This document shows, in pieces, positions 1 to 32,000 of a stretch of 32,000 nucleotides of DNA; the stretch's first letter is position 1, and every line of letters starts with the position of its first letter. The notes beneath the pieces are model-generated. The model was given only the letters and a program-made list of their open reading frames with translations. It had not been told where the DNA came from and searched no databases. Origin of the DNA: Isorropodon fossajaponicum endosymbiont JTNG4 (lineage in GTDB: Bacteria > Pseudomonadota > Gammaproteobacteria > PS1 > Pseudothioglobaceae); the NCBI RefSeq assembly GCF_016592615.1, contig NZ_AP013043.1, positions 1,290,001 through 1,322,000 on the forward strand, given 5' to 3'. Position numbers and translations under genes: made by a program.

Positions 1-256
1 CCCCATGGCATCTAACTATGTCAAACAGCAAATCAGCCAAAGAATTGGTGGAACACCTACAGTTAGAGAAAACTTTGTCACTGACAATGGCAACTTAATC
101 CTTGATATTAAAGATTTGAAAATCACCAACCCTAAATCAATGGAGACAGAGTTAAACAGCATTACTGGCGTAGTAACCAATGGGCTTTTTGCCAATCGTG
201 GCGCAGATGTTTTATTATTAGGCACACCTAATGATGTGAAAGTCGTGACTGTCTAA
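1..256 (+). CDS. rpiA: ribose-5-phosphate isomerase A, C-terminal part (5' end lies outside the window)
   Basis: The frame is open to the window edge. The translation ...[12 protein letters not shown]...[23 protein letters not shown]... matches the conserved RpiA C-terminus as I recall it from E. coli (VVTDNGNVILDV...[21 protein letters not shown]). Confidence 0.85.
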   Translation, partial: [84 protein letters not shown]

Positions 257-1575
257 TTGGATAAATTCTGATACAAATCTATCAACTGCTCTAAGCGCTC
301 AATTTTAACTGTTAAGACATCAAACAAATCTCGCGACTGGGTAACAGATTTTGCTCGCTGGTAACGAGTAACACTTTCACTTAACTTGCCTTGCAATACC
401 AATGCCTTTGCGTTGTGCATATGCACGCGATCTAACTTGCCAGCACTTACATATAAAGATGAAAGTAACTTATGAGAATGATAAGTGCCCACATTAAGTT
501 TTAAATAACGCCTCAATATACCAACACCCTTAGTGATTTTATTATTAGCTGCATAAGCTTTAGCTGCATAATATATGCTAGTTTCGCTGTCATTCACTTT
601 GGAAAAATATGCTTGTGCCTTATCTATTTGCGCAAGTTTTGAATAAATTCTACCTGCAAGAATATAAGTTGGATTGTCATGATTTAGTTTTAAAAGTTGA
701 CTAATGTGATTTTTAGCTTGTCGATACTTTTGTTTCTCTAAAGCATCGTAAGCGTACATATACAAGTTGAGTACTTTGTTTGTTTCCAATTTAATACGCT
801 TATGTTGATGGTAATACAACTTAGCCTTAATGGTTAAATACTCAAATGAATCTGCTCGATAATCACCACGCTCTCTAGCAGAGCGTTGTATAGAATCAGA
901 AATCCTATTGATGCTGAGCGGATGGGTGCGTAAGAATTCATTTACACCTGGATTGTCTTTAAGTTTTTTAAAAAAGTTCGCCATGCCTTTAGGGTCAAAG
1001 CCAGATTTTAATAGCATTTTAGTCCCTATCCGATCCGCCTCCCACTCATGTGCACGGGTAAAATTAATACTTTGCTGTGCAATTGCTGCAACGCCAGAAA
1101 CTGCAATGGTGGAATTATTCGCCAATACTGCAGCCAGCATACTAGCCAACATTATATAAGTTTGCTTGCCTGTCTTCTCACTAAAACGAGTCAAATGGCT
1201 TTGAGTAACATGTGATATTTCATGAGAAAGAACGCCTGCAAGTTCTGATTCAGAATCAGAACTGAGCAACATGCCAGTATGTACACCAATATAACCATAT
1301 GGACCTGAAAAAGCATTAATACTATCATCGTTCAGCATAAAAAAATCAAGGTGCTTAGATGGATTCTCACTATAAATAGACAATTCTTGACCTAATTTTT
1401 TTAAATAAACTTGAGTTTCAATATCCGCCACCACAGAACTGGTATCCCAAATAATTTGTAAAAATTCATTACCTTGTTTTTGCTCCTGTAGCGACTCGGA
1501 CAAGACCAGCTCAGGCACCTCTAATGCAAACGTAGGTAAAACAATCAATATCCACATTACTAAAAGTTTAATCAT
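253..1575 (-). CDS. bepA: periplasmic M48 zinc metalloprotease with C-terminal TPR repeats (BepA/YfgC-like)
   Basis: 440-aa ORF with a signal-like N-terminus (MIKLLVMWILIVLPTFA) and an HExxH motif (LSHEISHVTQSH). The C-terminal half contains TPR-like repeats (YILAGRIYSKLAQIDKAQAYF...). This architecture equals BepA. Confidence 0.75.
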   Translation of the reverse strand: MIKLLVMWILIVLPTFALEVPELVLSESLQEQKQGNEFLQIIWDTSSVVADIETQVYLKKLGQELSIYSENPSKHLDFFMLNDDSINAFSGPYGYIGVHTGMLLSSDSESELAGVLSHEISHVTQSHLTRFSEKTGKQTYIMLASMLAAVLANNSTIAVSGVAAIAQQSINFTRAHEWEADRIGTKMLLKSGFDPKGMANFFKKLKDNPGVNEFLRTHPLSINRISDSIQRSARERGDYRADSFEYLTIKAKLYYHQHKRIKLETNKVLNLYMYAYDALEKQKYRQAKNHISQLLKLNHDNPTYILAGRIYSKLAQIDKAQAYFSKVNDSETSIYYAAKAYAANNKITKGVGILRRYLKLNVGTYHSHKLLSSLYVSAGKLDRVHMHNAKALVLQGKLSESVTRYQRAKSVTQSRDLFDVLTVKIERLEQLIDLYQNLSN

Positions 1576-1588
1576 GTACTTATTATAT

Positions 1589-1617
1589 TTGACTCTTTAC
1601 CGTTGGACGACTAAAAT
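1589..1617 (+). promoter_or_regulatory. candidate sigma70 promoter for tusA-dsrE2
   Basis: TTGACT (1589-1594), exactly 17 nt of spacer, then TAAAAT (1612-1617). It sits about 70 nt upstream of the tusA ATG in the divergent bepA/tusA intergenic region. Confidence 0.45.
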
Positions 1618-1686
1618 AGCTGAAATTATTAGTTATTTCTAATATGTTTATTATTTAAACTTTAAAAAAATATAAGGAGTCCACAA

Positions 1687-1911
1687 ATGGCTGACGAAAC
1701 TTTAGACGCATCAGGCTTAAACTGCCCATTACCAATTTTAAAAACTAAGAAAGCATTATCCAAAATGGATGCTGGTAAAATCTTAGACGTAATTTCAACT
1801 GATGCTGGTTCAGTAAAAGACATTGAAGCTTTTTGTAATCAAACAGGTAATAAACTTATATCCACTGTTGAAGAAAGTGGTAAATACATCTTCACCATTG
1901 AAAAGGCTTAA
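1687..1911 (+). CDS. tusA: TusA/SirA-family sulfur carrier protein
   Basis: 74-aa ORF carrying the TusA signature GLNCPLPILKTKKAL (CPxP active-site Cys). AAGGAG lies 7 nt upstream of the ATG. Confidence 0.9.
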   Translation: MADETLDASGLNCPLPILKTKKALSKMDAGKILDVISTDAGSVKDIEAFCNQTGNKLISTVEESGKYIFTIEKA

Positions 1912-1939
1912 GTACTAATTATTTCATAGGAGAATCATT

Positions 1940-2455
1940 ATGTCAGACAATAAAAAAATGACTATTATTGCCACCAAAGGAACTTTTGATTGGGCTTTTC
2001 CGCCTTTCATTATTGCCTCTACTGGTGTTGCAATGGATAAAGAAGTCACCATCTTTTTTACCTTTTACGGACTTAATCTTTTATTAAAAGACACCTCTAA
2101 ATTGCGTGTTTCTCCCCTTGGAAATCCTGGCATGCCAATGAAACTGCCTTTTGGTCCTGAATGGCTACAAAAAATTGATTTCGGCCCAAAAATTCCAAAT
2201 ATCTTTTGGTCTTTGCCATTCACAGAATACTTGGCTACTTCTTTAATGAAGAAAACCATGAAGAAAAATGGCGTTGCAACGCTTGATGAGTTGCGCTCTA
2301 TATGTCAGGAATTTGATGTTAAATTTATCGCTTGTGAAATGACCGTTGATTTATTCGGCTATAGTAAAGACGACTTCATTGATGGTGTTGAATTTGCAGG
2401 TGCAGCGACTTACTTTGAAGAATGTGATGGCTCAAATCATAACCTTTATATGTAA
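1940..2455 (+). CDS. dsrE2: DsrE/DsrF-like family protein (COG2210 type, DsrE2-like)
   Basis: 171 aa, immediately after tusA, with an AGGAG ribosome-binding site. The N-terminus (MTIIATKGTFDWAFPPFIIASTGVAMDKEVTIFFTFYGLNLL) and the conserved Cys context (KFIACEMT) are typical of the DsrE2/YrkE-like group. The tusA-dsrE2 pairing is known from purple sulfur bacteria. Confidence 0.65.
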   Translation: MSDNKKMTIIATKGTFDWAFPPFIIASTGVAMDKEVTIFFTFYGLNLLLKDTSKLRVSPLGNPGMPMKLPFGPEWLQKIDFGPKIPNIFWSLPFTEYLATSLMKKTMKKNGVATLDELRSICQEFDVKFIACEMTVDLFGYSKDDFIDGVEFAGAATYFEECDGSNHNLYM

Positions 2456-2493
2456 TAAATTTTTATTATTTATCAATAAAAAAAGAAACAGCG

Positions 2494-3147
2494 TTATGTC
2501 CAATCTAGGCACTTCCAACCTCGCTCAATTGCAAGGGTATTTAGCTTATCATCGCCATGAACAACAATTGGATAATCTACCAATTCTAACATGGGTAAAT
2601 CATTATATGAATCTGAATAAAAACTTGCACCTTTGATATTTTTGCCAGTCTCTTTCAACCATTTATTAAGATGATTAATTTTGCCGGATTGAAAACACGG
2701 TTCACCCTCAACTTTACCTGTATATTGACTTTCTTTAATCTCGGGATTGGTGGCTAATAAATGCTCAATCCCATATCTAGCCACAATTGGCGCAGTAACA
2801 AAGCGATTGGTGGCAGTAATCACTATTACAATATCACCTTTTGCTTTATGCGCGTCAACCACTGTTTGAGCTTTAGGCAATAAAATTTTCTCAATCTTCT
2901 GGCTCATAAACTGCTGATGCCATTGGTTTAATGTCTGTATAGAATGTTGAGATAAAGGCATTAGGCAAAATTCTAAATACTCATTAATGTCTAATTTTCC
3001 AAGTGCGTATTGGTCAAAAAAATACTGGTTTTTGCTTTGATAAGTGCCCACATCAACAGCACCAATTTCACTTAAAAATTCTCCCCAAAGAAAATCACTG
3101 TCTCCTTTAATAAGTGTTTTGTCTAAATCAAAAATTGCAAGTGCCAT
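2494..3147 (-). CDS. HAD-IB family hydrolase (SerB-like phosphatase superfamily)
   Basis: N-terminal HAD motif I (AIFDLDKTLIKGDSD), 217 aa, and an acidic SDSYNDLPML motif in the C-terminal part. Its start overlaps the stop of the upstream gene (TAATG). Confidence 0.75.
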   Translation of the reverse strand: MALAIFDLDKTLIKGDSDFLWGEFLSEIGAVDVGTYQSKNQYFFDQYALGKLDINEYLEFCLMPLSQHSIQTLNQWHQQFMSQKIEKILLPKAQTVVDAHKAKGDIVIVITATNRFVTAPIVARYGIEHLLATNPEIKESQYTGKVEGEPCFQSGKINHLNKWLKETGKNIKGASFYSDSYNDLPMLELVDYPIVVHGDDKLNTLAIERGWKCLDWT

Positions 3148-3740
3148 TACGTCTCCTTAATACTGGCTAGTATTTGCTCTATCTCATCAACAAGGCAAAA
3201 TAAATTTAAATCTTGTTGACTAATATAGCCTTGCTGTACAAGTGTTTCAAACCAAGTAATGATAGGTGACCAAAATGACACGTCCAGCAAGAAGATTTTA
3301 ATACGCTTGCCTTTTCTAGTTTGCACCAAAGTTAATACTTCCATCAGCTCATCAGCTGTCCCAAAACCACCAGGGAAGAAGACGCAAGCATCTGCATACT
3401 TAATCAAAGTAACCTTGCGGGTAAAAAAATGCTCAAACAGTAAGCACTCGTCCAAATATGGGTTGGGGCTTTGCTCCTTGGGTAATTTAATATTAAGCCC
3501 GATACTGCTTGATTTTCCATCAAATGCGCCTTGATTTGCAGCTTGCATAATGCCAGGACCAGCACCCGTTAGTATATTAAACCCACTATCAGATAATAAT
3601 TTACCCAATTGATACGCTTTTTTTGCTAAATCATGCTCTTGGTTAATTCTTGCAGAGCCAAAAATAGTGATATTATTGCTAAAATTATCCAACAACTTAG
3701 TAGCATTAATCAACTCTGATTTAACCACATCAATCTTCAT
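3147..3740 (-). CDS. LOG-family / TIGR00730 Rossmann-fold nucleotide-binding protein
   Basis: ITIFGSARI...ILTGAGPGIMQAANQGA...PGGFGTADELMEVLT (the PGGxGTxxE motif). Confidence 0.8.
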   Translation of the reverse strand: MKIDVVKSELINATKLLDNFSNNITIFGSARINQEHDLAKKAYQLGKLLSDSGFNILTGAGPGIMQAANQGAFDGKSSSIGLNIKLPKEQSPNPYLDECLLFEHFFTRKVTLIKYADACVFFPGGFGTADELMEVLTLVQTRKGKRIKIFLLDVSFWSPIITWFETLVQQGYISQQDLNLFCLVDEIEQILASIKET

Positions 3741-3746
3741 AAAAAT

Positions 3747-5033
3747 TTATGTCAGTTTTATAAATGCGCGCCCAGCTGCATCAATGGTATTTTGAATATC
3801 TGCATCGCTATGAGCACTGGAAACAAAACCCGCCTCATAAGCAGAAGGTGCCATATACACACCCTCTGCCAACATTAGGTGGTAGAATTTTTTAAACAAT
3901 TCAACATTACATTGTGAGGTCTCTTTAAAGTTAGTTACTGATTGAGAGTCGGTAAAAAATAGACCAAACATACCGCCCACAACATTAGCAGTCATGCCGA
4001 TATTGTTTTCCTTGGCTTTAGCCAAAATACCCTTTGTTAACTTCTGAACTTTGGCATTTAAGGCGGTATAAAAATTCTCATCTTTTGATAATGCGTTTAA
4101 CATTGCCAAACCTGCTGACATTGATATTGGATTACCCGAAAGCGTTCCTGCTTGATAAACAGGGCCTAATGGCGCGATTGATTGCATAATGTCACGCTTG
4201 CCACCAAATGCACCCACTGGCAAACCACCGCCAATCACCTTACCCAATGTTGTTAAATCAGGTTTTACGTTATAAAGCGCTTGTGCACCGCCAAGTGCGA
4301 CGCGAAAGCCTGTCATTACTTCATCAAAGATTAAAATAACCCCATACTCATCACACAATTCGCGTAATCCTTGCAAAAAACCGTCGGTAGGTAGGATGCA
4401 GTTCATATTACCTGCCACAGGTTCAACAATAATACAAGCCACTTCAGCGCCCGTTTCACTTAATACTTCACGCACTTGGTCAATATTGTTGTATTCTAAA
4501 GTCAGCGTGTACTTTGCAAAATCTTTAGGTACGCCAGGTGAGGTTGGTACACCCAATGTCAAAGCGCCAGAACCTGCTTTAACCAGTAATGAGTCAGAAT
4601 GGCCATGATAACAACCTTCAAATTTAATAATCTTATCTCTGCCCGTATGACCACGCGCCAAACGAATGGCACTCATGGTTGCCTCTGTACCTGAACTGAC
4701 CATACGAACCAACTCAATTGAAGGCATTAGCTCGCATACTTTTTCTGCCAGTATTGTTTCAATTTGAGTAGGTGTGCCAAAACCAAGACCGTTTTCCAAA
4801 GTAGCTTTAACAGCGCTAATAACCGCTTGATTAGCGTGACCTAAAATCATCGGCCCCCAAGAGGCAACATAATCGATATATTTTTTACCATCCGCATCAA
4901 AAAGATAAGCACCCTCGCCGCGAGTAAAGAAAATAGGACTGCCACCCACACCATTAAATGCCCTAACTGGTGAGTTTACCCCACCAGGAATGACAGTTTT
5001 TGCTTGTGCAAATAAAGTTTCTGATTGATTCAT
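3747..5033 (-). CDS. hemL: glutamate-1-semialdehyde 2,1-aminomutase
   Basis: 428 aa. N-terminus [20 protein letters not shown], class-III aminotransferase body, typical HemL length. Confidence 0.93.
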
Positions 5034-5070
5034 GTCTTCTCCTGTTTGTTAATAAACGAGCCTTGTACAT

Positions 5071-6078
5071 TTATTGGGTAATTTGTGGATATTGTTTTAA
5101 ATGAGCGATATGCGACCATACAATTAAAATATTATCCAATAATAACTTAATATTAACGGTAGTTTTTGATAGTTTAATGGCATGATAAATATCATCCAGT
5201 AGTTTGAATAAAAACTCAAATTTTACTGCTTTGATAACTTGATTTAGCTCAATCAACCCGCCTTCTTGATGAGTGGTCTTTAACCTGATTCCTTCAATAA
5301 CAATATTTTGCAAGCAATTTAAAACTACCAACTCATTGCCCTCAAACTCTTTAATTTGTGTCACCATTAATGGATTGATGGCAATATTAAGCAACTGGTT
5401 TTGGTAATGTTGATAATGGATAAAACTACCATCAAACAACTCAGACAACACCTTAAATGGAACGCCATGTGTATTTTCTAATAACTGCGGAATATCAAAA
5501 TCTGCATTTTGAGTTTTGCCAATATGTCCAATTAACCACTGACAAGTTTGTTGGTCATACGCCGGTGCAATATGTATATTTTGACATCTTGATACAACAG
5601 TAGCTGGCAAATTTTCAACATGGTGCGCCAAGATAATAATAAGCGTATTTTTTCTAGGCTCTTCAAGAGTTTTTAACAAACCATTAGCAGCACTCGTGTT
5701 CATTTGGTCGCCATAAAAAATAACCCCAATTTGTAACTGATCAGCGGTTTTGTTCAAAGCATCACAAAAAACACGCACTTGGTCAATACGGATATCCTTA
5801 GACCTATTTTTGCTTTTTTCAACCATCTCTCCTGCACGACAATAAACCATATTGGGGTAATTTGAGCGTCTAATTAATACAGGATAATCCAAATCCTCTC
5901 TAGTATTGTCTTTCCTAATAATAACGTCATCTTTTAACAACACACCTACTAATTGTTGCATGAGTTCAAATTTGCCAATTTTTTCAGCACCCGTAATCAA
6001 TAATGCGTGAGGTAGATGATCTTGATCAATCATCTTTTGTAGTTTAGACCATGCATTTTCGTGCCAAGGAAGATTCAT
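5071..6078 (-). CDS. holB: DNA polymerase III delta' subunit
   Basis: 335 aa, with LPHALLITGAEKIGK (degenerate P-loop) and LKTLEEP. It sits directly downstream of tmk with a 4-nt overlap, as in E. coli. Confidence 0.85.
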   Translation of the reverse strand: MNLPWHENAWSKLQKMIDQDHLPHALLITGAEKIGKFELMQQLVGVLLKDDVIIRKDNTREDLDYPVLIRRSNYPNMVYCRAGEMVEKSKNRSKDIRIDQVRVFCDALNKTADQLQIGVIFYGDQMNTSAANGLLKTLEEPRKNTLIIILAHHVENLPATVVSRCQNIHIAPAYDQQTCQWLIGHIGKTQNADFDIPQLLENTHGVPFKVLSELFDGSFIHYQHYQNQLLNIAINPLMVTQIKEFEGNELVVLNCLQNIVIEGIRLKTTHQEGGLIELNQVIKAVKFEFLFKLLDDIYHAIKLSKTTVNIKLLLDNILIVWSHIAHLKQYPQITQ

Positions 6079-6692
6079 AATGTTTGTAAAATGGTTTTGA
6101 CTTGTTGGGTGGTCTGCTTAAGTGTTTTTGAGGCGTCAATGAGCTTAATTCGCTTGGGAAATTGCTTAGACCTTTCAATATAGCCGTCTCTCACACGGTT
6201 AAAAAAGTCATGTGTTTCAAGTTCAATTCTATCTTTGTGGTCTCTAGATTCAATTCGTGACATGCCTAGTGCAACTGGCACATCTAATAGTAAAGTCACA
6301 TCAGGGGCAAAACCTTGCAACACCCATTTTTCCAAAAGTGTAATGCGTTCAACACTTAAACCTCTACCGCCACCTTGATAAGCATACGAAGCATCCGTAA
6401 AGCGATCACTTAACACCCAATCGCCTTTTTCAAGTGCCGGCATAATTTTAGTCTTAATATGCTCATTTCTAGCAGCAAACATTAATAATAACTCAGTATC
6501 ACCATGCATTGATTGGGTGTCAGTGCTTAATAATAATGTCCTGATTTTTTCACCTAACTCCGTGCCACCCGGTTCACGCGTTAAAATAACATTGATGTTT
6601 TTTTTGGCTAAATAGTCGCAAATAAAATCAATTTGTGTACTTTTCCCAGCACCCTCAACGCCATCAATGGTGATAAATTTTCCTCTTTGCAT
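6075..6692 (-). CDS. tmk: thymidylate kinase
   Basis: GKFITIDGVEGAGKSTQ P-loop, TREPGGT motif, 205 aa. Confidence 0.93.
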   Translation of the reverse strand: MQRGKFITIDGVEGAGKSTQIDFICDYLAKKNINVILTREPGGTELGEKIRTLLLSTDTQSMHGDTELLLMFAARNEHIKTKIMPALEKGDWVLSDRFTDASYAYQGGGRGLSVERITLLEKWVLQGFAPDVTLLLDVPVALGMSRIESRDHKDRIELETHDFFNRVRDGYIERSKQFPKRIKLIDASKTLKQTTQQVKTILQTL

Positions 6693-6714
6693 GTCAGATA
6701 TTTTATATAGATAT

Positions 6715-7587
6715 TTATTGATTTTTTAGGTACTTGTTGATATTATCTTTATGCTGTTGATAGGTATTTGCAAAAGCGTGAGTACCACCCTTTTTAGCAA
6801 CAAAATAAAGCGCATCGCTCATGTGTGGGTGCGTGGCTGCATGTAACGAATCTGCACCTACCGAGGAGATTGGCCCTGGTGGCAAGCCTTTATCTCTATA
6901 GGTATTGCAAGGGCTTTTAAATTTTAAATCTTGTTTTTTAAGTGGCGCTTGGTAGTGTTCACCCAGTGCATAAACCACACTTGGGTCGGTTTGCAAACGC
7001 ATGCTTTTTTGCAAGCGATGAATGGACACACCTGAAATTTTGGGTTTTTCTTGTGCATTGGCTGTTTCTTTTTCAATTAAAGAGGCAAGTACTAACGCTT
7101 GTTCAGCATTTTCCAAGGGTAGAGTGTCAGCCCTATTACGCCAAGCAAGTGCAAGTTTTTGACGCATCATCTGATGAGCTCTTTTAAACACACTAAGCAC
7201 ACTATCGCCATAATTAATTTGATAAGTATCTGGCCAAAAATAGCCATCATACGGATGGCTTTGCTTAATTTCAGTCATGATTTCTGCTAAAGTTTTGCTA
7301 GATTTTAGTGCTTTCATATTAACCAATTTTTGATAATAGTCATCAATAGTATTGTCCTCAATTAAGGCAATACTTCTGGTCGCCACTTTTGCAGATATAA
7401 AATGATTCAACAAATTAATCACGCTCATATTCGCATTAATATCATAATAACCCGATTTAATTTTTGACTCAAGATTGAGCGATTTGGCAAGTAACCGCAT
7501 AAAAATACCAGAGTTGATATAGCCCAGATACTCTAGATTATTTGCAGTTAAACAAAGGCTGGTCCCTTGAGGATATTTGATACACAA
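6715..7587 (-). CDS. mltG: endolytic murein transglycosylase MltG (YceG-like); the catalytic part is in this frame and the N-terminal TM segment lies in the pabC frame (apparent frameshift)
   Basis: YceG-family motifs are present: LASLIEKET, RLQTDPSVVYALG, YNTYRDKGLPPGPISSVG, LYFVAKKGGTHAF. The ORF opens only at a TTG with no TM helix. The expected TM helix (YLKFIIVFLAISLLFWMYW) is encoded just upstream in the +1-shifted frame, which is continuous with pabC. Confidence 0.8.
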   Translation of the reverse strand: MCIKYPQGTSLCLTANNLEYLGYINSGIFMRLLAKSLNLESKIKSGYYDINANMSVINLLNHFISAKVATRSIALIEDNTIDDYYQKLVNMKALKSSKTLAEIMTEIKQSHPYDGYFWPDTYQINYGDSVLSVFKRAHQMMRQKLALAWRNRADTLPLENAEQALVLASLIEKETANAQEKPKISGVSIHRLQKSMRLQTDPSVVYALGEHYQAPLKKQDLKFKSPCNTYRDKGLPPGPISSVGADSLHAATHPHMSDALYFVAKKGGTHAFANTYQQHKDNINKYLKNQ

Positions 7588-8512
7588 CTGAATTATTTGC
7601 TTTGATAGTATTTGCCCAATACATCCAAAATAGCAAAGAAATCGCTAAAAATACAATAATAAACTTCAAATAAGGCTGTTTTGATTTAAGCAAAATTGAT
7701 GATGAGTGGTTATTTTTAGAGCGAGCAAAAGCACTGATTAATTGATTTGTGATTTGATGATGGCTAAATAATTGCTGATTAATTTTAGCCACAGGCTTAA
7801 TACCTATCACACTATTAGTGATAAACACTTCATCTGCTTCAAGTAGTTTGATTAATGACAAAGAACAAATCTCAAGTTGCAATCCTAGTACTTGTGCCAA
7901 ATCAAAAACCACGGATCTTCGAGTGCCTTCAATACCACAATTAGTCAAACTGGATGTAAAAATCACCTGATTGCGAATGGCAAAAATATTACCTTGAGTC
8001 ACTGAAATGACCTGAGCATTTTCATCCAACATAATACACTCTTGCGTTTGCAATTCTGACCTTGCAAGAATTTGCTCTAAGCGATTACAATGCTTAATTT
8101 CAGACAATAATTGATTACTTACGTAGCCACTAGAACACACACCCAACTCATATTGCCACGGCAAATCAGGCACAGGGGAAATAATGATAATACGAGTTGG
8201 CTTGATGTTTTTCTCATAGCCATAACCTCTTGTACTCTCGCCACGAGAAAGTATAATTTTAACCACGGCTCGGTCTAACTTGGAAATAGCGAACGCTTTA
8301 GCAATTTCCTTGAGCCAAATAGCCTCACTCACTGGATGAATTTTTAACTTATCGCAACCTTTTTTTAACCTTGAAAAGTGCTTGGACCAAAACAACACTC
8401 TAGCATCTTCAATTAAACAAGTTTCAAACAAGCCATCACCAAATTGCACAAGACGATTAAGCGCACTGAGCTTGGTTTGTTTTTTCCCATTAATTAATAA
8501 GGTGCTATCCAT
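7538..8512 (-). CDS. pabC: aminodeoxychorismate lyase (class IV aminotransferase fold); the ORF runs about 55 codons past the expected end into the mltG N-terminus
   Basis: FGDGLFET near the N-terminus, class-IV fold length of about 265-270 aa, and a position upstream of mltG-tmk-holB as in E. coli. The last ~55 residues look like an MltG signal-anchor. Confidence 0.75.
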   Translation of the reverse strand: MDSTLLINGKKQTKLSALNRLVQFGDGLFETCLIEDARVLFWSKHFSRLKKGCDKLKIHPVSEAIWLKEIAKAFAISKLDRAVVKIILSRGESTRGYGYEKNIKPTRIIIISPVPDLPWQYELGVCSSGYVSNQLLSEIKHCNRLEQILARSELQTQECIMLDENAQVISVTQGNIFAIRNQVIFTSSLTNCGIEGTRRSVVFDLAQVLGLQLEICSLSLIKLLEADEVFITNSVIGIKPVAKINQQLFSHHQITNQLISAFARSKNNHSSSILLKSKQPYLKFIIVFLAISLLFWMYWANTIKANNSVVYQISSRDQPLFNCK

Positions 8513-8632
8513 AAGATAACATTATAATTCAATGTATGAAATTACTATCTTGAGATATGAAAATCACTTAAAAATAAATTTTCATCATTTAGCTTAATAC
8601 TCTCATCAAAAAAACGCAAGCCCAAGGTCTTC

Positions 8633-9364
8633 ATGAAAAAAACTGTTCAACAGTTTATTAAAAATCTAACTGATAGCGCTAAAGATTTAGCCCCCATTAT
8701 AGGCGTGATTGCTTTTTTCCAAATCGTTGTGCTTCAGCAAAGCATTCCTAACTTAATGGATATTATAATTGGAACAGGGTTTGTTTTATTGGGCTTGACT
8801 TTATTCATCTACGGACTCAAATTAGGGCTGTTTCCCATTGGTGAAACACTGGCTTATGGCTTTGTCAAAAAGGGTTCAATTTTTTGGTTGCTTTTATTCG
8901 CCTTTGCCTTGGGGTTTGGCACCACAATGGCAGAACCTGCCCTTATAGCAGTGGCCAATGAAGCGGCTAAAGTTGCTCAACTGGGTGGCATTGTCAATAC
9001 ACAAATAGAACTTAATAATTATGCACAAACATTGCGCTTTACTGTGGCTATTTCTGCAGGTTTGGCTGTGGTGATCGGCGTGCTTAGAATTTTAAAAGGC
9101 TGGCCAATACAATACTTAATTATTGGTGGTTATCTTCTAGTAATTGCCACCACTTTTTTTGCACCAGACTTTATCATCGGCATCGCTTATGATTCAGGTG
9201 GCGTAACTACTAGTACTATCACTGTACCACTACTCACCGCACTCGGTGTTGGCTTGGCAAGTTCAATTAGTGGTAGAAATCCTTTAACCGATGGCTTTGG
9301 CATGATTGCCATCACCGCACTGCTACCCATTATTGCAGTGATGTTATTTGGTATATTGCTATGA
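8633..9364 (+). CDS. polytopic membrane protein, DUF1538-type (paralog A)
   Basis: 243 aa with several hydrophobic helices and the motifs [15 protein letters not shown] and [16 protein letters not shown], which I recognise as the DUF1538 (PF07556) family. This assignment was not verified by a search. Confidence 0.7.
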
Positions 9365-10089
9365 GCCTAGTGTATAGCTTTATCAGCATGTTTTGGGATG
9401 TTGCTCCTATTGCAGTAGTGTTGTTTGGTTTTCAAACCATCATCCTTAAAGAAAAAATACCACACTTAAAGAAAATTATCACAGGATTTATTTTAGTGTG
9501 GATTGGACTGACTTTATTTATTGTTGGCTTAGAAAAAGCACTATTTCCTTTAGGAAAATTAATGGCAAACCAACTTACATCAAGTAGTTTTATCGGTAGT
9601 GGCACACTTGGCTGGGGTGATTATTATTGGATTTATATCTTTGCAGCCAGCATTGGCTTTGCCACAACCATTGCCGAACCATCCTTACTAGCAGTTGCCA
9701 TTAAAGCCAATCAAGTCTCTGGTGGTTTCATCAAAGTATGGCCCTTACGAATTGCAGTTGCCATTGGTGTGGCTGTGGGTATTGCCATCGGCAGTTTTCG
9801 CATTGTAGCTGGGCTGCCACTACACTATTTTATTATTACCGGCTACGTTGTTGTACTGATACAAACCTATTTTGCACCTAAAAATATTATTGCACTTGCC
9901 TATGATTCTGGCGGTGTCACCACATCTACCGTAACTGTACCACTGGTTGCAGCCCTTGGACTTGGACTTGCGAGTACAATTGATGGGCGTTCTACACTCA
10001 TTGATGGTTTTGGTTTAATCGCCTTCGCCTCACTGTTTCCGATTATGAGCGTGATGGCTTACGTACAAATTATGAAATTTTTAAAATAA
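9361..10089 (+). CDS. polytopic membrane protein, DUF1538-type (paralog B)
   Basis: 242 aa and clearly paralogous to the upstream gene ([15 protein letters not shown]; [16 protein letters not shown]; [14 protein letters not shown]). Start and stop overlap as ATGA. Confidence 0.7.
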
Positions 10090-10108
10090 GATAAAAATAG
10101 GAGAGATT

Positions 10109-10459
10109 ATGCACTTTAAACTGATTATCGCTTTTGTTGATTCTGACAAAACTGACAAAATACTTGAGGCTGCTAGAACAAAAGGCGCCACAGGTTCAAC
10201 CATTATTTCTCAAGCACGAGGAGAGGGTCTCAAGCACAACAAAACATTTTTAGGACTCAACATTGAAACACCTAGAGATGTCTTATTACTACTTGTAGAG
10301 CAACACCTTTCTAGAGACATACTAGAAACAATTGCTGATACAGGCCATTTTGAATCCAATCCACAAGAAGGGATTGCTTTTCAAATTGATGTCGAGGATG
10401 CTGTTGGCGTCATGCATCAAATTCATGCACTAGAACACACTATAGAGGAGAAAATATAA
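10109..10459 (+). CDS. PII-like signal-transduction protein (divergent; not canonical GlnB/GlnK)
   Basis: 116 aa with a PII-type layout: FKLIIAFVDSDKTDKILEAARTKGATGSTIISQARGEG, a loop, then VLLLLVE...GIAFQIDVEDAVGV. GGAGAG ribosome-binding site upstream. Confidence 0.65.
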   Translation: MHFKLIIAFVDSDKTDKILEAARTKGATGSTIISQARGEGLKHNKTFLGLNIETPRDVLLLLVEQHLSRDILETIADTGHFESNPQEGIAFQIDVEDAVGVMHQIHALEHTIEEKI

Positions 10460-10863
10460 TGACGTATAATACAATACCAACCCTAGTAAAAGATGTTATG
10501 TGGACACAAGTCGATATTGTTGATTCAAAATGCACCGTGCAAAATGCACTTAATGACATGCAACATAAGAAGACTAAAATGCTTTTGGTTGATAAATCTC
10601 ATGAATATGACGAATACGGCGTAGTACTGATTACTGACATTGCCTCTAAAGTCATTGCCAAAGACCGAGCCCTTGACCGAGTAAATGTGTATGAAATTAT
10701 GAACAAACCTGCCATCTCAGTTCGACCTGATATGGACATTCGCTATTGCGCAAAACTATTGACAAATTTTAGCTTGTCTCGTTGCCCGGTTTTAGATAAT
10801 GGAAAAATTGTTGGCGTGATTAGTTTAACCAGTATTGTCTTTAATGGTTTACGGGTTGTATAG
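10459..10863 (+). CDS. stand-alone CBS-pair domain protein
   Basis: 134 aa with two CBS-like repeats (VKDVMWTQVDIVDSKCTVQNALNDM...; VYEIMNKPAISVRPDMDIRYCAKLL...CPVLDNGKIVGVISLTSIV). Its start overlaps the PII-like stop (TAATG). Confidence 0.7.
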   Translation: MTYNTIPTLVKDVMWTQVDIVDSKCTVQNALNDMQHKKTKMLLVDKSHEYDEYGVVLITDIASKVIAKDRALDRVNVYEIMNKPAISVRPDMDIRYCAKLLTNFSLSRCPVLDNGKIVGVISLTSIVFNGLRVV

Positions 10864-10885
10864 TAAAAAAAATTAGCAAATTAGC

Positions 10886-10914
10886 AAATAGTGATATATT
10901 CACTATTTTATTTT
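10886..10914 (+). terminator. possible weak intrinsic terminator after the CBS gene
   Basis: 9-bp stem AAATAGTGA / TCACTATTT (10886-10894 / 10900-10908) with a 5-nt loop, followed by TATTTT. The stem is AT-rich, so it is weak. Confidence 0.35.
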
Positions 10915-10963
10915 AACCTGCTAGAATGCAGAATTATTTTAATTTTAACAATAGGAAAGAGAA

Positions 10964-11617
10964 ATGAGCGGAATTGTCAATCTAGTCAAATGGCTATTAA
11001 TTATCATCGGTGCTATTGCAACTTATTATGCCGTGTCATTACAAATTAAATATGATGGCGTGACTGGAAAGATTATTAGTGAAATGATTTCACCAAAACT
11101 ACACCCCGATTCGATGGCCAAAGTCTATATGCCAATGGCAAATACTTTATTAGATACAGGCGATATTGCCATGGCATCTGTTGTGCGTGTTAAAGTAGCT
11201 GATGATGTTTCAAATGAGGATGTAGAAGAGGCGATGGAAAGTATCGCAACTGCTGAAAGTGTCCGCTCTGTTGGTATGCTGCCACTTTCAGAAATGGTTG
11301 AAATTCAAACCAATTCAGAGGGCGTCACCAAAGGTCATCCAGATTTTAAAAGACAACGTTTCTTAAAAATTTACCAATATTGTTCACCACGCACGGCCAT
11401 GACTATGGTTGATCACTCAGATGCATTTTCAGCCTACTTGCCTTGCCGTATCGCACTTATTGAAGACAAGTCTGGACAAAGATGGCTCTATACGCTAGAC
11501 ATGAATGCCATGATTTATGGGGGTGCGCCACTACCAAAGTACTTACTTGAAAAAGCACTAGCAGTTCAAGAAACCATGAATGCTATTCAAAATGGTGGTG
11601 CAGAGGGGGATTTTTAG
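10964..11617 (+). CDS. DUF302 domain protein with N-terminal membrane anchor
   Basis: N-terminal TM helix (LVKWLLIIIGAIATYYAV). The C-terminal part, KIYQYCSPRTAMTMVDHSDAFSAYLPCRIALIEDKSGQRWLYTLD, matches the DUF302 core (CnP...LPCR). Confidence 0.65.
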   Translation: MSGIVNLVKWLLIIIGAIATYYAVSLQIKYDGVTGKIISEMISPKLHPDSMAKVYMPMANTLLDTGDIAMASVVRVKVADDVSNEDVEEAMESIATAESVRSVGMLPLSEMVEIQTNSEGVTKGHPDFKRQRFLKIYQYCSPRTAMTMVDHSDAFSAYLPCRIALIEDKSGQRWLYTLDMNAMIYGGAPLPKYLLEKALAVQETMNAIQNGGAEGDF

Positions 11618-11635
11618 AAAAACCTATCGCTATAT

Positions 11636-11673
11636 TCAAAAAAAACCGTCTTTTAGACGTAGACGGTTTTTTT
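11636..11673. terminator. bidirectional intrinsic terminator
   Basis: An A-run, then stem ACCGTCT (11645-11651) / AGACGGT (11661-11667) extendable by A:T pairs, a 9-nt loop, then T7. It lies 20 nt after the DUF302 stop. Confidence 0.7.
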
Positions 11674-11714
11674 ATGTCAGAATAAAAACTTAAACTTATT
11701 TAAACGTACAAAAA

Positions 11715-12665
11715 ATGGAACCCATTTATCACGAATTAGATTTTAATGTTACTTGCGTTGACACGCAACACATACGCAAAGACTTTGTCGCTAGCTATTT
11801 AATCGAAGACAATGGACGAGCTGCTTTTATTGATACAGGCTGCCATCTTTCAGTGCCTGGCCTTTTGGCCACACTAGATGCAAAAAATATTAGCCGTGAA
11901 AGTGTCGACTATATTCTATTAACCCACATTCACCTAGACCATGCAGGTGGTGCAGGTGAACTTATCAAGCACCTACCTAATGCCATGGTTTATGTGCACG
12001 AATATGGCTACAAGCATTTAATTGACTCTTCAAAATTACGCGCAGGTGTTGTGCAAGTTTATGGCGAATTATTTTTTAAGCAATTTTTAGGCGATTTAAT
12101 CCCCATATCAAAACAACGCATCATCATTGCCAAAGATAATGATGAAATAACGTTGGGCAAGCGAATATTAAGATTTATCGACACACCAGGACATGCGCGC
12201 CACCACGTCTGTATTTGGGATGAAAAATCACGTGGCGTTTTTTCTGGTGATACACTCGGTGTGAGTTATCGAGAATTTGACACCAGTCAAGGTAGACTCA
12301 TTTTCCCGCCCACTACTCCCATACAATTTGACCCAGAAGTGTGGAAAAAAACCATCAATCAACTCATGAGTCTTAAGCCAAAATACGCTTATTTAACACA
12401 CTTTAACCGCATTGATTTTAACCAAGATTCCGCCAGTATGCTCATTGAACATATTAATGGATTTGTTAATATTGCCAACACCTTAAAAACACAGCCTAAT
12501 CGCGTTAAAGCTATTAAAGAAGCCCTTCTTAATTATCTATTAGCACTTACTAGTAAACAAGGTGTAATGCTTGACAAGCAACAACAAATCAAACTCTTTA
12601 AGGGCGATTTAGAAATTTGCGCCCAAGGTCTTAATGTTTGGCTTGATCATCAATCTAACAATTGA
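11715..12665 (+). CDS. MBL-fold metallo-hydrolase
   Basis: HxHxDH motif (LTHIHLDHAGG) and a downstream DTPGHARHH motif; 316 aa. Confidence 0.8.
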   Translation: MEPIYHELDFNVTCVDTQHIRKDFVASYLIEDNGRAAFIDTGCHLSVPGLLATLDAKNISRESVDYILLTHIHLDHAGGAGELIKHLPNAMVYVHEYGYKHLIDSSKLRAGVVQVYGELFFKQFLGDLIPISKQRIIIAKDNDEITLGKRILRFIDTPGHARHHVCIWDEKSRGVFSGDTLGVSYREFDTSQGRLIFPPTTPIQFDPEVWKKTINQLMSLKPKYAYLTHFNRIDFNQDSASMLIEHINGFVNIANTLKTQPNRVKAIKEALLNYLLALTSKQGVMLDKQQQIKLFKGDLEICAQGLNVWLDHQSNN

Positions 12666-13005
12666 TTAGCAGGTATGCCCATTGCTGAAGCAATATTTTC
12701 AAGTGGTTTGGTTATTTTTTTATACATAGTTTTTTCAATTTTAGCAATACACGCTTGACTAACACCTAAAGAATCTACCAATTGTTGCTGTGTCATTTTA
12801 AGATAAAGTCTCCACGCCACGCCTTAATGGTTGTACAATCTTTAAGAAAAATGCTGGCAATAACTTCATGTGGCGTATAATTTTCATCATCGTTTGGCTT
12901 GTCGCCTGTACGCATCAACAAATCTTGATAATTACGCCAATCAATCACAGCAAACGCAGGCTTACCATCTTGTTCAAAAACTTGAGGTTTAATATGTGTT
13001 TCCAT
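12650..13005 (-). pseudogene. HigA-like antitoxin (N-terminal domain plus XRE-type HTH), split by a 5-bp tandem duplication
   Basis: METHIKPQVFEQDGKPAFAVIDWRNYQDLL...TIKAWR, then a frame change. The downstream piece MTQQQLVDSLGVSQACIAKIEK...IASAMGIPANQL is the HTH. Removing one copy of CCACG (12812-12816 / 12817-12821) restores ...IKAWRLYLKMTQQQL... in one frame. Confidence 0.7.
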
Positions 13006-13243
13006 CGCGTTTTTTACCCTTTCTATTCGAATAATTTTAACTTTGTTATCATAATCAAATAACACTCTATATCAACCAATTGTTAAACGATAATCATACT
13101 AATGATTCCTTAATTTTCTAACATTACCAACTATCTTGTGGCTCTTGTAACTGTTCAACAGTCCTAATTATTCTCTTTCTTTGACTTATATCGATTTTAC
13201 GTAAATCTTTTTTAATTGTATTCTGTCACTCAATGGTGTTCAT
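13006..13243 (-). pseudogene. RelE/ParE/HigB-family toxin remnant with multiple inactivating lesions
   Basis: An AAGGAG ribosome-binding site precedes the ATG at 13243. The reading is MNTIE*QNTIKKDLRKIDISQRKRIIRTVEQLQEPQDS, then a frameshift, then VGNVRKLRNH*YDYRLTIG*YRVLFDYDNKVKIIRIERV. In-frame stops: TGA 13228-13226, TAG 13101-13099, TGA 13074-13072. The pattern fits the RelE/ParE consensus (kkL.g...YRlriGdYRvl..). Confidence 0.65.
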
Positions 13244-13276
13244 ATTATTCACTCCTTATACTGCTATAGCAATTAC

Positions 13277-13298
13277 AAAAAAAAATACGACCCCGTAT
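13277..13298 (-). terminator. probable intrinsic terminator of pepA
   Basis: The minus strand reads ATACG-GGGT-CGTAT followed by a T-run (9 A on the plus strand, 13277-13285). It lies 27 nt after the pepA stop. The stem is short (5 bp). Confidence 0.45.
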
Positions 13299-13324
13299 CA
13301 TACAAAATATTATAACAACGCAAT

Positions 13325-14752
13325 TTATTTTTTGATTTTATCCAAAATAAATTGCGTTAATAGCGATACTGGACGACCTGTTGCGCCTTTTTTATCACCA
13401 CTTAGCCACGCCGTACCTGCAATGTCTAAATGTGCCCAGCGATAATCTTGGGTAAACCTGGATAAAAAACACCCAGCAGTAATAGAACCTGCTTCACGCC
13501 CGCCAATATTTGCCATATCGGCAAAATTTGATTTCAGCAATTCATCGTACTCATCTTCAATGGGTAATTGCCACACGCCATCAAGTGCAGTTTTAGAAGC
13601 GTTGATAATATCATCAGCCAAATCTTGGTCATTGCTCATAAGCCCAGAATTATGCTTACCTAGTGCAATAATCACCGCACCTGTAAGCGTGGCAACGTCA
13701 ATCACCACTCTTGGGTTAAACTTCTTAACATAAGTCAGTGCATCGCACAAAATCAAGCGTCCTTCTGCATCTGTATTCAAAATTTCAATCGTTTGCCCTG
13801 ACATAGACTTAACAACATCACCAGGCTTAGAGGCATTGTGTGCTGGCATATTCTCAACTGCTGGCACTACAACAACTAAATTAATGTTTGGCTTAATTTG
13901 CGCAATAGCACGCATTGTGCCTAATACGCAAGCTGCACCACACATGTCATATTTCATCTCATCCATACCTGTACCAGGTTTAAGCGAGATACCGCCACTA
14001 TCAAAAGTAACGCCTTTGCCCACGAGTACAATCGGCTTTTCATTGCCACTACCTTGGTAACTCAAACTAATGAGCTTTGGCAACTCAATCGAACCCTTAG
14101 AAACTGATAATAACGACCCCATGCCAAGTTTATCCATGTCCGCCTCTTCTAAAACTTCGCATTCAAGGTTAAACTCTTTAGCCAAGGACATGGCCGTACC
14201 TGCCAAATAGCTAGGTGTACAGACATTGGGTGGTAAATCCCCTAAATGGCGTGTTAAAGACATACCATCAGCAATTGCTTGGCCTTGCATTAAGGCGTGT
14301 GTATTATCCATAGTAGATTGGATGGCAATGTGCTCAATACTACTACTCTTTTTATCACCACCTATTTTTTGAACTTCATAAGTTGCATTATGCATTACTT
14401 TAGCGGTTGTTTTATGCGCCCATGATTCATCAAAACCTTTAATTTCAACACTTTGAATCATTAAATTTTTAGCCTTAATTTCAGCAAGTACAACACTCAC
14501 AGCATTCAACGCTTTAACATAATCCTTGGCATCTACAGGTGCGTCACCAAGCCCAGCAACAATCACTTGCCTAGATTTAAAACCAGAAACCAAACTTAAT
14601 AATAACACCTTTCCAGATTTAGACTCAAAGTGATTAAGTTCAATTAATGTTTGAATATTTTCATCATCAAAAACCATATTAGAATTACAAAACACAATCA
14701 CACTACCACCCTCAAAGTGTTGAATGGTTTCATTAATCAGTGAAAATTCCAT
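13325..14752 (-). CDS. pepA: leucyl aminopeptidase (M17)
   Basis: M17 signature NTDAEGRLILCDAL, plus VGKGVTFDSGGISLKP; 475 aa. Confidence 0.93.
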   Translation of the reverse strand: MEFSLINETIQHFEGGSVIVFCNSNMVFDDENIQTLIELNHFESKSGKVLLLSLVSGFKSRQVIVAGLGDAPVDAKDYVKALNAVSVVLAEIKAKNLMIQSVEIKGFDESWAHKTTAKVMHNATYEVQKIGGDKKSSSIEHIAIQSTMDNTHALMQGQAIADGMSLTRHLGDLPPNVCTPSYLAGTAMSLAKEFNLECEVLEEADMDKLGMGSLLSVSKGSIELPKLISLSYQGSGNEKPIVLVGKGVTFDSGGISLKPGTGMDEMKYDMCGAACVLGTMRAIAQIKPNINLVVVVPAVENMPAHNASKPGDVVKSMSGQTIEILNTDAEGRLILCDALTYVKKFNPRVVIDVATLTGAVIIALGKHNSGLMSNDQDLADDIINASKTALDGVWQLPIEDEYDELLKSNFADMANIGGREAGSITAGCFLSRFTQDYRWAHLDIAGTAWLSGDKKGATGRPVSLLTQFILDKIKK

Positions 14753-14834
14753 CTTAAAACCTCATAAAAAATATAATGCCCGTATTTTACCCAAAAAGGT
14801 AAAATTAATAAGTTTATTCAGCCAATTATTCATC

Positions 14835-15554
14835 ATGCTTAAACTACTATTCATCACAACCGCCTTACTTTCTAGTAGTGCTTTTGCAGACAAGGACGCA
14901 ATTATTGACAGTCTGTATCCATTTTTTGGTACGATTGACAAACAAGATATTACCAAAACACCGTTAAATGGTATTTTTGAAATCATTGTCCATGACCCTA
15001 TTGATTCTCTTTTAGTATCTGAAGATGGCCGTTATTTAATCCAAGGCGATGTTGTTGATTTAACCACTAGGCAGCTTATGCCAATGAGTGGCAAGGTTAA
15101 ATTGATTAAACAGACCTTAATTAACACAATTAATGATATTGATAAAATCATTTACCCAGCAAAAAATGAAAAAAACATCATTCATGTATTTACTGATGTT
15201 GGCTGTCCATTTTGTAAAAAACTTCATAGCGGCATGAAGCAGATGAATGATTTGGGTATTACCGTTAAATACCTCGCTTCGCCACTCGCATCCTTACATC
15301 CAACAGCACAAGGAAAAATGGAAAAAATTTGGTGCGCTGATGATCCAGCTAAAGCGATGGATGATTATAAGAAAAATAACATTATGTCCAACTCAAAAGC
15401 TTGCAATAACCCAGTGGCTGACCAATTGGCAATGTCTAAACAACTCGGTGTGAATGGTACACCTGCTATCTTCTTGAGTGATGGTACGCACTTACCTGGT
15501 TATGTGCCACCTGCCATCTTATTACAAAAAATTAAGGCAACGATTGGCAAATAA
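14835..15554 (+). CDS. dsbC: periplasmic thiol:disulfide interchange protein, DsbC/DsbG family
   Basis: Signal peptide MLKLLFITTALLSSSAFA, starting at the internal ATG 14835. Thioredoxin-fold CxxC motif (DVGCPFCKK) and a C-terminal GTPAIF motif. About 239 aa from this start. Confidence 0.8.
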   Translation: MLKLLFITTALLSSSAFADKDAIIDSLYPFFGTIDKQDITKTPLNGIFEIIVHDPIDSLLVSEDGRYLIQGDVVDLTTRQLMPMSGKVKLIKQTLINTINDIDKIIYPAKNEKNIIHVFTDVGCPFCKKLHSGMKQMNDLGITVKYLASPLASLHPTAQGKMEKIWCADDPAKAMDDYKKNNIMSNSKACNNPVADQLAMSKQLGVNGTPAIFLSDGTHLPGYVPPAILLQKIKATIGK

Positions 15555-15724
15555 CACCACTAGAGTTGTTGCACTAGAGGCGATTTATTCTGTCATTATC
15601 AACAAAAAATCGCTCAGCGCTTTTAATTACCCAGAAGATAGTGACACAGTCTTACAAACAAATACTTTGATGTGATAAATTTTCTATTCATTCGTGCTAT
15701 TTTTTTATATCATTGTTATTATGT

Positions 15725-15991
15725 TTATTCTTGCTGATTAATAATAAACTGTTCCTTTGCTATTCTCAGTAACCCTTTGTTGCTGAAATCGTGTTGCAAA
15801 CATTTTAAATACTCATCTGCAGGTATTTTGTTCAGTGCGGCAAAGTTTAACGACTCATAGACATACGCATTAGCGGTTGGCGCTAAATTGTATTTTTTAT
15901 TGTAATCACAAAAGTCTTTACTGTTTTTCAAAGTGGTTGATGAAACTGCATCCATCACCACCAAGCCTACTGCCATTATTTTCATTCTCAT
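15725..15991 (-). CDS. hypothetical small protein (possible signal peptide)
   Basis: 88-aa ORF with a hydrophobic N-terminus (MRMKIMAVGLVVMDAVSS). I recognise no family. It is divergent from an XRE regulator. Confidence 0.35.
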   Translation of the reverse strand: MRMKIMAVGLVVMDAVSSTTLKNSKDFCDYNKKYNLAPTANAYVYESLNFAALNKIPADEYLKCLQHDFSNKGLLRIAKEQFIINQQE

Positions 15992-16038
15992 AAAGATTTA
16001 ATTATACTAAAAATATCCTACATTAAGATATTTATATT

Positions 16039-16290
16039 ATGAGCAAACGAAATCCATATGACGAACGTCGAGAGATATTAAGGAATTTACTAATCAAACA
16101 TAGAAAAAATGCTGGCATCAAACAAATCCAATTAGCCCAAAAGCTAAATAAGCCACAATCTTTTGTTAGTAAATACGAAAATGTGGAGCGGATGCTAGAC
16201 CCTATTGAGGTTTATGAGGTATGTAACGCCCTTTCTGTTTCTTTTTTGCTAGTCATGAAGCAATTTGAAAAGGCGGTGGTACAGCGCTGA
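16039..16290 (+). CDS. XRE-family helix-turn-helix transcriptional regulator
   Basis: IKQIQLAQKLNKPQSFVSKYENVERMLDPIE fits the Cro/C1-type HTH pattern (Q..lA..l...QS.vSkyE.geR); 83 aa. Confidence 0.7.
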   Translation: MSKRNPYDERREILRNLLIKHRKNAGIKQIQLAQKLNKPQSFVSKYENVERMLDPIEVYEVCNALSVSFLLVMKQFEKAVVQR

Positions 16291-16321
16291 TTAAGTAAAT
16301 CAAACACTACTTGAAAACAAC

Positions 16322-19300
16322 CTATTGACTAAATTTTAACAGCCTGCACCAAAGTTTTTTTACCCAGTTGATAAACTCATGGTTAATTAAATACAAACAA
16401 GGTAATAGAATAAGTGTCATTAACGTTCCGAACAACAACCCATAACCCAGTGAAAGCGCCATCGGTTGTAAAATAAAGTCAGTGCCGCCAATGCCATAAG
16501 CAAGTGGCATGACACCTGCCAAAGTCGTTAATGTTGTTAACACAACAGCGCGCAATCGGTCTTTTGCACCTTGAACAACCCACTCATAAACACTCATGGT
16601 AGATGCAAACTTTGTTTTTAAATAATTCAAATGGGCAACCATCACTAAAGAATCGTTCACAATAACCCCCACCAATGCCAGTGTACCCAGTATTGCAAAA
16701 AAGCTAAGCGTTTCTCCATGAAGAAAAAAAGCCCAAATAACACCAGTAATAGAAAAAGGCACAGCAATTAAGACCAATATTGGCTGTGAATAAGAATTAA
16801 ATAACAAGGCTAGTAATAAAAATATGGCAAAAATTGCCATGACAAATGCCTTTTTAAAGCTATCCATTGCTTTTTTTGTATCTTTATCGCCGCCCTCGCT
16901 AGTCACTCTAATTGTAGGATACTTGTTAGCTAAATCTAGGCGTTTGAGCGCTTGACTAATAACCACACCAGAAGTCGTTATCTCGTCATCAACACTACCG
17001 CTAAGTACAGCTGAACGCTGCCCATTAAAATGATTAAAATTTGGCTCACCCTTAATTTTTTGCAACGAAACAAATTGCTTAAGCGGTATGGGGCGACCTT
17101 GACGGTTGTTAATTTTTAATAATTCTAGAAAGTCCTCTGACTGTTTATCGCTACCCAGATAAATTCTAAAACCAACGTCATCATCACCATAACGTACGTT
17201 AGTGACATTAATACCTGTAAAAGCTGCCTTTAAATAATCATTAACCGTTGAAAAGTCAACATCAAATCTGGCCATTTTTTCAAAATCAATCACCACTTCA
17301 ATACGTGTTTTACCTGGTTCATCATCCCGCCTAATGTTATCTATACCATCAATGCTTAACAATATTTTCTCTAAAGCATCAGCAGCATTTTGACGTTGAA
17401 TATTATCACTACCTACCAAATTAATCTCTACATCTTCACCTTGTGGCGGACCTGGTCTGCCTATTGAAAACTTTAATTTTTTTGCTGCTTTTATGTCCTT
17501 AATGCACGCTTTTAACTGGGCAAGTAAAACTCTAGGTGTTTGTACTCTTGTGCTAGATGGCACCAACTCAATAGTAAATTTAGCCACATGGGTAAAATAA
17601 TGGCCAACATTATTAGTTAATGAGTCTAAATCCTCACCCACAACTTCTATAATCATTTTCTCTACTTGTTTGGAAATAGACTCTGTTCGCTCTAACGAAG
17701 TGCCAACAGGCATTTGCAATCTTGCGCTAATACTATCTGCTCCCACTGCAGGGAATTGCACGTACTTCATTTGAGTTTTAGCAAAATATAAAGAGCCTAT
17801 CAGAACAAGACTAAAAATAACAACAACACCGTAACGCCATTTCAATACTTTTGTTAAAAACCCCTCAAACCAATTTTCAATATGCGTAAACCACGTCTTG
17901 CCTTTGGTTTTTTCATCACTACTAGCAAGGTGCGCTGGCAGTGCCAGACTAACTTCTAAAAACGAAAGGGTTAAGGCGAAAATAACCACAAGAGGGATAA
18001 CATAAATAAATTTACCCATCGTGCCACCCATTAAAAACATCGAAGAGAAAGCCAAAATCGTGGTTAAAATTGTCGTTATTACAGGCGCAATGACACGCTT
18101 AAACCCACGCACAGTAGACTGATGCCTGTCTTTTCCCAATTGTTTGTAATGATGTATACTCTCTGCCACCACAATACTATCATCCACCACAATACCAAGC
18201 ACTAGGATCATCGCAGCCAGTGAAACAAGATTAATGGTTTCGCCCGTTGCGCCTAATAAAGCCACTGTACCCAAAAGAGATACTGGCAAACTAATTGATA
18301 CCCAAAAAGCTGTTTTAAGTGATAAAAATAAACCCAATATAACCAACACCAAAAACAAGCCAATTAAGCCATTATTAGTCACGATATTGAGCCGATTGCG
18401 AACATGCTTAGACTCATCTGATGAATAGAAAACTTGCAGACTGGCTGGGTATTTAGCCCTTAAATCCAACACTTTTTCTTTGACCAAATCAACTGTGGTA
18501 ATCACATCAGCATGCTCTTGTTTACGAATTCTCAGGATAAAACCTTTAGTACCATTCACGCGAGTAATAGAAGTCTCTTCCTTGTTTCCATCAACAATGC
18601 TTGCAATATCCTTTAGGCGAATAACAGGCCCATCAAATGTTGACTTAAGAATGACATCGCCCACGGCTTGAACCTCATCAAACTTAGCCAAAACAACAAT
18701 AGTTTTCTCATTAATGTCATCATGATTACTACCAACAGAGTAGCGTTTGTTGCGCTTTTTAATCGCTTTAATTACTTGAGGTAAGGATAGCTTGTGTTGG
18801 TACAGGCTATCAGGATTGATCCTAATTTTAATTTCACGATCAAGATAACCCTCTTTAACAATTTTTGACACACCTTCAACCAGTGCTAAAGAGCCAGCCA
18901 TATCATCAGTAATATCTCTCAATGCTTGATAAGACAAGTCACCGCCACTGATGTTAATTTTTAAAATACTTTTGAGTGAGTTTTTTTGGTCAATAACCCA
19001 AGGCAAGTCATCCACCTCTTCAGGTAATGACTTAATGCGATTGACTGCATTTCTAATTTCTTGTTTTAATGGCTCAATATCATCCACATCTTGAGAAAGC
19101 GTTATAACAATACTAGACTTACCCTCTTTAGAGGTTGAGCTAAATTTATCAATGCCTGAAATACTTTTCAGTTCGTCTTCAATTGGGTTGGTAACATTTT
19201 GCTCAACATCTTCAGGCGAGGCACCAGGATATACAGTCACAACAGTCATTACTTCAAAATCTACTGCTGGGAATTTATCTCTTTGAATGCCACTTAATGT

Positions 19301-19384
19301 CAAAAGACCAAGAGCAATAATGGAAACCGTAAAGACCAGCGCTAGCTTTTTCTGCTTAACAAAAAAATTAAGAATGTTGTCCAT
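16322..19384 (-). CDS. RND-family efflux transporter permease (AcrB/AcrD/AcrF-like)
   Basis: 1020 aa with the typical RND layout: N-terminal TM, a large periplasmic loop, a TM cluster, a second loop and a second TM cluster. Sequence stretches include LVSLAAMILVLGIVVDDSIVVAESI and LALVGVIVNDSLVMV. Confidence 0.88.
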   Translation of the reverse strand: MDNILNFFVKQKKLALVFTVSIIALGLLTLSGIQRDKFPAVDFEVMTVVTVYPGASPEDVEQNVTNPIEDELKSISGIDKFSSTSKEGKSSIVITLSQDVDDIEPLKQEIRNAVNRIKSLPEEVDDLPWVIDQKNSLKSILKINISGGDLSYQALRDITDDMAGSLALVEGVSKIVKEGYLDREIKIRINPDSLYQHKLSLPQVIKAIKKRNKRYSVGSNHDDINEKTIVVLAKFDEVQAVGDVILKSTFDGPVIRLKDIASIVDGNKEETSITRVNGTKGFILRIRKQEHADVITTVDLVKEKVLDLRAKYPASLQVFYSSDESKHVRNRLNIVTNNGLIGLFLVLVILGLFLSLKTAFWVSISLPVSLLGTVALLGATGETINLVSLAAMILVLGIVVDDSIVVAESIHHYKQLGKDRHQSTVRGFKRVIAPVITTILTTILAFSSMFLMGGTMGKFIYVIPLVVIFALTLSFLEVSLALPAHLASSDEKTKGKTWFTHIENWFEGFLTKVLKWRYGVVVIFSLVLIGSLYFAKTQMKYVQFPAVGADSISARLQMPVGTSLERTESISKQVEKMIIEVVGEDLDSLTNNVGHYFTHVAKFTIELVPSSTRVQTPRVLLAQLKACIKDIKAAKKLKFSIGRPGPPQGEDVEINLVGSDNIQRQNAADALEKILLSIDGIDNIRRDDEPGKTRIEVVIDFEKMARFDVDFSTVNDYLKAAFTGINVTNVRYGDDDVGFRIYLGSDKQSEDFLELLKINNRQGRPIPLKQFVSLQKIKGEPNFNHFNGQRSAVLSGSVDDEITTSGVVISQALKRLDLANKYPTIRVTSEGGDKDTKKAMDSFKKAFVMAIFAIFLLLALLFNSYSQPILVLIAVPFSITGVIWAFFLHGETLSFFAILGTLALVGVIVNDSLVMVAHLNYLKTKFASTMSVYEWVVQGAKDRLRAVVLTTLTTLAGVMPLAYGIGGTDFILQPMALSLGYGLLFGTLMTLILLPCLYLINHEFINWVKKLWCRLLKFSQ

Positions 19385-19413
19385 AAACGTTTAATCAAAA
19401 AATATATAACAGC

Positions 19414-19442
19414 AATATACCATTAGCACTGGTACTGACCAA
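19414..19442 (-). promoter_or_regulatory. candidate sigma70 promoter of the RND gene
   Basis: The minus strand reads TTGGTC (19442-19437), a 17-nt spacer, then TGgTATATT (extended -10; hexamer at 19419-19414). This is about 30 nt upstream of the ATG. No clear Shine-Dalgarno sequence. Confidence 0.3.
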
Positions 19443-19469
19443 CAAGCAAGCAAGCAAGCAAGCAAGCAA
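19443..19469. repeat. tetranucleotide microsatellite, six perfect GCAA units (CAAG register 6.75 copies); TTGC on the minus strand
   Basis: Read directly: aaCAAGCAAGCAAGCAAGCAAGCAAGCAAaagc. It lies between the typA stop (19480) and the RND start (19384). Confidence 0.95.
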
Positions 19470-19479
19470 AAGCTAGCTT

Positions 19480-21297
19480 TTATTTAGATTTTCCACGCGC
19501 TCTTTTGCGTTCATTCTCTGTTAATAAACGCTTGCGAATGCGGGTGTTATGAGGCGTTACTTCTACCAATTCATCATCATCAATAAACTCTAGTGCCTGT
19601 TCTAAATCAAGCTTAATGGCAGGTGTTAGTGATACGGCTTCGTCAGTACCTGATGCACGTACATTGGTCAATTGCTTGCCCCTCATAACATTAACCACCA
19701 AATCTTTATCACGTGTATGAATGCCGACCACCATACCTTCGTAAATATAGGTGTTGTGTTCTACAAAAAACTTACCACTTTTTTGTAAATTAAAAATGGC
19801 ATAAGCAACCGCTTGTCCTTGGTTCATTGAAATCAAAGAGCCATTAGAACGCTGACCAATTTCCCCTTGTTTTTGGGGTTTGTAAGCATCAAAGGTTGAA
19901 TTCATCAGTCCTGTACCCGTCGTTGCTGTTAAAAATTCTGTTCTAAAGCCAATCAAGCCGCGTGCAGGAATATTAAAGTCCAACTTTACTCTACCATTAC
20001 CATCTGGCATCATGTTGGTTAGTTCAGCCTTACGTTCACCTAATTTTTCCATCACGGTGCCTTGATGTTGAGTCTCTACATCAACACTTAAATCTTCAAA
20101 TGGCTCACAAACAACACCATCAATTTCTTTTAAAATGACTTGTGGACGACCTACTGCCAACTCAAAACCCTCTCTACGCATGGTTTCAATTAAAATTGAC
20201 AGGTGCAATTCACCACGACCTGAAACAATAAATTCAGAAGGATCTGTTGTGTTTTCAACCCGAAGTGCAACATTGTAAATGAGCTCTTTATCTAAGCGGT
20301 CACGAATATTTCGTGAGGTGATAAACTTACCATCTTGCCCAGCAAATGGAGAGTCATTCACGCGAAATGCCATGGAAACGGTTGGCTCGTCTACACTCAA
20401 AGGCGGCAACGCCTCAATGGTCTCAGGGTCGCAAATTGTATCTGAAATTGAAATACCTTCGATGCCAGTAATGGCAATAATATTACCTGCTTGTGCACCG
20501 TCTGTATCAATCTTTTCTAAACCAAGAAAACCTTGAAGGTTTGCAATTTTAGCTTTGCGTTCATTGCCTTGTGTGTCAACCACCACAACTTGCATATTTT
20601 TCTTAATTGTACCACGTGTAATGCGACCAATAGCAATTGCCCCAACAAATGAGGAATAATCAAGTGCAGTGACTTGCATTTTTAAAGGCGCATCAATATC
20701 AACTTCTGGCGCTTTAACGTGTTTTATAATGGTTTCAAACATGGGTGTCATATCACCTGAACGCACATCGTCTTCTAACGAGGCGTAGCCATTAATACTT
20801 GAAGCGTAAATAACTGGGAAATCTAATTGCTCGTCAGTTGCACCCAGTTGGTCAAATAAATCAAATACTCGGTCAATTACCCAGTCAGGGCGTGCTGCAT
20901 CTTTATCAATTTTATTAATAACGACAATCGGATTTAGGCCCTGGTCAAAGGCTTTTTTCGTCACAAAGCGTGTTTGTGGCATTGGGCCTTCTTGCGCATC
21001 TACAAGCAAAAGCACGCTATCAACCATAGACAGTACACGCTCTACTTCACCACCAAAATCAGCATGACCTGGCGTGTCTACAATATTAATATGATAATCA
21101 TTCCATTTAATCGCAGTATTTTTACTAGAAATGGTAATGCCACGCTCTTTTTCAAGATCGTTTGAGTCCATCATTCGATCAGTTGATTCAAAGCGCTCAT
21201 CAAACGTTTGCGATTGCTCAAGCAATTTATCAACTAAAGTTGTTTTACCGTGGTCAACGTGGGCAATAATAGCTATGTTTCTTAATTTAGTATTCAT
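19480..21297 (-). CDS. typA: translational GTPase TypA/BipA
   Basis: [18 protein letters not shown]1 motif, [12 protein letters not shown], 605 aa, EF-G-like domain order. Confidence 0.95.
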
Positions 21298-21367
21298 GCG
21301 GGGTAGGTCAATGCAAAAAAGACATTATTATCCCGTAAAATACCCTCTAATATTAGGAATTATTGAC

Positions 21368-21991
21368 ATGGCAAAAAAAGGCAGTTCAGGACGTTGGATG
21401 AGCGAACATCTAAGCGATGAGTTTGTTAAAAAAGCACAAAAAGAAGGCTATCGCTCTCGTGCCGTTTACAAACTTATAGAAGTAATTGATAAAGATAAAT
21501 TTATCAAATCAGGAGACAAAGTGCTTGACCTTGGTGCTGCTCCTGGTGGCTGGAGTCAAGTGGCAATAAAAATTGTGGGCAAGTCTGGTCAAGTTATTGC
21601 TAGCGATATATTAAACATAAAGCCCATTGATGGAGTTGATTTTTTACGTGGCGATTTCACTGAAGATGAGGTTTATGAAATGCTTTTAGATATCACCATG
21701 AGTAAAAAAGTTGATGTTGTTTTAAGTGATATGGCACCTAATATGAGCGGTCAACTCTCAGTTGACATTCCTAAATCCATGTACTTGTGTGAACTGGCAC
21801 TGGATATGGCAATTAAAACCTTAACATCTTCAGGCTATTTTTTTGTCAAAGTTTTTCAAGGGGATGGGTTTGACGAGTTTGTTAAGTCGTGTCGATCTTC
21901 TTTTTCTTCTGTTACTATTCGCAAGCCAAAAGCCTCAAGAGCAAGATCTAAAGAAATGTACTTACTTGCAAATAAATTAAAACTAACTTGA
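21368..21991 (+). CDS. rlmE: 23S rRNA (uridine2552-2'-O)-methyltransferase RlmE/FtsJ
   Basis: From the internal ATG at 21368: [36 protein letters not shown]...[13 protein letters not shown]...VLSDMAPN. 207 aa, the usual RlmE length. Confidence 0.9.
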
Positions 21992-22050
21992 GTTGATACA
22001 AGTATTGGTTTTTTTAATAACCCATATCACCCACGTGTAAAATAACCGCC

Positions 22051-23022
22051 ATGAAAAGTTTAAGCGATATTCAATCCCTCTTAAAATTAGATTTACAAAA
22101 AACAGACGATATACTCATTAATCGTTTAAGTTCAAACGTTGCTTTGATTAATCAAATGAGCCATTATATTATTCACGCTGGCAGCAAGCGCTTGCGCCCA
22201 CTGCTGTTATTGCTTTGTGCGCGTGCAACTGAATATCAAGGCACGCACCACCACCTTATGGCAGTAGTGATAGAGTTAATTCACACTGCCACTTTACTTC
22301 ATGATGATATTGTTGATGAGTCTATAACGCGCCGAGGAAAAGACACTGTTAATGAAGTTTGGGGCAATGCGCCTAGTGTTTTAGTGGGTGATTTTTTATA
22401 TTCCCGTGCTTTCGAGATGATGGTTGAGCCTAATTTAATGTCCATTATGCATATTCTTTCTAAAACCACCAATAGTATTGCTGAAGGTGAAGTGTTACAA
22501 TTATTAAATTGTCAAAATGCTGAATTGAGTGAGACTGAATATTACGCAGTAATTGAGCGAAAAACGGCATGTTTATTCCAAGCGGCTACTCAAATTGGTG
22601 GGCTGCTATCAGGTGTTGATAAAGCCCAAGAATCTGCATTAAAAGACTTTGGGCTGCACCTTGGTAACGCTTTTCAGATTATTGACGATGTGCTTGATTA
22701 TGAGTCAGATGTAAAAACCATGGGCAAGGAGGTGGGTGATGATCTAAGTGAAGGGAAAACCACACTACCTATGATTTATGCACTTGCCCATACTTCTGGC
22801 GATGATAGGCAACTTCTAGAAGATGCTATTAACCAAGCAGATAATTCCAAAATAACCCAAGTGATTAAAATTCTACAATCGGTTAAAGCCTTTGACTATA
22901 CTCGCAATCAAGCACACAAATCAGCCCAACTTGCCAAGCAATCACTCAGGCTAATACCTGACTCAGATTATAAAGATGCATTGATTTTATTGTGCGACCT
23001 TTCCTTGCAACGCCAGTCATAA
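22051..23022 (+). CDS. ispB: octaprenyl (all-trans polyprenyl) diphosphate synthase
   Basis: Two aspartate-rich motifs (LLHDDIVDES and IIDDVLDY); 323 aa. Confidence 0.9.
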   Translation: MKSLSDIQSLLKLDLQKTDDILINRLSSNVALINQMSHYIIHAGSKRLRPLLLLLCARATEYQGTHHHLMAVVIELIHTATLLHDDIVDESITRRGKDTVNEVWGNAPSVLVGDFLYSRAFEMMVEPNLMSIMHILSKTTNSIAEGEVLQLLNCQNAELSETEYYAVIERKTACLFQAATQIGGLLSGVDKAQESALKDFGLHLGNAFQIIDDVLDYESDVKTMGKEVGDDLSEGKTTLPMIYALAHTSGDDRQLLEDAINQADNSKITQVIKILQSVKAFDYTRNQAHKSAQLAKQSLRLIPDSDYKDALILLCDLSLQRQS

Positions 23023-23026
23023 AATC

Positions 23027-25081
23027 ATGCTTTCAAATGAGCTAAAAGCTCAAATTCGCCAGTCATTTATGAACTTAAAAAAAGACATGGATGGCTTTAA
23101 AGTACGCCAAGCACAAAACAAAATGATTGCTGAAATCTCTAAAACTTTATCAGGAGAATACAAGGGTAATAATATTCTATGTGTTGAAGCGCCTACAGGT
23201 ACAGGAAAAACGTTTGCTTACTTGCTTGGCAGTATCCCTATCGCCAAAGCCAATAAAAAGAAACTGATTATCTCTAGTGCTAATGTTGCCTTGCAAGAGC
23301 AATTGCTTTTTAAAGACATGCCACAAGCTCAAAAATATTGCTCAGTTGAGTTTGAGTATGCCTTGGTCAAGGGGCGCTCGCGTTACCTTTGTGTTCGCAA
23401 TTTAATTAATGTATGTGAAGATAACACCAGTGACAATTCTTTATTTGAATCAATACCACTGTTTGACAAGCCACCAGGAAAATATCAATTAGAGCAACTC
23501 AGTGAGATGCTAAATGATTACTCAACTAAGAAATGGAATGGAGAAATTGATGATTTAATGCGCGCACCAGATCATTCTATTTGGCAAAAAATAGCTTGCA
23601 ACCGTTTCACTTGCACCGCAAAAAGCTGTGAGTTTTATCAAGATTGTGCTTTTTTTAAAGCCAGACGACAAATTACCAGAGCAGATGTTATTGTCGCTAA
23701 TCATGATTTGGTCTTAGCTGACCTTAGCACGGGAAATACCGTACTACCTGATGTTAGCGAATCAATCTTTATCTTTGATGAGGCGCACCACTTAAATTCA
23801 AAAGCACTGTTGCACTTTTCATTAACCACCAGTACTGAGTTCATCAAAACCAGCGTTAGACAAACCAAGGCAGTTAGTGAGCAATTATGCAAAATCAGCA
23901 AACAAGATGTGTCTGGTATTAACATCAAGCAAATTGATGATTATTTGGCTGATTTAATTCAATTGTTAAAACAACTAGAATTTAATGATGATATTTATTT
24001 ATTCAGCCAAGGTGTTGTTCATGAATCTATCAAGCAAATAAGTGAAAATATTCTAACGCTTATTGGCGCTGTTCAAACTAAATTCACACTTTTAAAAGAA
24101 TCTTGGGGTGACTATTTAAAAATAACAGCTATAGACAAAAGCATCAGCGGCCCTATTAGCAATGCAATTGGCGAATGTGAACAGCATTTGCTTAGTATTA
24201 TTACTTTATTTTCATCTTTCTTGCAAACGGACGAGACAAATAAAGCGCCACATTCACGCTGGATTGAAAAAACCACACTTGCAAATAAAAAAACCAACTA
24301 CTTGCTTAATAGTGCACAAACTGATGTTTCAAAAAATCTAGACCAACTTATTTGGTCAAAAGTTTCAGGCGCCATTCTTACTTCAGCCACGCTAACATCG
24401 CTGGGTAGTTTTGAGCGCTTAAACAAACAATTAGGCCTGCTAAGGGATGAAAACCAATACTTGCGCCTACCCTCACCCTTTGTATTTGACCAGGTAGACT
24501 TCATTGTTGCTAAACTTAAAGCCAGCCCAACTCAAGTGTATGAGCATACACAAGAAGTGGCATCACAACTACTTAAACGACTTGATAGCAATGAAGGCTC
24601 ATTAGTACTATTTGCCTCTAATAAACAAATGCAAATAGTGACAGACTTGGTAGAGAAAAAGCTAGATTGCACTTTGTTTGTTCAAGGTGAATACCCTAAA
24701 AAGCACATTTTAGAAAAACATATTGACTTACGCAAACAAGGCAAAGGTAGTGTTATTTTTGGACTGGATAGTTTTGCTGAAGGGGTGGATTTAAAAGGCG
24801 ACAATCTTACTCATGTTGTCATTGCCAAATTGCGTTTTAGTGTACCCACTTCGCCCATTGATAAAACATTAGCCACTTATCTCGAATCACAAAACCGAAA
24901 TCCTTTTATGGAAATATCCCTACCCGATGCATCGCTTAAACTCATTCAAGCCTGTGGTCGTTTGATTCGTACAGAAACTGACACAGGAAAAATCACCATT
25001 TTTGATAACCGCTTGGTTTCTAAATTTTATGGCAAACAACTGTTAAACGCTTTGCCAAACTACAACATTATAGTGGAATAA
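23027..25081 (+). CDS. dinG: ATP-dependent DNA helicase DinG (XPD/Rad3-like, Fe-S type)
   Basis: N-terminus resembles E. coli DinG (LKAQI...RQAQNKMIAEISKTL...VEAPTGTGKTFAYL). DEAHH box, a Cys cluster (RYLC...CNRFTCTAKSCEFYQDCAFF), and C-terminal QACGRLIR. Confidence 0.88.
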   Translation: MLSNELKAQIRQSFMNLKKDMDGFKVRQAQNKMIAEISKTLSGEYKGNNILCVEAPTGTGKTFAYLLGSIPIAKANKKKLIISSANVALQEQLLFKDMPQAQKYCSVEFEYALVKGRSRYLCVRNLINVCEDNTSDNSLFESIPLFDKPPGKYQLEQLSEMLNDYSTKKWNGEIDDLMRAPDHSIWQKIACNRFTCTAKSCEFYQDCAFFKARRQITRADVIVANHDLVLADLSTGNTVLPDVSESIFIFDEAHHLNSKALLHFSLTTSTEFIKTSVRQTKAVSEQLCKISKQDVSGINIKQIDDYLADLIQLLKQLEFNDDIYLFSQGVVHESIKQISENILTLIGAVQTKFTLLKESWGDYLKITAIDKSISGPISNAIGECEQHLLSIITLFSSFLQTDETNKAPHSRWIEKTTLANKKTNYLLNSAQTDVSKNLDQLIWSKVSGAILTSATLTSLGSFERLNKQLGLLRDENQYLRLPSPFVFDQVDFIVAKLKASPTQVYEHTQEVASQLLKRLDSNEGSLVLFASNKQMQIVTDLVEKKLDCTLFVQGEYPKKHILEKHIDLRKQGKGSVIFGLDSFAEGVDLKGDNLTHVVIAKLRFSVPTSPIDKTLATYLESQNRNPFMEISLPDASLKLIQACGRLIRTETDTGKITIFDNRLVSKFYGKQLLNALPNYNIIVE

Positions 25082-25177
25082 TTTTTTAGCACACCGACCT
25101 AAGAATAGAAAATACGAATATAATGCTAATAGCAAAGATTAGCGTTAGATTTATGTTTTCCTTAAGTTGGAATATAT

Positions 25178-26635
25178 TTAAAAACGCCAAAAAGCCTTAT
25201 GCAACAAAGCTATTAAGGTTAATATTTCTAAGCGTCCCAATAACATTGAAAAACTTAAAATCCATTTGGCAGTATCATTAATATTGCCATAATTAGCAGC
25301 AACATCACCCAAGCCTGGACCTAAATTATTAATAGAGGCTGTTGTTGCTGAAAATGCACTGATTTGGTCAAGACCAGTAAACATTAACATTAACATAATC
25401 ATAACAAAGGCGATGACGTACAAAGAAAAGAAACCCCAGACTGATATCAAAGTATTTTCAGGGACACTTTTTTGATTAAGCTTGATGTTGATTTGTGCAT
25501 TAGGATGAATAAATTTTTTAATCTCTTTCATCGCTAATTTAAACATTAATAATATTCTAACAACTTTAATACCGCCACCTGTAGAGCCAGCGCAAGCACC
25601 AATAAAACTAGCAAAAATTAAAAATACAGGCAACACAAACGGCCACAATGAAAAGTTCGTACTAGCAAAACCTGTGGTGGTTATGATAGAAATACTTTGA
25701 AATATGCCATATCTAATTGATTCTTCAATAGTTTGATAGTAGCCTTTATCAAACAAATAGCTTGATACTAATAAAATTGATGCACTTAGAATTAATAGAT
25801 AGGTTTTAAATTCAGAATCTTTTAAATAAATAAATAAATTATTCTTACGCCAGACAAGAAAATGCAGCGAAAAATTAATACTTGCTAGTAGCATAAATAT
25901 CATTGCCACTACCTCAATTGCATAGGAATTGAAATAACCAATAGAGGCATCGTGAGTAGAAAAACCACCAATAGCAACGGTTGCATAACTATGCCCAATG
26001 GCATCAAATGCATTCATGCCCGCAAGATAATACCCCAGTGCACAAACGACAGTAAAACTGATATAAATTTTCCACAATGCTTTGGCAGTTTGAGTGAGCT
26101 TTGGCGTCAATCTTTCTTTAGAAATGCCACTTGATTCTGCATGATAAAGCTCCATACCACCAACACCCAACATTGGTAAAATTGCAACTGCTAAAACAAT
26201 AATACCCATACCGCCTAACCACTGAAGCTGCTGGCGATAATATAAAAGTGCTTTGGGTAAATCATCTAACCCAGAAAGCACCGTTGCACCTGTGGTTGTC
26301 AGCCCTGACATAGATTCAAAAAATGCATCGCTAAAGGACATATCCAAAGATGCTGATAATAAAAATGGCGTAGTAGCAAATAAGGACAAGACAAACCAAA
26401 AACTCACCACCACCAACACACCTTCACGAATTCTAAAATCCTTGGTTGAATTTCTAAAAGGCAGCCATAAAACAAAACCACTGAGTAGTGTTAAAGAAAA
26501 AGCAGCCATAAAAGATGAAGCTTCATTTTGAGCATAAATAAAGTCAACAATAATGGGTGGTAATTGAGTTAAACTGAACAACATTAGCAACAAACCAATG
26601 GTTTTAAAAACAATACTAAATTGCATTTTTAACAA
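25178..26635 (-). CDS. trkH: Trk-type potassium uptake membrane subunit
   Basis: 485-aa polytopic protein directly downstream of trkA, with TTTGF/TTTGA-type selectivity-filter-like motifs (GLTTTGATV, ITTTGFAS, GSTGGGIKV). The track start is TTG at 26635. An alternative ATG at 26626 gives MQFSIVFK... Confidence 0.9.
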   Translation of the reverse strand: MLKMQFSIVFKTIGLLLMLFSLTQLPPIIVDFIYAQNEASSFMAAFSLTLLSGFVLWLPFRNSTKDFRIREGVLVVVSFWFVLSLFATTPFLLSASLDMSFSDAFFESMSGLTTTGATVLSGLDDLPKALLYYRQQLQWLGGMGIIVLAVAILPMLGVGGMELYHAESSGISKERLTPKLTQTAKALWKIYISFTVVCALGYYLAGMNAFDAIGHSYATVAIGGFSTHDASIGYFNSYAIEVVAMIFMLLASINFSLHFLVWRKNNLFIYLKDSEFKTYLLILSASILLVSSYLFDKGYYQTIEESIRYGIFQSISIITTTGFASTNFSLWPFVLPVFLIFASFIGACAGSTGGGIKVVRILLMFKLAMKEIKKFIHPNAQINIKLNQKSVPENTLISVWGFFSLYVIAFVMIMLMLMFTGLDQISAFSATTASINNLGPGLGDVAANYGNINDTAKWILSFSMLLGRLEILTLIALLHKAFWRF

Positions 26636-26638
26636 CCA

Positions 26639-28012
26639 TTAATCAAAATATCCTTTAAACAACTCTTCCACTTCATGGATTTTACTAACATCAGTCAACA
26701 CTAACAATACATGATCTCCTTCTTTGATTACCAAAGTACGCGACCCCATAATCACTTCATGATTCCTAACCACTGAACCCACAACCACACCATCAGGTAA
26801 ATTAATTTGTTCAATAGTTTTACCCACAACATCTGAATGGTGTTTATCACCATGTACGATAACCTCAATTGCTTCTGCCTTACCTTGGCGCAATGAATAC
26901 ACCATCATGGTGTCGCCTTTACGAATATGTGCCAAGATGCCACTAACTGTAATTTGATCAGGTGATATGACCATATCTACACCTTCGCTTTGTTCGGCCA
27001 AATCTTCATAAACATTACGCTTCACCAAGGCGATCGTCTTATGCGCACCTAAACGTTTGGCCAAAATTGAAACAATCACATTGATTTCATCAGAATCTGT
27101 TAAAGCTAAAAATAAATCTGTATTTTCAATGCCCTCTTCTAATAGTAACTCTTCATCGGATGCATTACCTAAAAGCACTAATGTATTTTCAAGCTCGTCA
27201 GCAATTTCACTAACACGCTTTTTATTTATCTCAATCACACGAACGCGGTGATTTTTTTCTAAGAACTTTGCTAAATTAAGACCAATGCGCCCACCACCAG
27301 CAATAATAATGTTTTTATAAGCCTTGTCTTCACGCCTGAATTGTTTAATCACTTTAGAAATACTGGCTTTTTTGGTCATGAAATAAACCCGATCACCATC
27401 ACGAATAACCGTCTCTCCTGATGCGGGAATTGCCCTACCATTACGATATAAGCTTACAATGCGCACCCGTGTTTTTGGCAAATGTTCATGCAGATCTTTA
27501 ATAGGGTGCCCTACAATTGGTGTGCCTGCATAAGCTCTGGTTTCTACCAATTGAACCAACCCATTTTCAAACTCAAACACCTGCTCAGCGCCTGGCTCTT
27601 CAACCACACGCTTAATATAGTTAGTCACCAACTCTTCAGGTGTGATAATGAAATCAATTGGAATAGCATTAGGTGAAAACAACTCTTTCCTATGTAGATA
27701 TTCAGCAGTACGTATACGCGCTACTTTCTTTTCTACTTGATACAAGGTGTGTGCCATCTGGCAAGCCAACATATTACCTTCATCAGAGCGTGTTACAGCA
27801 ATCACCATATCCATATTTTTAATGTCTGCTTCTTCTAAAACGTTAGGATACGAAGCATGTCCACAGACAGTTTTAATGTCTAAATGACGCTGCAAATTTG
27901 ATAAATTAGATTCATCTTTATCAATAATGGTAATGTCATTATCATTATCTAAGCCTAAATATTTGGCTAATGTTGCACCAACTTGTCCCGCACCTAGGAT
28001 TAAGATTTTCAT
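26639..28012 (-). CDS. trkA: Trk system NAD-binding peripheral subunit
   Basis: MKILILGAGQVGATLA and a second IIIAGGGRIGLNLA Rossmann motif. 457 aa with the two RCK halves. Confidence 0.93.
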   Translation of the reverse strand: MKILILGAGQVGATLAKYLGLDNDNDITIIDKDESNLSNLQRHLDIKTVCGHASYPNVLEEADIKNMDMVIAVTRSDEGNMLACQMAHTLYQVEKKVARIRTAEYLHRKELFSPNAIPIDFIITPEELVTNYIKRVVEEPGAEQVFEFENGLVQLVETRAYAGTPIVGHPIKDLHEHLPKTRVRIVSLYRNGRAIPASGETVIRDGDRVYFMTKKASISKVIKQFRREDKAYKNIIIAGGGRIGLNLAKFLEKNHRVRVIEINKKRVSEIADELENTLVLLGNASDEELLLEEGIENTDLFLALTDSDEINVIVSILAKRLGAHKTIALVKRNVYEDLAEQSEGVDMVISPDQITVSGILAHIRKGDTMMVYSLRQGKAEAIEVIVHGDKHHSDVVGKTIEQINLPDGVVVGSVVRNHEVIMGSRTLVIKEGDHVLLVLTDVSKIHEVEELFKGYFD

Positions 28013-28018
28013 ACTATT

Positions 28019-28594
28019 TTATTTTTTATCAATGCCTAAATCTTTTAACTTACGATATAAAGTGGTCCTTTCTAACCCTGCCAAGACTGCAACCTTGGCA
28101 ATATTATGACTGTTCTCTTGCAGATGGTGATTGAAATATTGTACCTCAAAAATATTCCTTGCCTCTTTAAGTGGTGCATTAAATTCAATACCACTAATAG
28201 TGTGTTCAGATTTCTCTAGTACTTGTTCAGATAGAATTTTACGTACCAATGGCAAAATATCATGCAGTGGTTTTTTCAAAAAATCAATCGCACCCAGTTT
28301 AATTGCCTTGACCACGTCTTGATGTTCTGCATGCCCAGACATCATCACAATCGGTGTAGAAAAACCAGCTTGAGTCCATTCTTCTAATAATGACATACCG
28401 TCCTGACCAGGCATCCAAACGTCCATCATAACCAGGTCAAAAAATTGATCTTTTATAGTAGTTTTAGCTTGACTGGCGTTAGCTGCAATAACCACATGAT
28501 AATTAACATCTTCCAATGTATCCATCATCGTTTCTGCATTCATATTTTCATCATCAATGATAAGAATTCTACCAATGGCTAATGTGTCATCCAT
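28019..28594 (-). CDS. response regulator: receiver domain plus Fis-type HTH, no AAA+ domain (NtrX-like by context)
   Basis: Receiver domain (ILIIDDE...DLVMMDVWMPGQDG...MMSGH...KLGAIDFLKKP) and a C-terminal NtrC/Fis-type HTH (NIAKVAVLAGLERTTLYRKLKDLGI). Only 191 aa and no Walker A motif. Confidence 0.8.
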   Translation of the reverse strand: MDDTLAIGRILIIDDENMNAETMMDTLEDVNYHVVIAANASQAKTTIKDQFFDLVMMDVWMPGQDGMSLLEEWTQAGFSTPIVMMSGHAEHQDVVKAIKLGAIDFLKKPLHDILPLVRKILSEQVLEKSEHTISGIEFNAPLKEARNIFEVQYFNHHLQENSHNIAKVAVLAGLERTTLYRKLKDLGIDKK

Positions 28595-28606
28595 AACCCC
28601 TTCTTT

Positions 28607-30787
28607 TTATTTATTGCAATTAAACTCAATGGTAATCATAGCACCATGCGGTTTAACATTACCAGCAAATACTTCACCTTCATGTTGCTTAATAATATTT
28701 TGCACAATTGCCATGCCTAAACCACTACCCTTAATTTTGGTCGTCACATAAGGCTCAAATACCCTATCAAGTACGTACTTATCAAAGCCATCACCATCAT
28801 CTATGATACTTAAACGCACAATGGCTTGTTTTGGTAAATATTCTGTCGTGATTTTAACGTTAAAATCACGCCCGTCAACCATTGCTTCACTGGCGTTTTT
28901 CACTAAATTAATCAACACTCTAGAAATACTATGACTATCTAAAAGTAGTAGTGGAATACCAGCAGACAAATCAAAGTCAATATTCATATTACTTTGTGCA
29001 TCATAAAGTGCGATAGATTGTTTAATTAATGCATTCAAATCACAAGACTTCCTTTCAATTTGAGGCGTGTTAGCATAATCAGCAAATGCACTTACCATAG
29101 TGTCCATAGATTGAACTTGGTGAATAATGGTATTTGTAGTTTTATCAATAACGTCTAAATCTTTGCCCTCTAAAGAGCCCATGAATCGGTTTCTAAGACG
29201 CTGAGCAGATAATAAAATGGGTGTTAGTGGATTTTTAATTTCGTGTGCCATGCGCTTTGCCACTTCTCCCCAAGCAGCTTTTTTCTGAGCCCTATTTAAC
29301 TTCGAGATGTCCTTAATCACAATAACAAAACCCAAGGTTTCATTGTCATTTTTAAGTGCCGCACCTTGGCACGATAATAACAAATGCTGACTAGCTAGAG
29401 TAATTTCAATCTCTTCACTCCATTCACTTTCATCTCGTTTAAATTTATCTTGTGTCATTAAAAACAAAGGTTCTAAATTTGAATAGCGATCAACAATAGT
29501 GTTGCATTTTTTACCAATGAATAATTTTTCATCTTCAATACCCAGCATTGTACCAATCACTGGATTAATGAGGCGGATCTTCCTATTTTGATCAAGTGCA
29601 ATCACACCATAAGAATATTTAAGAATCGTTTCTAAATACAAATTGTGCGTATCCAAGCCTTCACAAGATGCCTTGATTTGTCTAGACATAGTATTAAATT
29701 GTTCAATCAAACTACGCACATCTTCACTTTCTTTTTGTTTAGCAATACGCACATCATAATTACCTTTAGCAATTTCTTGCGTGGCGATGGATAAGTTATT
29801 CAATGGCTTCATTAACCGTTCAATCATGCGAAAAACCACCATAAGCGCACTCAATATTGCCAATAGCACGGTAGATGAAAAATCAATCATAAAACGTTTT
29901 TGAGTGATTGAAGTGTTGATTTCAAATTTAATGTTTTGTGCTGCATTAGCAAACCCTCTAACTTGTGACAAAAACCCTAAAAGCCCTGGATCAGTTGCAT
30001 ACACCACATCAACCACAAATAAATCTTGATTTGATATATTTGAAAGATAACGTGTTGACATTTTTACTTGAATAACGTTTGCAGTCTCGTCTTCGTTAAT
30101 CATACGTGGCTGTGCACCTGGCAATGGCTGCTCTTCAATTGCCATGCAATTAGTCACATCTGCCGTTTTGGCAACCATCTCTTCTTGAGCATTCAACAAT
30201 GTAATTTGACAAGCCCAGCCTTTATCAATTAAGCCATCAAGAAATATTTGCATACTTTGTGCATAATTTTCAGCATCTTTTTGAAAGCTGCCAAAAGAGA
30301 TAATTAAAGTTAGTAATCTTTTTGTTTGTTCGGTATAACGCTCATCTCTAATTTTTTGCACACCGCTATACAAGCCATTGACTTGCTGAATAAAATTTTG
30401 ACTGAAAACATTAAAAGCTTTTTCTGAATCTTTAACGTTGTTTTGAATCGTTTGAAATGAGAATATATAAAAAGACAATACTGGCACAATCACCAAAACC
30501 GGCACAATTTTAACAAACGACCAAGTAAATTTAGAGCCTACAATATCGCCCTTAACATCACGCTTAAGGCGTAATACATCCGCATAAACATAATAAATAG
30601 CAATCAGGCTCATGATGATATTAAACCCAACCAAATACCCCCACCAATGTGCAATAAAATCAGGATTAAGCCCTAAATAAAACGTGCCAGAAATAGACAG
30701 TAAGAAAACAAACACCCAAACCCATGCAGGTGGTGTCTTTTTTAAATGCAAATATTGGTTAAGAATCATAGAAAATAGTGCGAACAA
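28607..30787 (-). CDS. ntrY: NtrY-like sensor histidine kinase (TM sensor, HAMP, PAS, HisKA, HATPase)
   Basis: N-terminal TM helices, a HAMP-like segment (MKPLNNLSIATQEIAKGNYDVRI), a PAS-like region, the H-box MAHEIKNPLTPILLSAQRL, and G-boxes DDGDGF / GSGLGMAIV. 726 aa. Confidence 0.7.
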   Translation of the reverse strand: MFALFSMILNQYLHLKKTPPAWVWVFVFLLSISGTFYLGLNPDFIAHWWGYLVGFNIIMSLIAIYYVYADVLRLKRDVKGDIVGSKFTWSFVKIVPVLVIVPVLSFYIFSFQTIQNNVKDSEKAFNVFSQNFIQQVNGLYSGVQKIRDERYTEQTKRLLTLIISFGSFQKDAENYAQSMQIFLDGLIDKGWACQITLLNAQEEMVAKTADVTNCMAIEEQPLPGAQPRMINEDETANVIQVKMSTRYLSNISNQDLFVVDVVYATDPGLLGFLSQVRGFANAAQNIKFEINTSITQKRFMIDFSSTVLLAILSALMVVFRMIERLMKPLNNLSIATQEIAKGNYDVRIAKQKESEDVRSLIEQFNTMSRQIKASCEGLDTHNLYLETILKYSYGVIALDQNRKIRLINPVIGTMLGIEDEKLFIGKKCNTIVDRYSNLEPLFLMTQDKFKRDESEWSEEIEITLASQHLLLSCQGAALKNDNETLGFVIVIKDISKLNRAQKKAAWGEVAKRMAHEIKNPLTPILLSAQRLRNRFMGSLEGKDLDVIDKTTNTIIHQVQSMDTMVSAFADYANTPQIERKSCDLNALIKQSIALYDAQSNMNIDFDLSAGIPLLLLDSHSISRVLINLVKNASEAMVDGRDFNVKITTEYLPKQAIVRLSIIDDGDGFDKYVLDRVFEPYVTTKIKGSGLGMAIVQNIIKQHEGEVFAGNVKPHGAMITIEFNCNK

Positions 30788-30990
30788 TCATACTTTTTGA
30801 ATAATTATCGCATACATCTACACAAATTATTCATTAAAAGATAGCCCAAATAACTTAGCTGATTGTCTTTGTGCTTAAGTTTTTTCAGGTCGCTGCTAGG
30901 ATGTATTTATAATGAAAAATTACTTTATTCTAAATAAATAATATTAATTCTATTTTTATGTAAAAAACATGTATCGTACGCATATAAGTT

Positions 30991-31016
30991 ACCTTTTTAG
31001 CAATAGCTAAAAAGGT
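30991..31016. repeat. perfect 11-bp inverted repeat (hairpin or operator candidate)
   Basis: ACCTTTTTAGC-aata-GCTAAAAAGGT, read directly, inside a ~400-bp AT-rich non-coding stretch. Confidence 0.8.
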
Positions 31017-31187
31017 AAAAAGAATTAATTTTTTCGAGTGTTGGCACTATCCATAGCAAAGTAGTATCGTTTTTTGACAAAATCATATTACTTTATATAA
31101 AACTTTGAGACAGCATAGTACCATTAGTTTTTCTAGTTAATTTTAACTCAATGAAAACTAATTTTCTAATAAATATGGAGATATATC

Positions 31188-31698
31188 ATGAAAAAAGTAA
31201 GATTATAACATTAAGCTTATTGCTTATAGGCACATCACAAGCATTTGCAGAGGCTCTAAGAGAGCGTGTTGCTGTATTAGAATCAACCCCAAGCAGCAAC
31301 AAAGATTGGTGGCGTGGCTCAAGTTAAATACACAACAAATGGAGGGTACTGAGTTGGGCGATGTCAAACTTCACGTTTCACACGTAATTAATGAGCAATT
31401 CGATGCTACTTTTACAATTCAAAGGGATGGTGGCGATAAGGATAGTATTAGGTGGTGCTGCAATTAATTATCACAATGCAAACTTTGATGCCTCAATCGG
31501 CAAAATTGGCACGCCTTTTGGTTCTTATGGCACAGGCATGATAAAGGCAATAGAAATGGGCTTGCACTATCCAAAACATTAGGCGGTATCAAAGTTTCAG
31601 TTTATACCAACGACAAAGTAAAAAGTAAATCAGCTAATCAGCTAATTACACCAACGGTGCATTTCAGTGCAGGCGCTTACTATTTTGCAATGCTCTAA
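31188..31698 (+). pseudogene. decayed outer-membrane porin-like gene (several frameshifts, 3' truncated)
   Basis: GGAG ribosome-binding site then ATG. MKKVRL* continues in another frame as ITLSLLLIGTSQAFA|EALRERVAVLESTPSSNKDWWRG (signal peptide plus a short coiled-coil-like lead). A third frame gives ...ELGDVKLHVSHVINEQFDATFTIQRDGGDKD, and the frame shifts again into LGGAAINYHNANFDASIGKIGTPFGSYGTG. The beta-strand-like alternation suggests a porin; the family is not identified. Confidence 0.45.
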
Positions 31699-31704
31699 CC
31701 TACT

Positions 31705-32000
<296 letters not shown>

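Follow-up and report, generated by a model that had tools for sequence, protein, structure and literature searches.

The window analyzed here, a 32,000-nucleotide stretch of the genome of the Isorropodon fossajaponicum endosymbiont JTNG4 (contig NZ_AP013043.1), contains four closely spaced genes on the plus strand. The first two encode membrane subunits A (positions 8633 to 9364; 243 amino acids) and B (9361 to 10089; 242 amino acids), an UmpA-like and an UmpB-like DUF1538 protein, respectively. They are followed by genes for a noncanonical PII-like protein of 116 amino acids (10109 to 10459) and a stand-alone CBS pair of 134 amino acids (10459 to 10863). The start codon of B overlaps the stop codon of A in an ATGA at 9361 to 9364, a 19-nucleotide gap containing GGAGAG precedes the PII-like gene, and the start of the CBS gene overlaps the stop of the PII-like gene (TAATG at 10457 to 10461). 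These four plus-strand open reading frames and their junctions had been described by a model that saw only the letters (the sequence-only reading), and all are present in the sequence.

Downstream of the CBS gene, an AT-rich hairpin of 9 bp with a U-rich run after it lies on the plus strand at 10886 to 10916 and probably marks the end of the operon. RNA folding of positions 10858 to 10935 gave −15.4 kcal/mol (z = −2.9), and the sister symbiont L001 shows partial conservation of the hairpin. A scan for consensus terminators passed over it, as its G-C pairs are too few. Upstream, an intergenic region of 120 nucleotides (8513 to 8632, assigned to neither strand) between subunit A and a divergent pabC-like gene is the presumed promoter region; a sigma-70 consensus scan of this interval found no plus-strand site, and the promoter was therefore not located. 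No upstream riboswitch was found when the window and six related loci were scanned with Rfam. We rejected a DUF302 gene and an MBL-fold gene as further members of the operon, since outside the SUP05 clade they do not occur with the module and since the hairpin and a 100-nucleotide spacer set them apart from it.

The membrane proteins are a UmpAB-type pair of DUF1538 paralogues

Both membrane proteins belong to the DUF1538 family: the Pfam profile PF07556 matched A with an E value of 2.7e-66 and B with an E value of 3.2e-66, each subunit scored 223 bits against a cut-off of 22.6, and the matches covered profile positions 1 to 211 and 1 to 209 of 211 in the two subunits. At 47% identity (BLASTP E = 2e-63), A and B resemble each other far more than chance would allow, and each carries both of the motifs that the sequence-only reading had quoted, including G-F-(G/A)-T-T-x-A-E-P-x-L-x-A-V-A. 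The profile searches proposed in that reading returned PF07556 twice, PF00543, and PF00571, as it had expected. Among NCBIfam models, A was best matched by NF041627 (UmpA; 343 bits) and B by NF041628 (UmpB; 314 bits), so that the adjacent paralogous genes form a pair of the UmpAB type. However, these scores lie well below the equivalog cut-offs of 490 and 500 bits, neither protein qualifies as an equivalog, and functional equivalence to UmpAB is therefore not established. The UmpA model was likewise the best match for ten A orthologues from other genera, at 357 to 401 bits; the cut-offs therefore mark off only a small set of proteins, presumably those near Halomonas.

About seven transmembrane segments are predicted in each subunit. 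An HHalign comparison of the N-terminal and C-terminal halves of DUF1538 detected no internal repeat (probability below 1%), and the two Gly/Thr motifs are thus not evidence of a duplication within the subunit. Each of the two Gly/Thr/Ser-rich motifs contains one conserved acidic residue, E101 and D187 in the numbering of A. We consider these motifs candidate ion-binding elements, conserved buried acidic charges being expected for cation sites. Searching PDB sequences with A returned nothing useful, and A and B joined head to tail gave, without an alignment, an AF2 model too poor to interpret (pLDDT 44.6, pTM 0.23). The lack of cysteine remarked on earlier is true of these two proteins; as 48 of 73 A orthologues and 42 of 68 B orthologues are cysteine free, the trait is not conserved across the family, and for that reason we dropped it as a feature.

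A and B show opposite charge bias

To assign orientations, we used the positive-inside distribution of Lys and Arg residues. In the A family (73 orthologues), the K+R bias alternates as 2.8/0.3/../1.9/0.3/1.8/0.1, which predicts a cytoplasmic N terminus and an external C terminus. In the B family, mean K+R counts are 0.5 for the N terminus, 3.6 for loop 1, and 4.7 for the C-terminal tail, with a weak bias of about 1.0 in each of the internal loops; the predicted orientation is the opposite of that of A, with the N terminus out and the C terminus in. The inversion is also present in distant relatives. In clostridial A~B fusions, the two halves are joined by an acidic linker that contains no transmembrane segment and is followed by a K/R-rich loop 1'. 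All A-only singletons found keep the A-type bias, and no dual-topology singleton was found among them. Taken with the natural fusions, this charge pattern makes it likely that A and B lie in the membrane in opposite orientations, much as the halves of a split inverted repeat would. From the charge statistics, an antiparallel A/B assembly and the corresponding fold are predicted.

The soluble proteins are a noncanonical PII-like protein and a CBS pair

The 116-amino-acid protein belongs to the PII superfamily. It matched PF00543 with 39.4 bits (cut-off, 25), and its AF2 monomer model (pLDDT 81) has the ferredoxin-like beta-alpha-beta x2 topology, with secondary structure in the order E-H-E-E-H-E. 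The top Foldseek matches were GlnB, GlnK, SbtB, and CPII (E about 1e-6), and all of the top 50 were PII or PII-like proteins, which bears out the PII fold that had been proposed. The same reading was right that the protein lacks the canonical Tyr and GDGKIF. It contains no Tyr at all, and hence no Tyr51 modification site in the T-loop, and its B-loop reads NPQEGIAF, with PQEGIAF where GlnB has GDGKIF; the canonical GlnB/GlnK signature (Tyr51, T-G-x-x-G-D-G-K-I-F) is thus absent, as are the residues of the canonical 2-oxoglutarate/ATP signature. An extra C-terminal helix spans residues 99 to 115. The T-loop is highly conserved within the family, with the motif A-R-G-E-G at its base and T-F-x-G-L, and the G-x-x-G-x-T and R-G-x-G motifs are conserved as well. 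A search of PDB sequences with the profile of the PII-like protein found nothing at E values of 0.01 or below, and no ligand-binding residues could be assigned from it. The annotation "nitrogen regulatory protein P-II" is probably misleading for this protein.

The 134-amino-acid protein matched PF00571 in two stretches (64 bits) and is a CBS pair, or Bateman module. Its closest solved relative is CBS-CP12 (5nmu; E = 1e-19, residues 11 to 129), and it also matched the CbpB model weakly. Screening long representatives of the PII-like family for PII-CBS fusions yielded tandem or triple PII proteins, along with probable chimeras, and nothing else.

The four genes are mostly conserved together

In a set of 80 species-level loci, the order A-B-PII-CBS is kept in 70, and only 6 informative loci deviate. 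The PII-like gene follows B in 75 of the 80 loci, and a CBS gene is present in 71. Overlap of the PII-like and CBS genes was seen in all 58 measurable loci and overlap of A and B in 52 of 62; independent gene calls for Neptunomonas japonica gave the same arrangement. Relatives with 30 to 38% identity (Clostridia, Alphaproteobacteria) keep the DUF1538 pair and PII and lack the CBS gene; the PII gene comes after the DUF1538 pair in five of five of these relatives, and in Clostridia the two DUF1538 genes are fused into one. The PII gene and its presumptive transporter partner are thus adjacent across lineages, as in PII-gated systems, and the regulatory half of the original idea, co-conservation of the PII-like and CBS genes with the DUF1538 genes, is strengthened by these counts. 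In total, 681 clusters (50% identity) matched the profile at E values of 1e-10 or below.

Carriers of the module, which number at least 582 genomes, include chemolithoautotrophs and methanotrophs (SUP05, Sedimenticola, Thiomargarita, Gallionellaceae, Nitrospirota, and Methylococcales), the heterotrophs Colwellia, Thalassotalea, Psychromonas, and Neptunomonas, and also Clostridia. The genome of the clam symbiont from which the window was taken is only about 1.4 Mb. Recurrent flanking genes are nadC, ampD, ampE, and a Kef-type CPA2 K+/H+ antiporter gene; the latter adjoins the module in 7 of the 80 loci and, in 4 of those 7, lies on the same strand directly after the CBS or PII gene. No recurring RuBisCO, carboxysome, carbonic-anhydrase, glnA, or amtB gene was found in the flanks, and the loci contain no third conserved partner gene.

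Function of the module

The DUF1538 pair UmpAB of Halomonas zhaodongensis was reported in 2017 as an Na+(Li+,K+)/H+ antiporter (PMC5484666). In that work, the Na+/H+-antiporter-deficient Escherichia coli strain KNabc was rescued only when both umpA and umpB were expressed, UmpA and UmpB co-immunoprecipitated, and everted vesicles showed Na+, Li+, and K+/H+ antiport with K0.5 values of 0.26 to 0.46 mM, an activity that comes from a single heterologous study by fluorescence dequenching with the PII and CBS genes absent (PMC5484666). UmpAB homologues have also been noted in cable bacteria from salt water and are discussed there as an adaptation to salinity (PMC10030654, PMC12093952). Like A and B, UmpA and UmpB are encoded by adjacent paralogous DUF1538 genes with overlapping stop and start codons and have about seven predicted transmembrane segments each; the downstream PII-like and CBS genes and the inverted topology predicted here were neither included nor mentioned in the UmpAB publication. 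We found no Halomonas among the best 120 matches when searching for the umpAB locus with an Oceanospirillales A-protein profile, and our literature search found no paper describing a link of PII or CBS proteins to this transporter.

The sequence-only reading had supposed that no substrate was assigned to DUF1538 proteins, which is outdated (PMC5484666; NF041627/NF041628), and had named a hit to a characterized transporter family with a known substrate as evidence against an uncharacterized transporter; such a hit was found, because A and B fall into the lineage of UmpAB, for which antiporter activity has been reported. Its suggestion of an inorganic carbon or nitrogen substrate finds no support here, as carriers extend beyond autotrophs and no C- or N-assimilation gene recurs as a neighbor. 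Its proposal of a heteromeric, pseudo-symmetric transporter fared better, in view of the natural A~B fusion in Clostridia and the co-immunoprecipitation of UmpA and UmpB (PMC5484666). Heterodimer formation and antiport activity have been shown for this homologue by others and may, by analogy, extend to the window pair. A and B most likely constitute a monovalent-cation (Na+, possibly K+ or Li+)/H+ antiporter. On balance, we favor the reading that the four genes form one operon encoding a UmpAB-type monovalent-cation/H+ antiporter and two dedicated cytoplasmic sensor subunits. The homology to UmpAB, the salinity association of UmpAB homologues, the CPA2 K+/H+ antiporter genes beside some loci, and the co-conservation and coupling of the four genes speak for it; the scores below the equivalog cut-offs and the nitrogen or carbon cargo of known PII-gated transporters speak against it. 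On this reading, the module is a known transporter type with two companion sensor proteins of which we found no description in the literature searched.

In the mechanism that we propose, A and B would form an antiparallel heterodimer, contributing the two halves of an inverted-repeat transporter from separate genes, and the Gly/Thr/Ser-rich motifs with E101 and D187 would bind the ion. Translational coupling would yield the PII-like and CBS proteins in fixed proportion. Both would dock on the cytoplasmic face, formed by the N terminus and loops of A and the K/R-rich loop 1 and C-terminal tail of B, and would gate transport in response to a small-molecule signal; adenine nucleotides, as a readout of the energy state, are the most plausible candidates. 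Docking, ligand, and direction of regulation are inferences in this scheme.

Alternative readings differ in the substrate or in the role of the soluble proteins. It is unlikely, to our mind, that the physiological substrate is a nutrient or anion (bicarbonate, ammonium, or another small solute) tuned to metabolic state, with the Na+/H+ exchange that UmpAB showed in E. coli as a side activity or coupling-ion leak. Such a substrate would suit a PII-like protein that is structurally nearest GlnK/GlnB, SbtB, and CPII, which are known to partner with transporters of nitrogen or carbon species, and the many chemolithoautotrophs and methanotrophs among the carriers, and the bit scores stay below the equivalog cut-offs in a family with one heterologous characterization (PMC5484666). 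However, the module is equally present in heterotrophs and Clostridia, its flanks feature nadC, ampD, ampE, and CPA2 genes in place of carbon or nitrogen assimilation genes, its conserved buried residues carry acidic charges of the kind that cation sites would need, and the PII-like protein lacks the canonical 2-oxoglutarate/ATP residues. Similarly doubtful is a variant in which a split inverted repeat transporter of unsolved fold is plugged on its cytoplasmic face by a previously unrecognized heteromeric PII-like/CBS sensor and in which the native substrate or signal may be something other than the Na+/H+ exchange observed in E. coli, for instance a carbon-, nitrogen-, or energy-linked solute; if true, it would explain why the module is retained in a clam-symbiont genome of about 1.4 Mb.

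By analogy with PstA/DarA and DarB/CbpB of Firmicutes, the soluble pair could instead be a cyclic-dinucleotide (c-di-AMP-type) receptor module for K+ and osmotic homeostasis, which we judge quite improbable. The best PDB sequence match of the PII-like protein is Lmo2692, which we take to be the c-di-AMP receptor PstA, but at an E value of 0.15 this match is very weak, and Pfam assigns PF00543 and not a c-di-AMP receptor family. Some sources label homologues "YaaQ", the CBS protein has its weak CbpB match, and the fused version is carried by Clostridia, which make c-di-AMP; most carriers, however, are Gammaproteobacteria, in which c-di-AMP synthesis is, to our knowledge, generally absent. The loop lengths also argue against membership in the PstA/DarA family: the PII-like protein has a long T-loop and a short B-loop, as in canonical PII, whereas PstA has the reverse, a short T-loop and a long B-loop. 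Transport of K+ by UmpAB would be compatible with such a role (PMC5484666).

We regard it as very improbable that the membrane pair is mainly a sensor or anchor, with incidental transport, that sequesters a PII-like/CBS complex meant to act on enzymes of the cytoplasm. Sequestration of GlnK by AmtB is an established precedent, and the highly conserved T-loop would also fit a soluble target; against this, strict adjacency and fusions are confined to the membrane proteins and PII, a third conserved partner gene is absent, and UmpAB by itself is enough for transport and salt tolerance (PMC5484666).

Comparison with known systems

With a UmpAB-type antiporter and two sensors as the favored reading, the module can be set beside other regulated transporters. 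Few signal integrators are as widespread as the PII proteins, yet only a few of their transporter partners (AmtB, SbtA) are understood. As in GlnK-AmtB and SbtB-SbtA, a PII-fold gene with a conserved T-loop directly follows its presumptive transporter partner, and GlnK and SbtB are the nearest structural neighbors of the PII-like protein. The transporter family, however, is unrelated, the partners in those systems are homotrimers rather than the proposed A/B heterodimer, and known PII-gated transporters do not carry Na+. Unlike GlnK and SbtB systems, the PII-like protein lacks the uridylylation Tyr and the GDGKIF B-loop and has an extra C-terminal helix, and the obligately co-encoded CBS pair is found in neither. 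Control of an ion transporter by a cytoplasmic nucleotide-sensing domain, as proposed here, is seen in MgtE, CorC, ClC, and OpuA (CBS) and in KefC and KhtTU (RCK/KTN, CPA2), but the CBS pair of the module is a separate polypeptide coupled to the PII-like protein and not a fused domain.

To AmtB and SbtA, the module adds a third family of transporters, one that is coupled across phyla to a PII subfamily of its own. One large clade has, in addition, an obligatory CBS partner, a PII+CBS combination that we did not find described in the searchable literature. UmpAB, already cited as a salinity-adaptation marker, would by implication have been studied without its native regulators. SMR pairs (EbrAB, YdgEF), DUF606, and Fluc/CrcB are examples of paired opposite-topology membrane proteins evolving into inverted-repeat transporters. 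A and B resemble these dual-topology families in their adjacent paralogous genes, their opposite K/R bias, and the fused versions in other lineages, although their subunits are much larger, with about 7 transmembrane segments compared with 4. The DUF1538 family offers an evolutionary series for an inverted-repeat transporter, in which two genes of predicted opposite topology in one lineage correspond to one fused gene elsewhere.

The four-gene module

The window belongs to a sulfur-oxidising vesicomyid-clam endosymbiont from the Ruthia/SUP05 clade; P0001 has 100% identity to a protein of the "Isorropodon fossajaponicum endosymbiont". In this stretch, the sequence-only reading had proposed a four-gene module for an uncharacterised regulated transporter. 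All four open reading frames were confirmed exactly where they had been placed, all on the + strand, and a Pfam search returned the expected domains. The tandem membrane proteins A (8633-9364, 243 aa) and B (9361-10089, 242 aa) each matched PF07556 (DUF1538) at ~223 bits, the PII-like protein (10109-10459, 116 aa) scored 39.4 bits on PF00543 (P-II; cut-off 25 bits), and the stand-alone CBS pair (10459-10863, 134 aa) carried two CBS motifs. The ATGA overlap between A and B, the 19-nt spacer with GGAGAG before the PII-like gene and the TAATG overlap at the CBS start were likewise present. The paralogy of A and B was borne out by 47% identity (E=2e-63), and both motifs described for them occur in each protein. 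Neither contains cysteine, as had been remarked, but orthologues show that the family as a whole does not share this absence. Beyond the CBS stop codon, a hairpin and then a U-rich run probably mark the end of the operon. Directly 5' of this hairpin, in the spacer between the CBS gene and a DUF302 gene, we observed a direct repeat (10873-10888, ATTAGCAA x2) that is partly conserved in the sister symbiont (L001).

Conservation of the module

We scanned one genome per GTDB species with the A/B alignment, which identified at least 582 DUF1538 loci, and fetched the best 80 (59-91% identity to A). These 80 span many orders of Gammaproteobacteria as well as Nitrospirota, Rhodospirillaceae, Rhizobiaceae and Gallionellaceae. 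The anticipated association of DUF1538 with PII and CBS genes was found: by tblastn, 70 of the 80 loci have A-B-PII-CBS in the same order and on the same strand, while three (L019, L035 and L079) have A-B-PII without CBS, three have A alone, and four (L023, L043, L046 and L054) are uninformative owing to contig ends or N-masking. Independent gene calls with precomputed Pfam domains gave the same order in a Neptunomonas japonica isolate, namely DUF1538 (244 aa), DUF1538 (269 aa), P-II (116 aa) and CBS (133 aa). The PII and CBS genes overlapped in 58/58 loci (by 4 nt in 50 and 1 nt in 7), A and B overlapped in 52/62, and the gap between B and PII was at most 79 nt; these junction statistics point to co-expression of the module genes in a fixed ratio.

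The three orphan A-type genes (L020 and L026, from Beggiatoaceae, and L080) lack B, PII and CBS and keep the A-type charge bias. L020 and L026 have their upstream context in common, which marks the orphan as a genuine second type of locus and not a product of misassembly.

In the flanks of the best 80 loci, no further gene was conserved with the module. Recurrent flanks were the ordinary nadC/ampD/ampE neighbourhood, rluD-pgeF or chemotaxis genes. The sole functionally suggestive neighbour was a Kef-type CPA2 antiporter with TrkA-N/C domains, which adjoins the module in 7/80 loci and in four of those seven lies directly downstream on the same strand.

A search of plasmids and chromids by tblastn yielded nine relatives at 30-38% identity. 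In three Clostridia (L081-L083), both DUF1538 domains are fused in one protein of ~500 aa, whose gene overlaps that of a downstream "P-II" protein; the latter measures 222-224 aa and aligns as two PII units in tandem (for example, L082:4557-5225). Methylocystis and Chelativorans have two DUF1538 genes and then a PII of 112-122 aa. The CBS gene is absent from all five of these loci, and the ancient core therefore comprises two DUF1538 domains and PII. On this distribution, the CBS pair was added within the UmpAB-like clade, most of whose members are Gammaproteobacteria.

Relationship to UmpAB

The best NCBIfam models for A and B were the equivalogs "Na,Li,K/H(+) antiporter subunit UmpA/UmpB", at 343 bits for UmpA and 314 bits for UmpB, where the curated cut-offs require 490 and 500 bits; cross-model scores were much lower. 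Ten A orthologues of other genera reached only 357-401 bits, and the cut-offs are therefore narrow. These profile scores place A and B in the same A/B orthologous lineage as UmpAB but do not qualify them as equivalogs.

Both models stem from a study of Halomonas zhaodongensis, in which two overlapping DUF1538 genes rescued Escherichia coli KNabc on NaCl, on LiCl and at alkaline pH only when both were co-expressed (Meng et al. 2017; PMC5484666). UmpA and UmpB co-immunoprecipitated, and everted vesicles showed Na+, Li+, K+/H+ antiport with K0.5 values of 0.26-0.46 mM and highest activity at pH 9 (PMC5484666). The view that DUF1538 has no assigned substrate is thus out of date, and with a characterised family of known substrate the premise of an uncharacterised transporter fails. 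The antiporter assignment rests on this one heterologous study (PMC5484666), in which the cloned DNA extended no further than umpB and thus excluded any regulators encoded downstream. Evidence from cable bacteria, independent but correlative, also favours a cation role: UmpAB homologues (56% identity) occur in the saltwater lineages, and the authors discuss these proteins in terms of salinity adaptation (PMC10030654, PMC12093952).

Membrane topology

K+R counts for each region were averaged across 73 orthologues of A and 68 of B. The N-terminus carries 2.8 in A and 0.5 in B, loop 1 carries 0.3 and 3.6, and the C-terminal tail carries 0.1 (4 residues) and 4.7 (21 residues), respectively. A alternates cleanly between in and out, as fits seven TM segments running from a cytoplasmic N-terminus to a C-terminus on the outside. 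The Clostridial fusions join their two domains through an acidic linker that lacks any hydrophobic segment; after it come TM1' and a loop bearing 3-5 K/R, and K/R are abundant in loop 5 of half 1 but absent from loop 5 of half 2. The bias is likewise inverted within the gene pairs of Methylocystis and of Chelativorans. Because the number of TM segments is odd, two halves can be fused directly head to tail only when they are antiparallel. From this constraint and the inverted bias, we infer an antiparallel A/B heterodimer, which in effect would be an inverted-repeat transporter split over two genes.

The putative soluble sensor proteins

That the 116-aa protein has a PII fold was supported by its predicted monomer model (pLDDT 81), which shows beta-alpha-beta-beta-alpha-beta plus an extra C-terminal helix (residues 99-115), and by its top Foldseek matches, all GlnB/GlnK, SbtB or CPII (E ~1e-6, TM-score ~0.6). 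It has no tyrosine at all and lacks GDGKIF, in keeping with the reported lack of the canonical T-loop Tyr and of that motif. Invariant in 67 orthologues are G26-A-x-G29-x-T31, A36-R-G-E-G40, F47, G49 and E96-D97, and the Clostridial tandem halves still carry G-x-x-G-x-T, R/K-G-x-G and the T-loop F-x-G/A. Conservation of the T-loop is consistent with a docking partner that is itself conserved. The PII-like alignment, used as a profile in an exhaustive search, matched 681 clusters (50% identity, E<=1e-10), many of them tandem forms (205-258 aa); no convincing PII-CBS fusion turned up among the long representatives. One representative, P0473 (357 aa), is a triple repeat.

For CBS modules, adenine-nucleotide binding is the default expectation. 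The closest solved relative of the CBS pair is cyanobacterial CBS-CP12 (5nmu, E=1e-19). In the CBS pair itself, D60 and I61, which follow its first CBS beta-strand, are among the invariant residues.

Proposed mechanism

We propose that A/B would act as a monovalent-cation/H+ exchanger, with E101 and D187 (A numbering), acidic residues conserved in A and B within Gly/Thr/Ser-rich segments, as candidate ion sites. The cytoplasmic face would consist of the N-terminus and odd loops of A and the basic loop 1 and C-tail of B, and a PII-like/CBS sensor assembly would bind it and gate exchange by nucleotide or energy status. Analogy with SbtA or AmtB would suggest another physiological substrate; this is less well supported, as the module is common in heterotrophs and genes of carbon or nitrogen assimilation do not recur beside it. 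The soluble pair might instead be a c-di-AMP receptor module, a reading weakened by the marginal similarity of the PII-like protein to PstA (E=0.15), or the membrane pair might sequester a PII that acts elsewhere; both are less well supported than gated cation exchange.

The transporter family, with one characterised member, was already known. Within the literature searched, papers mentioning DUF1538 drew no link to PII or CBS proteins. The dedicated PII-like subfamily, the CBS protein as its obligatory partner and the architecture of two genes with inverted topology appear undescribed. The association with the regulatory genes is robust and phylogenetically deep, and it lends itself to direct testing.

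Other genes in the window

Downstream of the module (10964-12665, + strand) lie genes for a DUF302 protein (217 aa, bearing a hydrophobic segment at its N-terminus) and an MBL-fold hydrolase (316 aa), a pair that accompanies the module only in SUP05-clade loci (L001-L003 and L014). At 25178-28012 (- strand), trkA, with two TrkA-N and two TrkA-C domains, adjoins a 485-aa ORF that is probably trkH, so the symbiont genome has kept a Trk system for K+ uptake, some 15 kb away from the module. On the - strand, a pabC-like ORF (7538-8512) has an Aminotran_4 domain that ends at aa 244 of 324 and a ~50-aa tail with a TM-like segment. This tail looks like the missing N-terminal membrane anchor of mltG/YceG (6715-7587, - strand, TTG start). 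L001 shares this pabC tail and lacks an mltG ORF of at least 150 aa. In the window, the pabC-like ORF and mltG have 50 nt in common, read in different frames, pointing to a frameshift or fusion.
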